Below are positions 1 through 46,976 of a stretch of 46,976 bases of DNA, piece by piece. The stretch spans positions 1 through 46,976 of the forward strand of contig JBAZXC010000007.1 of assembly GCA_041660065.1 (NCBI GenBank). The letters are read 5' to 3'. The notes below the pieces were generated by a model. The model was not told the origin of the DNA. It made no database searches and was given only the letters and a program-made list of their open reading frames with translations. This DNA comes from Parcubacteria group bacterium (GTDB lineage Bacteria; Patescibacteriota; Minisyncoccia; Moranbacterales; GCA-2747515). Position numbers and translations under genes: made by a program. Positions within the stretch are counted from its first letter, which is position 1. Each line of letters begins with the position of its first letter.

Positions 1-425
1 AAAATGATGTACTTCGATTGGCTGATATGCTTGCGATCGATCCAAACAAAATTATTGTCGCAACAGAAGAAGGTGATGTCACCATCACAGGCATCATGAC
101 AACAGACACACTCGTTGCAGAGGATGTGCAGACAAAGAAACTCACCATCGATGACAACGTCACAACAACGGATGAAAACGAAGAAGAGATCAATGCCGCA
201 TCTGTGGGGACAGCGACAATTCCTGCAAATGAAACAGAGATCACAGTACAAACAACCGCCATCACAGAGGATAGCAGGGTGTTTGTGACGGTGCGTGGCG
301 ATCAGGCAGTGGACGTGACACTTACCGTGACGGATGTTGAGAAAGGTGCATGTACAGTGCGTATCCCGGAAGCAAAAAAAGATGATGTGATCTTTGATTG
401 GTTTGTGGTGAGGAGTGCGCAATAA
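1..425 (+). CDS. C-terminal part of a larger protein, probably a surface protein. The ORF is open to the 5' window edge (frame 3).
   Basis: No stop upstream of the listed ORF 18..425 in frame. T/D/V/E-rich beta-type sequence. The A+C-rich sense strand resembles the 3' part of the ORF at 44589..46976. Confidence 0.55.
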   Translation, partial: NDVLRLADMLAIDPNKIIVATEEGDVTITGIMTTDTLVAEDVQTKKLTIDDNVTTTDENEEEINAASVGTATIPANETEITVQTTAITEDSRVFVTVRGDQAVDVTLTVTDVEKGACTVRIPEAKKDDVIFDWFVVRSAQ

Positions 426-447
426 AATCCCTTGATTTTGCGGTCAC

Positions 448-476
448 TGTGGATTCCCGCCTTCGCGGGAATGACA
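448..476 (-). repeat. GTCAT-headed hairpin repeat (stem ATTCCCGC/GCGGGAAT, loop CTTC)
   Basis: Reverse complement reads TGTCATTCCCGCGAAGGCGGGAATCCACA. Same unit as 21947..21992 but without the insert. Confidence 0.85.
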
Positions 477-526
477 TGTTGATCGATTCTGCAAAACTTT
501 TTTTTCGTCATTTTCAACTTTCCCCT

Positions 527-553
527 TGTCATCCCCAACTCGATTGGGGATCC
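527..553 (+). repeat. GTCAT-headed hairpin repeat (stem ATCCCCAA/TTGGGGAT)
   Basis: Sequence is GTCATCCCCAACTCGATTGGGGATCC, an 8-bp perfect stem. Confidence 0.85.
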
Positions 554-583
554 ATAAGTTCCCAGTAGTCTTGCAGTTTTTTT

Positions 584-610
584 GCAGGAGTAGGCTTGTA
601 GCCTGCTCCT
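584..610 (+). repeat. Hairpin GGAGTAGGC-TTGTA-GCCTGCTCC. The upstream TTGCAGGAG (583-591) can alternatively pair with CTCCTGCAA (657-665).
   Basis: 9-bp stem with one G-T pair. The second 9-bp complement lies downstream. Confidence 0.6.
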
Positions 611-714
611 TTCATTTTATTTCGTACAAAAAATATATGAAGCACAGTACAACTGTGCTCCTGCAATGTAGCAAAGGTCACACATAATTGTTGCAACGTG
701 TGATCTTCAAAAAA

Positions 715-741
715 TTAGCACTCTTGATATGAGATTGCTAA
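715..741 (+). promoter_or_regulatory. CIRCE (HrcA operator) inverted repeat upstream of dnaJ
   Basis: TTAGCACTC-N9-GATTGCTAA versus consensus TTAGCACTC-N9-GAGTGCTAA (one mismatch). It lies 78 nt upstream of the dnaJ ATG. Confidence 0.8.
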
Positions 742-818
742 TTTTTGTTTTGTGTGATATGATGTGCCGTAGTGTATACAAAAAATCACTCTAAACTTAC
801 TATTCCATAACGCAATAT

Positions 819-1910
819 ATGGCAAAAAATTACTATGACATTCTCGGTATATCAAAGAGTGCTTCTGAGAGCGAGATCAAAAAAGCATATCGGACAATGG
901 CGCACAAATATCATCCCGATAAAAATGGTGGCAATGAGGCAAAGTTCAAAGAAGTTAATGAAGCCTATCAAGTGTTGTCAAACAAAGAAAAACGTGCACA
1001 ATATGATCAATTTGGTCAGACGTTCAATAATGCCGGCGGATTTTCCGCCCAAGGCGGACCAGCCTCGGGCTGGGACTTTTCACAATTCCAACAAGGCGCT
1101 GGAGGGCAGGGTTTTGAATTCAATTTTGGCGGGGATGGGATGGGGGATATTTTCTCAGAGATGTTTGGCGGGGGTGGTCGTCGTAGTCGTCGCGGACGCG
1201 ATGTGCAAGTTGACGTCGAGATCAGTTTTATGGAGATGATCCATGGGGTGAAAAAGGAGATTTCCATATACAAATCCGTATGGTGCAGTCATTGTGATGG
1301 CAAAGGCGGTGAGCCGGGAAGTGGAGAAAATACATGCGGTACATGCAAAGGGAGTGGGCACATCCAAAAGCGGATGCAAACAATTCTTGGAACGATCGCA
1401 CAGACGGTGATATGCGATACATGCCATGGCAAAGGGAAGACATTTGAAAAGAAATGTACAAAATGCAAAGGTGTCGGACATTATCGTGAGGAAGTGCGCG
1501 AGACAGTGGAGATCCCTGCCGGCATTCATGATGGACAAGCGATTGCGATCTCGGGTCACGGTGAGATCGGTGAGGGTGGTACGATGGCGGGTGATCTGAT
1601 CGTGTCGGTGCATGTGGTGCAAGATCGGAAATTCATGCGGGACGGCAATGACATTCGCACAAAAAAACATATTTCTTTTGCGCAAGCGGCACTGGGCGAT
1701 AAGGTAATGGTGGAGACAGTTGACGGCGACGTAAAGATGAAAATTCCTTCCGGCACGCAATCCGGCGAGATATATCGTATGCGCGGCAAAGGCGTGCCAA
1801 AATTACGTGGGATCGGTCGCGGAGATCATCTTGTTGAAGTGGTCGTGGATGTGCCGACGAAATTGTCGCGAGAAGAAAAAAGACTTATTGAACAATTACG
1901 CGATCTATAA
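819..1910 (+). CDS. dnaJ: Molecular chaperone DnaJ
   Basis: J domain with HPD (AHKYHPDKN), G/F-rich linker, four CxxCxGxG zinc-finger motifs and a C-terminal substrate-binding domain. Confidence 0.97.
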   Translation: MAKNYYDILGISKSASESEIKKAYRTMAHKYHPDKNGGNEAKFKEVNEAYQVLSNKEKRAQYDQFGQTFNNAGGFSAQGGPASGWDFSQFQQGAGGQGFEFNFGGDGMGDIFSEMFGGGGRRSRRGRDVQVDVEISFMEMIHGVKKEISIYKSVWCSHCDGKGGEPGSGENTCGTCKGSGHIQKRMQTILGTIAQTVICDTCHGKGKTFEKKCTKCKGVGHYREEVRETVEIPAGIHDGQAIAISGHGEIGEGGTMAGDLIVSVHVVQDRKFMRDGNDIRTKKHISFAQAALGDKVMVETVDGDVKMKIPSGTQSGEIYRMRGKGVPKLRGIGRGDHLVEVVVDVPTKLSREEKRLIEQLRDL

Positions 1911-1916
1911 TTTTCT

Positions 1917-1945
1917 ATCCCCCTTTCATAAAGGGGGATTTTATT
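1917..1945 (+). terminator. Rho-independent terminator after dnaJ
   Basis: ATCCCCCTT-TCATA-AAGGGGGAT followed by TTTATT. Confidence 0.75.
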
Positions 1946-2069
1946 GCAATTCATTGACTTTTTTGTGTTTTTGATGTAGGATACACATTCTTCGTTTTTT
2001 AACAACTGAAAATTTATTAAGTGGTCATTGTCGATATAATGATGCGGGAAGCATCGGGAGGAAGATGTG

Positions 2070-4154
2070 ATGAAGAAAAAAATTTTCGTCATTATGGTAA
2101 GTGCGATGGTCTTTGGCATTGCAACCTGGATTGTCCATGATCGCTATGAGACATTCACAGGTGAATTTTTTTTAGGCATTACTCTCTTGAGTGGTGTCAT
2201 AATCTCATTCTTGTGTACAAGAAGAGAAAAGGAAAAAAAAGAACATGAAAACATCATCAGGCAACTGCAGGAAAACACAGTTTCGTGCAACAAAAGTCAA
2301 CTGGAGATCTATTTTTTACACACACCGCTTGCGGTAATTGAATGGAATTTGGATTTTACCGTACGGTCATGGAATGATAAGGCGCAGGAGATTTTTGGAT
2401 ATTGCGCACAGGAGATGATCGGTAAGCATGCAAAGTGTCTTGTGCCGGTGTGCCATCAGGACAAAATCGTGGCAGTTGGTGATAATTTGCTCAAAGGAGG
2501 TCTTGGACAAGAAAATATTTTTAAAAACATCACGAAAGATGGTCGCATAATCTATTGTGAATGGATCAATACACCGATCAAGGAGCGGACTGGATGTATT
2601 TTATCAGTGTATTCTCTCGTGCAAGATATCACACAAAAATATTGTGCGGAAAATGATCTGCGAGACAGTCAGGAGAAGCTTGATAGGATTCTCAGCGCTT
2701 TGCATGATCTTGTTTTTGTGATCGAAGATGATGGCAGGATCAGTTATGCCAATGCAGTGGCACATGACTTGGTTGGCGTGCCAATGGAGAGGCGTGGCAA
2801 TGTACATTTTTCCGAAATTTTAAGTGATGATGATCAGAAAATCGCACGCAGGAGAATCGAGCTGGCGATCAAAACACAACGCGTATTATCTCCGCAAGTC
2901 TATCATTTACGAAAAATAGATGAGGACAATGCGGACGTGCCGGTGGAAATTGTCGCCGTGCCATTTGTGGAAGGAGGTAAACAAAAAGTTCTCGGTGTGG
3001 CGCGAGTGATTTCCGATCGGTTGGAATTGGACGAAAAGAGATCACAAGAAGAACGGATGCAATCTATCGGTGTCATGGCAGGAGGAATCGCACATGATTT
3101 CAATAACTTGCTCATGGTCATCGAAGGACATGCATCAATGCTCAAAATGAATGGTCTAAAAGATGCTGATAGACATCTGGAAAGCATCATGACGGCAGTA
3201 CAACGGTCTGTGGCTTTGACGCAACAGTTACGTACTTTTGCAAAAGGGGGCGTTTCAGTCAAAGAGGTAACTTCTGTTGCGCGAGTGATCAGGGAAACCG
3301 CAAGTTTGGTACTTGGCTCCAATTCACCAAGTCGTTGTGATTGTGATTTTGCAAACGATCTCAAGGATTCCTTTGTAGATCCAAAGCAGATCGGGCAGGT
3401 CTTTCAAAATCTCCTGATCAACGCAAGTCATGCGATGCCGAACGGAGGAATTATTCGTGTCGTTGGAAAAAATGTGAAGATCGATGAAGAAAATCAGTTA
3501 TTGATTAATCCGGGAGAGTATGTGCAATTCTCTGTACAAGATTCTGGTATAGGAATTGCACACAAATATCTTTCAAAGATCTTTGAGCCATATTTCACAA
3601 CAAAAGGTTCAAGAGAAGGCACAGGACTTGGTCTTACGGTGGCATATTCTATCATCAAAGAACACGGAGGATATATCAGCGTGGAATCAGCTCTTGGTGA
3701 AGGAACGACATTTCATGTTTATCTACCCGCCACCACATCGAAAGAATTGGGTGTGGTAGTGGTAAAAGAAAAAGAGGGTCGCAATAGATCCCTCTCTATA
3801 CTTCACGTGGAGGATCAGGATGCCAATGGAGATTTGATGGTGGAAATATTACACGCGTTTGGGCATAGTTGTGAATCAGTTGTCGATGGATCAATGGCAC
3901 TTCCATTGTACAAAAGCGCGTGTGAGACAGGGAAGTGTTTTGATCTGGTTATTACAAACCTCACGATTCCTGGTGGAATGGGTGGCTTGGAACTCATAGA
4001 AAAACTGCGAAACTATGATAAGAACGTAAAATTTATCATTACATCGGGATATGCGAAAAATCTGCCTGAGGAGTATAAGGAGATATTTTTGCAGAAACCA
4101 TTTAATATTTCGAAGATGAAAGAGTTGATTGATGTTGTCGTGAATGGACGATAA
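2070..4154 (+). CDS. Hybrid sensor histidine kinase with two N-terminal TM segments, PAS domains, HisKA, HATPase and a C-terminal receiver
   Basis: H-box IAHDFNNLL; N/G boxes (NLLINASHAMP, DSGIGI, GTGLGL); receiver-like tail (LHVEDQD...DLVITNLTIPGGMGG). GGGAGG lies 8 nt upstream of ATG 2070, and an in-frame GTG at 2067 is an alternative start. Confidence 0.9.
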   Translation: MKKKIFVIMVSAMVFGIATWIVHDRYETFTGEFFLGITLLSGVIISFLCTRREKEKKEHENIIRQLQENTVSCNKSQLEIYFLHTPLAVIEWNLDFTVRSWNDKAQEIFGYCAQEMIGKHAKCLVPVCHQDKIVAVGDNLLKGGLGQENIFKNITKDGRIIYCEWINTPIKERTGCILSVYSLVQDITQKYCAENDLRDSQEKLDRILSALHDLVFVIEDDGRISYANAVAHDLVGVPMERRGNVHFSEILSDDDQKIARRRIELAIKTQRVLSPQVYHLRKIDEDNADVPVEIVAVPFVEGGKQKVLGVARVISDRLELDEKRSQEERMQSIGVMAGGIAHDFNNLLMVIEGHASMLKMNGLKDADRHLESIMTAVQRSVALTQQLRTFAKGGVSVKEVTSVARVIRETASLVLGSNSPSRCDCDFANDLKDSFVDPKQIGQVFQNLLINASHAMPNGGIIRVVGKNVKIDEENQLLINPGEYVQFSVQDSGIGIAHKYLSKIFEPYFTTKGSREGTGLGLTVAYSIIKEHGGYISVESALGEGTTFHVYLPATTSKELGVVVVKEKEGRNRSLSILHVEDQDANGDLMVEILHAFGHSCESVVDGSMALPLYKSACETGKCFDLVITNLTIPGGMGGLELIEKLRNYDKNVKFIITSGYAKNLPEEYKEIFLQKPFNISKMKELIDVVVNGR

Positions 4155-4158
4155 TATC

Positions 4159-4200
4159 AAACCACTGTTGCATACATATGCGACAGTGGTTTTTCTTTTT
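4159..4200 (+). terminator. Rho-independent terminator after the kinase gene
   Basis: AAACCACTGT...ACAGTGGTTT stem followed by a T-run. Confidence 0.75.
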
Positions 4201-4246
4201 TTTAAAAAAAGTGATATAATGTCATCATAAAAATAAATCTAAAAAA

Positions 4247-5449
4247 ATGGAAAATACAAAGATCAAAATGATCGCAATAGGAACGCTTGCTATTGTGGCT
4301 TTTTTTGCCACCTATTTTTTTATCGCCCACAAAAATAACAAAGAAAATATCGCAAATCAATTCAAGCCAAATGGCGTTTCTCTCATTTCGCAAAACAACA
4401 ATGAATTTACACTAAACCTTGTATTTAATGGTGGAGACAAACCTGGCATTTCCAGTATCAGGTATGTTGCTCTCCTCTATAAAGTCAGTGACAATGGGGA
4501 GATTATGGGAGATTCTCCGATGGATACAAAGAGCTATGATGATCACATCATTATCGGCAAAAATGATGGAAAATCTATCACAAAAAACATATCATACGTT
4601 GCGCCGGATTATCTTGATGGAAAGTATGTACTGGTTGTGAATTATCTTGCAGAATCCGGTAATCAGATCGATTCTTTTATCGTGGGCAATGTCAATTTAC
4701 AAAGTCAAAACACCGGTTTTCTTGAGATCCTTCCAGATACATGTTTTCTCCAAGTAGAAGGAGAAGATCCAAATATCAATCACGCCAATGGACAAGGTGT
4801 TGATATCAAAAGGGACGAAAACATCATTGTCACCTGCACTGTAAAAAACCATTTTGATAAAGAAGTGACTACCAATGTAAAATTTAAAAACTTTTTTATC
4901 ACGCATGAATTAAACGAGTCTGTGGAGCAGGAAGGATTAACTTTCAGCACGGTTTCATTTGATGCAGATGTAACAAAAAACATTTCTCTCTCAATCGCAA
5001 AGGCACTTGTGCCACAAGCATATGATGTCGGTCTTTATCTCACGGATACTTCCGGCACACAGATCTCAAACATGGCATACTTTCACTATGTCATTGCAGG
5101 AGAAAGCGCACGCATTCTCAATGCAACACTGGACAGCGATCATTATGCGCAAAACACACCGATCACAGCAACGATATCCTATGGCGGTTCAGCGGACAAT
5201 TTTGATGGCGCACGACTCGGTGGCACAAAAAATGAAAAATTAACTGCAGAGATCGATGTGCGCAATCAAGCAGGTCAAAGTTGTCTGGCAGAAGAAAAGA
5301 TCACTGATCTCAGTACGGAAAAGATCGTTGATACAAATATTGTAATGAATGCAACAAGAGAATGTGCCAATCCTTTTATCGTGGCAACGATCCGCGGAAA
5401 GGATGGTGTAGTATTGGATACGAGAACATTTTTGCGTGATACTAAATAA
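4247..5449 (+). CDS. Hypothetical membrane-anchored extracytoplasmic protein (N-terminal TM, beta-rich)
   Basis: 400-aa ORF with signal-anchor IAIGTLAIVAFFATYFFIA. Extended -10 TGaTATAAT at 4212-4220. No recognisable family. Confidence 0.75.
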   Translation: MENTKIKMIAIGTLAIVAFFATYFFIAHKNNKENIANQFKPNGVSLISQNNNEFTLNLVFNGGDKPGISSIRYVALLYKVSDNGEIMGDSPMDTKSYDDHIIIGKNDGKSITKNISYVAPDYLDGKYVLVVNYLAESGNQIDSFIVGNVNLQSQNTGFLEILPDTCFLQVEGEDPNINHANGQGVDIKRDENIIVTCTVKNHFDKEVTTNVKFKNFFITHELNESVEQEGLTFSTVSFDADVTKNISLSIAKALVPQAYDVGLYLTDTSGTQISNMAYFHYVIAGESARILNATLDSDHYAQNTPITATISYGGSADNFDGARLGGTKNEKLTAEIDVRNQAGQSCLAEEKITDLSTEKIVDTNIVMNATRECANPFIVATIRGKDGVVLDTRTFLRDTK

Positions 5450-5453
5450 CTCT

Positions 5454-7289
5454 ATGACATACAAAAATATGATCATCAAAAAACAATGCAATATCTTTGG
5501 CGCAATATTATTTGTCAGTATTCTTTTTGTCGGAGTACTGATCGGCACAGAAAATGCGCGTGCATGGTGTACGGGCAATTATGAGGATCTCGGTTGGTGT
5601 GCCAGTGGAAATACGAAGCGCTTTTATTATGATGGAAGCAACCAATGTGTCAATGAACCGTGTGGTAACTGCAATTTCCCAAAATGCGGTACTGCAAATG
5701 GTGGAACATTTACAACTGCGCCCGTGGCCACCACTGCGAACTATGCTGCGACATGGGGACCTCAACCACTGTGTGGTGAATGGCGTAATGGTGCAAGTGC
5801 GGTTACGCTTGTTGGTTCTAAATGGAAGTGGACATGTCAAGCGAGCCCCTATAGTCTCAAAGTAATAAATTGTTCAGCGACAAAACCGCCACCAGTAGTT
5901 AATGGTGTGTGCGGGCCAGCAAATGGTGGTAGCTATCAAACACAACCAACATATGGTTTATGTGCAGCAGGGACTGTTATGGACATGGGAGTGGCTACAT
6001 TGTGGGATGGATGGTCTTGGTGGTGCAGTGGTTCGGGCGGGGGATCAAGTCAAGGGTGTGGTGCAGGCAAAATCACGGTAATGTGTGGCACCTTAAATGG
6101 GAGGACATATCTCGCAACTGATACAGCGTGGGGAACTGGTACGTTTTGTGGCGGAGGATATTCTATTCCCGCTTCTCCAGCATTCCCGGCACAAGGGGGT
6201 AGTACCGGGTGGCAGTGTACCGATGCAATGGGCTCTCAAGCGTGGTGTGTAGCATATCGTGCTTTACCTGTTGTATATACCTGTACGGGTACACCGCCAC
6301 AAGATGCTTTGAGATGTTCTGGCGATGACACAGGTCTTACAGCTAATACTGCATGGCAACAAGTGACATCGTGTACTGATGCGACAAAATGTGAATACAT
6401 GATGCCATCGTACTCTTGTACCGGTGGCAATCCACCACAAGGCGCAATGTGGTGTGCAGGCGATGACACAGGTCTTACAGCTAATACTGCATGGCAACAA
6501 GTGGCATCGTGTACTGATGCGACAAAATGTGAATATATCATGCCATCGTATTCTTGTACCGGTGGCAATCCACCGCAAGGTGCGATATGGTGCACAGATG
6601 ACAATGCAGGTCTCACAGCGGATACAGCATGGCAACAAGTGACATCGTGTACTGATGTGAGAAAATGTGAATACACGATGCCGTCATGTGGACCCGATAA
6701 CGGTGTATTAGTAAATAATCGACCGACCGATCCGGGGCTTTGTAGTGCGGATAGCACGTCAAGTGAGGTCACATTTGACGCAAGAGGTAATTGGCATTGG
6801 ACATGCACGCATACCAGCGTAGAATCAGGGTCGCTTGCGGTAAATTGTGAAGCGCCATCATGTCTTACAACTATGCCGGTCGATCTCCAGCCATACGTAT
6901 ATTTTAACTCTGATGGCAATCCAAATAATGCTGTGGCAACCGTCACGTGTCCAAATGTCTGCTGTGCTATTGATAGCAGTAACGGTGCAATAACTGTCTG
7001 TAATAGCGATCCTGCAGCAGGTCTGATCCCTGTATTTCCGGGAAGTCGTTCTTATCCTGCCGAATGCTGGTTTGACAATGACCACAATCGCACTAATGAC
7101 AGCAATGAGCCGAAAATATCATACCATCCGGGACGAACGATCAGCACGATGTGTACTGCACGTTCGTGCAGAAGTCAGGGGGAATGTCAGGCATTGCCAC
7201 AAGCGGCAAATACAGCACAGGCATGCAAAAGTACATGCAATTCTGATGCAGATTGTTCCAAGGGTCGCATGATCGAAACGCGACCGTAA
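5454..7289 (+). CDS. Secreted Cys-rich repeat protein (signal peptide, four CG-x-NG...W-x-W-x-C modules, three 46-aa tandem repeats, Cys-rich tail)
   Basis: Signal-like FGAILFVSILFVGVLIGTENARA. Cysteines are regularly spaced throughout. The listed ORF begins with GTG 5436 inside the upstream gene; ATG 5454 or 5469 is more likely. Confidence 0.8.
   Translation: MTYKNMIIKKQCNIFGAILFVSILFVGVLIGTENARAWCTGNYEDLGWCASGNTKRFYYDGSNQCVNEPCGNCNFPKCGTANGGTFTTAPVATTANYAATWGPQPLCGEWRNGASAVTLVGSKWKWTCQASPYSLKVINCSATKPPPVVNGVCGPANGGSYQTQPTYGLCAAGTVMDMGVATLWDGWSWWCSGSGGGSSQGCGAGKITVMCGTLNGRTYLATDTAWGTGTFCGGGYSIPASPAFPAQGGSTGWQCTDAMGSQAWCVAYRALPVVYTCTGTPPQDALRCSGDDTGLTANTAWQQVTSCTDATKCEYMMPSYSCTGGNPPQGAMWCAGDDTGLTANTAWQQVASCTDATKCEYIMPSYSCTGGNPPQGAIWCTDDNAGLTADTAWQQVTSCTDVRKCEYTMPSCGPDNGVLVNNRPTDPGLCSADSTSSEVTFDARGNWHWTCTHTSVESGSLAVNCEAPSCLTTMPVDLQPYVYFNSDGNPNNAVATVTCPNVCCAIDSSNGAITVCNSDPAAGLIPVFPGSRSYPAECWFDNDHNRTNDSNEPKISYHPGRTISTMCTARSCRSQGECQALPQAANTAQACKSTCNSDADCSKGRMIETRP
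6276..6686 (+). repeat. In-frame tandem repeat, 3 copies (135/138/138 bp), inside the Cys-rich protein gene
   Basis: Copies start at 6276, 6411 and 6549. The string ggcgatgacacaggtcttacagctaatactgcatggcaacaagtg recurs exactly 138 bp apart (6321 and 6459). Confidence 0.9.
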
Positions 7290-7337
7290 AAAATGCGATG
7301 TGGAGATGTAAAAGGAATTTCTGGGATGACAAAAGGA

Positions 7338-7378
7338 GAACCCTCGCACTGGTATGGTGAGAGGGTTTTGTCTTTTTG
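7338..7378 (+). terminator. Rho-independent terminator after the Cys-rich protein gene
   Basis: GAACCCTC...GAGGGTTT stem followed by TGTCTTTTT. Confidence 0.7.
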
Positions 7379-7488
7379 AGGATGATTGAAAATTTCATGT
7401 CATATCGCAACACATTAAATAATATTAAAAAAACGCATATGGCTATTTTTGTTTGTGGTATACTGGGAGAAGAAATAAAAAAGTTATT

Positions 7489-10218
7489 ATGATACAAAAA
7501 CAACAAAAAAAGATCTATGCATATACGGTGCAGGAGATTGCCAGTGAATTTCGCACGTCGGAACATCGTGGGCTTACTGCAGGAGAGGTGCAATTGCGAC
7601 TCAAGCAATATGGACGCAATCAACTTGCGCAAAAACGGAGTTGGAAATGGCTCGCATTGATTGTCAATCAGTTCAAAGATGCGCTCGTATGGATATTGCT
7701 TGTTGCTGCAATTCTGGCTTTTTTCTTTGGTGAAACGCGTGACGTGATCATCATTCTTATTATTGTGGGCATCAACGCAATTATTGGATTTTTACAAGAA
7801 TTCAAAGCGGAGAAGATTTTGGAAAGCATTACAAAGCTCACAACCGATCAGACACAAGTGATTCGTGACGGTAAAAAACAGGAGATCGATGCGCGTTTTC
7901 TCGTGCCAGGCGATGTGGTTTTTGTGTCGTCCGGTGATCGTGCGCCGGCGGATGGTTATCTCGTGGAGAGTTATGATCTCAAGGTGAACAGCTTTATTTT
8001 TACAGGAGAATCCAAGCCGGAGGCCAAATCTGTCAAAACGATTCATGGGGAAAATGTGGCGCTTGCCGATATCGACAATATGCTTTTTATGGGAGAGACG
8101 ATCACAACGGGAGAGGCGCGATATATTGTAACGGGGACGGGCATGCAAACGGAATTGGGGCGTATTGCACACTTGACCGGGGAGATCAAAGAAGCACCGA
8201 CACCGATGCAAAAGCAGATGCAAAGGCTCAGTAAAAATATTACGATTGTTGCTGTGTCGATTGGCACATGTGTGATGATCATCGGAAATTATTTTGAAAT
8301 GTCTGCATACCATAGTTTTCTTTTTGCACTGGCTTTGGCAGTATCTGTTGTGCCAGAGGGACTTCCGGCTGCTATTTCTGTGGCATTGTCACTTGGGATG
8401 AAGAGACTTCTTTCTGTCAAAGTTTTAGCCAAAAAATTAAGTGCTGTAGAAACACTCGGATCAGTATCGATCATTTGTACGGATAAAACGGGAACGATCA
8501 CAAAAAATGAGTTGACTGTGACACATATTGTGATCAATGGCCGCATGATCACAGTCAGTGGTACGGGATATAGTCCCGAGGGACATTTTTACATTGATAG
8601 CACTGTGGTCAATCCTGCTCAAGTGAAGAATTTGGAATTACTTTTTCGGATTGGTACATTGTGTAACGATGCAAACATCATACTGAAAGATGGCGTACGT
8701 ACAGTTGTGGGTGATCCGACAGAAGGAGCGATTGTTGTTGCGGGAGAGAAATATAATCCAAAAGAGAATTATTATAGCATCGGTGAAACAAAAATTACAG
8801 AGAATCCCTTCTCTTCTGATCGCATGCGCATGAGCGTGGTATACAAAAACCGTGACACGATGTCTTTTGTCAAAGGATCGCCAGATGTCATGATTGACTT
8901 GTGTGATTTTATTGTGCAAGATGATCAGGTTGTGCCATTTACAACAGAACAAAAAACGCGGATCAAGGAGTTGTATAATGCCATGTCTGCTGACGCATTG
9001 CGTGTCTTGGGATTTGCGTATCGCAATCTCAACGATGTCGACGCGCGACATTATCTTGATGAAGCGGAAAAGGGTTTGACGTGGACAGGTATGATGGCAA
9101 TGATCGATCCGCCACGAGCAGACGTTGCGCAAGCGGTGCAGGAATGCAAGGATTTGGGGATCAAGGTAATCATGATCACGGGAGATTATGAAATTACAGC
9201 ACGCGCAATCGCACGCAATATCGGACTGATTGACGGTGAGGGAACGTATGAGGTGATCAACGGTAAAATGTTGCATGAATTATCTGATCGTGATGTATAT
9301 AGCAAGGTAATGAAAAAGGATGTGATATTTGCGCGTATCGCTCCGGAGCAAAAGTTACGGATTGCAACAATTCTCAAAAATCATCATCAGGTGATTGCGA
9401 TGACGGGTGACGGTGTCAATGACGCACCGGCATTAAAGAAGGCGGATGTCGGTGTGGCAATGGGTATCATCGGTACGGATGTATCCAAACAGGCGGCAGA
9501 CATGATCCTTATGGACGACCGCTTCGCATCAATTGTTCACGGTGTGAAAGAAGGACGCACGATCTATCACAATTTGCGCAAATTTGTGCACTACGTCTTT
9601 ACGTCCAATGTGAGCGAGCTTTTTACAGTAATTATCGGTGTATTATTTCATTTGCCATCGCCGATTACGGCAATTCAAATTCTTGCGATTGATCTGGCAA
9701 CAGATATTTTTCCGTCATTTTCACTCAGTCTTGAGCCGGCGGAAGCACATCAAAGTGGAAAGGTTGCAAATTCCAAAGAATCGATCATCAGTTGGCAAGG
9801 GGTGCGACGACTGATCTATTTGGGAAGTATTATGGCAGTTGGTGCGGCTACTGCGTTTTATTGGTCAATGGTGCGCAGTGGGTGGGTCTATGGACAACCG
9901 TTTGATGAGAATAGTGAAGTATATGTGATGGCGACGACGGCAGCGTATGCGGTGCTTGCGATGTCACAGATGGCAAATCTCGTGCAATCACGCAGTGAGA
10001 CATTATCACCGTTTGCGCTGGGATTTTTCAAAAACAAATATGTGATTGGATCAATTGGCATCTCATTTGGCATCCTTCTCATGTTTATGTACGTGCCGTT
10101 TTTTCAGACATATCTCGGCATGCGTCCAATTGTATGGCAGGATTGGATTGTTGTAGTTGTCACAACTTTTGCCGTATATCTCTTTGAAAACATCCGTAAA
10201 GTGTGGTTTGTAAAATAA
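7489..10218 (+). CDS. Cation-transporting P-type ATPase (P2-type, Ca2+/Mg2+-like)
   Basis: Cation_ATPase_N-like start (GLTAGEVQLRLKQYGRNQL), TGES, phosphorylation motif ICTDKTGTIT, MITGD, GDGVNDAPALKKADVG, and 10 predicted TM segments. ATG 7489 is preferred to the TTG at 7453. Confidence 0.95.
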   Translation: MIQKQQKKIYAYTVQEIASEFRTSEHRGLTAGEVQLRLKQYGRNQLAQKRSWKWLALIVNQFKDALVWILLVAAILAFFFGETRDVIIILIIVGINAIIGFLQEFKAEKILESITKLTTDQTQVIRDGKKQEIDARFLVPGDVVFVSSGDRAPADGYLVESYDLKVNSFIFTGESKPEAKSVKTIHGENVALADIDNMLFMGETITTGEARYIVTGTGMQTELGRIAHLTGEIKEAPTPMQKQMQRLSKNITIVAVSIGTCVMIIGNYFEMSAYHSFLFALALAVSVVPEGLPAAISVALSLGMKRLLSVKVLAKKLSAVETLGSVSIICTDKTGTITKNELTVTHIVINGRMITVSGTGYSPEGHFYIDSTVVNPAQVKNLELLFRIGTLCNDANIILKDGVRTVVGDPTEGAIVVAGEKYNPKENYYSIGETKITENPFSSDRMRMSVVYKNRDTMSFVKGSPDVMIDLCDFIVQDDQVVPFTTEQKTRIKELYNAMSADALRVLGFAYRNLNDVDARHYLDEAEKGLTWTGMMAMIDPPRADVAQAVQECKDLGIKVIMITGDYEITARAIARNIGLIDGEGTYEVINGKMLHELSDRDVYSKVMKKDVIFARIAPEQKLRIATILKNHHQVIAMTGDGVNDAPALKKADVGVAMGIIGTDVSKQAADMILMDDRFASIVHGVKEGRTIYHNLRKFVHYVFTSNVSELFTVIIGVLFHLPSPITAIQILAIDLATDIFPSFSLSLEPAEAHQSGKVANSKESIISWQGVRRLIYLGSIMAVGAATAFYWSMVRSGWVYGQPFDENSEVYVMATTAAYAVLAMSQMANLVQSRSETLSPFALGFFKNKYVIGSIGISFGILLMFMYVPFFQTYLGMRPIVWQDWIVVVVTTFAVYLFENIRKVWFVK

Positions 10219-10298
10219 GCCTTTTTGAAATACATAATAGGTTTCATCAAGGAGGGGAGGGATGGTATACTGTCGGTGTAAGCATTCATACAAAAATT

Positions 10299-12125
10299 AT
10301 GTGTGGAATTGTCGGGTATATCGGGAAAAGTAAAAGAGCGCAACACGTGCTTTTGGATGGACTGCATCGATTGGAATATCGTGGATATGACAGCGCAGGA
10401 CTCTGTGTGATAAGTGGCAAAAAATGTAAAACATTTCGTGCAGTGGGAAAAGTGTCTGCCTTGGAAACAAAAATCGGTGACAAAGATCTCTGTGCACAGA
10501 TCGGCATCGCACATACGCGATGGGCGACACACGGTAAGCCGAGTGTGGCGAATGCTCATCCGCACAGAAGTGGTAAAGTGCATGTGGTGCATAATGGGAT
10601 CATTGAGAATTATCAATCATTGAAAAATTCCCTGATCAAAAAAGGACATATATTTACAAGTGAAACAGACAGCGAGATCGTAGCTCATTTGATCGATGAA
10701 GCAAGTAAAAGGCATAACTTTGAAGAGGCGGTACAGCATGCGTTGGCGCAAATTTGCGGTGCATATGCTTTGGTGGTCATACATGAAGATGAACCGGAAA
10801 AATTGATCGCAGTACGCAATAGTTCTCCGCTTGTTGTAGGTGTGGGCAAGGATGAATACATCATTGCGTCTGATGCGTCGGCAATTATTGCGTATACGGA
10901 TCGCGTACTATATCTCGATGATGGGGAAATGATCGTGGTGATGCCGGATCATCATGTGATCATGAATTTTCGCGGTCAAAAAAAATACAAGAAAGAATAC
11001 ATGCTTGATTGGGATGAAAGTGAAGCGCAAAAAGAAGGGTATCCACACTTTATGCTCAAAGAGATCTTTGAGCAACCGCATGCGGTAGAAGATGCAATGC
11101 GCGGACGCGTGATCGTCAAAGAGGGTCTTGCACGATTGGGTGGACTCTCTGCAGTAGAAAAACAATTGCGCAAAATCAATCGCATTGTGATCGTATCATG
11201 TGGCACATCATATCATGCGGGATTAGTGGGTGAATACATGCTAGAAGAATATGCGAACATTCCAACGGAGGTGGAGTATGCATCGGAATTTCGTTATCGT
11301 AAACCGCTTATTGATCAAAAAACTGCGGTGATCGCGATCTCACAGTCAGGAGAAACTGCAGATACGCGTGCGGCAATTCGTGAAGCAAAAAACAAAGGTG
11401 CGTTGACGTTGGGCATTATCAATACTGTCGGATCGACAATCGCGCGTGAGACGGATGCCGGCGTGTATAATCATGCCGGTCCGGAGATTGGTGTGGCAAG
11501 TACCAAAGCATTTACGTCGCAGTTGACGATCCTCGCACTCCTCACAGTTTATCTCGGTCGGCAACGCGACATGTCGATGACAATGGGTCGGAGGATATTG
11601 ACAGAGTTGCGTGCAATTCCCGGGAAGATCGAAGAGGTTTTTGCGGAGGAAAAAAAGATCAAAAAAATTGCCAGAAAATATCGTGATGCACACAGCATGT
11701 TCTATTTGGGACGAAAATATAATTATGCGATCGCATTGGAGGGCGCGCTCAAGATCAAAGAAATTTCTTATATTCACGCAGAGGGATATGCATCCGGCGA
11801 AATGAAACACGGTCCGATTGCACTGATCGATAAAAATTTCCCTTCCGTAGTGATCGCGCCGTATGATAGCGTATATGAAAAGACGTCATCGGCAATTGCG
11901 GAGATTCGTGCACGAGGTGGTAAAGTCATTGCAGTGACGACGCATGATGCTGTTGATGTGATCAAAGTGGCGGATGATGTGATCATTGTGCCAAAGACGC
12001 TGGAAATGCTCATGCCACTTGTGACGGTTGTGCCACTTCAACTCTTGGCGTATTATGCCGGTTGTGCAAAAGGATATGATGTGGATAAACCGCGCAATTT
12101 GGCAAAAAGTGTGACGGTGGAATAG
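10299..12125 (+). CDS. glmS: Glutamine--fructose-6-phosphate aminotransferase (isomerizing)
   Basis: Starts MCGIVGYIG (catalytic Cys2), has two SIS domains and ends KSVTVE. The in-frame upstream extension from 10203 is not credible. Confidence 0.97.
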   Translation: MCGIVGYIGKSKRAQHVLLDGLHRLEYRGYDSAGLCVISGKKCKTFRAVGKVSALETKIGDKDLCAQIGIAHTRWATHGKPSVANAHPHRSGKVHVVHNGIIENYQSLKNSLIKKGHIFTSETDSEIVAHLIDEASKRHNFEEAVQHALAQICGAYALVVIHEDEPEKLIAVRNSSPLVVGVGKDEYIIASDASAIIAYTDRVLYLDDGEMIVVMPDHHVIMNFRGQKKYKKEYMLDWDESEAQKEGYPHFMLKEIFEQPHAVEDAMRGRVIVKEGLARLGGLSAVEKQLRKINRIVIVSCGTSYHAGLVGEYMLEEYANIPTEVEYASEFRYRKPLIDQKTAVIAISQSGETADTRAAIREAKNKGALTLGIINTVGSTIARETDAGVYNHAGPEIGVASTKAFTSQLTILALLTVYLGRQRDMSMTMGRRILTELRAIPGKIEEVFAEEKKIKKIARKYRDAHSMFYLGRKYNYAIALEGALKIKEISYIHAEGYASGEMKHGPIALIDKNFPSVVIAPYDSVYEKTSSAIAEIRARGGKVIAVTTHDAVDVIKVADDVIIVPKTLEMLMPLVTVVPLQLLAYYAGCAKGYDVDKPRNLAKSVTVE

Positions 12126-12144
12126 ACGCAACCCTGTTAAATGG

Positions 12145-12352
12145 CATGTAAACGTAGGTGAGTCTTTAGTAACTGTATAATATCTCATGTCGAGTTGAAA
12201 TGCCAAAATTTCGAGCGAAAAAAACGAAAGTTGAAGGAGGGCTATCGGGTGATAACCCGACGAAACTTGCGTTTTTTGCAGCCGAAATTTTGGCATTTCA
12301 GCCGACAAGCCATTTTTTGGCGTTGAGATGTTAGACAGTTACTTACATTGCG
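12145..12352 (+). repeat. Long imperfect foldback (inverted-repeat) element. The core hairpin is 12189-12306.
   Basis: The left arm GTCGAGTTGAAATGCCAAAATTTCGAGCGAAAAAAACG pairs with CGTTTTTTGCAGCCGAAATTTTGGCATTTCAGCCGAC. The apical hairpin is TCGGGT-GATA-ACCCGA. The outer arms ATGTAA..GTAACTGT / ACAGTTAC..TTACAT extend the foldback. Confidence 0.85.
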
Positions 12353-12390
12353 CGCATTGATAAAAGGGGATATACTGTGATGCAGAGTTC

Positions 12391-13191
12391 ATGAATTTTT
12401 ATAAGAACTTTATGATCGATATGACGTGGATACAGGCATTGATATTGGGTTGCATCGAAGGTGTGACGGAGTTTTTGCCGATCTCATCGACAGCACACCT
12501 CATTCTCATATCGCACGTGATGCACATCGTACAGACGGATTTTATGAAGAGTTTTGAGATCATTATTCAGCTGGGTGCAATTCTGGCGGTGGTTGCTTTG
12601 TATTGGAAACAGTTGTTGAATGTGGAAATACTCAAGCGATTGATCGTGGCATTTATCCCGACGGGCGTGTTGGGGGTGGTTTTTTATCATGTGGTCAAAA
12701 AATATCTCATGGATAATGATGCGGTGATCCTCGGGGCGTTGTTTTTTGGCGGATTGTTTCTGATCTTGTTTGAAAAGTGGCACACTGAAAAATCTGATGC
12801 TCTCAATGATATTGCAACCATTTCTTATAAAAAATGTCTGGCGATCGGCGTATTTCAGTCAATCGCCATGATCCCCGGCGTGTCGCGTTCTGCGGCGACA
12901 ATTATCGGCGGACTTGTGATGGGCTTCAAGCGTGAGACGATCGTGAAATTTTCATTTCTCTTGGCAATGCCGACAATGGTTGCCGCGACGGGTCTTGATC
13001 TGGTGAAAAATGTGTCATCTTTTTCCGCTTCACAATCACACGTGCTTGCAATCGGTTTTATCACTGCATTTATCACTGCAATACTGGGGATCAAATTCTT
13101 CTTGGTATATATTCAGAAACATTCTTTTGCATCGTTTGGCGTGTATCGCATGATCATTGCAATTGTATTTTTTATATTATTTTTTGTATGA
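12391..13191 (+). CDS. uppP: Undecaprenyl-diphosphate phosphatase
   Basis: BacA motifs EGVTEFLPISSTAHL and PGVSRSAATI; 8 TM helices. Confidence 0.95.
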   Translation: MNFYKNFMIDMTWIQALILGCIEGVTEFLPISSTAHLILISHVMHIVQTDFMKSFEIIIQLGAILAVVALYWKQLLNVEILKRLIVAFIPTGVLGVVFYHVVKKYLMDNDAVILGALFFGGLFLILFEKWHTEKSDALNDIATISYKKCLAIGVFQSIAMIPGVSRSAATIIGGLVMGFKRETIVKFSFLLAMPTMVAATGLDLVKNVSSFSASQSHVLAIGFITAFITAILGIKFFLVYIQKHSFASFGVYRMIIAIVFFILFFV

Positions 13192-14039
13192 AATTAATTG
13201 ATGGAAAAATGATCGCTGTACAAAAACTTCTTACAGTGAAAGAAACGATTGAAAACAAAGATCTAACGCCTGCGCTTGCCGTGGTGCTCGTGGGGGATGA
13301 TCCGGCATCACATCTGTATGTAAAATTGAAACAAAAAGCCGCCAAGGAAGTGGGTGTTGAATTGCGTACGTATTTTTGTGAAGCGCTCACGCCGCGAGAT
13401 GAGATCGTGCAGAGTATCAATTTTCTCAATGCGGATCCTGACACGCATGGGATCATCGTACAATTACCGCTCCCGGATCATTTGGATGCAGATGAGATCG
13501 TAAACATGATCGATCCGCAAAAAGACGCGGACGGATTTCATCGGGTCAATCAAGAAAAATTTCTCGCAGATGAGGAAGGTGTTTTTCCGGTTTTTCCTCG
13601 TGCGATCATGAGTTTGATCGATTCGTGCGGTGATGATCTGAGGGGAAAAAATGCTGTGGTGCTGGGGAAGAGTGATGTGTTCGATCGTGTGATGACGCAT
13701 GCGCTCGTACAACGTGGGTGTGAAACGCAGTTTATCCGTTGTGTGGACAAAAAGGACTTTTCTCCAAAAGAAAAAGAACTGATCAACAGCGCAGACATCA
13801 TCGTGACAGCGGCCGGTATGCCGGAGTTCGTATCATGCGACTTGATCAAAGACGACACGATCGTCATTGATGGTGGGATCAGTAAGAAGGGGGAAAAGAT
13901 CATGGGCGATATCGCACAAAAAACATGTAAAGACCGCGATATTATCCTCTCGCCGGTACCCGGTGGCGTCGGTCCGGTAACGATTGCATGTTTGCTGGAA
14001 AACGCGGTAGAATTGGCACAGAAGCAAAGAGAATTATAA
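13188..14039 (+). CDS. folD: Bifunctional methylenetetrahydrofolate dehydrogenase/cyclohydrolase
   Basis: LAVVLVGDDPASHLYVKLKQKAAKEVG, IIVQLPLP and PVPGGVGPVT motifs. ATGA overlap with the uppP stop. Confidence 0.95.
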   Translation: MKLIDGKMIAVQKLLTVKETIENKDLTPALAVVLVGDDPASHLYVKLKQKAAKEVGVELRTYFCEALTPRDEIVQSINFLNADPDTHGIIVQLPLPDHLDADEIVNMIDPQKDADGFHRVNQEKFLADEEGVFPVFPRAIMSLIDSCGDDLRGKNAVVLGKSDVFDRVMTHALVQRGCETQFIRCVDKKDFSPKEKELINSADIIVTAAGMPEFVSCDLIKDDTIVIDGGISKKGEKIMGDIAQKTCKDRDIILSPVPGGVGPVTIACLLENAVELAQKQREL

Positions 14040-14068
14040 AAAAAGGCTATAAGATATTTTTACATGTT

Positions 14069-14461
14069 ATGAAAGCCTATATCACATGTCCATGCACGCA
14101 CTCTCGGGATAAATTACATTTATTGCCCACGATCAAGTCCGTTGTAGAAAGTAACGGAATAGAGTCTTTTGTGTTTGAGATCGGTGGCACGCCGGATGAA
14201 ATATTTCATCGTGATCATTCCAATATCAAAGACAGCGATCTGATCATTGCTGATGTGTCGGAGAGAAGTCACGGTGTGGGCATCGAGATCGGCATGTCGT
14301 ACTGTCTCGGACTCAAAAGAATATTGTTGATCGATGAGAATAAGTCTGTCACCAAATTGGCGCAAGGTATGCCAGACACCACGATTATCAGCTACAAAGA
14401 TGAAAACGATTTGAAATCTAAGTTGGAGTCCGCGATCCATGAGATCATTAAATTAATATAA
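14069..14461 (+). CDS. Nucleoside 2-deoxyribosyltransferase-like small protein (tentative)
   Basis: 130 aa. The pattern DLIIADVS..SHGVGIEIGMSY resembles the NDT-family D/S-x-G-x3-E-x-G motif. ATG 14069 is preferred because the longer ORF overlaps folD. Confidence 0.55.
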   Translation: MKAYITCPCTHSRDKLHLLPTIKSVVESNGIESFVFEIGGTPDEIFHRDHSNIKDSDLIIADVSERSHGVGIEIGMSYCLGLKRILLIDENKSVTKLAQGMPDTTIISYKDENDLKSKLESAIHEIIKLI

Positions 14462-14784
14462 TGAAAATCAAAAAAATTGAAGCCAGTCGAGCAGATTGGG
14501 ATCATGTGAGGAGTTGGAATTATAAACTGAAAGATTTGAAGGACAACTATCAATCAGTTGTTTATGCTGAGCTTGATGGGATCCACGGGGAAGTCGCGAC
14601 GGGAAGTGTTGAGAGAGTATATTATATTCTAAGCGGTGCAGGAGAATTTAACATTGGAGGAGAAAATGTCCATGTAGAAGCGGGGGACGTTTTGACTGTT
14701 CCGCCACATACAACATATGATTATTGGCCGACAAATGAGGAAACATTGAAAGTCATATTGTTTATGGAATTGTGGGATAATTAG
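14461..14784 (+). CDS. Cupin domain protein
   Basis: 107 aa with G-x5-H..E..Y and G..V.V..GD.L.VPP cupin-like motifs. Its start overlaps the upstream stop (TAATG). Confidence 0.7.
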   Translation: MKIKKIEASRADWDHVRSWNYKLKDLKDNYQSVVYAELDGIHGEVATGSVERVYYILSGAGEFNIGGENVHVEAGDVLTVPPHTTYDYWPTNEETLKVILFMELWDN

Positions 14785-14841
14785 GTAAAATACGGACAAA
14801 AGAGATAGGGGGGTGTTTGATTATAAGTATATGAAGATGAC

Positions 14842-14872
14842 AAAAAACAGAGTATGAATGACTCTGTTTTTT
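14842..14872. terminator. Bidirectional rho-independent terminator between the cupin gene (+) and tRNA-Leu (-)
   Basis: AAAAAACAGAGT-ATGAATG-ACTCTGTTTTTT; a 12-bp stem flanked by an A-run and a T-run. Confidence 0.85.
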
Positions 14873-14878
14873 GATTTG

Positions 14879-14965
14879 TGGTGCCTCGGGAGAGACTCGA
14901 ACTCTCACATCCTTGCGAATACTGGATTTTGAGTCCAGCGCGTCTACCAATTCCGCCACCGAGGC
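14879..14965 (-). tRNA. tRNA-Leu (anticodon CAA), class II with long variable arm, CCA encoded
   Basis: Minus-strand read: GCCTCGG TG GCG GAATTGGTAGA CGC G CTGGA CTCAAAA TCCAG TATTCGCAAGGATGT GAGAG TTCGAGT CTCTC CCGAGGC A CCA. All four stems pair. Confidence 0.95.
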
Positions 14966-14969
14966 ATAA

Positions 14970-15212
14970 TTATTTTATGTTTCGTTTTATCCACTCTTTG
15001 CCACAGCCACTTTTGAGAAACTTTTCTCGCAAACGTGCAGTCGGTCTATCGTTATACTTTTCTGTTAAAACAGTATTAAATGGTGCATACGGCCTTGTGG
15101 TTTTATTTTGTCCACAGTTGTGTTCCTCCATCCTTCGTTGGATATTATTTGTTATGCCAACATAAATATACGATTTTGTATTGCTGGAAATAACATAGAC
15201 GTAATATGCCAT
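14970..15212 (-). CDS. GIY-YIG nuclease family protein (small, YhbQ/URI-like)
   Basis: MAYYVYVISS..SYIYVGITNNIQRRMEEHN carries the GIY/YIG, Arg and Glu motifs. The stop codon lies 4 nt from the tRNA 5' end. The listed 100-aa ORF (to 15272) adds a translation of the tRNA fragment and the palindrome. Confidence 0.85.
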   Translation of the reverse strand: MAYYVYVISSNTKSYIYVGITNNIQRRMEEHNCGQNKTTRPYAPFNTVLTEKYNDRPTARLREKFLKSGCGKEWIKRNIK

Positions 15213-15226
15213 ATTGTTATAATATT

Positions 15227-15272
15227 GTCTACCAACCTGCCTGCCGGCAGGCAGGTTCCGCCACCGAGGCAT
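15227..15272 (-). repeat. Duplicated 5' fragment of tRNA-Leu (acceptor 5' strand plus D-arm), interrupted in the D-loop by the 20-bp palindrome
   Basis: Minus strand: AT GCCTCGGTGGCGGAA [CCTGCCTGCCGGCAGGCAGG] TTGGTAGAC. It is identical to tRNA positions 1-24 plus 2 upstream nt (14942-14967). Confidence 0.9.
15234..15257. repeat. Perfect 24-bp palindrome AACCTGCCTGCCGGCAGGCAGGTT (20-bp core at 15236-15255)
   Basis: Self-complementary. The core recurs at 21962-21981 and 28153-28172, and a split copy forms the outer arms of 28141-28185. Confidence 0.95.
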
Positions 15273-15285
15273 TTTATTGAGTTTA

Positions 15286-15322
15286 TAAAGTAGAAAGTAT
15301 AAAGTTTGTAAAGTAAATAGTG
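15286..15322 (+). repeat. AT-rich array of five approximately 7-nt units (T/G)AAAGT(A/T)
   Basis: TAAAGTA GAAAGTA TAAAGTT tg TAAAGTA AATAGTG. AGTAGAAAG here is complementary to CTTTCTACT at 15339-15347. Confidence 0.6.
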
Positions 15323-15324
15323 AG

Positions 15325-15361
15325 GTCTACATGTCTACCTTTCTACTCGTCTAGCAGTCTA
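15325..15361 (-). repeat. Array of five TAGAC-N3 units phased at exactly 8 nt (plus strand reads GTCTAC)
   Basis: Units start at 15325, 15333, 15341, 15349 and 15357: GTCTACAT GTCTACCT TTCTACTC GTCTAGCA GTCTA. The array abuts the putative parA -35. Confidence 0.85.
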
Positions 15362-15365
15362 ATTT

Positions 15366-15394
15366 TTGGAGTACTTGTGCTAGTATAGTATAAT
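15366..15394 (+). promoter_or_regulatory. Putative parA promoter
   Basis: TTGGAG-17 nt-TATAAT, about 60 nt upstream of the parA ATG. Confidence 0.45.
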
Positions 15395-15454
15395 TATTGT
15401 AGTAAATCAAGACGGGGTTTTTCCGTGTGGCTTTTTAATCTTAAATTACGTGTA

Positions 15455-16219
15455 ATGGCACAAATTATTTCATTTATCAATCAAAAAGGCGGAGTGGGCA
15501 AGACGACGAGTGCGGTCAATACGGCAAGTTATTTGGCGGACATGGGCAAGTTTGTCCTATTGGTGGATTTGGATCCGCAGGGCAATGCTTCATCAGGATT
15601 GGGGGTTGATCTGCGACAAGTGCAACATAGTCTATATTCCACAATGGTGGGTGGCGGTAATGTACGCGATGCGATCATCGGCGTGGGGATGGAAGGATTG
15701 AGTTTGATCCCGGCAACGGCAGATCTCGCCGGTGCAAATATCGATCTGGTGGAAATGGAAAATCGTGAGTTCCGTCTATATGATGTGCTCAGACAAATTC
15801 GCATGGATTATGATTATATCATCATTGACTCGCCGCCGAGCTTGGGACTTCTCACGATCAACGGTCTCGTGGCATCGGATAGTGTTATCATTCCCGTGCA
15901 AGCGGAATATTATGCGTTGGAAGGATTGGGGCAATTGCTCGAAACGATCCAATTGGTGCAAAATAATTTACAGCCACAATTGGATATCATGGGCGCGGTA
16001 ATCACGCTCTATGACAGGCGCAATCGTTTGGCGCGGCAAGTCGTGCGTGAGATGCGGCAACATTTCCCGGGGCGAGTTTTTGAAAGTATTATCCCGCGCA
16101 GTATTCGTCTGGCGGAAGCACCGAGCTTTGGGCAGTCGATCACGTTGTTTGATAATTTCAACAAAGGCGCAAAAGCGTACAAGGCTCTTGCGAAAGAAAT
16201 AATTGCATTAGAAAAATAA
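15455..16219 (+). CDS. parA: Chromosome partitioning ATPase ParA/Soj
   Basis: Deviant Walker A NQKGGVGKTT starts right after MAQIISFI; DLDPQGN and IIIDSPPSLG motifs. Confidence 0.95.
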   Translation: MAQIISFINQKGGVGKTTSAVNTASYLADMGKFVLLVDLDPQGNASSGLGVDLRQVQHSLYSTMVGGGNVRDAIIGVGMEGLSLIPATADLAGANIDLVEMENREFRLYDVLRQIRMDYDYIIIDSPPSLGLLTINGLVASDSVIIPVQAEYYALEGLGQLLETIQLVQNNLQPQLDIMGAVITLYDRRNRLARQVVREMRQHFPGRVFESIIPRSIRLAEAPSFGQSITLFDNFNKGAKAYKALAKEIIALEK

Positions 16220-16226
16220 AATTATT

Positions 16227-17195
16227 ATGATACAGCGGCATGGACTGGGCCGAGGACTTTCCTCACTGATCCCACAAAAAAACACATCATCACAGAACGA
16301 ACCGCAGAGGATCGCGTCACACAGTGTGCAGCCGACTTTTCGAACATCGCGTAATGATGGTGCATCTGCGTCGACACACAAACAAACAGAAGACCGTATT
16401 GATGATGATCGTGATTTTGTCAAAGACGTGCCGATCGGCATGGTGCGCGCCAATGCGCAACAACCGCGCATGTATTTTGATGAGGAGAAACTGGACGAGT
16501 TGGCACACTCGATCAAAACACATGGCGTCTTGCAACCGCTTATCGTGATTCACAAAGGAGATCATTACGAACTCATCGCCGGTGAACGTCGTTTGCGCGC
16601 ATCTAAAAAAGCGGGATGTGAAACTGTGCCGGTAATTATCAAACAGGACATCAATCTCGGCGATCAGAGGAAATTGGAGCTTGCGCTTATTGAGAATATT
16701 CAACGGCATGATCTCAATGTGATCGAAGAGGCAAAATCATATAATCGTCTTGCGGATGAGTTTGGCTTGTCTCAAGAAGAGATCGCTGTACGTTCCGGCA
16801 AAAGTCGACCGACGGTTGCCAATCGTATGCGACTGACAGGTTTGCCGATCGAAGTGCAAAAAGGATTGATCGCGGGGGAGATCACGGAAGGACATGCCAA
16901 AGTGATCCTCAGTCTCACGATGCCACAAAAACAGCTGGCACTCTATCACATGATCCTTGCGCAAAAACTTACCGTACGACAGGCGGAGGATAAAGCGCAT
17001 CTCGCTGAGCAAACAAAACATATGCGTAGAACCGGTGACAAAACACCGCATGCACGGCGACTGGAAGATCAATTGACGCGGTATTTTGGCACGCGTGTAC
17101 GTGTGAGTGAAAGCAATGGCGGAGGAAATATCACGGTATCATATTTTTCAGAAGAAGAATTAAAAAATATTCTCACACGTTTAAAATTAGTATAA
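16227..17195 (+). CDS. parB: Chromosome partitioning protein ParB/Spo0J
   Basis: GLGRGLSSLIP N-terminus, ParB box GERRLRASKKAG, LIENIQRHDLN, and an HTH segment. Confidence 0.93.
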   Translation: MIQRHGLGRGLSSLIPQKNTSSQNEPQRIASHSVQPTFRTSRNDGASASTHKQTEDRIDDDRDFVKDVPIGMVRANAQQPRMYFDEEKLDELAHSIKTHGVLQPLIVIHKGDHYELIAGERRLRASKKAGCETVPVIIKQDINLGDQRKLELALIENIQRHDLNVIEEAKSYNRLADEFGLSQEEIAVRSGKSRPTVANRMRLTGLPIEVQKGLIAGEITEGHAKVILSLTMPQKQLALYHMILAQKLTVRQAEDKAHLAEQTKHMRRTGDKTPHARRLEDQLTRYFGTRVRVSESNGGGNITVSYFSEEELKNILTRLKLV

Positions 17196-17212
17196 TCAAT
17201 TAACATAATTTT

Positions 17213-17566
17213 ATGAAAAAAATTATAGGTCTCCTGTGTGTTATCAGTATGTCGTTTTTTCTCGTTGGTTGCGGTCAAAAGATCTCATCACAATTTCCGT
17301 TGCCGGAGAAAGTGGAGAATTTCACAGAACAATCAGAAGGTGATGCAATCAACTTTCAGACAAACATGAGTAGTGCGAAGCTGTTGGATTTTTATCGGCA
17401 AGCTTTTAGCGGACAAGGGTTGACGGAGCGCACATTGTTGACCGTGCAAAACGGCGGTACGGTGAGCGTGGTATTCGATGGAAATACTAAAGGGGCACTT
17501 GTTGTTCAAATGGTGGAATTGCCGACGGGAATGACAAATGTCAACATCCGTTTCGAATCCATATGA
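17213..17566 (+). CDS. Hypothetical lipoprotein
   Basis: Signal peptide with lipobox FLVGC (MKKIIGLLCVISMSFFLVGCGQK). Confidence 0.75.
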   Translation: MKKIIGLLCVISMSFFLVGCGQKISSQFPLPEKVENFTEQSEGDAINFQTNMSSAKLLDFYRQAFSGQGLTERTLLTVQNGGTVSVVFDGNTKGALVVQMVELPTGMTNVNIRFESI

Positions 17567-17627
17567 GTTCTAAAATATACGGATATGTGATCATTTATGC
17601 CTATATAGGAAGGATGGTTTTCTGGTC

Positions 17628-17656
17628 TGGACAAGATTAAGAAACTGTGGTATAGT
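17628..17656 (+). promoter_or_regulatory. Putative sigma70-type promoter with extended -10
   Basis: TGGACA-17 nt-TATAGT with TG at -15/-14, upstream of the ORF at 17729. Confidence 0.55.
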
Positions 17657-17728
17657 CTTTTGTTGATCCAGTAGAGCAAAAAGTTATTTAAAAGCAAAAA
17701 ACATATGATCATATAAGGAGGATAAGCT

Positions 17729-18187
17729 ATGGGCGGATACCAAAATATGCCTTTTATAGAGAAGGAAAAAGAGTATTTTGAGGCGAGGCAACGGGGTGTG
17801 CATGGTGCGGAGTTGGCAATTATCGTGCGCCAGTGGCTCGCAACAGCGACCACATCTGACGAGATCTGTGCAAATATCTTCTATCATTATGATTCCGTCC
17901 TGCTTGGCGAATATGCCTTGAGTGATGACGAGATCATGCGTCATGCATGTGCCGTTTTTAAGACAAAAGAAGACTGGTGGTCGTGGTTTTCTTTTTGCGA
18001 TGGCAACATGAAACAGTATAGAACGGAAGCTCTTGATGGAATATTGAGTTTCGCTCAGTATAAGGAAGATGTCCAAGGAATTCTCACGAAGGTGTGCAAT
18101 AGCATGGAGATCACCTTGGATATGGATAAAGTATTTCTCCAAATATTCAGAGCAGCATATAAATTACCTGCTCGTACTAACAGCTAG
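17729..18187 (+). CDS. Hypothetical protein
   Basis: 152-aa ORF preceded by the strong RBS TAAGGAGGA. No recognisable family. Confidence 0.7.
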   Translation: MGGYQNMPFIEKEKEYFEARQRGVHGAELAIIVRQWLATATTSDEICANIFYHYDSVLLGEYALSDDEIMRHACAVFKTKEDWWSWFSFCDGNMKQYRTEALDGILSFAQYKEDVQGILTKVCNSMEITLDMDKVFLQIFRAAYKLPARTNS

Positions 18188-18206
18188 GGGCGGATCAATG
18201 AGAACA

Positions 18207-18239
18207 CAAAACCCCCGCAAATTTTTTGCAGGGGTTTTT
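18207..18239. terminator. Bidirectional terminator between convergent genes
   Basis: AAAACCCCCGCAAA-TTTT-TTGCAGGGGTTTTT. Confidence 0.8.
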
Positions 18240-18263
18240 ATTATGCTAAAAAATGATCTCATA

Positions 18264-19754
18264 TTACGTCCGTGTGCGTTTGATCGCACGGCGGATCGCG
18301 CCTTTTGCGTTGGATGTTTTTACGAAGTCCAGCCAATCGGCATTTGGTTTTTTTCGGTTTTTATCCGTGATGATGTCAATGATCTGCCCGTTGTGTACTG
18401 TGGAGTCAAGGGCGGTCATTTTGCCGTTGACGCGTGCGCCGGTTGCTGAATTGCCGATATCGGTGTGGATGGCATAGGCAAAATCAACGATACTCGCGCC
18501 CTCAGGCAATTCGATGATGTCGCCCATCGGCGTGAAAGCGAAAATATGATTTTTGAGAAAGTCCACCTTCAACCCCTCGATGAATTCTTCCGGATTATTG
18601 CCGAGTTCTTTCTGCCATTCCTGGAGTTGCATCACCCATTCCACTTCTTTTTTTGAAACCTCGTCTTTTTTGGGGAGGAAATAATCCTTCCAACTCTTGT
18701 TTTTGCGTGATTCATAGAGCCAGTGGGCGGCAATACCGAATTCTGCTTCGTCGTGCATTTTTTGTGTGCGGATCTGCACTTCGAGGACGCGCCCATCAGG
18801 ACCAAATACTGTCGTGTGGATCGATTGATAGCCGTTTGGCTTTGGGAGGGAAATGTAGTCTTTGATGCGGCCGATCATCGGATGGTATTTTTTGTGGACG
18901 ATGCCGAGCGTTTCATAACATGCGGCGATGTCTTTGACGATGACGCGTACGGCGATCAGATCATAGACGCGATTGATGTCCATGTCGTAGCGCAATAATT
19001 TCTGATAAAGACTGTGAATGCCTTTTGCACGACCATGTACATCAACGACGGTGATCCCTTCGTCTTTGAGAGCCTTTTTGAGTTCACGAATCGCTTTTTG
19101 TACGTAGAATTCTTTTTCTTTGACTTTTTCTTTGCTGATGTTCTTTGTGCTGTTGTATTTATCGGGGTGGAGATGCATGAAACAGAGATCGGTAAGTTCA
19201 CTGCGCAATCCTCCGATACCGAGTCTGTTTGCGATGGGGACGTAGATTTCCATTGTTTCATTGGCGATTCGCTTGCGTTTTTCTGCAGGAAGGTATTCCA
19301 GTGTCTGCATATTGTGCAGACGGTCTGCGAGTTTGATGATGACAGTGCGGATGTCGGATCCCATTGCGAGAAACATGCGTCGCCAGTTTTCCAGTTTGTA
19401 TTCTTCCTTCGTGCCACGCAATTTGATCTTGCCGAGTTTGGTGATGCCCTCGATCATTTGTGCGATATCCGGACCGAATTTTTTGGTGATGGTCACAAGG
19501 GTTTCCGGTGTGTCCTCCGGAATATCATGCATGAGTCCTGCGGCGACAGTGCGGGCATCCATACCGAGCTTTGCAAGGATTCTCGCTGTAGCAAGACAAT
19601 GTTGGATATAGGGCACGCCACTTACGCGTATTTGATCTTTGTGCGCAGCATCGGCAAATTCAAAGGCCTGTGAAATAAGCTTGCGTCCGTTATGTCCGAG
19701 CGGTGTTTTGAATGCACGAAATACATCATCAATTGTAAGGATTTTTTGTTCCAT
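18264..19754 (-). CDS. RelA/SpoT-family (p)ppGpp synthetase/hydrolase (HD + synthetase + TGS, no ACT domain)
   Basis: HD motif MHDIPEDT, synthetase motif GYQSIHTTV, TGS FAFTPMGDIIELPEGASIVDFAYAIH. ATG 19754 (MEQKIL) is preferred because the longer ORF would overlap the divergent promoter region. Confidence 0.93.
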   Translation of the reverse strand: MEQKILTIDDVFRAFKTPLGHNGRKLISQAFEFADAAHKDQIRVSGVPYIQHCLATARILAKLGMDARTVAAGLMHDIPEDTPETLVTITKKFGPDIAQMIEGITKLGKIKLRGTKEEYKLENWRRMFLAMGSDIRTVIIKLADRLHNMQTLEYLPAEKRKRIANETMEIYVPIANRLGIGGLRSELTDLCFMHLHPDKYNSTKNISKEKVKEKEFYVQKAIRELKKALKDEGITVVDVHGRAKGIHSLYQKLLRYDMDINRVYDLIAVRVIVKDIAACYETLGIVHKKYHPMIGRIKDYISLPKPNGYQSIHTTVFGPDGRVLEVQIRTQKMHDEAEFGIAAHWLYESRKNKSWKDYFLPKKDEVSKKEVEWVMQLQEWQKELGNNPEEFIEGLKVDFLKNHIFAFTPMGDIIELPEGASIVDFAYAIHTDIGNSATGARVNGKMTALDSTVHNGQIIDIITDKNRKKPNADWLDFVKTSNAKGAIRRAIKRTRT

Positions 19755-19852
19755 AAAACTATATTTACTATACGGCTTGATGCGTGAGTTGACAAGGTGT
19801 GTTTTTGACGACGGAGTTGTCACTGCGCGGGGATGTGTCATAATGGGTGCAT

Positions 19853-21073
19853 ATGACAGTATACACACCACTGGCGGAGCGCATGCGTCCTAAGACAATT
19901 GAAGATTTCCATGGACAAGAGCATCTCGTTTCGCATGGTGCGGTTTTGCATTCTCTGATCCGCAAAGATCAGGTCCCCTCAATGATCCTTTGGGGTCCGC
20001 CGGGGACGGGAAAAACCACGCTTGCGCGGATTATCGCCAATGAGACGGCGGCGCATTTCGTGCAAATGTCCGCGATCAACGTCGGGGTAAAAGATGTGCG
20101 TAAGGCGATTGAGGATGCGCGGAGTTATGCGCGCTTGGGGACAAAGACCATCCTTTTTATCGATGAGGTGCATCGATTTAACAAGATGCAACAAGATGCG
20201 TTCTTGCCGAGCGTGGAAGATGGCACGATCATACTCATCGGCGCAACGACGGAAAACCCGAGTTTTGAGGTAAACGGCGCATTGCTATCACGCGCACGGG
20301 TTTTTGTTTTGGAGGCGTTGTCTCTTGCATCGCTCAAAAAGATCGTTGCGAATGTCTTGGAAAGGAGTGAAAAATTTTTCGGGCGCAAAAAGATCACGAT
20401 CTCCGATGAGACGACAGAGTATCTGTGTGCACTTGCCAATGGTGATGCGCGTACGATGCTCAATGCGTTGGAAGTCGCTGTGCAGTTAGCGCAAATGGAA
20501 AAGAAAAAAAACACCATTCTCAAAAAACACATCGAGCAAGCGATCCAAAAGACAAATTTGCTCTATGACAAAAATGGGGAAGAACATTACAATCTCATCT
20601 CCGCACTGCACAAATCCATGCGTGGCGGGGACGCGGATGCGGCGATCTATTATCTCGCGCGGATGCTGGAGGGCGGAGAGGATCCGCTATACCTTGCGCG
20701 GCGCATCGTGCGCTTTGCCTCCGAAGACGTCGGCATGGCAAATTCTTTTGCGCTCCCGCAAGCCGTGGCGGCATATGATGCGTGTCGATTTATCGGAATG
20801 CCGGAATGTGGCGTGAATCTCGCGCAAGCAGTTGTCTATATGGCAAAGAGTAAAAAAAGCATCGCCGTGTACGAAGGGTATACTGCGGCGATGCAGGATG
20901 TGCGCGACAAAGGAAACTTGCCGGTGCCACTACACCTGCGCAATGCGCCGACAAAACTGATGAAAGAATTAAATTATGGCAAAAATTATAAATACACACC
21001 GCTGGCAACAGATGAGGAGAACGCGCAACAAGAATTTTTGCCGGAAAAACTCAAAGGAAAAAAATATATATGA
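19853..21073 (+). CDS. rarA: Replication-associated recombination protein A (AAA+ ATPase)
   Basis: LWGPPGTGKTT Walker A, ILFIDEVHRFNK Walker B, and an MgsA C-terminal domain (YDKNGEEHYNLISALHKSMRG). An in-frame GTG at 19847 is an alternative start. Confidence 0.95.
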   Translation: MTVYTPLAERMRPKTIEDFHGQEHLVSHGAVLHSLIRKDQVPSMILWGPPGTGKTTLARIIANETAAHFVQMSAINVGVKDVRKAIEDARSYARLGTKTILFIDEVHRFNKMQQDAFLPSVEDGTIILIGATTENPSFEVNGALLSRARVFVLEALSLASLKKIVANVLERSEKFFGRKKITISDETTEYLCALANGDARTMLNALEVAVQLAQMEKKKNTILKKHIEQAIQKTNLLYDKNGEEHYNLISALHKSMRGGDADAAIYYLARMLEGGEDPLYLARRIVRFASEDVGMANSFALPQAVAAYDACRFIGMPECGVNLAQAVVYMAKSKKSIAVYEGYTAAMQDVRDKGNLPVPLHLRNAPTKLMKELNYGKNYKYTPLATDEENAQQEFLPEKLKGKKYI

Positions 21074-21106
21074 AAAAGCGCTGTGATGTTTTCACAACGC
21101 TTTTTT
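21074..21106. terminator. Bidirectional terminator between rarA (+) and the ORF at 21128 (-)
   Basis: AAAAGCGCTGTGA-TGTT-TTCACAACGCTTTTTT. Confidence 0.8.
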
Positions 21107-21127
21107 AAAAGAACGTGGGAGATTTTT

Positions 21128-21763
21128 TTATTGATGGTGCTGAAGAATGACTGTGGCACGATCGTATGCACCGTATACGATCTCTCGTAATGTTGGGATG
21201 TGCTCCGTATCAGAAATTTCTCGCAGGGCACCCTCTGCTTGTTGTAGAATGGTGTTGACATAGTCCTTGTCGACGTGTTTACCTGTCGCGAGCGCGAGGA
21301 CGATGGATGATGCTTCGAGTAAGATCTCAGGCTCTTTACACTCTTGTGCAAGAACCTCCAAAGCAGTTCTCATATCATTTCCACAGATATCCTTGTAATA
21401 GTGAGTGAGAGGAACCTGATCCCAATCTACTTTTTCAACTGTCTCGGCGCAGACGCGTATGAGATTGTTTCGAATCATCTTTTTGACAGAAGTTTCATAC
21501 GTTGTGTCTATGGACAAGAGATGTATGTGATAGAGATGTTCGAATTTCGTTTTAATGGGAGTGACAACGATCACGCCTATGATCACAGCACCTTTTGAGT
21601 CATCATGACACGTGATGATGTAGCCATGTTTTCGCAGTGACTGCCAATACGCCCACGTTTGATCTGACTCTTTCGGTCTCACGATGCGTAGGAGACGATT
21701 AAGTTCCTCTGTACATCGCTCCACAACGGCATTAATGCCTATCGAAAATGATTGCGGTTTCAT
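21128..21763 (-). CDS. Hypothetical protein
   Basis: 211 aa from ATG 21763, preceded by GGAGGAGG. No recognisable family. Confidence 0.7.
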   Translation of the reverse strand: MKPQSFSIGINAVVERCTEELNRLLRIVRPKESDQTWAYWQSLRKHGYIITCHDDSKGAVIIGVIVVTPIKTKFEHLYHIHLLSIDTTYETSVKKMIRNNLIRVCAETVEKVDWDQVPLTHYYKDICGNDMRTALEVLAQECKEPEILLEASSIVLALATGKHVDKDYVNTILQQAEGALREISDTEHIPTLREIVYGAYDRATVILQHHQ

Positions 21764-21883
21764 CGCCTCCTCCTTTTTTGAAGTTGTTGTAAATGTTAAA
21801 CAACGATATTGTGCCCTCACTGTAGCACCATACGTGTGTTTTTACAATATATAGAAAAAAGGCAGAAGGGTGGATTTTTTAGA

Positions 21884-21901
21884 TCGGTGGAAGGGTAGAC
21901 G
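21884..21901 (+). repeat. Degenerate tRNA-Leu 5'-like fragment
   Basis: TCGGTGG-aag-GGTAGACG matches tRNA-Leu TCGGTGG-cggaatt-GGTAGACG (15 of 15 flanking nt, D-loop 4 nt shorter). Confidence 0.5.
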
Positions 21902-21946
21902 TAAAAATGTGAAAGATTGTTCAAATTGCGAGCGTGAAAACCCTTT

Positions 21947-21992
21947 GTCATTCCCGCGAAGCCTGCCTGCCGGTAGGCAGGGCGGGAATCTA
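21947..21992 (+). repeat. Composite repeat: a GTCAT hairpin unit with the 20-bp palindrome inserted in its loop
   Basis: GTCATTCCCGCGAAG [CCTGCCTGCCGGTAGGCAGG] GCGGGAATCTAG. Without the bracketed 20 nt it matches the unit at 448-476. Confidence 0.9.
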
Positions 21993-22130
21993 GTATCGGC
22001 ATTCCCATTCCGATTTTTCGAGGACAAACTTTACGGGAATGACAAAATGATCGTATGTGGAAAAATAGTAGAATGATGATGTATTTTCAGCAAAAATGAG
22101 ATTTTCAAACTTGCTTTCTTGAAAAAAATC

Positions 22131-22159
22131 TTGACAAAATGGTAATTTAGGTGTATAAT
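22131..22159 (+). promoter_or_regulatory. Consensus sigma70 promoter
   Basis: TTGACA (22131-22136), 17-nt spacer, TATAAT (22154-22159). Confidence 0.7.
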
Positions 22160-22348
22160 ATTCAACTATAGTCATTTTACAACTTATTGTTTGCTACAGC
22201 CAAAAGAGGCTTCATTTTGTTGATTTTGAAGGCAATTTTTGGCTGTGGCAAAACCTTGTCTGCCGGAAGGGAGGCGTTGCGGTGGAGTCAAAACAGCGAA
22301 ACTTTTTATTGTGCCGCGTATCATGCGACCACACAAGGAGGACTTGCG

Positions 22349-23038
22349 ATGAAAAAAGCAACCCTAAAACCCGTTGAAACAATGACAGTGAGGCAATTGA
22401 AAAAGTTCATTGCCATTTTTGAAAACTTGCCGTCAAAAAAAGTGCAAGACATTCTCGAATCGGGCTTGCTGACGGATATTCGCGATGGGAATATGCATTT
22501 GGTTGATCGCGATGCAATTCGTAAATTGCTCGGTCTCGCGCCACTTGAAGCGTGGTTTTACTGTGCCGACGTTGGTGTAGAAATACCCGCTTCGTCTGAG
22601 CCGTTCATCGCAAAAGAAAAATTTGTGGTGAATACCCGTGATGATGCAAAGGTAAAAATATCTGGTCTTGGGGCAAATTTTGAGAATAACTTTCTGTCCA
22701 AGAAAGAAAAGCCATGTGCATCATCCATAGTGTACGGTTGTAAGTTATTGAGAAGATTGACAAGCAAACAAATCCGTGAAGAGCTTGATCGTGATGACAA
22801 GCTTGAAACCACCCTGTATGAAATGTTTTTTATGCTGGAAAAACAGGGAAACGGTGAGAGTGGATCTTTACGTACCAACGGCTCTGCGAATATTTTCTTT
22901 ATTCGCGATGACAAAGGTGACCTTTGTGCGGTCCGCTGTCGCTGGTATGACGATGGGTGGGGCGTGCGTGCCTACTCCGTCGATGATCCGGATGAGTGGG
23001 ATGATGGCTCTCAGGTCTTCTCCCGCGATTCCCTCTGA
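22349..23038 (+). CDS. Hypothetical protein
   Basis: 229 aa from ATG 22349, preceded by AAGGAGG. The 283-aa version from 22187 has no RBS and runs through a leader hairpin. No recognisable family. Confidence 0.7.
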   Translation: MKKATLKPVETMTVRQLKKFIAIFENLPSKKVQDILESGLLTDIRDGNMHLVDRDAIRKLLGLAPLEAWFYCADVGVEIPASSEPFIAKEKFVVNTRDDAKVKISGLGANFENNFLSKKEKPCASSIVYGCKLLRRLTSKQIREELDRDDKLETTLYEMFFMLEKQGNGESGSLRTNGSANIFFIRDDKGDLCAVRCRWYDDGWGVRAYSVDDPDEWDDGSQVFSRDSL

Positions 23039-23075
23039 TTCTTAGAGCCAAGATCCTTTGGCTCTTTGAGACTTT

Positions 23076-23114
23076 GACCCCGTAAAATCTAAAAAATTTC
23101 GCGGGGTCTTTTTT
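23076..23114 (+). terminator. Rho-independent terminator
   Basis: GACCCCG...CGGGGTC followed by TTTTTT. Confidence 0.65.
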
Positions 23115-23144
23115 ATATAAAAAAATTAATGTATGCGTTGCACG

Positions 23145-23173
23145 CACTACTATACTGCGCAAGTATAGTAGTG
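23145..23173. repeat. Perfect 12-bp stem hairpin CACTACTATACT-GCGCA-AGTATAGTAGTG
   Basis: Exact reverse complement arms read from the sequence. Confidence 0.85.
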
Positions 23174-23203
23174 TCGGGTGTCATAAGCTTTATGTCATTG
23201 CTT

Positions 23204-23256
23204 CGTTGCTATATTTCGTTTCGCTCCTCCCGCCAAAGGCGGACAGGCGCAATGAC
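23204..23256. repeat. GTCATTGC...GCAATGAC terminal inverted repeat enclosing the inner palindrome CCGCC-AAA-GGCGG
   Basis: 8-bp inverted termini at 23204-23211 and 23249-23256. Confidence 0.65.
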
Positions 23257-23337
23257 GTGAAACTGATTGGTTTTTTTGAAAAAGAACATAACAGCGCCTT
23301 AAATTCACAATTTTTGGGTTTGTGCTATAATATTTCC

Positions 23338-24054
23338 ATGACTTATCAGGTAAAAACAGAGCAGTTTGAAGGTCCGTTGGATCTTCTTTTAGACTTGATC
23401 GAGAAAGAGCGGGTGGATATCACGCGTGTGTCACTTGCGCGTATCACAGATCAATATCTTGACTATATCGGCAAGAAAGAAATCATCTCTCTGCACAATT
23501 TGGCGGATTTTTTGACCGTTGCGGCGAAATTGATTCTCATCAAATCGCAAGCGCTTTTGCCACTTCTCAAATTGGATGATGATGAGGAAGACGATTTGCA
23601 AGAACTGGAAAAGCAACTTGCGGCGCTCAAAGTGTTCAAGGATCATAGTGAAAAATTCACGCAATTTTTTGTGCAGGCGCGAAGCGCTTACGGGAACAAA
23701 GGCATCTGGGGACAAGAAGCATTTTTTTGTCCGCCGGAAGGCATCACTGTGCAGGATCTGCGTGGGGCGTTTCTGTCATCTCTGCATACGATCCCGCGAT
23801 TGGAAGCGTTGGAAGAAAAGATCATGAGCGATGTGATCACGCTGGAACGGCGGATCATGTCGATCCAAAAGAGCGTGCAAGAGCGTGCCGAGATGGCTTT
23901 TTCAGAATTGACGGCGAACGCCAAAGATCGCGCGGAAGTAGTTGTGTCATTTTTGGCACTGCTTGAGCTCGTCAAGCAAAGGATCATCATTGTCAGACAG
24001 AAGGGGCTTTTTGATGATATTATTTTGAAAAATGAAAAAACGATTAACTCGTAA
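23338..24054 (+). CDS. scpA: Segregation and condensation protein A
   Basis: FEGPLDLLLDLIEKERVDI N-terminal kleisin motif. ATG 23338 is preferred; the upstream extension translates repeats. Confidence 0.92.
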   Translation: MTYQVKTEQFEGPLDLLLDLIEKERVDITRVSLARITDQYLDYIGKKEIISLHNLADFLTVAAKLILIKSQALLPLLKLDDDEEDDLQELEKQLAALKVFKDHSEKFTQFFVQARSAYGNKGIWGQEAFFCPPEGITVQDLRGAFLSSLHTIPRLEALEEKIMSDVITLERRIMSIQKSVQERAEMAFSELTANAKDRAEVVVSFLALLELVKQRIIIVRQKGLFDDIILKNEKTINS

Positions 24055-24067
24055 ATGATTTTTATAT

Positions 24068-24643
24068 ATGAGCAAAAACGAAGGACAAATGATCGCGATG
24101 ATCGAAGCAATTCTCTTTATGTATGGCAAGGATGTGAGTTTTGCACGCATTGCGGAACTCGTGGAAGGCACGGAAGATGCGGTCAAGGAGCAGGTATTAA
24201 AATTGCAAGAAATTTATGCATCGCGCGACGGTGGGTTGCAGATCATGATCAAAGACGATCATGTGCAGATGGTCACACATCCTGCAGTCGCTGACATGAT
24301 CGAACAGATCACAAAAAAGGAAATCGAAGGTCCGCTGACGCCTGTCGCGATGGAGGTATTGTCGATCATTGCGTATCGCGGTCCGATCGGCAAGGTGGAT
24401 ATTGAGGCGATTCGCGGTGTGAATTGTTCGTTTACGTTGCGCAATCTGGTACGGCGCGGTCTGATCGAACACGTGCGTGTTGATGAGGGACGGCGTGCAC
24501 AGCGGTATCAGGTGACGATGGACTTTTTGCGCATTCTCGGGATTGCAACTGTGGAGGATCTGCCGGAATTTATCGAATTATCAACAGACAAGCGGATCGA
24601 TGCGATTCTTTACAGCGAGCAAAGCGGTACGCAGGAAGCATAA
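24068..24643 (+). CDS. scpB: Segregation and condensation protein B
   Basis: IEAILFMYGKDVSFARIAEL and winged-helix repeats, directly downstream of scpA. Confidence 0.92.
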   Translation: MSKNEGQMIAMIEAILFMYGKDVSFARIAELVEGTEDAVKEQVLKLQEIYASRDGGLQIMIKDDHVQMVTHPAVADMIEQITKKEIEGPLTPVAMEVLSIIAYRGPIGKVDIEAIRGVNCSFTLRNLVRRGLIEHVRVDEGRRAQRYQVTMDFLRILGIATVEDLPEFIELSTDKRIDAILYSEQSGTQEA

Positions 24644-24658
24644 TGGAGAGGGTATGTT

Positions 24659-25747
24659 TTGTGTAATGATTTCATGATAGAAAAATTGACGAAAAAACAA
24701 CGGGAGATCTTTGCCACATATCCGATCGCGATATTGGTGTTTTTTGGTTTTTTGGTGAGTGTGAGCGTGTATGTGCATCAGATCTATATGCAACCGGTTG
24801 CTGATCATACGGAAAAAGTGATTGTGCAGAGTGATCCGAAAATACAACAAGAAAAACAACAGCGTGTGCAAGAAATTTTAGCAAAGCAAAATGATGCAAC
24901 GGCACGCGTCATTTACCAGCCGATAAAAAACAAAAATGCACAAGATCTGGCTGTGGAAAATGCACATGCGGCAATCGTACTCGACGCAGAGTCGGGGACG
25001 ATCTTGTGGCAAAAAAATGCAACAGAAAAAAGGTCTCTTGCGTCGATCACAAAACTCGTGACGGCAATGGTTGTGATCGATCGCATGCGTGATCTGAATG
25101 AAGTCGTGACAATTCCGGAAAGCGTCATGGGTATTGAGGGGACGAAGGTGGGGTGTCCGACATCCGTGATCTGCAATTCACCACGGTTGTATCCGGGGGA
25201 AAAGGTGCGGATCAAAGATTTGTTGTCAGCAATGCTCATGTATAGTGCAAATGATGCGGCAACGGTTTTGGGTATGCATGTCGCCGGCAGTGAAGAAGAA
25301 TTTGCCATTTTGATGAATGCGCGCATGAAGGAACTGGGTGCGGGGAATACGCATTTTTGTCGTCCGTCGGGATTGGAGCTGGACGTCAACGAGGAATCCT
25401 GCTATTCCAGTGCATATGATATTGCGCGTGTGATGGCGCATTTGTTGCAACATGACAAATATGATGTATTATGGGAGATCATGCGTACGGATGAAACGAC
25501 ATTTTCTTCTGTGGATGGCAGTGTGACGCATGAGTTAAAAAATACCGATCGTTTGATCGGAGGGATGTCAAATCTTGTCGGCGCAAAAACGGGTTTTACG
25601 CCACGTGCCGGATATTGTCTTGCTCTTGCGGCATCGGATCCGTCTGGCAAACATCATGTGGTTACGGTTGTTTTGGATGATTACCATCGTTTTGATGATG
25701 TGGAGATGATGAGTGCGTGGGCATTTGCCAATTATACGTGGCAGTAA
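24659..25747 (+). CDS. D-alanyl-D-alanine carboxypeptidase (serine peptidase S11, PBP5/6-like)
   Basis: SxxK (ASITK), SxN (YSAND) and KTG (AKTGFT) motifs plus an N-terminal TM anchor. The start is TTG 24659 (GGAGAGGG 6 nt upstream) or ATG 24674. Confidence 0.9.
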   Translation: MCNDFMIEKLTKKQREIFATYPIAILVFFGFLVSVSVYVHQIYMQPVADHTEKVIVQSDPKIQQEKQQRVQEILAKQNDATARVIYQPIKNKNAQDLAVENAHAAIVLDAESGTILWQKNATEKRSLASITKLVTAMVVIDRMRDLNEVVTIPESVMGIEGTKVGCPTSVICNSPRLYPGEKVRIKDLLSAMLMYSANDAATVLGMHVAGSEEEFAILMNARMKELGAGNTHFCRPSGLELDVNEESCYSSAYDIARVMAHLLQHDKYDVLWEIMRTDETTFSSVDGSVTHELKNTDRLIGGMSNLVGAKTGFTPRAGYCLALAASDPSGKHHVVTVVLDDYHRFDDVEMMSAWAFANYTWQ

Positions 25748-25794
25748 GTATGTATGTGGTATAATAATCATATATGAGACCATTTAATTCTCAT

Positions 25795-25864
25795 GTCATA
25801 CTGAACTTGTTTCAGTATCTATATATAGCATAAGCGTGAGGTCCTGAAACAAGTTCAGGATGAC
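25795..25864. repeat. Two GTCAT-headed hairpin units in inverted orientation (25795-25819 and 25840-25864)
   Basis: GTCATACTGAACTTGTTTCAGTATC and, reverse-complemented, GTCATCCTGAACTTGTTTCAGGACC. The 15-nt cores are exact complements. Confidence 0.9.
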
Positions 25865-25923
25865 AGAAGTTTGCTTTCAATAATCGCTTATATAAAAATA
25901 ACATTTATATTAAATCAGTTATT

Positions 25924-27018
25924 ATGATCGATTGGATTTACGCGGAACCGGAAATACAAGATGTGATCAAGGTCATGCTGACCGGGATCATTGCTTTCGT
26001 TTTTGCGTTTTTGATTACGCCGATCTGGACGCACTTTTTGTATAAATACAAACTGGGGATCAAGATCAAAGAACATGGCGTGCAAGGAGAGACGTTGCAA
26101 TATATCAATGTTTTACATGCCAATAAGTCAGGCACGCCAACGATGGGTGGCGTGATCGTGTGGGTGACCGTTCTCCTTTTTATTTTTGCGTCACAATATA
26201 TCTTTCCGATGATTGCACATCTTGTAGATAGTGCGTTTCTGGAACGATTGGATTTTTTATCACGCAAGCAGACATATCTTCCACTTTTTGCACTTGTGGC
26301 AACCGGTATTTTGGGACTTTTTGATGATATAATGAGCGTGCGCGGATGGGGTGGCAACAAAGGCGGTGGCATGCGTTTTGCCGCACGGTTTGGATGGCTT
26401 TTCGTTATTGCGGGGATGGGTGCATGGTGGTTTTACTACAAACTTGGATGGGATATGATCCATATCCCGGCAATGGGAGATTTTAACATCGGTCTGTGGT
26501 ATGTGCCACTTTTTATATTTATCATTATCTTTGCCGCTTTTTCTTCCAATGAAACGGACGGACTGGACGGACTGAATGGCGGGATCCTGATGATGGCATT
26601 TGCCACCTTTACAATGATCGCTTTTTTGCACAACAAAGTTGATCTGGCATCATTTTGTGCTGCGATTACGGGCGCGCTTCTGGCATTTCTTTGGTTCAAT
26701 GTGTATCCGGCACGATTTTTTATGGGGGATACCGGTGCAATCAGTCTTGGTGCAACGCTTGGTGTTGTGGCATTGTTAACCAATTCTGTCGTTGTTCTTT
26801 TTATCATTGTTTTTGTGTATGTTTTGGAATCAGGAAGCGCACTTATGCAAATGACGTCAAAAAAGTTTTTCAAACGGAAGATCTTTCTTGCGGCGCCAAT
26901 CCACCATCATTTTGAAGCGATGGGATGGCCGGAGCCAAAAATCACGATGCGAGCATGGATCTTCACAGCAGTAATGGCAATCCTCGGTCTGATCATCGGT
27001 ATTATCGGCAAAGGATAA
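25924..27018 (+). CDS. mraY: Phospho-N-acetylmuramoyl-pentapeptide transferase
   Basis: GTPTMGG, DDIMSV, NETDGLDGL, FMGDTGAISLG and PIHHHFE motifs. Confidence 0.96.
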   Translation: MIDWIYAEPEIQDVIKVMLTGIIAFVFAFLITPIWTHFLYKYKLGIKIKEHGVQGETLQYINVLHANKSGTPTMGGVIVWVTVLLFIFASQYIFPMIAHLVDSAFLERLDFLSRKQTYLPLFALVATGILGLFDDIMSVRGWGGNKGGGMRFAARFGWLFVIAGMGAWWFYYKLGWDMIHIPAMGDFNIGLWYVPLFIFIIIFAAFSSNETDGLDGLNGGILMMAFATFTMIAFLHNKVDLASFCAAITGALLAFLWFNVYPARFFMGDTGAISLGATLGVVALLTNSVVVLFIIVFVYVLESGSALMQMTSKKFFKRKIFLAAPIHHHFEAMGWPEPKITMRAWIFTAVMAILGLIIGIIGKG

Positions 27019-27060
27019 TTTATGGAATAAATAATATATAGTGTAAAAATACAAATAATT

Positions 27061-28110
27061 ATGAATATCAAAAAAATACAAGATGCCGATGTCCAAGGGA
27101 AAAACGTAATTGTGCGCGTGGATTTCAATATATCGATCGATGACACAAAGGACGTGAAGTCTTCATATAAACTGCGTGCGGCGCAAGAGACGATCGAACA
27201 TCTTTTGCGCAGTGGAGCAACGCATGTGGCGCTTTTGACACACTTCGGACGTCCGGATGCAAAAGATGATCCGGATAATTCTGTGCAAAATATTGCGGAT
27301 GATGCAGAGCGCATTTTGGGGCGGAAGATCGTTTTTGTGTCAGACTGCATCGGTGAAAAAGTCGTTGATGCTCTTACCGCAACTGATCCTGGCACAATTT
27401 TGCTTTTGGAGAATGTCCGTTTTTATGCAGAGGAGGAGACTGATGATGCGTCATTTGCATCGGCATTGTGCGCGCCATTTGATATCTATGTCAATGAAGC
27501 ATTTGCTGTGAGTCACAGGAAGCATGCGTCCGTGCATGCGATCACACGGTGTCTTGATGCGTATGCCGGCTTGTGGTTGCAGAAAGAACTGGACAATTTG
27601 GAAAAGGTAAAAAATGATCCGCAGCATCCGGCAGTGGCGATCATCGGTGGTGCAAAGATCGAAACAAAAATTCCCGTGATCAACGAATTGGCAAAAAAAT
27701 ACGATAAAGTTCTCGTCGGGGGTCGCACTGCTGTTGAAGCGCAAGAGCAAAAGTTGGTGCTGGGGGATAATGTCATATTTCCTGTCGATTTTATGGATCA
27801 ATTTTATGACATTGGTCCACAGACGATCGAGCGATTTTGTCAGGAGATCGCTACTGCACGAACGATCGTATGGAACGGACCGATGGGGAAGATCGAGGAT
27901 GACGAATACAAAAAAGGCACGCTTGCACTTATCGAGCAGATTACTGCAAATACGGAAGCATACAGTTTGATCGGTGGTGGAGAGAGTGTGCAAATGGCAG
28001 AGGAAAGCGGATTGATAGAAAAATTCTCTTTTGTGTCTACGGGTGGTGGTGCAACGCTTGTGTACTTGGGCGGTGAGGAAATGCCAGGGATTGATGTATT
28101 GATGAAATAG
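27061..28110 (+). CDS. pgk: Phosphoglycerate kinase (short, 349 aa)
   Basis: VRVDFN, LLENVRFYAEEE, GGAKIETKI, WNGPMG and STGGGATL motifs. About 45 aa shorter than typical PGK in the C-domain. Confidence 0.9.
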   Translation: MNIKKIQDADVQGKNVIVRVDFNISIDDTKDVKSSYKLRAAQETIEHLLRSGATHVALLTHFGRPDAKDDPDNSVQNIADDAERILGRKIVFVSDCIGEKVVDALTATDPGTILLLENVRFYAEEETDDASFASALCAPFDIYVNEAFAVSHRKHASVHAITRCLDAYAGLWLQKELDNLEKVKNDPQHPAVAIIGGAKIETKIPVINELAKKYDKVLVGGRTAVEAQEQKLVLGDNVIFPVDFMDQFYDIGPQTIERFCQEIATARTIVWNGPMGKIEDDEYKKGTLALIEQITANTEAYSLIGGGESVQMAEESGLIEKFSFVSTGGGATLVYLGGEEMPGIDVLMK

Positions 28111-28140
28111 ATGATCAAGAATTTTGAATTTAAAATTCTG

Positions 28141-28185
28141 AACCTTGCCTACCCTGCCTACCGGCAGGCAGGCGGCAGGCAGGTT
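28141..28185. repeat. Self-nested palindrome: a 20-bp core inserted at the centre of another copy of the same palindrome
   Basis: AACCTTGCCTAC [CCTGCCTACCGGCAGGCAGG] CGGCAGGCAGGTT. Removing the bracketed 20 nt restores a 25-nt copy of the 15234-15257 palindrome. Confidence 0.9.
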
Positions 28186-28318
28186 TTGAATGAATGGTAC
28201 AATGATAAAATGAGAGAAAAATATTTTAGTGATTTGATTTTTGGAATCATTTTTGTAATTATGGTACTATAAAATAACGAGGTTCATATAAATTGAAAAT
28301 AATAAAATAAAAAAAACA

Positions 28319-29569
28319 ATGACAAAAATTACAAAAATTATGGCGCGGGAGATCTTGGATTCTCGTGGTAATCCGACGGTTGAGGCGGAAGTCCACCTTG
28401 AGGATGGGACAAAAGCATGGTCACAAGTACCAAGCGGGGCATCAACTGGTGAATTTGAAGCGCTGGAATTGCGCGATGGAGATGCAAGGCGTTTTGATGG
28501 TAAAGGCGTGTTGAAAGCGGTGGAGCATGTAAATGGAGAGATTGCGGGAAAGATCGTTGGTATGGATGTACAGGAGCAATTGGCGATCGATGAGGCGATG
28601 ATCGCGCTTGACGGCACGGAAAACAAGGCGCGCTTGGGTGCAAATGCAATTCTTAGCGTGTCACTTGCTGTGTGTCGTGCCGGTGCAATCGCCGTTGGAC
28701 AACCATTATACAAATATATTACACAGATCCATGGTGGAAAAACTGTGCGGATGCCTGTGCCGATGTTCAATGTGATCAACGGTGGCAAACATGCAGACAG
28801 TGGCTTGTCGATCCAGGAGTACAAGGTCGTGCCACGTGGCATCAAGACGTTCAAAGAGCAATATCGTGCGGGCGCGGAGATTTTTCATGCATTGCAAAAA
28901 AATCTTTCTGAAAAAAAATTATCTACAGGAGTTGGAGATGAGGGTGGCTTTGCACCGCGCCTGGAAAGCAATCATGCACCGCTTGTGGAGATCAAAAATG
29001 CTGCAGAAAAAGCGGGGTATGCGATGGGTACCCAAATCAGTATCGCGATCGATGCCGCGGCAAATTCTTTTTATTGTCAGGATTGCAAACAATATAAATT
29101 TGAACTGGAGGATGAGTCACTCACCAAAGAGCAACTTCTCGCACGCTATGATGAATGGGTCGCCAACGATCATGTGTTTAGCATTGAGGATGGTTTGACG
29201 GAGTATGACTGGACAGGGTGGCATGAGATGTACGAAAAATTCAATGAGCGCATTATGCTTATCGGTGATGACTTGCTCGTAACCAATACAAAGCGATTGC
29301 AACGGGCGATCGATGAAAAATCCTGCAATGCCGTACTCATCAAACCAAATCAGATCGGTACGGTATCAGAAACGTTGCAATGTATTGCGCTCGCGCAAAA
29401 GAATAATATGCGCGTGATCGTATCGCATCGTAGCGGGGAAACGGTTGATGATTTTATTGCGGATCTTTCAGTGGGTGCTGGTGCGGATTTTATCAAGACG
29501 GGGTCGCTTTCTCGCGGTGAGCGATTGTGTAAATATAATCGCTTATTGACAATTGAAGAACAACTATAA
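28319..29569 (+). CDS. eno: Enolase
   Basis: AREILDSRGNPTVEAEV, SGASTG, IKPNQIGT, SHRSGET. Confidence 0.97.
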   Translation: MTKITKIMAREILDSRGNPTVEAEVHLEDGTKAWSQVPSGASTGEFEALELRDGDARRFDGKGVLKAVEHVNGEIAGKIVGMDVQEQLAIDEAMIALDGTENKARLGANAILSVSLAVCRAGAIAVGQPLYKYITQIHGGKTVRMPVPMFNVINGGKHADSGLSIQEYKVVPRGIKTFKEQYRAGAEIFHALQKNLSEKKLSTGVGDEGGFAPRLESNHAPLVEIKNAAEKAGYAMGTQISIAIDAAANSFYCQDCKQYKFELEDESLTKEQLLARYDEWVANDHVFSIEDGLTEYDWTGWHEMYEKFNERIMLIGDDLLVTNTKRLQRAIDEKSCNAVLIKPNQIGTVSETLQCIALAQKNNMRVIVSHRSGETVDDFIADLSVGAGADFIKTGSLSRGERLCKYNRLLTIEEQL

Positions 29570-29575
29570 AAAAAT

Positions 29576-30604
29576 ATGATGCACGATCAACAGAAAGTTC
29601 TCTGCATCGGCAGTATGGGAAAAGATATTTTTTTCCCCATTGATCCGACGCAGTTGCCACATGACGCACATTGCTCTGATACGCAGGCAAAATGGTTTCG
29701 TTTTGCCTATGGAAGCAAAATCCATGTGGAAGACCGTTTTAGCGCATTGGGAGGTTGTGCATGCAATGTGTCGGTGGGATTGTCACGCTTGGGGATCTCT
29801 GCTTCAGCGTGCGGCAATGTCGGCAATGATGCGGAGGGGCGATGGATCACGGAGTTTTTGAAAAATGCGCGTGTTTTTACAGAAAAGATCCGTACTGTCG
29901 ATGATGCCAAAACTGATTTGTCGATGATTTTGGTGGATAGCACCATAGGAGAACGAACGATCTTTGTCAATCGTGACGTGGGGGAAAAACTTGTGATCAA
30001 CGCACAGGATATTTCCGGTGAGCAGTGGTGTTATATGGGCTCTTTGTATGGTGAACATATTCAAGAAAATATGCGTGTTGTACATCGCGCTCTGGTGGAA
30101 CAGTCGGTAAAGTTGGCATATAATCCCGGAGGCAGTAATATTGCACATGATACCGATGTTGTTTTGGATCTCATCCACCATGCATATGTTGTTTTTGTGA
30201 ATCGTTCAGAGGCACGAGACATTGTGGCACAATTTAATTTGCCGCATAATGTGGATGATCAGCACGATGAAACGTTTCTCACTCACACGATCAAACAGCA
30301 TATGAAGAGTGACAATGGTGTGGTTGTATTGACGGATGGACGCAATGGCGCGTGGGCGTATAACGGAGAATATATCGTGCATACGGAAGTGATTGAAAAA
30401 AAGGTGTGTGATGCAACGGGTGCGGGAGATGCTTTTGCGAGTGGTTTTTTTGCAGGGTTTTTGCAGGGTTTTTCAGTGGAAAAATGTATGCAATGGGGGA
30501 GTGCAAACAGTGATGCTGTTATCGATTATTACGGTGCACAAGAGGGTTTATTGCTGTATGATATAATAGAGGAGCGTTCACAGACGTTTGTGGTGAAAAA
30601 GTAA
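29576..30604 (+). CDS. PfkB-family carbohydrate kinase
   Basis: C-terminal DATGAGDAFASGF motif and an N-terminal GG dipeptide region. Substrate not assignable. Confidence 0.8.
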   Translation: MMHDQQKVLCIGSMGKDIFFPIDPTQLPHDAHCSDTQAKWFRFAYGSKIHVEDRFSALGGCACNVSVGLSRLGISASACGNVGNDAEGRWITEFLKNARVFTEKIRTVDDAKTDLSMILVDSTIGERTIFVNRDVGEKLVINAQDISGEQWCYMGSLYGEHIQENMRVVHRALVEQSVKLAYNPGGSNIAHDTDVVLDLIHHAYVVFVNRSEARDIVAQFNLPHNVDDQHDETFLTHTIKQHMKSDNGVVVLTDGRNGAWAYNGEYIVHTEVIEKKVCDATGAGDAFASGFFAGFLQGFSVEKCMQWGSANSDAVIDYYGAQEGLLLYDIIEERSQTFVVKK

Positions 30605-30613
30605 AATATCTTC

Positions 30614-31876
30614 ATGGGTTTATTTGGCAAAATCGCACAATTGAAAATGGATAAAAATTATTATCTCGCGCTGGATATCGGCACGGAGGTTGTAAAGGCG
30701 CTTGTTTTTACGTTGGATAAAAAAGAGAAAAAAGGTATCGTGATCGGTGTGGGACGAGAAAAACAAGATCGTGGCAACATGCAGAGTGGTGCAATTTCGG
30801 ATATTGGCGGTGTGATCAAAACATGTCAAAAAGCGATCGATCAAGCCAAGAAAAAAGCAAACATAAAAGATGTGTCGCCGGCAGTTATGGGTGTTGCGGG
30901 AGAGTTGGTCAAAGGAACGACAACGACAGTACATTATGAACGTGCCAATCCATATGTGCGCATTGAATTGCCGGAGCTTAAAGAGATCATTCAGCGCGTG
31001 CAATGGAAAACGTTTGAGCGCATCAAAGAGCAGATGGAATGGGAAATTGGACGTTCTACGGATGTAAAATTGATCAATGCGGCAATTGTTGATGTGCGTA
31101 TCGATGGTTATCGTGTGACAAACCCATTGAATTTTCAGGGCAAGAGTTTGTCAATCAGCGTATTCAATGCGTATGCACCGATGATGCATTTGGGGGCGGT
31201 TGATACGATTGCGGAGGAATTAGGCTTGGAATTGATCCGTGTGGCGGCAGAGCCATATGCTGTTTCCGCATCTGTCGGGTATGAGGACATTTTGGACTTC
31301 AATGGAATTTTTATTGATATTGGTGGGGGTACGACTGACATTGCCGTTGTGCGCAATGGCGGGTTGGAGGGGACAAAGATGTTTGCTTTGGGAGGACGTG
31401 CTTTTTCAAAACGGTTGGCACAAATGCTCCGTATACCTTATGAGGAGGCTGAGGTATTGAAGATGAAGTATGCGTATGGTAAACTGCCCCAGAACGTTTC
31501 TGAACAATTTGCGAGAATATTACTTCAAGATAGCAAAGTGTGGTTGGGTGGCGTGGAGTTGTCACTGATGGAATTCGCGGAAAAAGATCTGTTGCCGGCA
31601 AATATCTATCTGTGTGGGGGAGGCAGTGCGTTACCGGAAATCGGACAAGTGCTTCTGAGTGAAGAATGGGCAAAAAAATTGCCATTCACCAAAAAACCGC
31701 GCGTAAACTTTTTACAGCCAAAGGATGTGATCAATATAATCGATCAAACGGGGGAGTTGGATAATCCGCAAGATGTTACGCCGATGGCACTGGCAAATCT
31801 CGTTGTGGAAACATCCACAAAAGAAAAGGCGATTTCACAGATCCTTCAGCGCGCGATGCGCGATGTGCAGAAATAA
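30614..31876 (+). CDS. ftsA: FtsA-like actin-fold ATPase (cell division protein FtsA family)
   Basis: LALDIGTEVVKA phosphate-1, IDIGGGTTDIAV phosphate-2, CGGGSALP adenosine motif. Confidence 0.75.
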   Translation: MGLFGKIAQLKMDKNYYLALDIGTEVVKALVFTLDKKEKKGIVIGVGREKQDRGNMQSGAISDIGGVIKTCQKAIDQAKKKANIKDVSPAVMGVAGELVKGTTTTVHYERANPYVRIELPELKEIIQRVQWKTFERIKEQMEWEIGRSTDVKLINAAIVDVRIDGYRVTNPLNFQGKSLSISVFNAYAPMMHLGAVDTIAEELGLELIRVAAEPYAVSASVGYEDILDFNGIFIDIGGGTTDIAVVRNGGLEGTKMFALGGRAFSKRLAQMLRIPYEEAEVLKMKYAYGKLPQNVSEQFARILLQDSKVWLGGVELSLMEFAEKDLLPANIYLCGGGSALPEIGQVLLSEEWAKKLPFTKKPRVNFLQPKDVINIIDQTGELDNPQDVTPMALANLVVETSTKEKAISQILQRAMRDVQK

Positions 31877-31887
31877 ACGACAAATTT

Positions 31888-34032
31888 ATGCCTAATGATG
31901 TTGGACAGAAGAAAATTATCGTTGATGCTGACGAGGAGATCACAACCGTGATCGATCATCTTCGTTATGCACGTAGTAATAACATCGTACTGGTCGTGCC
32001 ACAGCGAGCAGTAATTTTGCAAAGTGTGGTAAATTTGAAGCTCCTGGCGCAAGAAGCACAAAAAATGCACAAAAAAATTGTCATTGTTACACAAGATGAA
32101 GGGGGTATTACTTTTGCACAACGTGCGGGAATTGGTGCGCAACCATTTTCTGTGGAAGATGAGATCGCAGTTGCACAACAACCGCCAACGGTGAAATCAC
32201 AGAGGAGTGATATATCGCAACATGTGCAGAATAGTGACATAAGAGAAAAGAGAAAGCAAAAAGGCATCGGCTCGGATGTTTTTTTTGCACGAGAGCCGTT
32301 CGTATCTGCTGATATCGGTGATACGCAAATGAAATATGAATCCGTGGAGAGGCGTGATAGCGGGCAACCGACGGTTATGAATTCCTCGCAACGAATTGTG
32401 CGTGCCGATACGCTCGCACAACAAAAAAATGGTGATCGCACACAAGATGAAGTCTACGGATATCCGGCACAAATGTCTGTAAAAAAAAGGAATAGCATCG
32501 ACGAGCGGAGGGTTATGCACGACGGCAGAGGACAGACTGTTGCGCAACGTGATCGCATGTATACTACAGCGACACAAAAAAAACACATAGCACAAGAGCA
32601 TAACACATTTACACAAAGTGATCATGATCGTCTTGATGATGAAATTGTGCAATATGAGCGCGCTTTGAAACAATCACGCGTGCAAATTGCCGCGTCACCA
32701 CAGCTTGTTGCGCAAAAAAATAGTTATGCATCTGATGATACACAACAATATCATACGTCAAAACATAACCACCCAATGCAGATAAAAAGATCATTTTATG
32801 CTAAGGAAAAAATAGGTGGCTCGGATATGATCAATGTGTCCAGCCCTGCACGATATTTGGTGAAGAGTTTATTGTGGGGTGGTGTTATCCTTATCTTGAT
32901 TATTATAATGGTGGTGATCTTGCCGAAGACATCGATCTCAGTTACGCCAAAAGATATTGTTATTGACGATACGGTAGAGGTTACTGCTCGTACGGATCAA
33001 ATGGTATTTGACAGTGATCGTCGTATTGTCCCCGCGCGTATGATCGAACGGGATATCACATTTACAAAAAGTTTTAATGCAACAGGTAGCGGTGACGTGA
33101 GTGCACAGAAAGCGCAAGGAACGATTACTATTTACAATGCGTATGATGATCAGCCACAGCAACTTGTGGCAAGTACGAGGTTTTTGTCGTCGGATGGAAT
33201 ATTATTTCGTTTGGTAAAAACAACAACTGTGCCGGGTATGAAAGAAGGATCACCGGGTACGGTGGAAGCATTGGTTATGGCAGACAAGGCGGGGACGGAA
33301 GGCAATGTTGGTCCAACACGTTTTTCTATACCGGGGTTTAGCAGTGGTCCGAAAAAGGAAAAATTTTATGCGATAAGCGACCATGCGATGACAGGCGGTG
33401 GCACAGGAGGAAACGGTGTCGCATTGGTCAGTGAGGACGATATTGCTCGCGCACAAAAAGATATGGAGGCGGGGATGTCGCAGTATGTGCAAGAACAATT
33501 ATCTACAATGATCCGTCCGGAAAGTGAAATATTATTACCAGAGGCGGTTATGTCGACCATTTCTCGATCAGAATCAAGTGTAAGTGCGAAAACAATGGGA
33601 GAGCAATTCATGTACGAAGTCGTTGCACACGTGCAAGCGATTGTCTTCGTACAGGAAGATGTGGTTGCCATTCTTGCAAAAAGTGTTTCCATACCGGAAG
33701 GTGTGGGCATAGAGGACATAAAAATGCAACTGTCGTTCAATGATGTAAAATTGGATCAAGAAAATAACATGATAAAATTTAGTGCACGTGGTAGTGCCAC
33801 GATGGTTGCACATGTTTCTGCAAAAGATTTCAAAAATGACATTATTGGGAAAAAGCATGATGAGATATTACCGATCATCAAGGAAAAATATGCAAAGACC
33901 ATTGAAAAGATCACGATCAAGAGCGTTGTGCCCGGCGCACCGCAGTTTTTGGCAGAAAGAATCTCACGTTTTGGCTTCATGACACAAATATCGATCGAAC
34001 CGTCAGGGATGCAATCCGTGCAGGAAAAATGA
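31888..34032 (+). CDS. Hypothetical bitopic membrane protein (conserved N-domain, Q-rich linker, one TM; the ectodomain is possibly baseplate-J-like)
   Basis: 714 aa with TM LLWGGVILILIIIMVVIL. The baseplate-J resemblance rests on the motif ADKAGTEGNVGP only. Confidence 0.7.
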   Translation: MPNDVGQKKIIVDADEEITTVIDHLRYARSNNIVLVVPQRAVILQSVVNLKLLAQEAQKMHKKIVIVTQDEGGITFAQRAGIGAQPFSVEDEIAVAQQPPTVKSQRSDISQHVQNSDIREKRKQKGIGSDVFFAREPFVSADIGDTQMKYESVERRDSGQPTVMNSSQRIVRADTLAQQKNGDRTQDEVYGYPAQMSVKKRNSIDERRVMHDGRGQTVAQRDRMYTTATQKKHIAQEHNTFTQSDHDRLDDEIVQYERALKQSRVQIAASPQLVAQKNSYASDDTQQYHTSKHNHPMQIKRSFYAKEKIGGSDMINVSSPARYLVKSLLWGGVILILIIIMVVILPKTSISVTPKDIVIDDTVEVTARTDQMVFDSDRRIVPARMIERDITFTKSFNATGSGDVSAQKAQGTITIYNAYDDQPQQLVASTRFLSSDGILFRLVKTTTVPGMKEGSPGTVEALVMADKAGTEGNVGPTRFSIPGFSSGPKKEKFYAISDHAMTGGGTGGNGVALVSEDDIARAQKDMEAGMSQYVQEQLSTMIRPESEILLPEAVMSTISRSESSVSAKTMGEQFMYEVVAHVQAIVFVQEDVVAILAKSVSIPEGVGIEDIKMQLSFNDVKLDQENNMIKFSARGSATMVAHVSAKDFKNDIIGKKHDEILPIIKEKYAKTIEKITIKSVVPGAPQFLAERISRFGFMTQISIEPSGMQSVQEK

Positions 34033-34048
34033 CAAAAATGAAATGCTC

Positions 34049-34076
34049 TTGACAATTTTTGGATGTTTGGTAGTAT
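34049..34076 (+). promoter_or_regulatory. Putative promoter of the infA-ribosomal protein operon
   Basis: TTGACA-16 nt-TAGTAT, about 150 nt upstream of infA. Confidence 0.5.
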
Positions 34077-34226
34077 GGATACTACATGTTCGAGAAAATA
34101 TTATACCAATAAGCACGAAGAGGTTTTCCAGTTGTATATAGTCACGATTTAGGAATGAGATTGTGCGGAATAATACCCTCTTGTTTTTTGTTGTTATAAA
34201 TGTTTTTAGAATATATTACGTAAAAT

Positions 34227-34442
34227 ATGGCGAAAAAGGATACGATCAAGCTGGAAGGCATTATAATTGAAACATTGCCGAGTACCATGTTTCGTGTGAA
34301 GTTGGATAATGGACACGAAGTGTTGGCACATATATCGGGACGCATGCGTGTGCATTACATTCGCTTGCTTCCGGGAGATCGTGTTTTGGTGGAGATGAGT
34401 CCATACGACCTGTCAAAAGGTCGTATAACCCAGAGGTTGTAA
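34227..34442 (+). CDS. infA: Translation initiation factor IF-1
   Basis: 71 aa S1-like fold: [41 protein letters not shown]. Confidence 0.97.
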
Positions 34443-34462
34443 ATTTGTTAAGTTTGAAAAAG

Positions 34463-34576
34463 ATGAAGGTTCGTGCATCAGCAAAAAAAATGTGCAAGCA
34501 GTGTAAAGTTGTCCGTCGTCGCGGACGCGTGTATGTTATTTGTGTCAACCCAAAACACAAACAACGACAAGGGTAA
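34463..34576 (+). CDS. rpmJ: 50S ribosomal protein L36
   Basis: Hand-translated as [37 protein letters not shown] (37 aa). Absent from the ORF track because it is under 60 aa. Confidence 0.93.
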
Positions 34577-34596
34577 TTTTTAGAGGTTTTTATATT

Positions 34597-34986
34597 ATGA
34601 TTCGTATCGCAGGCGTAAATATACCGGATGAAAAATGTATCGATGTGTCATTGACGTATGTTTTTGGCATTGGTATCGTTACGAGTAGAAAAATTCTTAC
34701 AGAGCTTGGTATTGATCCAACAACCCGCACAAAAGATGTTTCTGAAAAAGACTCAAATCGATTGCGTGATGTGATCGAAAAACAGTACAGTGTAGAAGGA
34801 GAATTGCGTCATGAGAGAAAAATGAATATTCGCCGGCTTAAAGAGATCAATTGTTATCGCGGTACACGACATCAACGCGGATTGCCTGTGCGAGGACAAC
34901 GGACAAAAACAAATAATCGTACAGTGCGTGGCAATAAGCGTGTGACGATGGGAAGCGGTCGTGCATCTTCGGCATCGAAAACATAA
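34597..34986 (+). CDS. rpsM: 30S ribosomal protein S13
   Basis: MIRIAGVNIPDEK start and C-terminal RGQRTKTNNRT. Confidence 0.95.
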   Translation: MIRIAGVNIPDEKCIDVSLTYVFGIGIVTSRKILTELGIDPTTRTKDVSEKDSNRLRDVIEKQYSVEGELRHERKMNIRRLKEINCYRGTRHQRGLPVRGQRTKTNNRTVRGNKRVTMGSGRASSASKT

Positions 34987-35059
34987 ACGTGCTTACGCAG
35001 TATGCGTATAGTGATTTTTTATCAAAAACAAGGTTTTATATTTATATTATTACAGAGTC

Positions 35060-35542
35060 ATGAGTGATGAAATGAAGACAACAAAAGATAAACGCCATGT
35101 CGCAGGAGCATCGACTACGAATGTTGCTACAGAAGCCGTCGCAGAGAAAGATGTTGTGCCAACTGTAGGCGGACGAAAAAAGAGTGGTGCGCGACAGATC
35201 CGTAAAGGACAGGCGCATGTGCAGTCCACATACAACAATACGATCATCACAGTTACGGACCTCAATGGTGCTGTGTTGGGATGGTCAAGTGCAGGATCAC
35301 TGGGCTTCAAAGGTGCAAAAAAATCCACACCGTATGCAGCGTCGCAAATCGTCAATGCTGTTGTGGAAAAGATCCAAAAAAATAATATGAAAGAATTGCA
35401 GATCTTTGTCAAAGGTGTTGGCGGAGGTCGTGATGCGGCAATTCGTGCTTTTGCAGCAAAAGGTTTTGAGATCACACTGATCAAAGATCTTACGCCGGTA
35501 GCACACAATGGCAGTCGACGTCGCAAACCGCGTCGCGTGTAA
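35060..35542 (+). CDS. rpsK: 30S ribosomal protein S11 (with an N-terminal extension of about 35 aa)
   Basis: AHVQSTYNNTIITVTD, GFKGAKKSTPYAA, PHNG-type C-terminus. Confidence 0.95.
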   Translation: MSDEMKTTKDKRHVAGASTTNVATEAVAEKDVVPTVGGRKKSGARQIRKGQAHVQSTYNNTIITVTDLNGAVLGWSSAGSLGFKGAKKSTPYAASQIVNAVVEKIQKNNMKELQIFVKGVGGGRDAAIRAFAAKGFEITLIKDLTPVAHNGSRRRKPRRV

Positions 35543-35587
35543 TGATATTTTTATAACATATATTTAATTTAAACAGTATACAAGGAT

Positions 35588-36208
35588 ATGGCCCGATATA
35601 GAGGATCAAAAGCAAAAATATGTCGTCGATTTGGTGAGAATATTTATGGATCAGAGAAATATGATCGTATTTTGGCGCGAAAAAACTATGCACCGGGAGT
35701 GCACGGAAAGAGTTTTTCTCGTAACAAAAGCGAATTTGGACGACAGCTTCTCATGAAGCAAAAGGCGAAGTATATCTATGGTATATTGGAAAAACAATTT
35801 CGCAAACACTATGAAGATGTCAAAAACCGTCCAGGTGTGACTGGTGAATTGCTACTTGCACGTTTGGAACAACGATTGGATAATGTGGTGTATCGTCTTG
35901 GTTTTGCAAATACACGACCGCAGGCGCGACAAATTGTCAATCATGCGATGATCTGTGTAAACGGAAAGAAAGTATCAATTCCATCCTATGAAGTGAAGGT
36001 TGGTGATGAGATCACAATCAATCCGACAAAAAAAGACAACGGATATTTCAAAAATCAAGAACAATATATTACAAACAAGAAAAACGTTTCACGATGGCTC
36101 TCATTGGATGCAAAGAAGGCAGTGGGAAAGGTTGTTGCATTGCCAAAGAAAGATGATTTTGATGCAAATATCAATGTGCAGGTGATCGTTGAGTTTTATT
36201 CCAAATAA
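35588..36208 (+). CDS. rpsD: 30S ribosomal protein S4
   Basis: MARYRGSKAKICRRFG start and an S4 RNA-binding domain. Confidence 0.96.
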   Translation: MARYRGSKAKICRRFGENIYGSEKYDRILARKNYAPGVHGKSFSRNKSEFGRQLLMKQKAKYIYGILEKQFRKHYEDVKNRPGVTGELLLARLEQRLDNVVYRLGFANTRPQARQIVNHAMICVNGKKVSIPSYEVKVGDEITINPTKKDNGYFKNQEQYITNKKNVSRWLSLDAKKAVGKVVALPKKDDFDANINVQVIVEFYSK

Positions 36209-36245
36209 TTTTTTTACCTTTTTATTAATTTGCTAAAAAAAAGAT

Positions 36246-36953
36246 ATGTCAATCATTTCAGTACCACAAGCATCACAATATACTGAAGGAAAAAACAATA
36301 CGGGAACAATAGAAATTCCCGCATGTTTTCCTGGGTATGGCACGACGCTTGGCAATGCAATCAGACGCGTTCTCCTGTCTTCTATCGAGGGTGCAGCGAT
36401 TACTTCCATAAAGATCAAGGGTGTATCGCACGAATTTTCGGCGATTGATGGTGTATTGGAAGATGTCGTCCAGATCATTTTGAATCTCAAACACGTGCGC
36501 TTTCATATGCATGGCGATGAAAAAATGACCGCAACAATAAAGGCGAAGGGAGAATGTTCTGTGACTGCGGCGGATATTGAAACATCTTCGGGACTTGAAG
36601 TGGTGGATGGCACACAGCATATTGCAACACTAACAGACAAAAAAGCGAGTCTTGAAATAGAGCTTGCAGTTGAAAAGGGTATCGGGTATGTACCATCGGA
36701 TCAGCATAGCGCTGATGAACGAGAAGTAGGTGCCATTATGATCGATGCTGTATATACACCGGTAAAACGGGTAAATTACAATGTGGAGAATATGCGTGTC
36801 GGAAAAAGAACGGATTATGAAAAAGTGACGCTGGAAATTGTAACAGATGGAAGTATTACACCACAAGAAGCCTTTGATCATGCCGTTGATATTCTCGTGG
36901 AACAGTTTAGCGTTTTATCGTCCGGCAATACGCAGGCGGTGATCGAAGAATAA
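36246..36953 (+). CDS. rpoA: DNA-directed RNA polymerase alpha subunit, N-terminal domain only (235 aa)
   Basis: GYGTTLGNAIRRVLLSSIEG and the dimerisation/insert domain are present. The ORF ends 19 nt before rplQ without a C-terminal domain. Confidence 0.9.
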   Translation: MSIISVPQASQYTEGKNNTGTIEIPACFPGYGTTLGNAIRRVLLSSIEGAAITSIKIKGVSHEFSAIDGVLEDVVQIILNLKHVRFHMHGDEKMTATIKAKGECSVTAADIETSSGLEVVDGTQHIATLTDKKASLEIELAVEKGIGYVPSDQHSADEREVGAIMIDAVYTPVKRVNYNVENMRVGKRTDYEKVTLEIVTDGSITPQEAFDHAVDILVEQFSVLSSGNTQAVIEE

Positions 36954-36972
36954 ATAGGTTAATTATAGAGTC

Positions 36973-37398
36973 ATGAAACACCGAAAAACCGGAAGACAAT
37001 TTGGACGCGTGCGTTCGCAAAGAAAAGCTCTTATGCATTCACTTTTGAGTAGTTTATTGATCCATGGGCGGATAGAAACGACAGAGGCAAAGGCAAAAGA
37101 AACAAAAGATGCTATTGATAAGATTATCACAAAAGCAAAGCGTGCTGTGGATTCGCGTATGGAGATTACACGTAAATTAAGCGGCAGCATTTCGCAAGAG
37201 GCGATCGTAGCTCTCATGGGTCATATGGAAAAATTTGACGCGCGTGTGAGCGGATATGCACGAGTCATCAAACTTGCGCCACGCAAAAGCGATAGTGCAC
37301 ATGTGGCAGTGATCGAATTGGTTGATTTGACTAAAAAAACAGCAAAAAAGAAAGAAACAGTCACGGAGAAAAAGCAAGTAAAAGAAAGTGCAAAGTAA
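36973..37398 (+). CDS. rplQ: 50S ribosomal protein L17 (Lys-rich C-terminal tail)
   Basis: MKHRKTGRQFGRVRSQRKALM start. Confidence 0.95.
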   Translation: MKHRKTGRQFGRVRSQRKALMHSLLSSLLIHGRIETTEAKAKETKDAIDKIITKAKRAVDSRMEITRKLSGSISQEAIVALMGHMEKFDARVSGYARVIKLAPRKSDSAHVAVIELVDLTKKTAKKKETVTEKKQVKESAK

Positions 37399-37428
37399 AT
37401 CGTATTTTTTAAAGATTGAATCAAAAAC

Positions 37429-37818
37429 ATGGAACGGCAATATCATCTATTTGACGCAAATAACAAAGTGCTGGGGCGATTATCAACAAAAATTGCGCGC
37501 GTTTTGATGGGCAAGGACAAAGTGGATTATGCTCCACACATCGACGGTGGAGATGCTGTCGTTGTGATCAATGCGCAGAACGTTGCATTGACAGGCAATA
37601 AGGAAAAGAAGAAAGTATATTTTGATTTCAGCGGGTATGCTGGTGGTATTACAGAAAAGACAGCGGGAGAACTGCGAGAAAAAAATGCCACAGAGATCAT
37701 TCGACGATCTGTTTTTGGGATGTTGCCAAAAAATAAATTGGGGAGTCAGATGCAAAAGAGGCTTTTTATTTATAACGATGGCGAATACGCAGAAAAAATT
37801 GATGTGACACATGCGTAG
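37429..37818 (+). CDS. rplM: 50S ribosomal protein L13
   Basis: LGRLSTKIARVLMGKDK; VVINA..V.LTGNK. Confidence 0.95.
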   Translation: MERQYHLFDANNKVLGRLSTKIARVLMGKDKVDYAPHIDGGDAVVVINAQNVALTGNKEKKKVYFDFSGYAGGITEKTAGELREKNATEIIRRSVFGMLPKNKLGSQMQKRLFIYNDGEYAEKIDVTHA

Positions 37819-37850
37819 TAAAGAAACGTAATTTTTCGAAATAATATTTT

Positions 37851-38300
37851 ATGGTGACGAAGAAACAAGAAAAAGAGGCAAAAAACACGTTTTTTGATGG
37901 TGTATATCATTTTGCCGTTGGCCGTAGAAAAGCTGCAGTTGCACAGGTGCGCGTATATTGCGATAAAGTGGGTGTTGATAACGCCGGTTTGGTGGTGAAT
38001 GGCAAAGTTTTCGATCGATACTTCATGACAAATACACAAAAAGAATCATTTCTTGGTGCATTAAAAGTTACCGGCTTGTATGAAAAGTGCTCTGTCTCTG
38101 TTGTTGTAAAAGGTGGCGGTTTATCGGGTCAGGCGGATGCGGCACGCCTAGGGATTGCACGTGCTTTGGTAAAATATGATGATGCGCTGCGGTCCGTATT
38201 GCGTGCACAAGGATTTTTGACACGTGACGCACGTGTAGTTGAACGTAAAAAACCGGGACTTCGCAAGGCACGACGTGCTCCTCAGTGGGCAAAACGTTAG
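37851..38300 (+). CDS. rpsI: 30S ribosomal protein S9
   Basis: GGGLSGQADAARLGIARAL and C-terminal RKKPGLRKARRAPQWAKR. Confidence 0.96.
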   Translation: MVTKKQEKEAKNTFFDGVYHFAVGRRKAAVAQVRVYCDKVGVDNAGLVVNGKVFDRYFMTNTQKESFLGALKVTGLYEKCSVSVVVKGGGLSGQADAARLGIARALVKYDDALRSVLRAQGFLTRDARVVERKKPGLRKARRAPQWAKR

Positions 38301-38335
38301 TTTTGATAACGTGGAAAAGGTATTCCACATTTGCA

Positions 38336-38370
38336 AGAGCAGGTTTGCAACCTGCTTCTTTTGTTTTTTG
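38336..38370 (+). terminator. Rho-independent terminator of the ribosomal protein operon
   Basis: AGAGCAGGTT-TGC-AACCTGCTTCT followed by TTTGTTTTTT. Confidence 0.75.
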
Positions 38371-38380
38371 ACTGTAAATA

Positions 38381-38407
38381 AAAAAGGAGAAGAGCATTCT
38401 CCTTTTT
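38381..38407. terminator. Bidirectional hairpin terminator
   Basis: AAAAAGGAGA-AGAGCAT-TCTCCTTTTT. Confidence 0.75.
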
Positions 38408-38430
38408 AATGATGTGGCTTTGCCACTTCT

Positions 38431-38679
38431 TTATGGATTTATCCATGTTTTGTACATGTCCAGTATGATGACGCTGTCCATGCATTTGCCGAGTGTTGTA
38501 TTGATAGAATCTATGCACTCATTGCAAATGCAGGGAGAGGGGACTGAAACCGAAAGTAGGACACTTACGCCGTTGTGGACGAATTGTTGCACATCTTCAT
38601 GTACATGCGGTTTTTGAGAACGTGTGACAATTCTTTCGACAGCATCTTCATTTTTTCCGCAAAATGAACAGGTAAGCAT
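38431..38679 (-). CDS. Stand-alone ClpX-type C4 zinc-finger protein (82 aa)
   Basis: MLTCSFCGKNEDAVERIV matches the ClpX ZB motif CSFCGK. The second pair is CICNEC. GGAG RBS lies before ATG 38679. Confidence 0.6.
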   Translation of the reverse strand: MLTCSFCGKNEDAVERIVTRSQKPHVHEDVQQFVHNGVSVLLSVSVPSPCICNECIDSINTTLGKCMDSVIILDMYKTWINP

Positions 38680-38932
38680 ATAGGATCTCCTTTTTTGGAA
38701 GTATTTTTTAAGGTATGCCACCGTATGATAATGATATATTCATAGCATATTTTGTAGAATATGTAAAGGTATAGATTTTCAAAATTATCGCAAATTTACG
38801 CATAGAGTGTTTATTTTTGGACAAATACGGCACAATAGAGGGTTGAATATTCAGTGCGTAATCGCGACAAATATCTTTGACTTTTTTTTGTTCCTGTAGT
38901 AGCATGGGATAAGAATTATTTAAGTATATTTC

Positions 38933-39148
38933 ATGAATGCATTGTTGATCATACAGGTCATAATTTCCGTTTTGCTCATTGTTGCAATCCTTATGCAAAA
39001 TAAGGGGGAGGGATTGGGTGTGGTTGCCGGTGATTTTAGCGGTTCTTATCATACAAAAAGAGGTTTTGAAAAATTCTTGGTTCGCTCAACGGTTGTTCTG
39101 GCAGTAGCGTTTCTGGGCATTGCATTGCTTTCCGGCATGATCGGGTAG
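38933..39148 (+). CDS. secG: Preprotein translocase subunit SecG
   Basis: 71 aa, two TM helices, LMQNKGEGLG motif. Confidence 0.85.
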   Translation: MNALLIIQVIISVLLIVAILMQNKGEGLGVVAGDFSGSYHTKRGFEKFLVRSTVVLAVAFLGIALLSGMIG

Positions 39149-39240
39149 TGAATAATGTCTGCATTGGGCAGTGGTGTTTTAATGTGTAATATCCGTTTAT
39201 AAAATACTTTTCTTTTGTCACAATTCTGTCGCCGCGATAT

Positions 39241-40914
39241 TTGTTTCATCTCACAAGGAGTTTTTCCCTGAGAAACAAAATCATCATTGTTTTCTTGATG
39301 GCGATAATTATCGGAAGTGTCATATGGTGGGGCATCTCGCTATATCGCTATTTTACTGTACCCGTGCCGACGTATGGCGGACAGTATATTGAGGCTTTTG
39401 TTGGTCAACCGCGGTATATCAATCCTCTTCTTGCACATTCTTCCTCGACGGATAGAAGTTTGTCACAGTTGATTTTTAGTCGGTTGTTTGATTATAATGA
39501 AGATGGTATTTTACAACCGGATCTTGTTGAGCGTTTTGATGTCAGTGATGATGCAAGGGAATATACGATTTACCTTAAAAAAAACGTACAGTGGCATGAT
39601 CATCAGCCGTTTACGGCGGATGATGTCATATATACCACAAGTGTCGCACAGGATATTGCATACGGAGCTGTCGGTGTCAGTAATGAGACCCGTCTCTTGT
39701 GGCAAAATGTGGATGTGGAGAAGGTTGATGATTTCACGGTAAAATTTGTTCTCTCTGAACCAAATAGCATGTTCTTACATAATTTAAATATAGGCATATT
39801 GCCAAAACATATCTGGGAAAATATCAGTCCGGAGCAGTTTCAATTGTCGGAATTCAATCAAAAACCGATCGGAACAGGTCCGTATGAATTTGTTGATTAT
39901 GATGTTGATGATAACGGTATATCCTCATATATTCTTCGTGCAAATAAGTCATATTATGACGGTGAGCCATATATTACGAGATTCACGGTCAATTTTTATG
40001 CAACGCGCGATGAAGCTGTCATCGCGTATCATGACGGGAAAGTATCTGGCATTATCGTTGACAAAAAAGAGCATGTTGATTTTTTGCAAAGTAATGCAAA
40101 AAAAGAGTCGATCGAACTCCCGCACTATTTTGCAGTATTTTTTAATCAAACGAAGAGTGTGCCTCTGGCATATGATGAGGTGCGTGAAGCATTGTCGCGC
40201 GCAACTGATCGCGAGGTGATCATTGGAGATGTTTTCGGTGAGGACGCTGATATGCGGCGATCACCTTTTGCGGAGGGCGTTGTCGGATACAATGCGGATA
40301 AACAGCAAACGGGATTTGATCGTGAGGGAGCAAATGTTCTTTTGGAAGAAAAGGGATGGAAAAAGGGTGATGATGGCATTCGCGCAAAAGACGGCACCCG
40401 CTTGAGCATCACAGTACATATTAGTGCAAATCAGCCGCAGTCATCTCTTACAGCGGAATTATTGAAAGAACAGTGGCGGGAAGTTGGTGCAGAGGTGAAT
40501 ATTCAAGAACACGAAAAAGATGATCTCGAAAAAAATATTATACAACCACGAGATTATGATGCGATTCTATATGCACATCAGATGCGCTTTGAACCGGATC
40601 TATTGCCATTGTGGCATTCACGGGAAAAAAATGATCCCGGAATGAACTACGCACTTTTTTCGGATAAAAATATGGACGAAGCATTGGATAATTTTGCAAA
40701 AACAAAAGATATCAATGAGCAAAATTCACATTACACAGCGGAACAGGAGGCATTGCAAAAAGAAGTGCCGGCAGTGTTTCTTTTTGCGCCACGTATTTCT
40801 TTTATGCACAGTGACAAGATCAAGGGGGTCAACGTGCACAAGGTCAACGTGTCGTATGATCGGTATACAAATGTACATAAATGGTTTGTGAAAGAAAAAC
40901 GTATAAAAAAATAA
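39241..40914 (+). CDS. ABC transporter substrate-binding protein, family 5 (peptide/nickel type)
   Basis: N-terminal TM anchor and SBP_bac_5-like core (YTIYLKKNVQWHDHQPFTADDVIYT). TTG start as listed. Confidence 0.85.
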   Translation: MFHLTRSFSLRNKIIIVFLMAIIIGSVIWWGISLYRYFTVPVPTYGGQYIEAFVGQPRYINPLLAHSSSTDRSLSQLIFSRLFDYNEDGILQPDLVERFDVSDDAREYTIYLKKNVQWHDHQPFTADDVIYTTSVAQDIAYGAVGVSNETRLLWQNVDVEKVDDFTVKFVLSEPNSMFLHNLNIGILPKHIWENISPEQFQLSEFNQKPIGTGPYEFVDYDVDDNGISSYILRANKSYYDGEPYITRFTVNFYATRDEAVIAYHDGKVSGIIVDKKEHVDFLQSNAKKESIELPHYFAVFFNQTKSVPLAYDEVREALSRATDREVIIGDVFGEDADMRRSPFAEGVVGYNADKQQTGFDREGANVLLEEKGWKKGDDGIRAKDGTRLSITVHISANQPQSSLTAELLKEQWREVGAEVNIQEHEKDDLEKNIIQPRDYDAILYAHQMRFEPDLLPLWHSREKNDPGMNYALFSDKNMDEALDNFAKTKDINEQNSHYTAEQEALQKEVPAVFLFAPRISFMHSDKIKGVNVHKVNVSYDRYTNVHKWFVKEKRIKK

Positions 40915-40928
40915 ATTTTTAAAAAGTT

Positions 40929-41957
40929 ATGCAAAAGAACAAAAATGTCGATCGCAGTAATTTACGACGTGTGATCTTATCAAGTGCGGATCAATTCGCA
41001 GAAGGGTTTGCCTTGGGGAAGGGCGTTGTCATTAAGAATGATTTTTCCGCAGTGATGATTTCCGGCATGGGCGGAAGTGCATGGCCGGCGAATGTTTTGC
41101 GTATTTATATCAACAGCCTTTTCAATCGTCACAAGGAATACAAGCGGTTGGCTGTTTATCAAAATCGATTTTATAAATTGCCACCAGAGGCATATAATGA
41201 TTGCTTGAATATCATCTGTTCACACTCCGGAAACACAGAGGAAACAATTGCATCTTTTGGGGAAGTGCTAAAGAATAAATTGCCGTGCATTGGCATCTCT
41301 GCAGGAGGGACGCTGGAGAAAATGTGTAAAAAGCATGGTGTGCCACACATCAAATTACCGATGCCGTATGCCGATTTCCAGCCACGGATGGCGACGGGGT
41401 ATTTTATTTCAGTGCTTGTGCAATTGCTTGTCAATGCGGGAAAATTGCCCAAAGAAGCAGTGTTGGTTGATACGGCGGTGCAAAAACTGCATGATGAGAT
41501 CGTGAAAATTGAGCAAAATGGAAAAAAAATTGCCAAGCGTCTGGTGGGAAAGACACCTGTTATATATGCGTCGACAAAGTTCAAAGCGTTGGCAATGATC
41601 TGGAAGATCAAGATCAATGAAAACAGCAAGGTGCCGGCTTTTTGGAATTATTTTCCGGAATTGAATCACAATGAGTTTGTCGGATTTACAAATCCACAGG
41701 CACAATTTTATATACTCATGCTACGTGATAAGAAAGATCATCCGCGCAATCTGTTGCGATATGATGTGACGGCGCGATTTTTGAAAAAAAAAGGTGTAAA
41801 GTCGGAGATTATTGATATTCCCGAAGGGGACACTTTGTATCGTATTTTCGCGACAATTGCATTGGGAGATTGGATCTCGTACTATCTCGCTTTGGCATAT
41901 GGGCAGGATCCTACGCCGGTAGATATGGTAGAAGATCTGAAAAAAGCCTTGGGCTGA
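40929..41957 (+). CDS. Bifunctional phosphoglucose/phosphomannose isomerase (SIS domain, archaeal-type PGI/PMI)
   Basis: ISGMGGSA and CSHSGNTEET SIS motifs; C-terminal PGI/PMI domain. Confidence 0.85.
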   Translation: MQKNKNVDRSNLRRVILSSADQFAEGFALGKGVVIKNDFSAVMISGMGGSAWPANVLRIYINSLFNRHKEYKRLAVYQNRFYKLPPEAYNDCLNIICSHSGNTEETIASFGEVLKNKLPCIGISAGGTLEKMCKKHGVPHIKLPMPYADFQPRMATGYFISVLVQLLVNAGKLPKEAVLVDTAVQKLHDEIVKIEQNGKKIAKRLVGKTPVIYASTKFKALAMIWKIKINENSKVPAFWNYFPELNHNEFVGFTNPQAQFYILMLRDKKDHPRNLLRYDVTARFLKKKGVKSEIIDIPEGDTLYRIFATIALGDWISYYLALAYGQDPTPVDMVEDLKKALG

Positions 41958-42015
41958 TATTCGCTGTCTAAACATTTTGAAAACAGGTATGGTACGCGAG
42001 GGATAGTCATGGTAC

Positions 42016-42044
42016 TTGCATTTATTTGCAAAACGTGCTATAAT
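42016..42044 (+). promoter_or_regulatory. Putative promoter with extended -10, about 230 nt upstream of rnj
   Basis: TTGCAT-17 nt-TATAAT with TG at -15/-14. Confidence 0.55.
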
Positions 42045-42279
42045 GAAAGACTGAATTACTACTTGCCGATCATGTTAAGAGTTAACGCATGATCGATAAA
42101 AAGCGATCTTTCTTTGTGTGCAGAAATGGGACTTTTTATTATACACACGTACAGTTACTGTAGTTTTTTGGTTTTGTAACCAATGAAAATAATAATCTAT
42201 TACAATAATAATCAATTCTGCGATGTGAAACACACATATGGTTCGTGATCATGTCAAGGAAACTTTATAAAAAATTTAT

Positions 42280-44283
42280 ATGATGAACAATGAACAAGGG
42301 GGTCAAGGACAAAAAGAAAACCCTCATCAAAAAAGTAGCGCGCGCAGACAAGCGAGCGTTGGCCATGCTGTGGTAAATCGTACAGCGCAAAAAAATGTAG
42401 AAAAAGTGCGTACCTCTTCCGCAAAGAAGAAAGGTACATACAAGAAAACACAATTTAAAAAGACTGCAGAGCAGAACAATGATAAAACTCCTGTGAAAAA
42501 GCAGAAGAAAAAACGGATGAATCGTATGCAGGGAGGACCAAAAACAAATGCAGAGAGAATTGTGTCGTCGACACAAAATAATGGAGAAAGAAAGAACACG
42601 CATGTCCCAAAAATCGAAAATGACACATTACGCATCATTCCACTTGGTGGACAGGAAGAAGTGGGTCGCAACATGGTGGTGTTTGAATATGGGAAAGATA
42701 TCGTGATCGTGGATATGGGCATGCAATTTCCGGAGGAGGATATGCCGGGCGTGGATTATATCGTACCAAACGCTAATTATCTCAAGGGGAAAGAACGCAA
42801 TATTCGTGGCGTGATCTTTACACATGGTCATTTGGATCATATCGGTGCTGCACCGATCGTACTCAAACAATTGGGATACCCGCCGGTGATCGCACGCGAT
42901 CTCACCTTGGCACTTATCAAGAAAAAAATGGAAGATTATGATCCGGGATCTGCGGAAAAGGTCCGTACGATCAGTGTAAAAAACATCGATCGAAAAATTC
43001 GTCTTGGAGAATTTGTGGCAAATTTCTTTGAAGTGGAGCACTCGATCATGGATTCGATGGGCGTTGCTCTTGTGACGCCTGTGGGTACGCCGATCCATTT
43101 GGGTGATTGGACGATCAGTCATGATCCTGTTGAAGGAGGGATTATTTCATATGAGCAATTGAGCAAATTTCCTGAACCGCGTATTTTGATGCTGGAGAGT
43201 CTGGGTTCGATCAAAACAGAATCACACAGTGAGAAGATCGTGCAGGGTAATTTGGAACAGCTTGTGCGCGAGTCAAAGGGTCGCATGATCATTGGTACAT
43301 TTGCATCACAGATCAAGAGGATCAAATTATTATTGCAATATGCGGAAAAAATTGGTCGCAAGGTGGCATTGGATGGGTATTCTATGCGTACAAATGTTGA
43401 AGTGGCACAGCAACTGGGCTATCTCAAAGTGCACAAGGATCTCCTTATCCCGATCAATGAGATCGAGCGTTATCCCGACCATAAAGTGATCGTTCTGTGT
43501 ACGGGCGCACAAGGAGAGCACAATGCTGTCTTGAATCGAATCGTTACCGGAAATCATCGATTTATCAAATTGAAAAAATCAGATACGATCGTGTTTTCAT
43601 CGTCGATCATTCCCGGCAATGAACGATCTATTCAGCGACTCAAGGATAATCTCTATCGGAAATGTGATCATGTGATCCATTCTGACATTATGGATATTCA
43701 CATGGGCGGTCATGCGACAGCAAAAGACATTCAATCTGTGATCAAAATGGTCAAACCGCAATATTTTATTCCGATCTATGCAAATTATTTTATGCTCAAA
43801 GAAGCGGCAAATCGTGCTGTGGAAGTAGGATTCTCTGAAAAAAGGATCGCGATTCTTGATAATGGAAGTATCATTGAGTTTAGCAAGAAGGGGTCACGGA
43901 TCCGTAAGGAAAAGGCTGATGCAAGTTACATCTTTATCGATGGACTGGGTGTCGGTGATATCGGGCATGTTGTGTTGCGTGATCGACAGATGCTTTCTGA
44001 GGATGGTATGTATGTGATCACGGTGCTGGTGGATAGCAAGACAAAAGAAGTGGTAGGTAATATGCAGATCACATCGCGTGGATTCATCTATGTAAAAGAT
44101 AACTTTGATCTCGTAAATGAAACCAAAGTGCATGTCAAAAAGGTGATCCAAAAATCCACAAGCAAAGACACAAAAATGGATTGGCGACAGGTGGAAAATG
44201 AGATTCGCGATCGTGTCGGTGAATACCTCTTTCAAAAAACACAGCGCCGTCCAATGGTGTTGCCTGTAGTGATCGAGGTGTAG
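42280..44283 (+). CDS. rnj: Ribonuclease J (metallo-beta-lactamase/beta-CASP) with a basic N-terminal extension of about 110 aa
   Basis: LRIIPLGGQEEVGRN, HGHLDHIG and the beta-CASP and C-terminal domains. The N-terminus is K/Q/N-rich. Confidence 0.93.
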   Translation: MMNNEQGGQGQKENPHQKSSARRQASVGHAVVNRTAQKNVEKVRTSSAKKKGTYKKTQFKKTAEQNNDKTPVKKQKKKRMNRMQGGPKTNAERIVSSTQNNGERKNTHVPKIENDTLRIIPLGGQEEVGRNMVVFEYGKDIVIVDMGMQFPEEDMPGVDYIVPNANYLKGKERNIRGVIFTHGHLDHIGAAPIVLKQLGYPPVIARDLTLALIKKKMEDYDPGSAEKVRTISVKNIDRKIRLGEFVANFFEVEHSIMDSMGVALVTPVGTPIHLGDWTISHDPVEGGIISYEQLSKFPEPRILMLESLGSIKTESHSEKIVQGNLEQLVRESKGRMIIGTFASQIKRIKLLLQYAEKIGRKVALDGYSMRTNVEVAQQLGYLKVHKDLLIPINEIERYPDHKVIVLCTGAQGEHNAVLNRIVTGNHRFIKLKKSDTIVFSSSIIPGNERSIQRLKDNLYRKCDHVIHSDIMDIHMGGHATAKDIQSVIKMVKPQYFIPIYANYFMLKEAANRAVEVGFSEKRIAILDNGSIIEFSKKGSRIRKEKADASYIFIDGLGVGDIGHVVLRDRQMLSEDGMYVITVLVDSKTKEVVGNMQITSRGFIYVKDNFDLVNETKVHVKKVIQKSTSKDTKMDWRQVENEIRDRVGEYLFQKTQRRPMVLPVVIEV

Positions 44284-44286
44284 GTT

Positions 44287-44335
44287 TAGATGAATAGACA
44301 TCTAGACCAGTAGACAAATTAGACAAGTAGATTTG
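44287..44335 (+). repeat. Array of six TAGA(C/T)-N3 units phased at 8 nt (one 9-nt step)
   Basis: TAGATGAA TAGACATC TAGACCAG TAGACAAAT TAGACAAG TAGATTTG. It starts 4 nt after the rnj stop codon. Confidence 0.85.
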
Positions 44336-44341
44336 CTGATA

Positions 44342-44382
44342 AAATATACTCCACGCCCATGTTGCGTGGAGTATATTTTTTT
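44342..44382 (+). terminator. Strong rho-independent terminator after rnj and the TAGAC array
   Basis: AAATATACTCCACGC-CCATGTT-GCGTGGAGTATATTT followed by TTTT. Confidence 0.85.
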
Positions 44383-44588
44383 ATACAAATATTGTGCTGT
44401 GTGGTATAATAAAAACAACAATTAGAGGCAATGATCTGCACATAGCATAAATGATTGTTTGCTCATGATGTGTGTGGAGTCGAATGGCAAAACTGGCGCA
44501 AGACCAAAGAGATTTTTTTTCGAAGAAAATAAAAATAAACCTAGTTAAATAGTTGCAAAACAAATTTAACGGGATAAAAAATAAAAAT

Positions 44589-46976
44589 ATGAATAAAAAA
44601 TATAAAAGACTTCTTACAGTTATCGCAATTCTTGTTGTGGTTGGAGGCATCTATTATACAATACGCACTGTACAAAGTGCTGATTACACATTTATACAAA
44701 CAGACTGGAGTGGAGGACAGTCTGGTGATGTTGCTGTGCATGAGACTAATCGTGTGGGATGGACAAAATATAGTACAAAAAATGGTAACCTCATATCCGG
44801 CAGTGAGCTAAGTTCTGCTGATGTTTCTGCAATAATAGAAAAAACAAGCGACTTGGATTTCAGTTCAGGTGCTTTTTCTGGTGTGGCGATTTATGGGTCG
44901 GGCACGGATGCCAATTTACAATTACAACAGGAGATCTCAATTGATGGAGGTACTGGATCCGATGGTAGCTATGCTTGTACAACGGGTACGTGTGTCCTAA
45001 CGGCAAATACATACAACTATACAACATTTGATATTTCTGCCGGAGCCATAGTAAAAGTGATCGGCTCAAATGCTTTGGTAATTAAGGCTACCGGAGATGT
45101 TACTATTGATGGTGTTTTGGATCTCGCGGGAGGCAATGAAGTTTATGCGTGTGGACAATTTTGGTGTGGCGGAGGTGGAGGCGGTGGCAATGGTGGCACA
45201 TACAATCGTGCTGGAGGGGCATCATTGACTGGAGGCGGGGCGGGAGGCGCTATCAAACAGGGCGGAAAATCCGCAGGAGGTGGCGGTGGAGGTGGCACAA
45301 CATCTGGAAGCCTTGGCGGAGGCGGAGGCGGGACGGTATATATTAATTCAAATCAAAATATTGTCATATCTAATACAGGCACGCTTACTGCCAAGGGAGG
45401 CTCATCTAATGGAGGGGTTTTTGGTAAAATGGGTGGCAATGGAGCTGGGGGAAAAATTGTTTTAACAAGTGCGACAATAACTAATAATGGATTAATTGAT
45501 GCAACGAGCCCTAATAATGGGTATCCTCAAGGTGAATTTGGCATCATTACGTTGATATACAATGCATTTTCTGGCACGATTCCAAGTGGCAGTACTTCTC
45601 CAGGTTTGTCAACGGCATATCCAAGTGTAGGTACATATGTCTCTGATGTTCTTGATACAAATCAAAATCCGCAATTTACAGAACTTGCATATAATACAAC
45701 ATTAAATGGTCAAGCGATCACAATAGATGTGCGTGCAGGTAACACAATAATGCCGGACGAAACATGGACGGTTTGGCAGACTAATATTGTAAACGGAGGG
45801 GATATCAGTGCGTTTTCTGGTAATCGGTATATACAATATCGTGTGAATTTTTCTACAACAGATACTGTCGTGACGCCAATCTTACATGATATTACATTTA
45901 ATTATCATTACATTCCATCTATCCAAGAGCTTACCTCAAATATATTTAATACTCAATCAAATCGCATTACTGTCACTGATCTTCAATGGACTGAGGTTTT
46001 TTCACAAAATACGGATATTGCATTCCAAATTCGTACATCGCCAAACGGTGTGAGCTGGAGCAATTGGTGTGGACCAGATGATGGCGTGAGTGGATTATGC
46101 AATTCAATCACATATTTTACTGATCCTATGGGTGGTGAAATGATTGATGACACACAAAGAGATCAATCAAATGATCAATATGTGCAATACAAAGTATCTC
46201 TCAGTTCTATGGATGGGCAAAATACCCCAATACTTTCTGACGTTTCCATTTCATATGCGGCAATCGATATGCCAGGAGCAACTACACAACAAGTAACTGA
46301 TATTTCACAAGATCAAGTGACTGCACATGCCACAGTCATATCAACTGGTAATGAAAATCCAACGCGAGCAATTCAATATACAACTACAAGCAACAACTAC
46401 ACGGGCGCACAAGAATGTTCTGCAGGTACAGGCAGTATTGGCGCATATAGTTGCCAGATAACAAATCTCACATCAAACACAACTTACTACGTAAGGGCGA
46501 AAGCAACAAACTCAGCGGGAACTATTTATGGGGACGAGCTTTCATTCACCACATTGCAAGAAGAGATCATAATTCAAGATCCGGATACAGATAAAATATC
46601 GGATGCAGTCACAGACGGCTACATCACCATAGACAACGGCTCCATCACCGATACCGCACAAGCAACCACAACAGTAAACGTCACAGTACAAGATGGCACC
46701 TTTCAAATGGAGCTCCCACAAAACACTCAAATCACCGGTGACGGCAGTTTCAATTTCCAACAATTCACAGCACAAAACGTTACACAAGCAGTGCGAGATG
46801 AACAACCCACCAGCAGAGTAGCTATAGACGTAGGCGTCCCAGGAGAATCTCTCAACTTCTCAGAAGACATCACCCTCCAGATCTACGTCGGCACAGCATT
46901 CAACACCATGGAAATGGCCATCCTCTACCAAAACGACGGAGATCCCACATGGTACACCCACACAACCCCCACATGC
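44589..46976 (+). CDS. Large cell-surface protein, N-terminal 796 aa (open at the 3' window edge)
   Basis: Hand-translated from ATG 44589 with no stop to 46976; missing from the ORF track because it is open-ended. It has a signal anchor LLTVIAILVVVGGIYY, Gly-runs in a beta-helix-like segment, and an Fn3-like segment (TSNTTYYVRAKATNSAGTIYGDELSFTT). Confidence 0.85.
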   Translation, partial: MNKKYKRLLTVIAILVVVGGIYYTIRTVQSADYTFIQTDWSGGQSGDVAVHETNRVGWTKYSTKNGNLISGSELSSADVSAIIEKTSDLDFSSGAFSGVAIYGSGTDANLQLQQEISIDGGTGSDGSYACTTGTCVLTANTYNYTTFDISAGAIVKVIGSNALVIKATGDVTIDGVLDLAGGNEVYACGQFWCGGGGGGGNGGTYNRAGGASLTGGGAGGAIKQGGKSAGGGGGGGTTSGSLGGGGGGTVYINSNQNIVISNTGTLTAKGGSSNGGVFGKMGGNGAGGKIVLTSATITNNGLIDATSPNNGYPQGEFGIITLIYNAFSGTIPSGSTSPGLSTAYPSVGTYVSDVLDTNQNPQFTELAYNTTLNGQAITIDVRAGNTIMPDETWTVWQTNIVNGGDISAFSGNRYIQYRVNFSTTDTVVTPILHDITFNYHYIPSIQELTSNIFNTQSNRITVTDLQWTEVFSQNTDIAFQIRTSPNGVSWSNWCGPDDGVSGLCNSITYFTDPMGGEMIDDTQRDQSNDQYVQYKVSLSSMDGQNTPILSDVSISYAAIDMPGATTQQVTDISQDQVTAHATVISTGNENPTRAIQYTTTSNNYTGAQECSAGTGSIGAYSCQITNLTSNTTYYVRAKATNSAGTIYGDELSFTTLQEEIIIQDPDTDKISDAVTDGYITIDNGSITDTAQATTTVNVTVQDGTFQMELPQNTQITGDGSFNFQQFTAQNVTQAVRDEQPTSRVAIDVGVPGESLNFSEDITLQIYVGTAFNTMEMAILYQNDGDPTWYTHTTPTC

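What the first reader, a model, noticed from the sequence alone, without database searches (positions are those of the whole stretch)
14879..15272. Minimal GIY-YIG cassette inserted at tRNA-Leu(CAA) and bracketed by a 26-nt duplication of the tRNA 5' end
The minus strand reads as follows. First comes AT-GCCTCGGTGGCGGAA-[20-bp palindrome]-TTGGTAGAC (15272 to 15227). After 14 nt there is an 80-aa GIY-YIG ORF (15212 to 14970). After 4 more nt the intact tRNA-Leu begins (14965 to 14879), and it is preceded by the same AT and starts with the same GCCTCGGTGGCGGAATTGGTAGAC. The duplicated strings on the plus strand are gtctaccaa and ttccgccaccgaggcat. Homology stops exactly after GGTAGAC. This looks like an insertion that regenerates its tRNA target, in the manner of attL/attR or a homing event. 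The unit is only about 305 bp and carries a single small nuclease gene. The nuclease stop codon is 4 nt from tRNA position +1, so the two are almost certainly co-transcribed and RNase P would set the mRNA 3' end. The leftover fragment also supplies an in-frame ATG (MPRWRN-LPAGRQ...), which explains odd N-termini in automatic annotation. I know of no described element class with this architecture.
Basis: partly seen in the sequence, partly recalled or inferred. Interest (0 to 1): 0.85.

Follow-up and report, generated by a model that had tools for sequence, protein, structure and literature searches.

The report
Palindrome-linked mini-nuclease inside tRNA-Leu locus
The 305-bp unit is one copy of a widespread bacterial arrangement that I could not find described: an 80-residue DNA-cutting enzyme gene wedged between an intact tRNA gene and a broken partial copy of it that carries a 20-base palindrome, and that palindrome is almost identical across distant phyla.

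Summary
On the minus strand: AT+tRNA-Leu nt 1-15, a 20-nt perfect palindrome (PAL, CCTGCCTGCCGGCAGGCAGG), tRNA nt 16-24, 14 nt, an 80-aa GIY-YIG ORF, 4 nt, then intact tRNA-Leu(CAA).

It is not a one-off. In 82 related loci from CPR/Patescibacteria, Bacteroidota, Ignavibacteriota, Planctomycetes, Nitrospirota and Omnitrophota, nearly every homolog abuts a tRNA-Leu of any anticodon on the same strand. A partial copy of that local tRNA lies on the ORF's other side.

It sits in the partial copy in at least 72 of 87 ORF copies. Its stem is at least 96% invariant across phyla. It is also a dispersed repeat, with two more copies in this window, one inside a Neisseria-type NTS hairpin.

The protein is under strong purifying selection (dN/dS 0.05) and is a bare GIY-YIG core. 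It most resembles the recently described Ssn single-stranded-DNA nucleases, which pair with hairpin repeats.

Best reading: an Ssn-like nuclease and its cognate palindrome, housed in a tRNA transcription unit, with the tRNA duplication a by-product of break repair next to the palindrome. The classical homing-endonuclease or attL/attR reading is only partly supported. No paper describing the tRNA-embedded architecture was found.

The parts
15382..15410 (-). Sigma-70-like promoter (TTGATT-N17-TATACT) upstream of the pseudo-tRNA. Probable start of the fragment-PAL-ORF-tRNA transcript.
   Evidence: Consensus scan. The block is conserved in the closest relative L081 although synonymous sites are saturated. 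Function is inferred.
15256..15272 (-). Outer pseudo-tRNA segment: AT plus tRNA-Leu nt 1-15. It is an exact direct repeat of 14951-14967.
   Evidence: D2. In 30 of 33 cleanly fitted 5'-type loci the equivalent segment has 0 mismatches to the local tRNA.
15236..15255 (.). PAL, the 20-nt perfect palindrome CCTGCCTGCCGGCAGGCAGG, inserted precisely between tRNA nt 15 and 16 (D-loop) with no target duplication. Proposed cognate hairpin of the nuclease.
   Evidence: It folds as an ssDNA hairpin on both strands (-13 kcal/mol with the AA/TT flanks). It is 19/20 identical in L081.
15227..15235 (-). Inner pseudo-tRNA segment: tRNA-Leu nt 16-24 (TTGGTAGAC).
   Evidence: Across loci the pseudo-copy ends a median of 10 nt beyond PAL.
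14970..15212 (-). 80-aa single-domain GIY-YIG nuclease gene. The true start is the ATG at 15212. The 100-aa call from 15272 is an over-extension.
   Evidence: Pfam. N-termini of homologs. dN/dS 0.05 against L081. AF2 pLDDT 94.8, bare GIY-YIG core. Foldseek finds UPF0213 and Slx1.
14879..14965 (-). Intact tRNA-Leu(CAA) with encoded CCA, 4 nt after the ORF stop.
   Evidence: ARAGORN. Rfam RF00005, 61 bits. 7/7 acceptor-stem pairs.
14841..14873 (.). Terminator-like hairpin with T/A runs on both sides, just downstream of the tRNA (between the tRNA and the convergent cupin gene).
   Evidence: (I3).
21947..21991 (+). Solo PAL copy (21962-21981, 1 mismatch) nested in the loop of a Neisseria-type NTS hairpin: GTCATTCCCGCGAAG|PAL|GCGGGAATCTAG.
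   Evidence: An unfilled NTS of the same sequence lies at 449-476.
28144..28185 (.). PAL nested within another PAL-like palindrome (inner copy 28153-28172, 1 mismatch), in the intergenic region upstream of the ORF at 28319.
   Evidence: The same PAL-in-PAL nesting occurs in L031.

Best explanation
The cassette is a member of a large, conserved family of tRNA-embedded nuclease/palindrome modules.

Shown:
- A roughly 78-80-aa single-domain GIY-YIG nuclease gene lies on the same strand as a tRNA gene, nearly always tRNA-Leu. It sits between the intact tRNA and a partial copy of the same local tRNA.
- That partial copy carries a precisely inserted 20-nt palindrome (PAL).
- PAL's sequence is nearly invariant across phyla, and PAL also occurs as a dispersed solo repeat.
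- The protein is under strong purifying selection.

Inferred:
- PAL is the nuclease's cognate site, recognised as a hairpin in single-stranded DNA and cut a few nucleotides away. This is what the Ssn nucleases do with their NTS/SRM hairpins.
- The ORF has no promoter of its own. It is transcribed from the tRNA promoter through the PAL-bearing fragment into the tRNA, and tRNA processing releases the tRNA.
- The partial tRNA duplication is a repair scar. A break made about 10 nt from a PAL lodged in a tRNA-arm loop is repaired by copying ORF-plus-tRNA sequence. This restores a working tRNA and leaves the PAL-bearing stump.
- The resulting direct repeats of tRNA sequence then drive tandem gain and loss, and allow homology-guided transfer between tRNA genes of the same type. 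That would explain why a lineage stays with tRNA-Leu.
- Residence inside an essential tRNA operon makes the module hard to lose.
For: Recurrence. 87 ORF copies were examined in 82 loci plus the window. 57 have tRNA-Leu directly downstream (gap median 4 nt, at most 13 nt in 54 of 57). 15 have it directly upstream. 4 are internal tandem copies. 9 are at contig ends or Ns. All five Leu anticodons occur.

Partial copy of the local tRNA on the far side. The outer segment has 0 mismatches in 30 of 33 clean 5'-type cases. A mirror-image 3'-type exists, with PAL at the T-loop borders.

PAL. It is present (at most 3 mismatches) next to 72 of 87 ORF copies, and most of the rest are indel or degenerate variants. 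51 of 93 copies are perfect. Stem positions 1-7 and 14-20 are at least 96% invariant, with no compensatory covariation. Variation is confined to positions 8, 9 and 13 near the loop.

Insertion is precise, without target duplication, after tRNA nt 12-16, 22-24 or 31-32. An empty and a filled NTS site are both present in the window.

The breakpoint is coupled to PAL. The pseudo-copy ends a median of 10 nt (IQR 9-13) beyond PAL (Spearman rho 0.82, p=5e-9). SsnA likewise cuts ssDNA a few nt from its hairpin (PMC11893778).

Constraint. Between WIN and L081, dN/dS is 0.05 with pS 0.70, yet the non-coding stretch AT+tRNA1-15+PAL+TTGGTA is 42/43 identical.

Protein. Y6, Y17, R27, H31 and E63 are invariant or nearly so, close to SsnA's catalytic Y6, Y17 and E64. 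The confident model is a bare GIY-YIG core nearest UPF0213 and Slx1.

Dynamics. Tandem arrays occur (L001, L009, L014, L054, L069). 1-copy and 2-copy alleles of an identical unit coexist in natural populations (L088 against L092). In L038 and L059 the fragment derives from a different tRNA-Leu than the adjacent functional one.

Generalisation. More distant GIY-YIG paralogs carry the same PAL and the same design at tRNA-Asn (L139) and tRNA-Ser (L145).

PAL is dispersed. 50 of 51 metagenome PAL copies with adequate flanks are solo.
Against: - No biochemical data exist. PAL as the nuclease's substrate rests on co-localisation and on analogy with Ssn.
- Direct sequence membership in the Ssn clade (cd10448) could not be tested. 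PAL does not match the published SRM consensus, and SRMs are not found near these ORFs.
- No empty site in a close relative was found. The window's closest relative and 24 contigs carrying P0025 all show the same fixed context, so the module can be stably vertical.
- The repair-scar origin of the duplication is a model. The x-y coupling is partly forced by y>x, and the loci are not phylogenetically independent.
- How PAL itself spreads is unknown. The hairpin-loop preference holds for only about 6-10% of solo copies.
- A separate tRNA promoter inside the 3' end of the ORF cannot be excluded.
- Genome-wide co-occurrence of PAL and the gene was not testable with contig-level data.
Confidence: 0.6

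Rival explanations
1. Classical free-standing homing endonuclease. The GIY-YIG enzyme cleaves cassette-free tRNA-Leu genes, and the cassette is copied in by double-strand-break repair using tRNA sequence as homology arms. The palindrome is an incidental later insertion.
For: The gene is strictly linked to tRNA-Leu across phyla and to all isoacceptors. Direct repeats of tRNA sequence flank the unit. In L038 and L059 the fragment comes from a different tRNA-Leu. Weak PHROG and NCBIfam similarity to homing endonucleases. T4 SegB is a GIY-YIG homing enzyme in a tRNA cluster (PMC2330249, listed).
Against: The protein has only 80 aa and no DNA-binding domain. An intact, presumably cleavable tRNA-Leu sits 4 nt from the gene. 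PAL is present in nearly all cassettes with a cross-phylum invariant sequence, which an incidental insertion cannot explain. The same PAL accompanies paralogs at tRNA-Asn and tRNA-Ser. No empty-site polymorphism was found.
Confidence: 0.12
2. Domesticated, immobile host system. This would be an Ssn-type nuclease with a cellular role, for example limiting recombination or transformation at PAL-marked DNA. Its position in the tRNA-Leu operon would be ancient and vertically inherited. The pseudo-tRNA would be an old duplication kept identical by gene conversion, not a product of ongoing insertion.
For: Same context in 24 contigs for P0025 and in the window's closest relative. ORF clades partly track isoacceptor and PAL position. 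Strong purifying selection. SsnA has such a role in Neisseria. The gene is nearly absent from viral contigs (1 hit).
Against: PAL occupies several different positions, sometimes twice, in the pseudo-copies. Both 5' and 3' mirror types exist. Tandem copy-number polymorphism occurs within populations. Some fragments are non-cognate. CPR and Bacteroidota sequences are mixed in parts of the tree, though it is weakly resolved. A Patescibacteria HGT study lists a GIY-YIG domain protein among donated genes (PMC12455944; not shown to be this family).
Confidence: 0.15
3. RNA-level cis-regulatory element. The pseudo-tRNA plus GC hairpin would act in the transcript (processing signal, stabiliser or attenuator) to control the ORF or tRNA-Leu expression.
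For: The hairpin is stable and lies in the 5' leader in the window. The layout suggests co-transcription.
Against: In 3'-type loci the same PAL lies downstream of the ORF, so no single RNA role fits both. The stem sequence is invariant without covariation, which is the signature of sequence-specific protein recognition rather than of an RNA helix. Most PAL copies are solo and far from the gene. There is no Rfam match.
Confidence: 0.05
4. Remnant attL/attR of a larger integrase-borne island, or a chance or assembly artefact.
For: Direct repeats of a tRNA end are typical of tRNA-targeting integrative elements (general knowledge).
Against: There is no recombinase, and the unit is 305 bp. The same compact layout occurs in more than 70 independent assemblies, including isolate genomes such as Salinimicrobium sediminis, Daejeonella and Melioribacter. 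Chance expectation for the repeat is 0.02.
Confidence: 0.02

Closest known systems
Ssn nucleases with NTS/SRM hairpin repeats (Chenal et al. 2025, PMC11893778)
   Same: A small single-domain GIY-YIG protein (94 aa against 80 aa) with catalytic Tyr/Tyr/Glu at nearly the same positions. The gene is flanked by a 20-30-nt hairpin-forming repeat that is also dispersed through the genome. In the published system recognition is sequence-specific, which matches the lack of covariation seen here. The published enzyme cuts ssDNA a few nt from the hairpin, compatible with the roughly 10-nt PAL-to-breakpoint spacing.
   Different: The repeat is a different sequence: perfectly symmetric, with no GTC/CGTC tag, and it does not fit the SRM consensus. 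It is nearly invariant across phyla rather than co-diverging with its nuclease. The gene is embedded in a tRNA transcription unit with a partial tRNA duplication, and the word tRNA does not occur in that paper. Sequence-level clade membership is untested.
REP/REPIN elements with RAYT transposases
   Same: A single-copy nuclease gene flanked by its own palindromic repeats. The repeats are dispersed in many copies and are long-lived and largely vertical.
   Different: RAYTs are HUH/Y1 transposases capable of strand transfer. A GIY-YIG hydrolase cannot rejoin DNA by itself. REPs carry GTAG or CGTC tags, and the system is not tRNA-embedded.
Free-standing GIY-YIG homing endonucleases (T4 Seg proteins, e.g. 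SegB in the tRNA cluster, PMC2330249)
   Same: A GIY-YIG catalytic domain, location among tRNA genes, and spread by gene conversion of flanking sequence.
   Different: Seg and I-TevI enzymes are about 200-250 aa with a DNA-binding domain. They occur in phages, with no associated palindrome and no partial duplication of the target.
Mobile mitochondrial ORFs that displace a gene terminus (e.g. the Allomyces atp6-associated endonuclease ORF; recalled from memory, not checked here)
   Same: An endonuclease ORF inserted with a replacement copy of a gene end, leaving the resident end as a pseudo-fragment. This is the same regenerating logic.
   Different: Those cases involve protein-coding targets in organelles, with no conserved palindrome.
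UPF0213 (YhbQ-like) proteins and the Slx1 nuclease domain
   Same: The closest solved sequences and structures (1zg2 and 1ywl at E about 1e-7; Slx1 TM about 0.7). Slx1 is structure-specific for branched DNA.
   Different: The function of UPF0213 is unknown, and Slx1 works with Slx4 and has a RING domain. Neither is linked to tRNA genes or PAL. One UPF0213-like ORF with two PALs downstream was seen in L185.

Membership tests
GIY-YIG nuclease superfamily | Match to the GIY-YIG domain model above the curated threshold | tested here: met
   PF01541, 58.8 bits against a cut-off of 22.6, E=7e-16.
GIY-YIG nuclease superfamily | Conserved catalytic residues (Tyr of GIY, Tyr of YIG, Arg, His, Glu) | tested here: met
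   Y17, R27 and H31 are invariant. Y6 and E63 are at least 90% conserved among 32 family members.
GIY-YIG nuclease superfamily | Alpha/beta GIY-YIG core fold | tested here: met
   AF2 pLDDT 94.8, strand-strand-helix-strand-helix-helix. Foldseek hits are UPF0213, Slx1, I-TevI and UvrC N-terminal domains.
Ssn site-specific ssDNA nucleases (cd10448) | Single-domain protein of about 80-100 aa with no accessory domain | tested here: met
   80 aa, all within the GIY-YIG core.
Ssn site-specific ssDNA nucleases (cd10448) | Gene flanked by a hairpin-forming repeat that is also dispersed in the genome | tested here: met
   PAL lies next to 72 of 87 ORF copies. Solo copies occur in the window and dominate metagenome samples.
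Ssn site-specific ssDNA nucleases (cd10448) | Flanking repeat conforms to the NTS/SRM consensus (HGTCWY...) | tested here: not met
   PAL lacks the GTC tag. There is 1 SRM match in 436 kb of ORF-centred loci, and it is not near an ORF.
Ssn site-specific ssDNA nucleases (cd10448) | Sequence clustering with SsnA / CDD cd10448 assignment | not testable with these tools
   No SsnA sequence or CDD model was available. A profile search listed only close relatives. Only the positional agreement of Y6/Y17/E63 with SsnA's Y6/Y17/E64 is available.
Ssn site-specific ssDNA nucleases (cd10448) | Cleaves ssDNA but not dsDNA or RNA, next to its hairpin | not testable with these tools
   This needs biochemistry.
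Free-standing homing endonuclease | Nuclease joined to a DNA-binding module that reads a long asymmetric target | tested here: not met
   Only the catalytic core is present.
Free-standing homing endonuclease | Target site destroyed or altered in the endonuclease-bearing allele | tested here: not met
   An intact tRNA-Leu lies 4 nt from the gene. The partial copy is identical to it up to PAL.
Free-standing homing endonuclease | Presence/absence polymorphism at one site among close relatives | tested here: inconclusive
   Copy-number polymorphism (1 against 2 units) was seen. No empty site was found.
tRNA-targeting integrative element (attL/attR) | Direct repeats of a tRNA end bracket the element | tested here: met
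   A 17-nt plus 9-nt repeat.
tRNA-targeting integrative element (attL/attR) | Element encodes a tyrosine or serine recombinase | tested here: not met
   The only ORF between the repeats is the 80-aa GIY-YIG gene.
REP/RAYT (REPIN) system | HUH/Y1 (IS200/IS605-type) transposase as the associated gene | tested here: not met
   The associated protein is GIY-YIG.

The most novel reading that the evidence does not exclude
PAL is a 20-nt mobile palindrome, which would be among the smallest mobile DNA units known. It would be propagated in trans by an 80-aa ssDNA nuclease that has no transposase or recombinase chemistry. The nuclease gene would propagate and anchor itself by PAL-directed break repair inside tRNA genes, a process that duplicates a tRNA end and rebuilds the tRNA. 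Together these would make a new hydrolase-plus-host-repair mode of transposition-like spread that has colonised tRNA-Leu, tRNA-Ser and tRNA-Asn genes across many bacterial phyla.
Probability: 0.25. Interest if true: 0.9.

Novelty: new variant of a known kind. Interest (0 to 1): 0.72.

Why it matters
- A 20-nt DNA sequence that stays essentially identical from Patescibacteria to Bacteroidota, Planctomycetes and Nitrospirota is very unusual. It implies a tightly constrained protein-DNA partnership in thousands of genomes (at least 6,475 protein clusters at 90% identity).
- If PAL is the substrate, this gives a second, sequence-distinct and symmetric nuclease/hairpin pair for the newly discovered class of site-specific ssDNA nucleases. 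That class has stated biotechnological value.
- The arrangement gives a concrete, testable case of how a minimal selfish or domesticated module can lodge in an essential tRNA operon without killing it.
- It explains widespread annotation errors: over-extended GIY-YIG ORFs, and tRNA-Leu pseudogenes or truncated tRNA calls.
- It offers culturable hosts for experiments (Salinimicrobium sediminis, Daejeonella, Melioribacter, Algoriphagus).

Tried and rejected
1. 'PAL always inserts into hairpin loops.' This is true for the tRNA-arm positions, the NTS copy and the PAL-in-PAL copies. Among 80 solo metagenome copies, however, a flanking perfect stem of at least 7 bp occurs in only 6%, against 1.1% of random junctions (MWU p=0.013). 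I downgraded this to a tendency.

2. PAL polarity marker. The G8A and C13T variants are reverse complements of each other. G8A is commoner when PAL is upstream of the ORF (8 against 5), and C13T when it is downstream (about 6 against 0-1). The numbers are small and the loci are related, so I did not use this.

3. ORF phylogeny (NJ, 87 sequences). An 80-aa protein gives a star-like tree, usable only for coarse statements.

4. Reaching Neisseria SsnA by profile search. Only close relatives were listed. The paper's supplements are not held. Ssn clade membership therefore stays open.

5. Empty-site search. The closest relative and the multi-contig proteins all carry the cassette in the same context.

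6. Phage carriage. There is 1 protein hit and 35 exact-PAL stretches in 2.9 million viral contigs, so the system is essentially cellular.

7. Defence, phage and NCBIfam libraries gave nothing specific. Rfam found only the tRNA.

8. Acceptor-stem pairing test. It was informative only for tRNAs with an encoded CCA (L038, L059). My 3'-strand extraction was unreliable for the others.

9. Literature. No paper linking GIY-YIG, tRNA-Leu and this palindrome was found. An exact-string search for the PAL core returned only unrelated primers and constructs.
Full report
**1. The observation**

Reading the minus strand, the window contains, in order:
- AT+GCCTCGGTGGCGGAA at 15272-15256;
- the perfect palindrome CCTGCCTGCCGGCAGGCAGG at 15255-15236, called PAL from here on;
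- TTGGTAGAC at 15235-15227;
- 14 nt of spacer;
- an ORF at 15212-14970 (80 aa);
- 4 nt;
- tRNA-Leu(CAA) at 14965-14879 (ARAGORN; Rfam tRNA 61 bits).

The tRNA begins GCCTCGGTGGCGGAATTGGTAGAC. The upstream stretch is therefore tRNA nt 1-15 and 16-24, split by PAL. The 15-mer occurs exactly twice in 47 kb, against 0.02 expected. The 17-nt repeat has 305-nt spacing.

The ORF is a GIY-YIG domain (PF01541, E=7e-16).

**2. First surprise: the palindrome is not private to this site**

One-mismatch copies of PAL lie at 21962-21981 and 28153-28172, with none expected by chance.

The copy at 21962 sits inside GTCATTCCCGCGAAG|PAL|GCGGGAATCTAG. With PAL removed, this is a perfect match to the published Neisseria NTS, CGTCATTCCCGCGMAVGCGGGAATCYRG (PMC11893778). 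An unfilled NTS of the same sequence lies at 449-476 on the minus strand. The window thus holds an empty and a filled site side by side. They show PAL to be a discrete 20-nt insertion without target duplication.

The copy at 28153 is a PAL nested inside another PAL-like palindrome.

**3. Second surprise: the whole arrangement is recurrent and phylogenetically broad**

Homologs are stand-alone proteins of about 78-80 aa from CPR/Patescibacteria, Ignavibacteria and others. In their alignment, mis-called N-terminal extensions read PAGRQ/ACRQAG, which is PAL translated. Mis-called C-terminal extensions read PRWRNW, which is a tRNA 5' end translated.

A scan of one genome per GTDB species found more than 563 relatives and returned the best 80 loci. 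Adding the closest relative (L081), one viral contig and the window gives 87 ORF copies:
- 57 have a tRNA-Leu directly downstream on the same strand. The stop-to-tRNA gap has a median of 4 nt and is at most 13 nt in 54 of 57.
- 15 have a tRNA-Leu directly upstream.
- 4 are internal members of tandem arrays.
- 9 lie at contig ends or next to Ns.
- Only 2 lack a called tRNA-Leu.

All five leucine anticodons occur (CAA 32, GAG 17, TAA 8, TAG 8, CAG 7).

The hosts span Patescibacteria, Bacteroidota, Ignavibacteriota, Planctomycetes, Nitrospirota, Thermodesulfovibrionia and Omnitrophota. They include isolate genomes (Salinimicrobium, Daejeonella, Melioribacter, Algoriphagus). A profile search found at least 6,475 protein clusters at 90% identity.

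**4. Anatomy of the family**

On the side of the ORF away from the intact tRNA there is a partial copy of the same local tRNA, and it carries PAL.

In the 5'-type, to which the window belongs, the order is:
[tRNA 1..x]-PAL-[x+1..y]-short spacer-ORF-few nt-[intact tRNA].

In the mirror 3'-type, mostly in Bacteroidota, the order is:
[intact tRNA]-ORF-[y..x]-PAL-[x+1..3' end].

Among 33 cleanly fitted 5'-type cassettes:
- PAL sits after nt 12-16 in 16 of them (13 at nt 15, as in the window), after nt 22-24 in 9, and after nt 31-32 in 8. These positions lie in or at the borders of the D-loop and the anticodon loop.
- The outer segment has zero mismatches to the local functional tRNA in 30 of 33, even though acceptor stems differ between genomes.
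- The copy ends a median of 10 nt (IQR 9-13) beyond PAL, so the breakpoint tracks the PAL position (Spearman rho 0.82, p=5e-9). Two caveats apply: y>x is forced, and the loci are related.

In the 3'-type, PAL lies mostly at T-loop borders (nt 62-68). Some loci carry two PALs (L052, L055) or a PAL within a PAL (L031).

The spacer between the pseudo-copy and the start codon is usually 0-15 nt, which leaves no room for a promoter.

**5. PAL conservation**

Of 93 copies in these loci, 51 are perfect. Stem positions 1-7 and 14-20 are at least 96% invariant. Variation is concentrated at positions 8, 9 and 13 next to the CCGG loop. There is no compensatory covariation. That is the signature of sequence-specific protein recognition, not of a mere RNA or DNA helix.

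As ssDNA, PAL folds into an 8-bp hairpin (-8 kcal/mol). With the window's AA/TT flanks it forms 10 bp at -13 kcal/mol, on either strand.

**6. Constraint and expression in the window's lineage**

The closest relative (L081, 81% aa identity) has the same layout next to a divergent upstream gene. Between the two loci:
- Synonymous sites are saturated (pS 0.70) and dN/dS is 0.05.
- The non-coding stretch AT+tRNA1-15+PAL+TTGGTA is 42/43 identical.
- A sigma-70-like promoter (TTGATT-N17-TATACT, window 15410-15382) is conserved.
- L081's pseudo-tRNA runs on to about nt 33. The window's boundary after GGTAGAC is therefore a lineage-specific deletion, not a defined element end.

A terminator-like hairpin follows the tRNA at 14841-14873. 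Co-transcription of fragment, PAL, ORF and tRNA is thus well supported by the layout, but it remains an inference. A tRNA promoter inside the 3' end of the ORF cannot be excluded.

The neighbouring genes are housekeeping: BacA, FolD, a deoxyribosyltransferase-like protein and a cupin on one side, ParA and ParB on the other.

**7. The protein**

Y17, R27 and H31 are invariant, and Y6 and E63 are at least 90% conserved. The AF2 model is confident (pLDDT 94.8) and is a bare GIY-YIG core.

The nearest solved relatives are UPF0213 proteins (E about 1e-7) and the Slx1 nuclease domain, a structure-specific nuclease (TM about 0.7, rmsd 2.4-2.8 Å). NCBIfam, PADLOC and PHROGs give nothing specific.

**8. 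Link to known biology**

Chenal et al. 2025 (PMC11893778) describe Ssn proteins as single-domain GIY-YIG enzymes. SsnA has 94 aa and catalytic residues Y6, Y17 and E64. These enzymes bind a hairpin repeat (NTS/SRM) that flanks their own gene and is dispersed in hundreds of copies. They cut only single-stranded DNA, a few nucleotides from the hairpin, and recognition depends on sequence as well as on structure.

The window's protein shares the size, the domain content, nearly the same catalytic positions, the flanking dispersed hairpin repeat, and a hairpin whose sequence rather than only its structure is conserved.

It differs in three respects:
- PAL does not fit the SRM consensus, and SRMs are not found near these ORFs.
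- PAL is symmetric and almost invariant across phyla.
- The gene is embedded in a tRNA unit. The paper never mentions tRNA.

Clade membership (cd10448) could not be tested, because no SsnA sequence was reachable.

**9. PAL is a dispersed repeat**

Of 51 copies with at least 450 nt on both sides, 50 have no GIY-YIG ORF within 200 nt and no tRNA-Leu within 500 nt. Solo copies therefore far outnumber cassette copies, as for NTS and REP.

Several solo copies sit in SRM-type hairpins or other inverted repeats. Overall, though, the hairpin context is only modestly enriched: a flanking stem of at least 7 bp in 6% against 1.1% of random junctions, p=0.013.

Both PAL and the gene are rare in viral contigs (35 stretches and 1 hit).

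**10. Dynamics**

- Tandem arrays of the unit occur in L001, L009, L014, L054 and L069.
- For one Bacteroidota protein, 1-copy (L088, L091, L093) and 2-copy (L092, L089) alleles of an identical unit coexist in environmental samples.
- L088 also has an ORF-less PAL-bearing 5' pseudo-copy.
- L011 has four ORF-less PAL-disrupted tRNA copies in tandem.
- In L038 and L059 the PAL-bearing fragment derives from a different tRNA-Leu than the adjacent functional gene, which has a perfect acceptor stem.
- By contrast, P0025 shows one fixed context in 24 contigs.

The picture is a long-lived, mostly vertical module with repeat-mediated gain and loss and occasional relocation. The ORF tree is weakly resolved. 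It shows clades that track isoacceptor and PAL position, and some mixing of phyla.

**11. Generalisation beyond tRNA-Leu**

Among the PAL-sampled loci, more distant GIY-YIG paralogs show the same design with the same PAL at other tRNAs:
- L139 has [flank+tRNA-Asn 1-11]-PAL-[12-25]-ORF-[tRNA-Asn].
- L145 has two [tRNA-Ser 1-16]-PAL-[17-26] fragments, an ORF and an intact tRNA-Ser.

**12. Mechanism**

Shown:
- the architecture;
- the conservation of PAL;
- purifying selection on the protein;
- the dispersed nature of PAL;
- the tandem dynamics.

Inferred (overall confidence about 0.6):
- PAL is the nuclease's cognate ssDNA hairpin.
- The ORF rides on the tRNA promoter.
- The partial tRNA duplication is a repair scar. 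It would form when a break about 10 nt from a PAL lodged in a tRNA-arm loop is repaired by copying ORF-plus-tRNA sequence. This rebuilds the tRNA and leaves the PAL-bearing stump.
- The tRNA direct repeats then mediate tandem expansion, loss and homology-guided transfer between like tRNA genes.

Unknown: how PAL itself is copied to new sites.

**13. Rivals**

- A classical homing endonuclease (0.12) is disfavoured by the missing DNA-binding domain, the intact adjacent target and the universal PAL.
- A purely domesticated, immobile system (0.15) fits the vertical stability but not the multiple PAL positions, the mirror types and the copy-number polymorphism.
- An RNA-level role (0.05) is disfavoured by the 5' and 3' mirror arrangements and the lack of covariation.
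- An integrase remnant or an artefact (0.02) is excluded by the recurrence across assemblies.

**14. Novelty**

Searches of the held literature found no description of a GIY-YIG gene embedded at tRNA-Leu with a duplicated tRNA end, nor of this palindrome. I classify it as a new variant of a known kind (nuclease plus cognate dispersed hairpin repeat, as in Ssn/NTS and REP/RAYT). It has three features not reported for those systems:
- residence inside tRNA genes with regeneration of the tRNA;
- a cross-phylum invariant symmetric repeat;
- precise insertions of the repeat without target duplication, including into other hairpin repeats.

Noticed in passing
window 449-476 (minus strand): An intact Neisseria-type NTS/SRM hairpin (TGTCATTCCCGCGAAGGCGGGAATCCAC), the published cognate site of SsnA. 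No SsnA-like gene is present in the window, so this genome may encode a second, NTS-specific Ssn elsewhere.
   Followed up: partly
window 21947-22046: An NTS hairpin with PAL nested in its loop. It is followed by a second, inverted NTS-like half (GTCATTCCCGTAAAG... on the minus strand, around 22000-22046). Two hairpin-repeat families are interleaved here.
   Followed up: partly
window 28144-28185: A PAL-in-PAL nested palindrome in the intergenic region between the ORFs at 27061-28110 and 28319-29569. By their sequences these look like phosphoglycerate kinase and enolase, but I did not check this with a tool. The structure may double as a terminator.
   Followed up: no
window 14970-15272 (minus strand): The gene call for this locus (100 aa, P0001) starts at an ATG formed by the flank plus tRNA nt 1, and it reads through the pseudo-tRNA and PAL (MPRWRNLPAGRQ...). 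The family N-terminus shows the true start is 15212. The same artefact affects P0002, P0004, P0023 and P0027.
   Followed up: yes
L139 700-1260; L145 4300-4900: More distant GIY-YIG paralogs with the same PAL and the same pseudo-tRNA design sit at tRNA-Asn(GTT) and tRNA-Ser(GGA). L145 also has an ORF-less second PAL fragment.
   Followed up: partly
L011 3230-4100: After the ORF and the intact tRNA-Leu(CAA) come four tandem 192-nt units. Each is a PAL-disrupted, nearly complete tRNA-Leu copy with no ORF, so PAL-bearing pseudo-tRNAs can amplify on their own.
   Followed up: partly
L185 4913-5480: A UPF0213/YhbQ-like 111-aa GIY-YIG ORF with two perfect PAL copies just downstream and no tRNA nearby. 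The PAL association may extend to the UPF0213 branch.
   Followed up: no
93 PAL copies in L001-L082 and the window: The two commonest PAL variants (G8A and C13T) are reverse complements of each other. They tend to be oriented the same way relative to the ORF side (upstream PALs 8 G8A against 5 C13T; downstream about 6 C13T against 0-1 G8A). This hints that one strand's hairpin is the functional one. The numbers are small and the loci are not independent.
   Followed up: partly
window 44600-46976: A long ORF runs off the end of the window. It encodes a Gly-rich, repeat-containing protein that looks like a large surface protein. It is unrelated to the finding.
   Followed up: no
L236, L243, L244 (IMGVR_UViG_3300037242_000417): One 29.5-kb 'viral' contig carries six exact PAL copies, whereas PAL is otherwise rare in viral contigs. 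It could be a phage of a PAL-bearing host or a misclassified cellular contig.
   Followed up: no

What the first reader, a model, noticed from the sequence alone, without database searches (positions are those of the whole stretch)
15236..15255. A 20-bp palindrome always found in the apical loop of an existing hairpin, without target duplication
CCTGCCTGCCGGCAGGCAGG (or a version with one G-T change) occurs at 15236-15255, 21962-21981 and 28153-28172, and a split copy forms the outer arms of 28141-28185. In every case, deleting exactly 20 nt restores a recognisable hairpin. In the first case this is the D-loop of the duplicated tRNA-Leu fragment (GGAA|TTGG). In the second it is the loop of a GTCAT hairpin repeat: GCGAAG|GCGGG, compare the uninterrupted copy at 448-476. 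In the third it is the centre of another copy of the same palindrome: GCCTAC|CGGCAGG. No flanking nucleotides are duplicated. The 21962 and 28153 copies are reverse complements of each other, so both orientations occur. Loop-specific insertion of a tiny palindrome without scars implies a mechanism that recognises extruded or single-stranded hairpins. That would be a different logic from classical MITE/TIR transposition and from REP/RAYT arrangements. One copy sits inside the GIY-YIG cassette, which makes that nuclease a candidate mobilising factor (speculative).
Basis: seen in the sequence. Interest (0 to 1): 0.85.

Follow-up and report, generated by a model that had tools for sequence, protein, structure and literature searches.

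The report
Mobile 20-bp hairpin tied to GIY-YIG nucleases
A 20-base palindrome has been inserted precisely, without duplicating the target, at many sites in bacteria from many phyla, and it almost always sits beside one clade of tiny GIY-YIG nuclease genes lodged in tRNA genes, so it looks like a new nuclease-hairpin pair of the recently described Ssn type.

Summary
CCTGCCTGCCGGCAGGCAGG, or a one-base variant, occurs at 15236, 21962 and 28153, the last nested inside a fourth copy. Removing exactly 20 nt restores a tRNA-Leu sequence, a GTCAT hairpin and the palindrome itself.

It is not local. At least 120 genome loci from many phyla and 48 viral contigs carry it, with unrelated flanks. About 15 paralogous empty sites, plus the adjacent intact tRNAs, show exact 20-nt insertion without target duplication.

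"Always in a hairpin loop" does not generalise. Strong hairpins are enriched 2-5 fold but hold only about 20% of copies. The firmer rules are:
- insertion 3' of a purine (67 of 69 orientable copies);
- self-nesting at CCG|G;
- heavy use of partial tRNA copies.

The GIY-YIG guess holds as an association. All 10 homologue clusters chosen by protein alone carry the palindrome in a tRNA fragment beside the gene.

The closest known system is Ssn/SRM (single-domain GIY-YIG ssDNA nucleases with hairpin repeats, 2025). The window's GTCAT hairpin matches the published SRM pattern; the palindrome does not.

Verdict: a new variant of a known kind. Catalysis by the nuclease is inferred, not shown.

The parts
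15236..15255 (.). Palindrome copy 1, a perfect 20-mer, inserted at GGAA|TTGG in the D-loop region of the tRNA-Leu fragment
15227..15272 (-). Duplicated 5' fragment of tRNA-Leu(CAA): 26 nt identical to the intact gene, split by copy 1
14970..15212 (-). Single-domain GIY-YIG nuclease gene (80 aa). It starts 23 nt after the palindrome and its stop codon lies 4 nt before the intact tRNA
   Evidence: Pfam PF01541 E=6.7e-16. Catalytic-type residues Y6, Y17, R27, H31 and E63 are invariant in homologues
14879..14965 (-). Intact tRNA-Leu(CAA), which serves as the uninterrupted 'empty site' comparison for copy 1
21962..21981 (+). Palindrome copy 2, with the C13->T variant (GGTAGG) on the + strand, inserted at GAAG|GCGG
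21946..21993 (+). GTCAT hairpin interrupted by copy 2. After removal of 20 nt it matches the published SRM search pattern
   Evidence: PMC11893778
449..476 (-). Uninterrupted paralogue of that hairpin (TGTCATTCCCGCGAAGGCGGGAATCCAC), which matches the SRM pattern
28153..28172 (-). Palindrome copy 3 (inner). The T13 form is on the minus strand, inserted at CCG|GTAG of the outer copy
28143..28183 (-). Outer, split copy (28143-28152 plus 28173-28183) in the pgk-eno spacer. It has one extra T and the same T13 orientation as the inner copy
22255..22274 (+). Possible decayed copy, CTTGTCTGCCGGAAGGGAGG (4 mismatches), in a long leader before the ATG at 22350
   Evidence: membership uncertain

Best explanation
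The 20-bp palindrome is a self-contained hairpin repeat that has been inserted many times into bacterial and phage-like genomes of many phyla. Each insertion is precise and leaves no target duplication. It is the partner repeat of one clade of single-domain (77-100 aa) GIY-YIG nuclease genes that lodge in tRNA genes. This makes it a nuclease-hairpin pair of the Ssn/SRM type.

Shown:
- Insertions are exactly 20 nt with no scar.
- Insertion falls 3' of a purine, usually before G or T, on the strand that carries the GGTAGG variant.
- Preferred sites are stem-loop junctions and loops of hairpins, arms of tRNA-like sequences, and the element's own CCGG apex.
- The palindrome is tightly linked to these nuclease genes.

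Inferred:
- The element moves as a single-stranded hairpin (8-bp stem, CCGG loop, about -8 kcal/mol).
- The GIY-YIG protein, by analogy with SsnA, binds the folded hairpin in ssDNA and makes the nicks, both at the feet of the hairpin and at exposed R|K positions.
- Host functions do the joining.
- Copies pile up in the partial tRNA copies beside the nuclease gene for three reasons: these are structured, selectively neutral, and close to where the protein is made. Interrupting the direct repeat may also protect the cassette from deletion.
For: Spread:
- The record titles include isolates (Winogradskyella, Flagellimonas, Olivibacter) and metagenome-assembled genomes labelled Patescibacteria, Omnitrophota, Planctomycetes, Nitrospiraceae, proteobacteria and Bdellovibrionales.
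- Flanks are unrelated between loci. The median GC of the loci is 43%, and 74% of copies lie outside long ORFs.
- 48 viral contigs also carry it.

Precise insertion:
- About 15 empty paralogues occur within single loci.
- tRNA fragments can be compared with their intact tRNA.

Strand signature:
- In 69 orientable copies, -1 is a purine in 67 and +1 is G or T in 63; G|G occurs 28 times and C|C never.

Target structure:
- Stems of 7 bp or more flank 11% of copies against 2.3% of controls.
- Edge and mid-loop classes are each enriched about 2-fold.
- At least 5 copies (6 counting the window) are nested at the identical point CCG|G, and about 9 of 130 are nested in or next to a second copy or half-copy.
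- About 11 of 184 healed sites are tRNA-like.

Nuclease link:
- GIY-YIG is the only protein family that recurs within 300 nt of the palindrome.
- The protein-first test gave 10 of 10 clusters.
- Homologues with 37% identity or more have the palindrome. Three at 35% or less (L169, L170, L138), plus the partial L112 domain (identity not measured), lack it and L169, L170 and L112 carry other GC hairpins instead.
- The family names returned overlap the palindrome's taxa.

Precedent:
- SsnA is a 94-aa GIY-YIG enzyme. It cuts only ssDNA, next to a hairpin repeat, in a strand-specific way, and 71% of homologues have such repeats nearby (PMC11893778).
Against: - No biochemistry exists for this clade. 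GIY-YIG enzymes hydrolyse DNA and do not join it, so insertion needs an unidentified ligation or copying step.
- Most copies (about 95%) have no GIY-YIG gene within 8 kb. One 29.5-kb viral contig has at least 6 copies and no such gene. Action in trans therefore has to be assumed.
- Co-occurrence at whole-genome level could not be tested.
- The link to tRNA fragments could arise merely because these are neutral, structured targets.
- The 10 protein clusters are related (53-81% identity) and several share the same insertion point, so they are not 10 independent events. About 10 distinct insertion points exist in total.
- The palindrome does not fit the published SRM consensus, and membership of the nuclease in CDD family cd10448 could not be checked.
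- No filled/empty polymorphism between strains was found. The copy in the tRNA-Leu fragment is old, because relatives with 62-81% protein identity share the same site.
Confidence: 0.55

Rival explanations
1. The palindrome is a REP-like element moved in trans by an HUH/Y1 tyrosine transposase (RAYT or IS200-like). The GIY-YIG association exists only because that cassette creates neutral, hairpin-rich pseudo-tRNA targets.
For: - Y1 enzymes are the only proven way to cut and rejoin ssDNA hairpin elements without target duplication.
- The common variant creates a GTAG, the REP hallmark. Insertion into copies occurs at CG|GTAG.
- REPs inserted in the centre of palindromic targets are documented (PMC3733652).
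- In L047 a Y1 transposase ORF starts 27 nt after a copy.
Against: - Y1 genes lie within 8 kb of only 3 of about 120 loci. Only one is adjacent, and it has the palindrome on one side only.
- GTAG is central rather than terminal, and it is absent from the perfect form.
- There is no orientation bias relative to GC skew (31:34), unlike IS200/IS605.
- An identical repeat across phyla is unlike the species-specific REP-RAYT pairs.
- GIY-YIG clades differ in their neighbouring hairpins, which suggests pairing with the nuclease.
Confidence: 0.15
2. The palindrome is not mobile on its own. It is a functional cis-element of the tRNA-nested GIY-YIG cassette, such as a nuclease binding site, a barrier against recombination between the tRNA repeats, or an attenuator. 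Dispersed copies are relics of cassette insertion and loss, or of gene conversion.
For: - It is present beside every sampled homologue of the clade.
- It tracks the tRNA fragment whether that lies upstream or downstream of the ORF (L221).
- It splits the direct repeats that could delete the cassette.
- ORF-less fragment-plus-palindrome arrangements exist (L003, L006, L044).
Against: - Solo copies sit as exact 20-nt additions inside unrelated repeats, terminator loops and other copies, with no other cassette remnant.
- Positions inside the tRNA fragments differ (about 10 sites), and tandem or nested copies occur (L207, L219, L243). This needs repeated independent insertion.
- No ORF was seen flanked by half-palindromes.
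Confidence: 0.15
3. It is a host-selected structural element (terminator, mRNA stabiliser or protein-binding site) or a chance, artefactual sequence. In that case its conservation reflects function or contamination rather than mobility.
For: It is a GC-rich stable hairpin and is mostly intergenic. A few hits in genomes of 60-70% GC could be chance coding matches.
Against: - It is far above chance in loci of 35-48% GC.
- It is found in isolates, a complete genome and independent samples at the same site.
- It has no fixed position relative to genes.
- Empty paralogues show gain by insertion.
- No Rfam family matches.
Confidence: 0.05

Closest known systems
Ssn nucleases and their Ssn-related motifs (NTS/SRM); Chenal et al., Nat Commun 2025, PMC11893778
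   Same: - A single-domain GIY-YIG protein of about 80-100 aa with no DNA-binding domain.
- Its gene is physically associated with a short hairpin-forming repeat that is also scattered through the genome.
- The signals are strand-directional and point to single-stranded DNA.
- The pair occurs across phyla.
- The window also contains canonical SRM hairpins (449-476 and 21946-21993 after healing), which match the published search pattern.
   Different: - The repeat is a perfect 20-bp palindrome without the oriented GTCAT head, and it does not match the SRM pattern.
- The nuclease genes sit inside tRNA-gene duplications, which the paper does not mention.
- This analysis gives sequence evidence for exact, scar-free insertion, self-nesting and an R|K target. 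The paper leaves mobility as a hypothesis.
- Whether this clade belongs to cd10448 is untested.
REP/REPIN elements with RAYT (Y1 HUH) transposases
   Same: Both are small GC-rich extragenic palindromes proposed to move as ssDNA hairpins. Both are associated with a small nuclease gene flanked by the repeat. Some REPs sit in the centre of palindromic targets (PMC3733652).
   Different: There is no terminal GTAG or CGTC tag and no RAYT nearby. The sequence is not species-specific and does not occur as REPIN doublets. The partner gene is GIY-YIG rather than HUH.
Small dispersed repeats (SDR) of Nostoc/Anabaena (Elhai et al. 2008; recalled from memory, paper not held)
   Same: These are very small (21-27 nt) hairpin repeats reported to insert into one another and into other repeats. 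They were presented as mobile, with an unknown mechanism.
   Different: The sequence and taxa differ. As far as I recall, no nuclease partner and no tRNA-fragment habitat were described. The comparison could not be checked here.
Free-standing GIY-YIG homing endonuclease cassettes (for example T4 SegB in a tRNA gene cluster, PMC2330249)
   Same: A small selfish GIY-YIG gene sits next to or inside tRNA genes and is present or absent at a conserved site. The relative L123 has the same tRNA-Leu beside parA without the cassette.
   Different: Homing enzymes carry DNA-binding domains, cut duplex DNA and are not accompanied by a dispersed 20-bp repeat. Here the cassette comes with a partial tRNA duplication that is peppered with palindromes.
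Mitochondrial GC clusters and repetitive hairpin elements (yeast, sponges; PMC4478555, PMC2800124)
   Same: These are short GC-rich hairpin insertions in AT-richer genomes, sometimes nested, with an unknown mechanism of movement.
   Different: They are organellar and lineage-specific in sequence, and have no linked nuclease partner. The reported TSD of yeast GC clusters is recalled from memory and was not read here.

Membership tests
Ssn/SRM system (PMC11893778) | Single-domain GIY-YIG protein of about 90 aa with intact catalytic residues | tested here: met
   The protein is 80 aa and only PF01541 (with the related T5orf172) matches. Y6, Y17, R27, H31 and E63 are invariant across 15 homologues.
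Ssn/SRM system (PMC11893778) | Protein belongs to the cd10448 clade or is homologous to N. meningitidis SsnA | not testable with these tools
   Neither CDD nor an SsnA sequence was available. There are only weak matches to UPF0213 structures 1zg2 and 1ywl (E=7e-4). No Neisseria names appear among the best 120 of 5440 hits.
Ssn/SRM system (PMC11893778) | Gene flanked by copies of a hairpin repeat that is also dispersed in the genome | tested here: met
   All 10 protein-selected clusters have the palindrome within about 100 nt of the gene. It lies on both sides in L219, L223 and L276.
Ssn/SRM system (PMC11893778) | Repeat fits the SRM pattern HGTCWYN(0-2)YYVSBRHN(0-5)WNVSBRGN(0-2)RNCYNB | tested here: not met
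   The pattern matches only the GTCAT hairpins (449-476 and healed 21946-21993), never the 20-mer.
Ssn/SRM system (PMC11893778) | Cleavage that is ssDNA-only and strand-specific, next to the hairpin | not testable with these tools
   There is only an indirect signature: the T13 strand is coupled to R|K flanks (67/69 and 63/69).
REP/RAYT | GTAG (or CGTC) tetranucleotide at one end of the palindrome | tested here: not met
   GTAG is present only in the C13->T variant, and there it is central.
REP/RAYT | Y1 (HUH) transposase gene flanked by the repeats | tested here: not met
   Y1 ORFs occur in 3 of about 120 palindrome-selected genome loci (L010, L047, L073) and in 1 unselected relative locus (L198). 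Only L047 is adjacent, with the palindrome on one side.
IS200/IS605-derived PATE | Orientation bias towards the lagging-strand template | tested here: not met
   The T13 strand shows no relation to local GC skew: 31 positive and 34 negative.
MITE | Terminal inverted repeats plus a target-site duplication; typical length over 50 bp | tested here: not met
   The element is 20 bp and shows no duplication at about 15 empty/filled pairs.
Free-standing GIY-YIG homing cassette | Presence/absence of the gene at a conserved site in relatives | tested here: met
   L123 (75% MgsA identity, syntenic) has the tRNA-Leu next to parA with no cassette, fragment or palindrome.
Free-standing GIY-YIG homing cassette | A DNA-binding domain linked to the nuclease domain, with duplex cleavage of the empty allele | tested here: not met
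   There is no extra domain in 80 aa. Cleavage itself is not testable.

The most novel reading that the evidence does not exclude
A 20-nt DNA hairpin is the smallest known mobile element. It would be cut out and inserted as single-stranded DNA through nicks made by a hydrolytic, single-domain GIY-YIG nuclease, with host joining and no HUH, DDE or recombinase enzyme. That would be a new transposition chemistry. The nuclease genes themselves would spread as tRNA-gene-replacing cassettes that use the hairpin to disable the displaced tRNA copy.
Probability: 0.3. Interest if true: 0.9.

Novelty: new variant of a known kind. Interest (0 to 1): 0.7.

Why it matters
- The 2025 Ssn paper left two questions open: how the hairpin repeats multiply, and whether the repeat-nuclease-repeat units are mobile. 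This palindrome gives base-level footprints of insertion. These are an exact 20 nt, no duplication, a purine-3' target, strand coupling and self-nesting, and each can be tested directly with a purified 80-aa protein and oligonucleotides.
- It defines a second, very simple cognate sequence for a small ssDNA-acting nuclease family that is of interest as a tool.
- It exposes an undescribed arrangement: selfish GIY-YIG genes lodged in tRNA genes, with the displaced tRNA piece riddled with hairpins.
- Such 20-bp palindromes break short-read assemblies, as seen in the Logan contigs. They can also disguise pseudo-tRNAs, or add an extra arm to a tRNA.

Tried and rejected
- Chance or artefact: rejected by shuffles, by the public scans and by independent samples.
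- Rfam families in the window: only the tRNA matched.
- "Always in a hairpin loop": the minimum-free-energy test gave 22% against 16% of intergenic controls. Only strong perfect stems are clearly enriched.
- Extension of the palindrome into the flanks: -1/+1 are complementary in 34% of copies, close to chance.
- A protein encoded next to most copies: all-against-all clustering of ORFs in 120 loci found none except GIY-YIG, plus ParB through synteny.
- Y1/RAYT partner: rare and not flanked by the repeat.
- Replication-strand or coding-strand bias of the oriented variant: none.
- Filled/empty orthologous sites in relatives: the closest metagenome relatives are only about 75% identical, their spacers cannot be aligned, and no strain-level polymorphism was found.
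- The SRM pattern applied to the palindrome: no match.
- A second palindrome family (CCCGCC-loop-GGCGGG): too heterogeneous in the loci held to say anything.
- Literature: no paper contains the 20-mer or describes the tRNA-nested arrangement. Elhai 2008 could not be read.
- Ssn membership through a profile search: the best 120 names did not include Neisseria.

Full report
**1. The observation**

The 20-mer CCTGCCTGCCGGCAGGCAGG is at 15236-15255 (exact), 21962-21981 (C13->T) and 28153-28172 (G8->A, the reverse complement of the former). None of 100 shuffles gave a match at up to 3 mismatches.

- Copy 3 is embedded between CCTTGCCTAC and CGGCAGGCAGG, which together make a fourth copy with one extra T.
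- Copy 1, read on the minus strand, gives ATGCCTCGGTGGCGGAA|pal|TTGGTAGAC. It is followed by a 14-nt spacer, an 80-aa ORF, and then the intact tRNA-Leu(CAA), which begins with the same 26 nt uninterrupted.
- Copy 2 splits TGTCATTCCCGCGAAG|GCGGGAATCTAG, and an uninterrupted paralogue lies at 449-476.
- No flanking base is duplicated in any case.
- The nested copy is also present in an independent read set, where contigs break inside it. It is therefore not an artefact.
- A decayed fifth copy may lie at 22255-22274.
- The window is a gene-dense bacterial chromosome (pgk, eno, parA, mgsA and others). Its closest relatives among metagenome contigs are about 75% identical at protein level.

**2. 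It is not a local curiosity**

For uniform base composition I calculate about 2 expected in 596 Gb.
- The record titles include isolates (Winogradskyella echinorum, Flagellimonas yonaguniensis, Olivibacter oleidegradans), a curated complete WWE3 genome, and metagenome-assembled genomes labelled Patescibacteria, Saccharibacteria, Omnitrophota, Planctomycetes, Nitrospiraceae, Ignavibacteria, Bdellovibrionales, and gamma- and delta-proteobacteria.
- Flanks are unrelated from locus to locus. The loci have a median GC of 43%, and 74% of copies lie outside long open frames, against 20% of random positions.
- In 824 kb of relatives of the window organism, chosen without regard to the palindrome, there are 12 copies with 0-3 mismatches. 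This shows a birth-and-decay spectrum.
- 48 predicted viral contigs also carry it, some with several copies.

**3. It is an insertion of exactly 20 nt, without target duplication**

- I joined the 12 nt on each side of every copy and searched the same locus. This found about 15 uninterrupted paralogues: L006, L025, L030, L033, L043, L056, L057, L070, L093 (two), L096, L130 and the window (two). In every case the difference is the 20-mer and nothing else.
- The partial tRNA copies described in section 6 add more pairs, because the intact tRNA lies next to them.

**4. Where it lands**

The claim "always in an apical loop" does not survive a census.

| Test | Copies | Intergenic controls |
|---|---|---|
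| Perfect flanking stem of 7 bp or more around the junction | 11% of 125 | 2.3% (p = 1e-5) |
| Perfect flanking stem of 6 bp or more | 17% | 6% |
| Junction in a hairpin loop, minimum-free-energy fold | 22% | 16% |
| Stem of 5 bp or more, junction at stem-loop boundary (179 non-redundant sites) | 10.6% | 4.9% |
| Stem of 5 bp or more, junction inside the loop (179 non-redundant sites) | 14.5% | 8.0% |

Hairpins are therefore a preferred target, not an obligatory one. Three other regularities are stronger.

(a) Self-nesting. About 9 of 130 copies lie in or beside another copy or half-copy. At least 5 of them (6 counting the window) are inserted at the same point, CCG|G (equivalently C|CGG) of the apical CCGG.

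(b) tRNA-like targets. About 11 of 184 healed sites are tRNA-like. The junctions sit at or near arm boundaries: the D-loop, D-stem, positions 31|32 and 38|39 of the anticodon arm, the variable loop and the T-arm.

(c) A sequence rule tied to one strand. The commonest variant makes the element asymmetric by one base (GGTAGG on one strand). When 69 non-redundant copies are oriented by it:
- the base before the element is a purine in 67 (p = 8e-18);
- the base after is G or T in 63 (p = 4e-13);
- G|G occurs 28 times and C|C never.

A duplex cut-and-paste of a near-perfect palindrome should not sense one internal base. The coupling is what one expects if one particular strand, folded as a hairpin (G.T wobble, -7 kcal/mol, against -6.1 for the complement), is inserted into one particular target strand. 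The oriented strand shows no relation to GC skew (31:34) or to the local coding strand (33:28). The replication-fork bias typical of IS200/IS605 is therefore absent.

In partial tRNA copies beside GIY-YIG genes the wobble-type variants lie on the tRNA sense strand in 7 of 8 cases (my count). The non-template strand of a highly transcribed gene is a possible single-stranded target, but this is an inference.

**5. The GIY-YIG link**

- The ORF beside copy 1 is a single-domain GIY-YIG protein of 80 aa.
- In the palindrome-selected loci, GIY-YIG is the only protein family that recurs within 300 nt of a copy. It does so in the window, L025, L052, L089 and L093.
- The reverse test is the decisive one. 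I picked ten homologue clusters by protein similarity alone (53-81% identity) and fetched their contigs. All ten have the palindrome, or a decayed or 19-nt variant of it, in a partial tRNA copy next to the gene. The clusters and loci are P0002/L203, P0004/L204-6, P0006/L274-6, P0010/L219, P0014/L220, P0017/L207-12, P0020/L221-2, P0025/L213-8, P0027/L277 and P0031/L223-5.
- The ten are related, and several share the site GGCGGAA|TTGG, so they are not ten independent events. Across all cassettes, however, there are about ten different insertion points. There are also tandem triplets (L219), nested doublets (L207) and copies on both sides of the gene (L219, L223, L276).
- Homologues of 37% identity or more carry this palindrome. 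L169, L170 and L138 (35% or less) do not, and neither does the partial L112 domain, whose identity I did not measure. L169, L170 and L112 also sit in tRNA duplications but carry other GC-rich hairpins such as CCCGCC-GTAG-GCGGG. That pattern resembles cognate pairing.
- A profile of the clade finds 5440 protein clusters. Their names (Patescibacteria, Ignavibacteria, Chitinophagaceae, Bacteroidales, Gracilimonas) overlap the taxa that hold the palindrome.

**6. The cassette**

- The unit is [partial tRNA copy with palindrome(s)] - [GIY-YIG ORF] - [intact tRNA]. The mirror image also occurs, with a 3' fragment after the ORF (L221, L169).
- It occurs in tRNA-Leu (CAA, TAA, TAG, GAG), Lys, Arg, Met, Gly, Val and Gln.
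- In the syntenic relative L123 the same tRNA-Leu lies next to parA with no cassette, fragment or palindrome. The cassette is therefore itself an insertion.
- In some loci the fragment differs from the intact tRNA at several positions (L207, L213, L223). In others it is identical (window, L052, L093).
- Cassettes can be amplified in tandem; L277 has three.
- ORF-less fragment-plus-palindrome arrangements also exist (L003, L006, L044).

**7. What is known**

- No paper in the library contains the 20-mer.
- Searching with the neighbouring hairpin sequence led to Chenal et al. 2025 (PMC11893778). SsnA of Neisseria meningitidis is a 94-aa single-domain GIY-YIG enzyme (CDD cd10448). It binds and cuts only single-stranded DNA, strand-specifically, next to the hairpin repeat NTS (CGTCATTCCCGCGMAVGCGGGAATCYRG).
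- 71% of its homologues have such "Ssn-related motifs" (SRM) near the gene. The authors note the insertion-sequence-like repeat-gene-repeat layout and leave open how the repeats multiply.
- The window's GTCAT hairpin at 449-476, and the healed copy at 21946-21993, match their published SRM pattern. The palindrome does not.
- The paper does not mention tRNA genes. I found no follow-up describing this palindrome or the tRNA-nested arrangement.
- REP elements inserted in the centre of palindromic targets, and RAYT cleavage at GTAG, are on record (PMC3733652).
- The cyanobacterial small dispersed repeats, which I recall as nested 21-27-nt hairpins, could not be consulted.

**8. Most likely mechanism**

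Shown:
- A discrete 20-nt unit is added without a scar.
- It is added 3' of a purine, on a defined strand.
- It prefers loops and stem-loop junctions, including its own apex and tRNA-like arms.
- It is tightly linked to one GIY-YIG clade.

Inferred:
- The unit travels as a single-stranded hairpin.
- The GIY-YIG protein, like SsnA, recognises the folded hairpin in ssDNA and supplies the nicks.
- A host activity, either ligation or copy-choice synthesis, completes the insertion.
- Copies accumulate in the displaced tRNA pieces because these are structured, neutral and next to the source of the protein. Splitting the direct repeat may also stabilise the cassette.

The weak points are the missing joining step, the need for action in trans, and the lack of any genome-wide correlation or biochemistry. 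I put 0.55 on this composite. I put about 0.85 on [quoted passage not shown] and about 0.4 on "the nuclease catalyses its movement".

The rivals are a Y1/HUH transposase acting in trans (0.15), a cis-element of the cassette whose solo copies are relics (0.15), and a host structural element or chance sequence (0.05).

**9. Verdict**

The hairpin-loop rule is too strong as stated, while the GIY-YIG guess holds as an association.
- The system belongs next to Ssn/SRM as a new variant. It has a different, perfectly palindromic cognate repeat, a tRNA-nested gene arrangement, and the first base-level evidence that such repeats are inserted as units.

Noticed in passing
window 14879-15272: A small GIY-YIG gene is lodged in tRNA-Leu(CAA), with a 26-nt duplication of the tRNA 5' end. 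The syntenic relative L123 has the same tRNA next to parA without the gene. The same layout recurs in tRNA-Leu, Lys, Arg, Met, Gly, Val and Gln genes of other phyla, which suggests an undescribed tRNA-targeting selfish cassette.
   Followed up: yes
window 449-476, 529-553, 21946-22045, 25794-25865: Several GTCAT-type hairpins are present. 449-476 and the healed 21946-21993 match the published Ssn-related-motif pattern. 25794-25865 is an inverted pair of similar hairpins. No canonical ssnA-like gene lies next to them in the window.
   Followed up: partly
window 6294-6707: Three tandem copies of a 138-bp unit (100%, 91% and 68% identity) lie inside the long ORF 5436-7289.
   Followed up: no
window 22140-22350: A promoter-like TTGACA/TATAAT is followed by a structured leader of about 200 nt before the ATG at 22350. 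The leader has 16-nt inverted repeats at 22190-22252 and includes the possible decayed palindrome at 22255-22274. No Rfam family matches. The two ORFs at 21128-23038 are absent from relative L123.
   Followed up: no
L257 2239-2330 (viral contig IMGVR_UViG_3300033148_008720): A complete tRNA-Met carries the palindrome exactly where a long variable arm would sit, and ARAGORN calls it a 92-nt tRNA. The hairpin may be tolerated as an extra arm.
   Followed up: partly
L277 405-1393: Three tandem GIY-YIG cassettes (296-bp period) precede the intact tRNA-Leu(TAA). Each has its own tRNA fragment and a 19-nt palindrome variant.
   Followed up: partly
L219 1070-1230; L243 240-390: Pseudo-tRNA-Leu copies are riddled with palindromes: three in tandem at one D-arm site plus a variant in the T-arm (L219), and one D-loop copy plus two T-arm copies (L243). 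Variants such as CCTGCCTGCCGATAGGTAGA keep G.T wobble pairing on the tRNA sense strand only.
   Followed up: partly
L169 8268-8590; L170 9459-9790; L112 2200-2571: More distant GIY-YIG genes also sit in tRNA duplications but are accompanied by other GC-rich hairpins (CCCGCCGTAGGCGGG, CCCGCCGATTGGCGGG, CTCGCCGTAGGCGAG). This hints at clade-specific nuclease-hairpin pairs.
   Followed up: partly
L047 3671-4175: An IS200-like Y1 transposase ORF starts 27 nt after a palindrome copy in a Chitinophagaceae genome. There is no copy on the other side.
   Followed up: partly
L089 2751-4892: A GIY-YIG domain and the palindrome (plus a decayed copy about 130 nt upstream) lie in-frame inside a 714-codon open frame. 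This may be a cassette inserted within a larger gene.
   Followed up: no
L251 977, L252 332 and 4512; also L098, L076: The palindrome sits at the same place inside a repeated CTCCCCTCTCC...GGAGAGG / GGGGGTGAGG element in three copies on one viral contig. Composite repeats may therefore spread together with it.
   Followed up: no
L121 end (2323) and L122 start: Short-read (Logan) contigs of the same organism end inside the nested palindrome. These elements fragment assemblies.
   Followed up: partly
L045 5184-5225: Another hairpin (CCCGCCTCTGGCGGG) sits in the loop of a GTCATCCTGA...GAAGGATC hairpin. Hairpin-in-hairpin nesting may be general among these repeat families.
   Followed up: no

What the first reader, a model, noticed from the sequence alone, without database searches (positions are those of the whole stretch)
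15325..15361. Phased TAGAC-N3 array (5 units, exact 8-nt period) between the tRNA/GIY-YIG cassette and the parA promoter
The plus strand reads GTCTACAT GTCTACCT TTCTACTC GTCTAGCA GTCTA, with unit starts at 15325/33/41/49/57. This is the reverse complement of TAGAC-N3. The array ends 4 nt before the putative parA -35, which is an operator- or iteron-like position. On the minus strand it lies about 55 nt upstream of the duplicated tRNA fragment, whose homology breakpoint is also ...GGTAGAC. The same motif and phase recur at 44287-44335. An 8-nt period places successive sites on different helix faces. That is known for contiguous short-iteron binders (heptad-type operators of ribbon-helix-helix proteins) and for RNA-binding attenuation proteins that read spaced UAG triplets. 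No such protein can be assigned here.
Basis: seen in the sequence. Interest (0 to 1): 0.65.

Follow-up and report, generated by a model that had tools for sequence, protein, structure and literature searches.

The report
Phased TAGAC repeat arrays in Moranbacteria
Two short arrays of the word TAGAC, repeated every 8 bases with unrelated spacers, are real and under selection in this candidate-phyla-radiation bacterium and look like docking sites for an unidentified multi-subunit nucleic-acid-binding protein, but they occur only in a narrow lineage and their function is unproven.

Summary
Array 1 (15325-15361, TAGAC on the minus strand, 5 units, exact 8-nt steps) and array 2 (44287-44332, plus strand, 6 units, one 9-nt step) are the only phased 4-mer arrays in 47 kb. 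TAGA is invariant in 11 of 11 units while the spacers are scrambled, which rules out a decaying microsatellite (P about 2e-13).

The organism is a Candidatus Moranbacteria (Patescibacteria). Array 1 is kept in a sister strain that lacks the GIY-YIG insert, so it is independent of that cassette. It is half-decayed in one related genome and absent from two others. Array 2 shows roughly the same distribution.

A bidirectional promoter conserved in five genomes places array 1 at +15 to +51 of the tRNA-Leu leader and at -40 to -76 of parA. Array 2 lies in the rnj 3' UTR, before its terminator. The one clear analogue found (L034, another Patescibacterium) lies in the rplJL leader. All three read UAGAC in the transcript sense.

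I favour a multivalent platform for an oligomeric RNA-binding protein (0.35). A ribbon-helix-helix-type DNA operator of the ParG/MetJ kind, with an 8-bp period, is close behind (0.28). No binder is encoded in the window. This is a new variant of a known kind, of moderate interest.

The parts
15325..15361 (-). Array 1: five TAGA(C)-N3 units with exact 8-nt steps (TAGACTGC TAGACGAG TAGAAAGG TAGACATG TAGAC)
   Evidence: Units 2-5 are 32/32 identical in sister strain L206-L209.
44287..44332 (+). Array 2: six TAGA(C/T) units with steps of 8, 8, 8, 9 and 8 nt. It begins 3 nt after the rnj stop codon and ends 8 nt before the terminator stem.
15366..15394 (+). parA promoter (TTGGAG, 17 nt, TATAAT). 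Array 1 lies at about -40 to -76 relative to it.
   Evidence: Sequence. The block is conserved in the window, L206, L210, L213 and L272.
15382..15410 (-). Minus-strand promoter for tRNA-Leu (TTGATT, 17 nt, TATACT; TATAAT in relatives). Its -10 is back to back with the parA -10. Array 1 lies at about +15 to +51 of this transcript.
   Evidence: In L272 the tRNA begins 19 nt after this -10 and there is no room for another promoter. The block is conserved in A, B and the sister strain.
15285..15321 (+). Five TAnAAAG heptads (CUUUnUA in the leader sense) between array 1 and the 5' end of the tRNA. They are conserved in relatives, including the genome that lacks array 1.
14879..15269 (-). Downstream of array 1 on the minus strand: displaced tRNA-Leu 5' fragment with a GC palindrome (15227-15269), GIY-YIG ORF (14970-15212) and intact tRNA-Leu(CAA) (14879-14965). 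The cassette is absent from the sister strain.
15456..17195 (+). parA (15456-16219) and canonical parB (16227-17195).
42280..44283 (+). rnj (RNase J). Its stop codon is TAG. Array 2 lies in its 3' UTR.
44341..44385 (+). Intrinsic terminator of rnj: a 16-bp stem followed by a T run.
   Evidence: fold z-score -6.8.
44382..44410 (+). Promoter of the large surface-protein gene (TATACA, 17 nt, TGnTATAAT). Array 2 lies at about -85 to -130, with the terminator in between.

Best explanation
The two arrays are cis-acting, strand-specific docking platforms for one unidentified, lineage-restricted, oligomeric sequence-specific protein. Each subunit reads one (U)AGA(C) word, and the 8-nt subunit spacing fixes the period. 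I favour binding to the transcripts.

Array 1 is the start of the tRNA-Leu leader; in this strain that leader is also the 5' UTR of the GIY-YIG ORF. Array 2 is the rnj 3' UTR just upstream of the terminator. Coating these purine-rich, unstructured segments would modulate processing, stability or 3'-end formation. Alternatively, the segments would titrate the protein, in the manner of TRAP or HutP targets or of CsrB-type sponges.

Shown here: the arrays, the constraint on the core, their distribution among relatives, and the conserved bidirectional promoter.

Inferred: that the arrays are transcribed, that a protein binds, and what binding does.
For: - Core against spacers: TAGA 44/44 invariant while the spacers are near-random. 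These are the only two such arrays in 47 kb, with the same core and period.
- Transcription sense, array 1: the minus-strand promoter TTGAT(T/A)-17-TATA(A/C)T is conserved in five genomes. In L272 it is the only possible tRNA-Leu promoter. Array 1 therefore lies at +15 to +51 of that RNA, in the UAGAC sense.
- Transcription sense, array 2: it lies between the rnj stop codon and a strong terminator.
- Transcription sense, L034: the one clear analogue (5 units, all spacers different) sits in the rplJL leader, between a terminator-like hairpin and the rplJ ATG, again in the UAGAC sense.
- Spacers are purine-rich on the TAGAC strand in both window arrays even though they lie on opposite genomic strands (21/28; 29/40 with L034; p 0.003-0.02). 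This is expected for an RNA kept single-stranded.
- A 9-nt step (array 2) and a 10-nt step (genome B) are tolerated.
- Rough co-variation of the two arrays. Window: 5 and 6 units. Sister: 4 intact units in array 1, but array 2 largely diverged. Genome B: both decayed. Genome A: both absent.
- Relative to the sister strain, the window has extra perfect units in both arrays, made by several substitutions towards TAGAC.
Against: - There are no RNA data. No RNA run holds the locus, so the transcription map rests on consensus promoters and terminators.
- No candidate RNA-binding protein is encoded in the window.
- There is no Rfam match.
- No alternative pairing links array 2 to its terminator.
- A 5-nt spacer fits neither HutP nor TRAP.
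- Sense orientation in three of three arrays has a 1 in 4 chance under a strand-blind model.
- Array 1 sits exactly where a DNA operator of parA would sit.
- The 126-nt block that is 125/126 identical to the sister strain could reflect promoter constraint or recent recombination rather than the array itself.
- Close relatives do without both arrays.
Confidence: 0.35

Rival explanations
1. Double-stranded DNA operator. A small cooperative DNA binder (ribbon-helix-helix or similar), one dimer per 8-bp unit, coats array 1. This would control the back-to-back tRNA-Leu and parA promoters: a roadblock at +15 to +51 of one, an upstream site at -40 to -76 of the other. Array 2 would be a second chromosomal site of the same protein.
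For: - An 8-bp period with a 4-5-bp conserved core and free spacers is the architecture of the ParG boxes (ACTC plus 4-bp spacers) upstream of parFG (PMC3130281) and of MetJ metboxes (from memory).
- Array 1 ends 4 nt from the parA -35.
- Units 2-5 plus the promoter are 125/126 identical to the sister strain, against 78-92% elsewhere.
- The L034 array abuts a possible rplJ -10/-35 region.
- L072 shows that a TAGAC-N3 array can be a transcription-factor operator: it forms GTnTAnAC boxes beside a GntR/HutC gene.
Against: - No RHH or other small DNA-binding gene is found among the 36 window ORFs scanned. The gene after parA is a canonical HTH ParB.
- Array 2 is separated from the next promoter by a terminator and sits in a 3' UTR.
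- The 9-bp and 10-bp steps break the phase that cooperative DNA binding needs.
- The strand-specific purine bias of the spacers and the uniform sense orientation are left unexplained.
- The same promoter works in genomes A and L272 without any array.
Confidence: 0.28
2. Residue of octanucleotide slippage with no function of its own. The 8-nt period would come from an old microsatellite in fast-evolving leader and UTR DNA.
For: - Plain (TAGACNNN)n microsatellites are common in bacteria: at least 120 loci in species representatives, nearly all with identical units.
- Both arrays are missing or decayed in related genomes.
- In the sister strain the rnj flank keeps an 8-nt period, but there ACAT is conserved rather than TAGA.
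- The neighbouring leader also holds heptad repeats.
Against: - Neutral decay cannot leave 44/44 core positions intact beside spacers that are 48% diverged (P about 2e-13).
- The same core is kept in two unlinked arrays and in L034.
- TAG words are otherwise strongly avoided in this genome.
- Substitutions relative to the sister strain run towards the consensus in both arrays.
Confidence: 0.15
3. Centromere-like sites of the chromosome partition system. The arrays would replace or supplement parS near parAB, as in type Ib plasmid systems where the repeats upstream of parA act as both operator and centromere.
For: - There is no canonical parS within 47 kb (0 matches at up to 3 mismatches), nor in the nearest Moranbacteria loci. 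By contrast, 34 of the more distant ParA loci carry an exact 14-bp parS core.
- One array is directly upstream of parA and the second is 29 kb away, which is a parS-like scatter.
- ParG precedent.
Against: - ParB here has the standard ParB_N, HTH and C-terminal domains, which read a 16-bp palindrome.
- Genome A has an 80% identical ParB and no arrays.
- The L034 array is at rplJL, not at a par locus.
- Orientation and purine bias are unexplained.
Confidence: 0.07
4. Three-frame stop-codon barrier. Because 8 mod 3 = 2, successive UAGs close all reading frames, halting ribosomes that read through or frameshift before they reach the terminator or a downstream gene.
For: - The TAGs are in the sense strand in all three arrays.
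- Array 2 starts 3 nt after the rnj TAG stop and provides in-frame TAGs at 44287, 44311 and 44320, plus TAGs in the other two frames.
Against: - It explains neither the invariant A at position 4, the C at position 5, nor the exact period.
- Array 1 begins about 15 nt after the transcription start, so no ribosome can arrive from upstream.
- In genome B it is AGAC that survives while the T of TAG is lost.
- Relatives manage without it.
Confidence: 0.04
5. Part or target of the GIY-YIG/tRNA mobile cassette: landing pad, footprint or end repeat.
For: - Proximity: array 1 lies 55 nt from the displaced tRNA fragment.
- The cassette junction in the tRNA lies right after TAGAC. In L127 an insertion lies after GGCAGAC.
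Against: - Sister strains L206-L209 have array 1 with an intact, uninterrupted tRNA-Leu and no cassette.
- Array 2 and the L034 array have no GIY-YIG gene nearby.
- TAGAC in the tRNA is the conserved D-arm.
Confidence: 0.03

Closest known systems
ParG / parH-OF of plasmid TP228 (type Ib partition; PMC3130281)
   Same: Arrays of short boxes at a regular 8-bp period (4-bp ACTC box plus 4-bp spacer). One dimer binds per box with cooperative coating. The arrays lie directly upstream of a ParA-family gene and are tolerant of degenerate boxes.
   Different: - The core here is TAGA(C).
- The spacers are not AT-rich.
- All units are direct repeats.
- No RHH gene follows parA; a canonical ParB does.
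- The second array lies in a 3' UTR.
- The setting is chromosomal, in Patescibacteria.
MetJ repressor and tandem metboxes (AGACGTCT, 2-5 copies; established knowledge, recalled from memory, not checked here)
   Same: Exact 8-bp tandem period. AGAC and the TpA junction (..T|AGAC..) are the conserved positions here as well.
   Different: The second half of the metbox (GTC) is not conserved here. MetJ is a gammaproteobacterial protein. There are no met genes at either array.
Omega repressor heptads of pSM19035 (WATCACW, 7-bp period, upstream of the parA-like delta gene; from memory)
   Same: Contiguous sub-helical-turn repeats that serve as both operator and centromere of a ParA-type system.
   Different: The period is 7 bp, not 8. 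The core differs. Units occur in both orientations. The RHH gene is encoded in the same operon.
HutP and TRAP RNA targets (UAG-N4 x3 in two sets; 9-11 (G/U)AG with 2-3-nt spacers; from memory)
   Same: Regularly spaced UAG words in an untranslated transcript segment next to a terminator, read by a ring-shaped oligomer, with free spacers.
   Different: The spacer here is 5 nt and the conserved word is 4-5 nt long. No antiterminator pairing is predicted. No hutP or mtrB gene is seen in the window.
Plain octanucleotide microsatellites, (TAGACNNN)n with identical units
   Same: 8-nt period. This is a possible evolutionary origin of the arrays.
   Different: There the units are identical copies. 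Here every spacer differs while the core is invariant.

Membership tests
RHH operator/centromere arrays (ParG-parH/OF, MetJ metboxes, omega heptads) | Tandem short boxes at a fixed 7-8-bp period with a conserved 4-5-bp core | tested here: met
   Steps of 8, 8, 8, 8 and of 8, 8, 8, 9, 8. TAGA is invariant in 11/11 units.
RHH operator/centromere arrays (ParG-parH/OF, MetJ metboxes, omega heptads) | Cognate small RHH gene in the same operon or next to the array | tested here: not met
   Pfam scan of 36 window ORFs finds no RHH, MetJ, ParG or omega family. parA is followed by an HTH ParB. The rest of the genome was not available.
RHH operator/centromere arrays (ParG-parH/OF, MetJ metboxes, omega heptads) | Array overlaps or abuts the promoter it controls | tested here: inconclusive
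   Array 1 ends 4 nt from the parA -35. Array 2 is 50 nt from the next -35, with a terminator in between.
RHH operator/centromere arrays (ParG-parH/OF, MetJ metboxes, omega heptads) | Cooperative protein binding, one dimer per box | not testable with these tools
   Needs EMSA or footprinting.
UAG-repeat RNA targets of HutP/TRAP-type attenuation proteins | At least 3 regularly spaced (U/G)AG words in the sense strand of a transcript | tested here: inconclusive
   The arrays carry 5 and 6 UAGs. Sense orientation is inferred from conserved promoters and terminators. No RNA data exist.
UAG-repeat RNA targets of HutP/TRAP-type attenuation proteins | Spacer of 4 nt (HutP) or 2-3 nt (TRAP) | tested here: not met
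   UAG is followed by 5 nt, and by 6 nt once.
UAG-repeat RNA targets of HutP/TRAP-type attenuation proteins | Repeats overlap a terminator/antiterminator switch | tested here: not met
   Array 2 ends 8 nt before a 16-bp terminator stem, and the predicted fold shows no competing pairing. Array 1 has no terminator nearby.
UAG-repeat RNA targets of HutP/TRAP-type attenuation proteins | hutP or mtrB homologue in the genome | not testable with these tools
   None among the window ORFs.
ParB-parS chromosomal centromere | 16-bp palindrome TGTTNCACGTGAAACA | tested here: not met
   0 matches at up to 3 mismatches. The arrays are direct repeats.
Simple octanucleotide microsatellite | Head-to-tail copies of one unit, diverging evenly across positions | tested here: not met
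   All spacers differ and the core is invariant. TRF scores only 30-37.
GntR/HutC operator (GTnTAnAC) | 8-bp palindromic core with GT at positions 1-2 | tested here: not met
   GT precedes only the first unit of array 2 (GTTTAGAT). Compare L072, where it is present.
Rfam RNA families | Match to any curated covariance model | tested here: not met
   Only the tRNA reaches its gathering score. Nothing credible appears at E up to 5 around either array or in L034.

The most novel reading that the evidence does not exclude
Patescibacteria possess a so far undescribed ring- or filament-forming RNA-binding regulator. It would read UAGA(C) every 8 nt in the untranslated parts of RNA-metabolism and translation genes: the tRNA-Leu leader, the rnj 3' UTR and the rplJL leader. 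This would form a small post-transcriptional regulon, or sponge system, that is gained and lost between closely related genomes together with its sites.
Probability: 0.15. Interest if true: 0.75.

Novelty: new variant of a known kind. Interest (0 to 1): 0.45.

Why it matters
Candidate-phyla-radiation bacteria have tiny genomes, very few recognisable regulators and almost no experimentally defined cis-elements. These arrays carry a clean, strongly constrained signature: an invariant core, free spacers and a fixed period. They occur at three loci tied to RNA metabolism, translation and chromosome partition. That makes them a ready-made bait (DNA or RNA) for fishing out an unknown regulator. Their presence or absence among sequenced relatives also allows phylogenetic profiling for the cognate gene. 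If the binder acts on RNA, it would be a new member of the small class of proteins that read phased triplet or pentamer repeats. If it acts on DNA, it would be a chromosomal counterpart of the ParG/MetJ type of 8-bp operator beside a canonical parAB operon.

Tried and rejected
- **GTDB species genomes, four perfect units.** At least 120 loci were found and the scan was truncated. Nearly all are plain octamer microsatellites in Saprospiraceae, Anaerolineae, Prevotella and others, and are uninformative for this element. Only L034 resembles it.
- **Viral contigs, same pattern.** 58 loci were found, with one variable-spacer case of only 4 units. No lead came from it.
- **Metagenome scan with ParA.** The 80 loci (770 kb) are mostly only about 50% identical. 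None carries a TAGA array.
- **Canonical parS search.** None was found near parAB in this lineage.
- **Rfam, at gathering and at permissive thresholds.** Nothing was found.
- **RNA-seq runs.** None holds the locus, so transcription starts could not be mapped.
- **Literature string searches for TAGAC/GTCTA operators and for parS in Patescibacteria.** Nothing relevant was found.
- **Specific avoidance of TAGAC elsewhere in the genome.** Rejected. The depletion is explained by general TAG/CTA avoidance (22 observed against 20.7 expected under a maximal-order Markov model).
- **A -35-like (TTGACA-like) promoter role for the TAGACA units.** No suitably spaced -10 follows any unit.
- **Link to the GIY-YIG cassette.** Rejected because of the cassette-free sister strain.
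- **Origin or terminus of replication.** Rejected. GC skew is uniformly positive across the window.
- **Candidate binders in the window.** Pfam shows no DNA- or RNA-binding signature in the two unknown ORFs after parB (117-aa lipoprotein-like, 152 aa). I did not fold them.

Full report
**1. The observation**

- Array 1 spans 15325-15361. On the minus strand it reads TAGAC TGC TAGAC GAG TAGAA AGG TAGAC ATG TAGAC, with exact 8-nt steps.
- Array 2 spans 44287-44332. On the plus strand it reads TAGAT GAA TAGAC ATC TAGAC CAG TAGAC AAAT TAGAC AAG TAGAT, with one 9-nt step.

The statistics are clear.
- A three-unit pattern with up to 2 mismatches matches 5 times against 0.01 expected, and only in these two places.
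- A motif-blind scan for any 4-mer kept through at least 4 units at any period from 6 to 12 nt returns these two arrays and nothing else in 47 kb.
- TAGA is invariant in all 11 units, position 5 is C in 8, and the three spacer columns are close to random.
- Had the core diverged as the spacers have within each array (16 of 33), the chance of no change in 44 core positions is about 2e-13. A decaying microsatellite is therefore excluded.
- TAG/CTA-containing words are 3-30 fold depleted in this genome (CTAG 12 against 354 expected). TAGAC itself is no rarer than that general avoidance predicts (22 against 20.7 under a maximal-order Markov model).

**2. Context**

RNase J and ParB homologues name the organism as Candidatus Moranbacteria/Moraniibacteriota, in the Patescibacteria. 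GC content is 43%, the genetic code is standard, and GC skew is uniformly positive, so the window holds neither an origin nor a terminus.

Around array 1 the order is:
- bacA, folD and a cupin gene;
- tRNA-Leu(CAA) on the minus strand;
- a GIY-YIG ORF and a displaced tRNA 5' fragment;
- array 1;
- parA, parB, two unknown ORFs, and relA/spoT.

Array 2 starts 3 nt after the TAG stop of rnj and ends 8 nt before a 16-bp terminator stem. The promoter of a large surface-protein gene follows the terminator.

**3. Relatives**

- **Sister strain** (L206-L209; ParB 96-97% amino-acid identity, about 86-92% nucleotide identity in genes). It has an intact tRNA-Leu and no GIY-YIG insert. It keeps units 2-5 of array 1 letter for letter, while the first unit reads GTTTGCAT instead of GTCTACAT. 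The 126 nt from 15330 to 15455 (four units, the promoter block, the parA 5' UTR) are 125/126 identical, against 78-80% in other intergenic DNA and 85-92% in genes. The array is therefore independent of the cassette. The GGTAGAC at the cassette junction is just the D-arm of tRNA-Leu.
- **Genome B** (one NCBI contig, JBBQZC010000012.1; ParB 75%, RNase J 86%). Array 1 is half-decayed: GTCTACTT TTCTACTC, then a 2-nt insertion, then GTCTG and GTCTT. A vestige of array 2 remains: AAGAT TTG TAGAC AAG TGAC, before the terminator.
- **Genome A** (one ENA contig; ParB 80%, RNase J 88%). It lacks both arrays although the promoter block is conserved.
- **L272** (ParB 74%) lacks array 1. L203 and L205 lack array 2.
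- **Sister strain downstream of rnj.** Seen in four runs, the flank reads ATTGTACATGTAGACATTCGAACATGCTAG. The 8-nt period is kept, but ACAT is the constant part and only one or two TAGAC words are present.

Both arrays are thus best developed in the window, decayed in B and absent in A. In the sister strain only array 1 stays intact. Compared with the sister strain, the window has extra perfect units in both arrays, made by multiple substitutions towards the consensus. This pattern is what a lineage-restricted trans-acting factor would produce.

More distant ParA loci (770 kb) carry no such array.

**4. Wider distribution**

Four perfect units occur in at least 120 loci of species-representative genomes (the scan was truncated) and in 58 viral contigs. 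Almost all are plain octamer microsatellites with identical units.

The one clear analogue is L034, from another Patescibacterium. It has five TAGAC units with four unrelated spacers. They lie in the rplJ-rplL leader, downstream of a promoter, two CTAG-heptad blocks and a terminator-like hairpin, and 39 nt before the rplJ ATG.

L072 (Hyphomicrobiales) has a four-unit array that forms overlapping GTnTAnAC boxes beside a GntR/HutC gene. It shows that such arrays can be ordinary operators, but the GT is not conserved in the window.

**5. Transcription map (inferred)**

The conserved block right of array 1 holds two promoters with back-to-back -10 elements.
- Plus strand: TTGGAG-17-TATAAT, for parA.
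- Minus strand: TTGATT-17-TATACT (TATAAT in A, B and L272).

In L272 the tRNA-Leu gene begins 19 nt after the minus-strand -10 and there is no room for another promoter. This is therefore the tRNA-Leu promoter.

By homology, array 1 lies at about +15 to +51 of the tRNA-Leu leader, in the UAGAC sense, and at -40 to -76 of parA. Array 2 is in the rnj 3' UTR in the UAGAC sense, and the L034 array is in the rplJL leader in the UAGAC sense.

On the TAGAC strand the spacers are purine-rich. The count is 21 of 28 in the window and 29 of 40 with L034, giving p of 0.003-0.02 depending on the background used. This holds although the two window arrays lie on opposite genomic strands.

**6. Mechanism**

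A fixed period, a 4-5-nt invariant word and free spacers point to an oligomer that places one subunit per unit. Two readings remain.

*(a) RNA platform (favoured, 0.35).* This reading explains:
- the uniform sense orientation;
- the UTR and leader positions;
- the purine-rich, unstructured spacers;
- the tolerance of 9- and 10-nt steps;
- the nature of the loci (tRNA, RNase J, L10/L12).

The consequence would be control of processing, stability or 3'-end formation, or titration of the protein.

*(b) Double-stranded DNA operator of the RHH type (0.28).* An 8-bp period is exactly that of the ParG boxes upstream of parFG (PMC3130281) and of MetJ metboxes (from memory). Array 1 sits where an operator of parA would sit. 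But no RHH gene is nearby, array 2 is not promoter-proximal, and the strand-specific features go unexplained.

*Lesser rivals.* These are a functionless slippage remnant (0.15), a centromere-like site (0.07), a three-frame stop barrier (0.04) and part of the GIY-YIG cassette (0.03, essentially refuted).

Nothing here shows binding. There are no RNA data, no Rfam match and no candidate protein in the window.

**7. Comparison and verdict**

The element works like known phased-repeat binding arrays, but it fails membership of each named family on at least one tested feature:
- RHH systems: no cognate RHH gene;
- HutP/TRAP targets: spacer length and no terminator switch;
- parS: no palindrome;
- GntR boxes: no GT;
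- microsatellites: units are not identical.

It is a new variant of a known kind. It is real, constrained and restricted to a narrow lineage, with an unknown binder. Interest is moderate, at 0.45. Its main value is as a clean bait and a phylogenetic-profiling handle for finding a regulator in a phylum where almost none is characterised.

Noticed in passing
window 14970-15269: The GIY-YIG ORF (14970-15212, minus strand) and a displaced 5' fragment of tRNA-Leu are a recent insertion. The fragment carries the 20-nt palindrome CCTGCCTGCCGGCAGGCAGG. The sister strain L206-L209 has an uninterrupted tRNA-Leu with no insert. The flank 15270-15329 is only 78% identical to the sister strain, whereas the next 126 nt are 99% identical.
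   Followed up: partly
window 28142-28183; L122 12413; L127 about 9770-9900: The same GC-rich palindrome family (GCCTGCCGGCAGGC) recurs after the pgk-like gene in the window and in other CPR loci. In L127 it is again inserted in the D-arm region of tRNA-Leu next to a GIY-YIG-type element. This looks like a small mobile hairpin element.
   Followed up: no
window 15366-15410: There is a bidirectional promoter with back-to-back -10 elements: parA on the plus strand and tRNA-Leu on the minus strand. It is conserved in five Moranbacteria genomes. The tRNA-Leu(-)/parA(+) synteny extends to more distant CPR relatives (L122, L124, L129, L130).
   Followed up: yes
window 15285-15321: Five TAnAAAG heptads (CUUUnUA in the tRNA-leader sense) are conserved in relatives, including the genome that lacks array 1. 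They are absent from L272. The heptad GTAGAAAG is the inverted repeat of array unit 3 (CTTTCTAC). Function unknown.
   Followed up: partly
window 36246-36953: RpoA is only 235 aa, with the N-terminal and insert domains but no alpha C-terminal domain by Pfam. The three closest relatives sampled at this locus (L202-L204) have the same 235-aa protein. UP-element and class I activation through alpha-CTD may therefore be absent in this lineage.
   Followed up: no
window, whole; L202-L213: No canonical parS (TGTTNCACGTGAAACA, up to 3 mismatches) lies within 47 kb around parAB or in the nearest Moranbacteria loci. By contrast, 34 of the more distant ParA loci carry exact 14-bp parS cores. The parS of this lineage is either elsewhere or divergent.
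   Followed up: partly
window, whole: CTAG is extremely depleted (12 against 354 expected), as are all TAG/CTA words. GCAGC/GCTGC is the most under-represented pentamer under a maximal-order Markov model (20 against 60), which hints at a restriction system with that specificity.
   Followed up: no
window 15412-15436: A terminator-like hairpin with a T run (ACGGGGTTTTTCCGT GTGGCTTTTT) lies in the parA 5' UTR between the promoter and the start codon. It is identical in the sister strain but not conserved in genomes A and B. It may be an attenuator.
   Followed up: no
L034 3100-3200: The rplJL leader of another Patescibacterium holds two roughly 30-nt blocks of CTAG heptads (CTAGATG CTAGATA CTAGCCC CTAGCCG) about 65 nt apart. 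In other words, UAG-N4 repeats occur in two sets, the arrangement known for HutP targets. They lie upstream of a terminator-like hairpin and the TAGAC array.
   Followed up: no
L125 109-143; L123 6612-6646: In two CPR relatives, heptad arrays AUUCUAA x3-4 (L125) and AUACUAA x5 (L123) lie immediately upstream of the parA and parB start codons respectively. They share the core CUAA and are in the mRNA sense.
   Followed up: no
L035, L044, L071, L075, L079 (Anaerolineae/Chloroflexota): Octamer arrays (GTAGACAN)n are followed directly by the inverted array. Together they form long imperfect palindromes built of 8-nt units. One Saprospiraceae MAG and one Prevotella MAG each carry many such arrays.
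   Followed up: no
window 6321-6682: A 138-bp tandem repeat (2.6 copies, 88% identity) lies inside the 617-aa ORF 5436-7289, which has no Pfam family.
   Followed up: no
window 44284 onward, compared with runs X3-X6: The gene order downstream of rnj differs among close relatives: a surface-protein gene in the window, A and B; trpS in L203 and, after two interposed genes, in L205; other sequence in the sister strain. The rnj 3' end is therefore a recombination breakpoint.
   Followed up: partly
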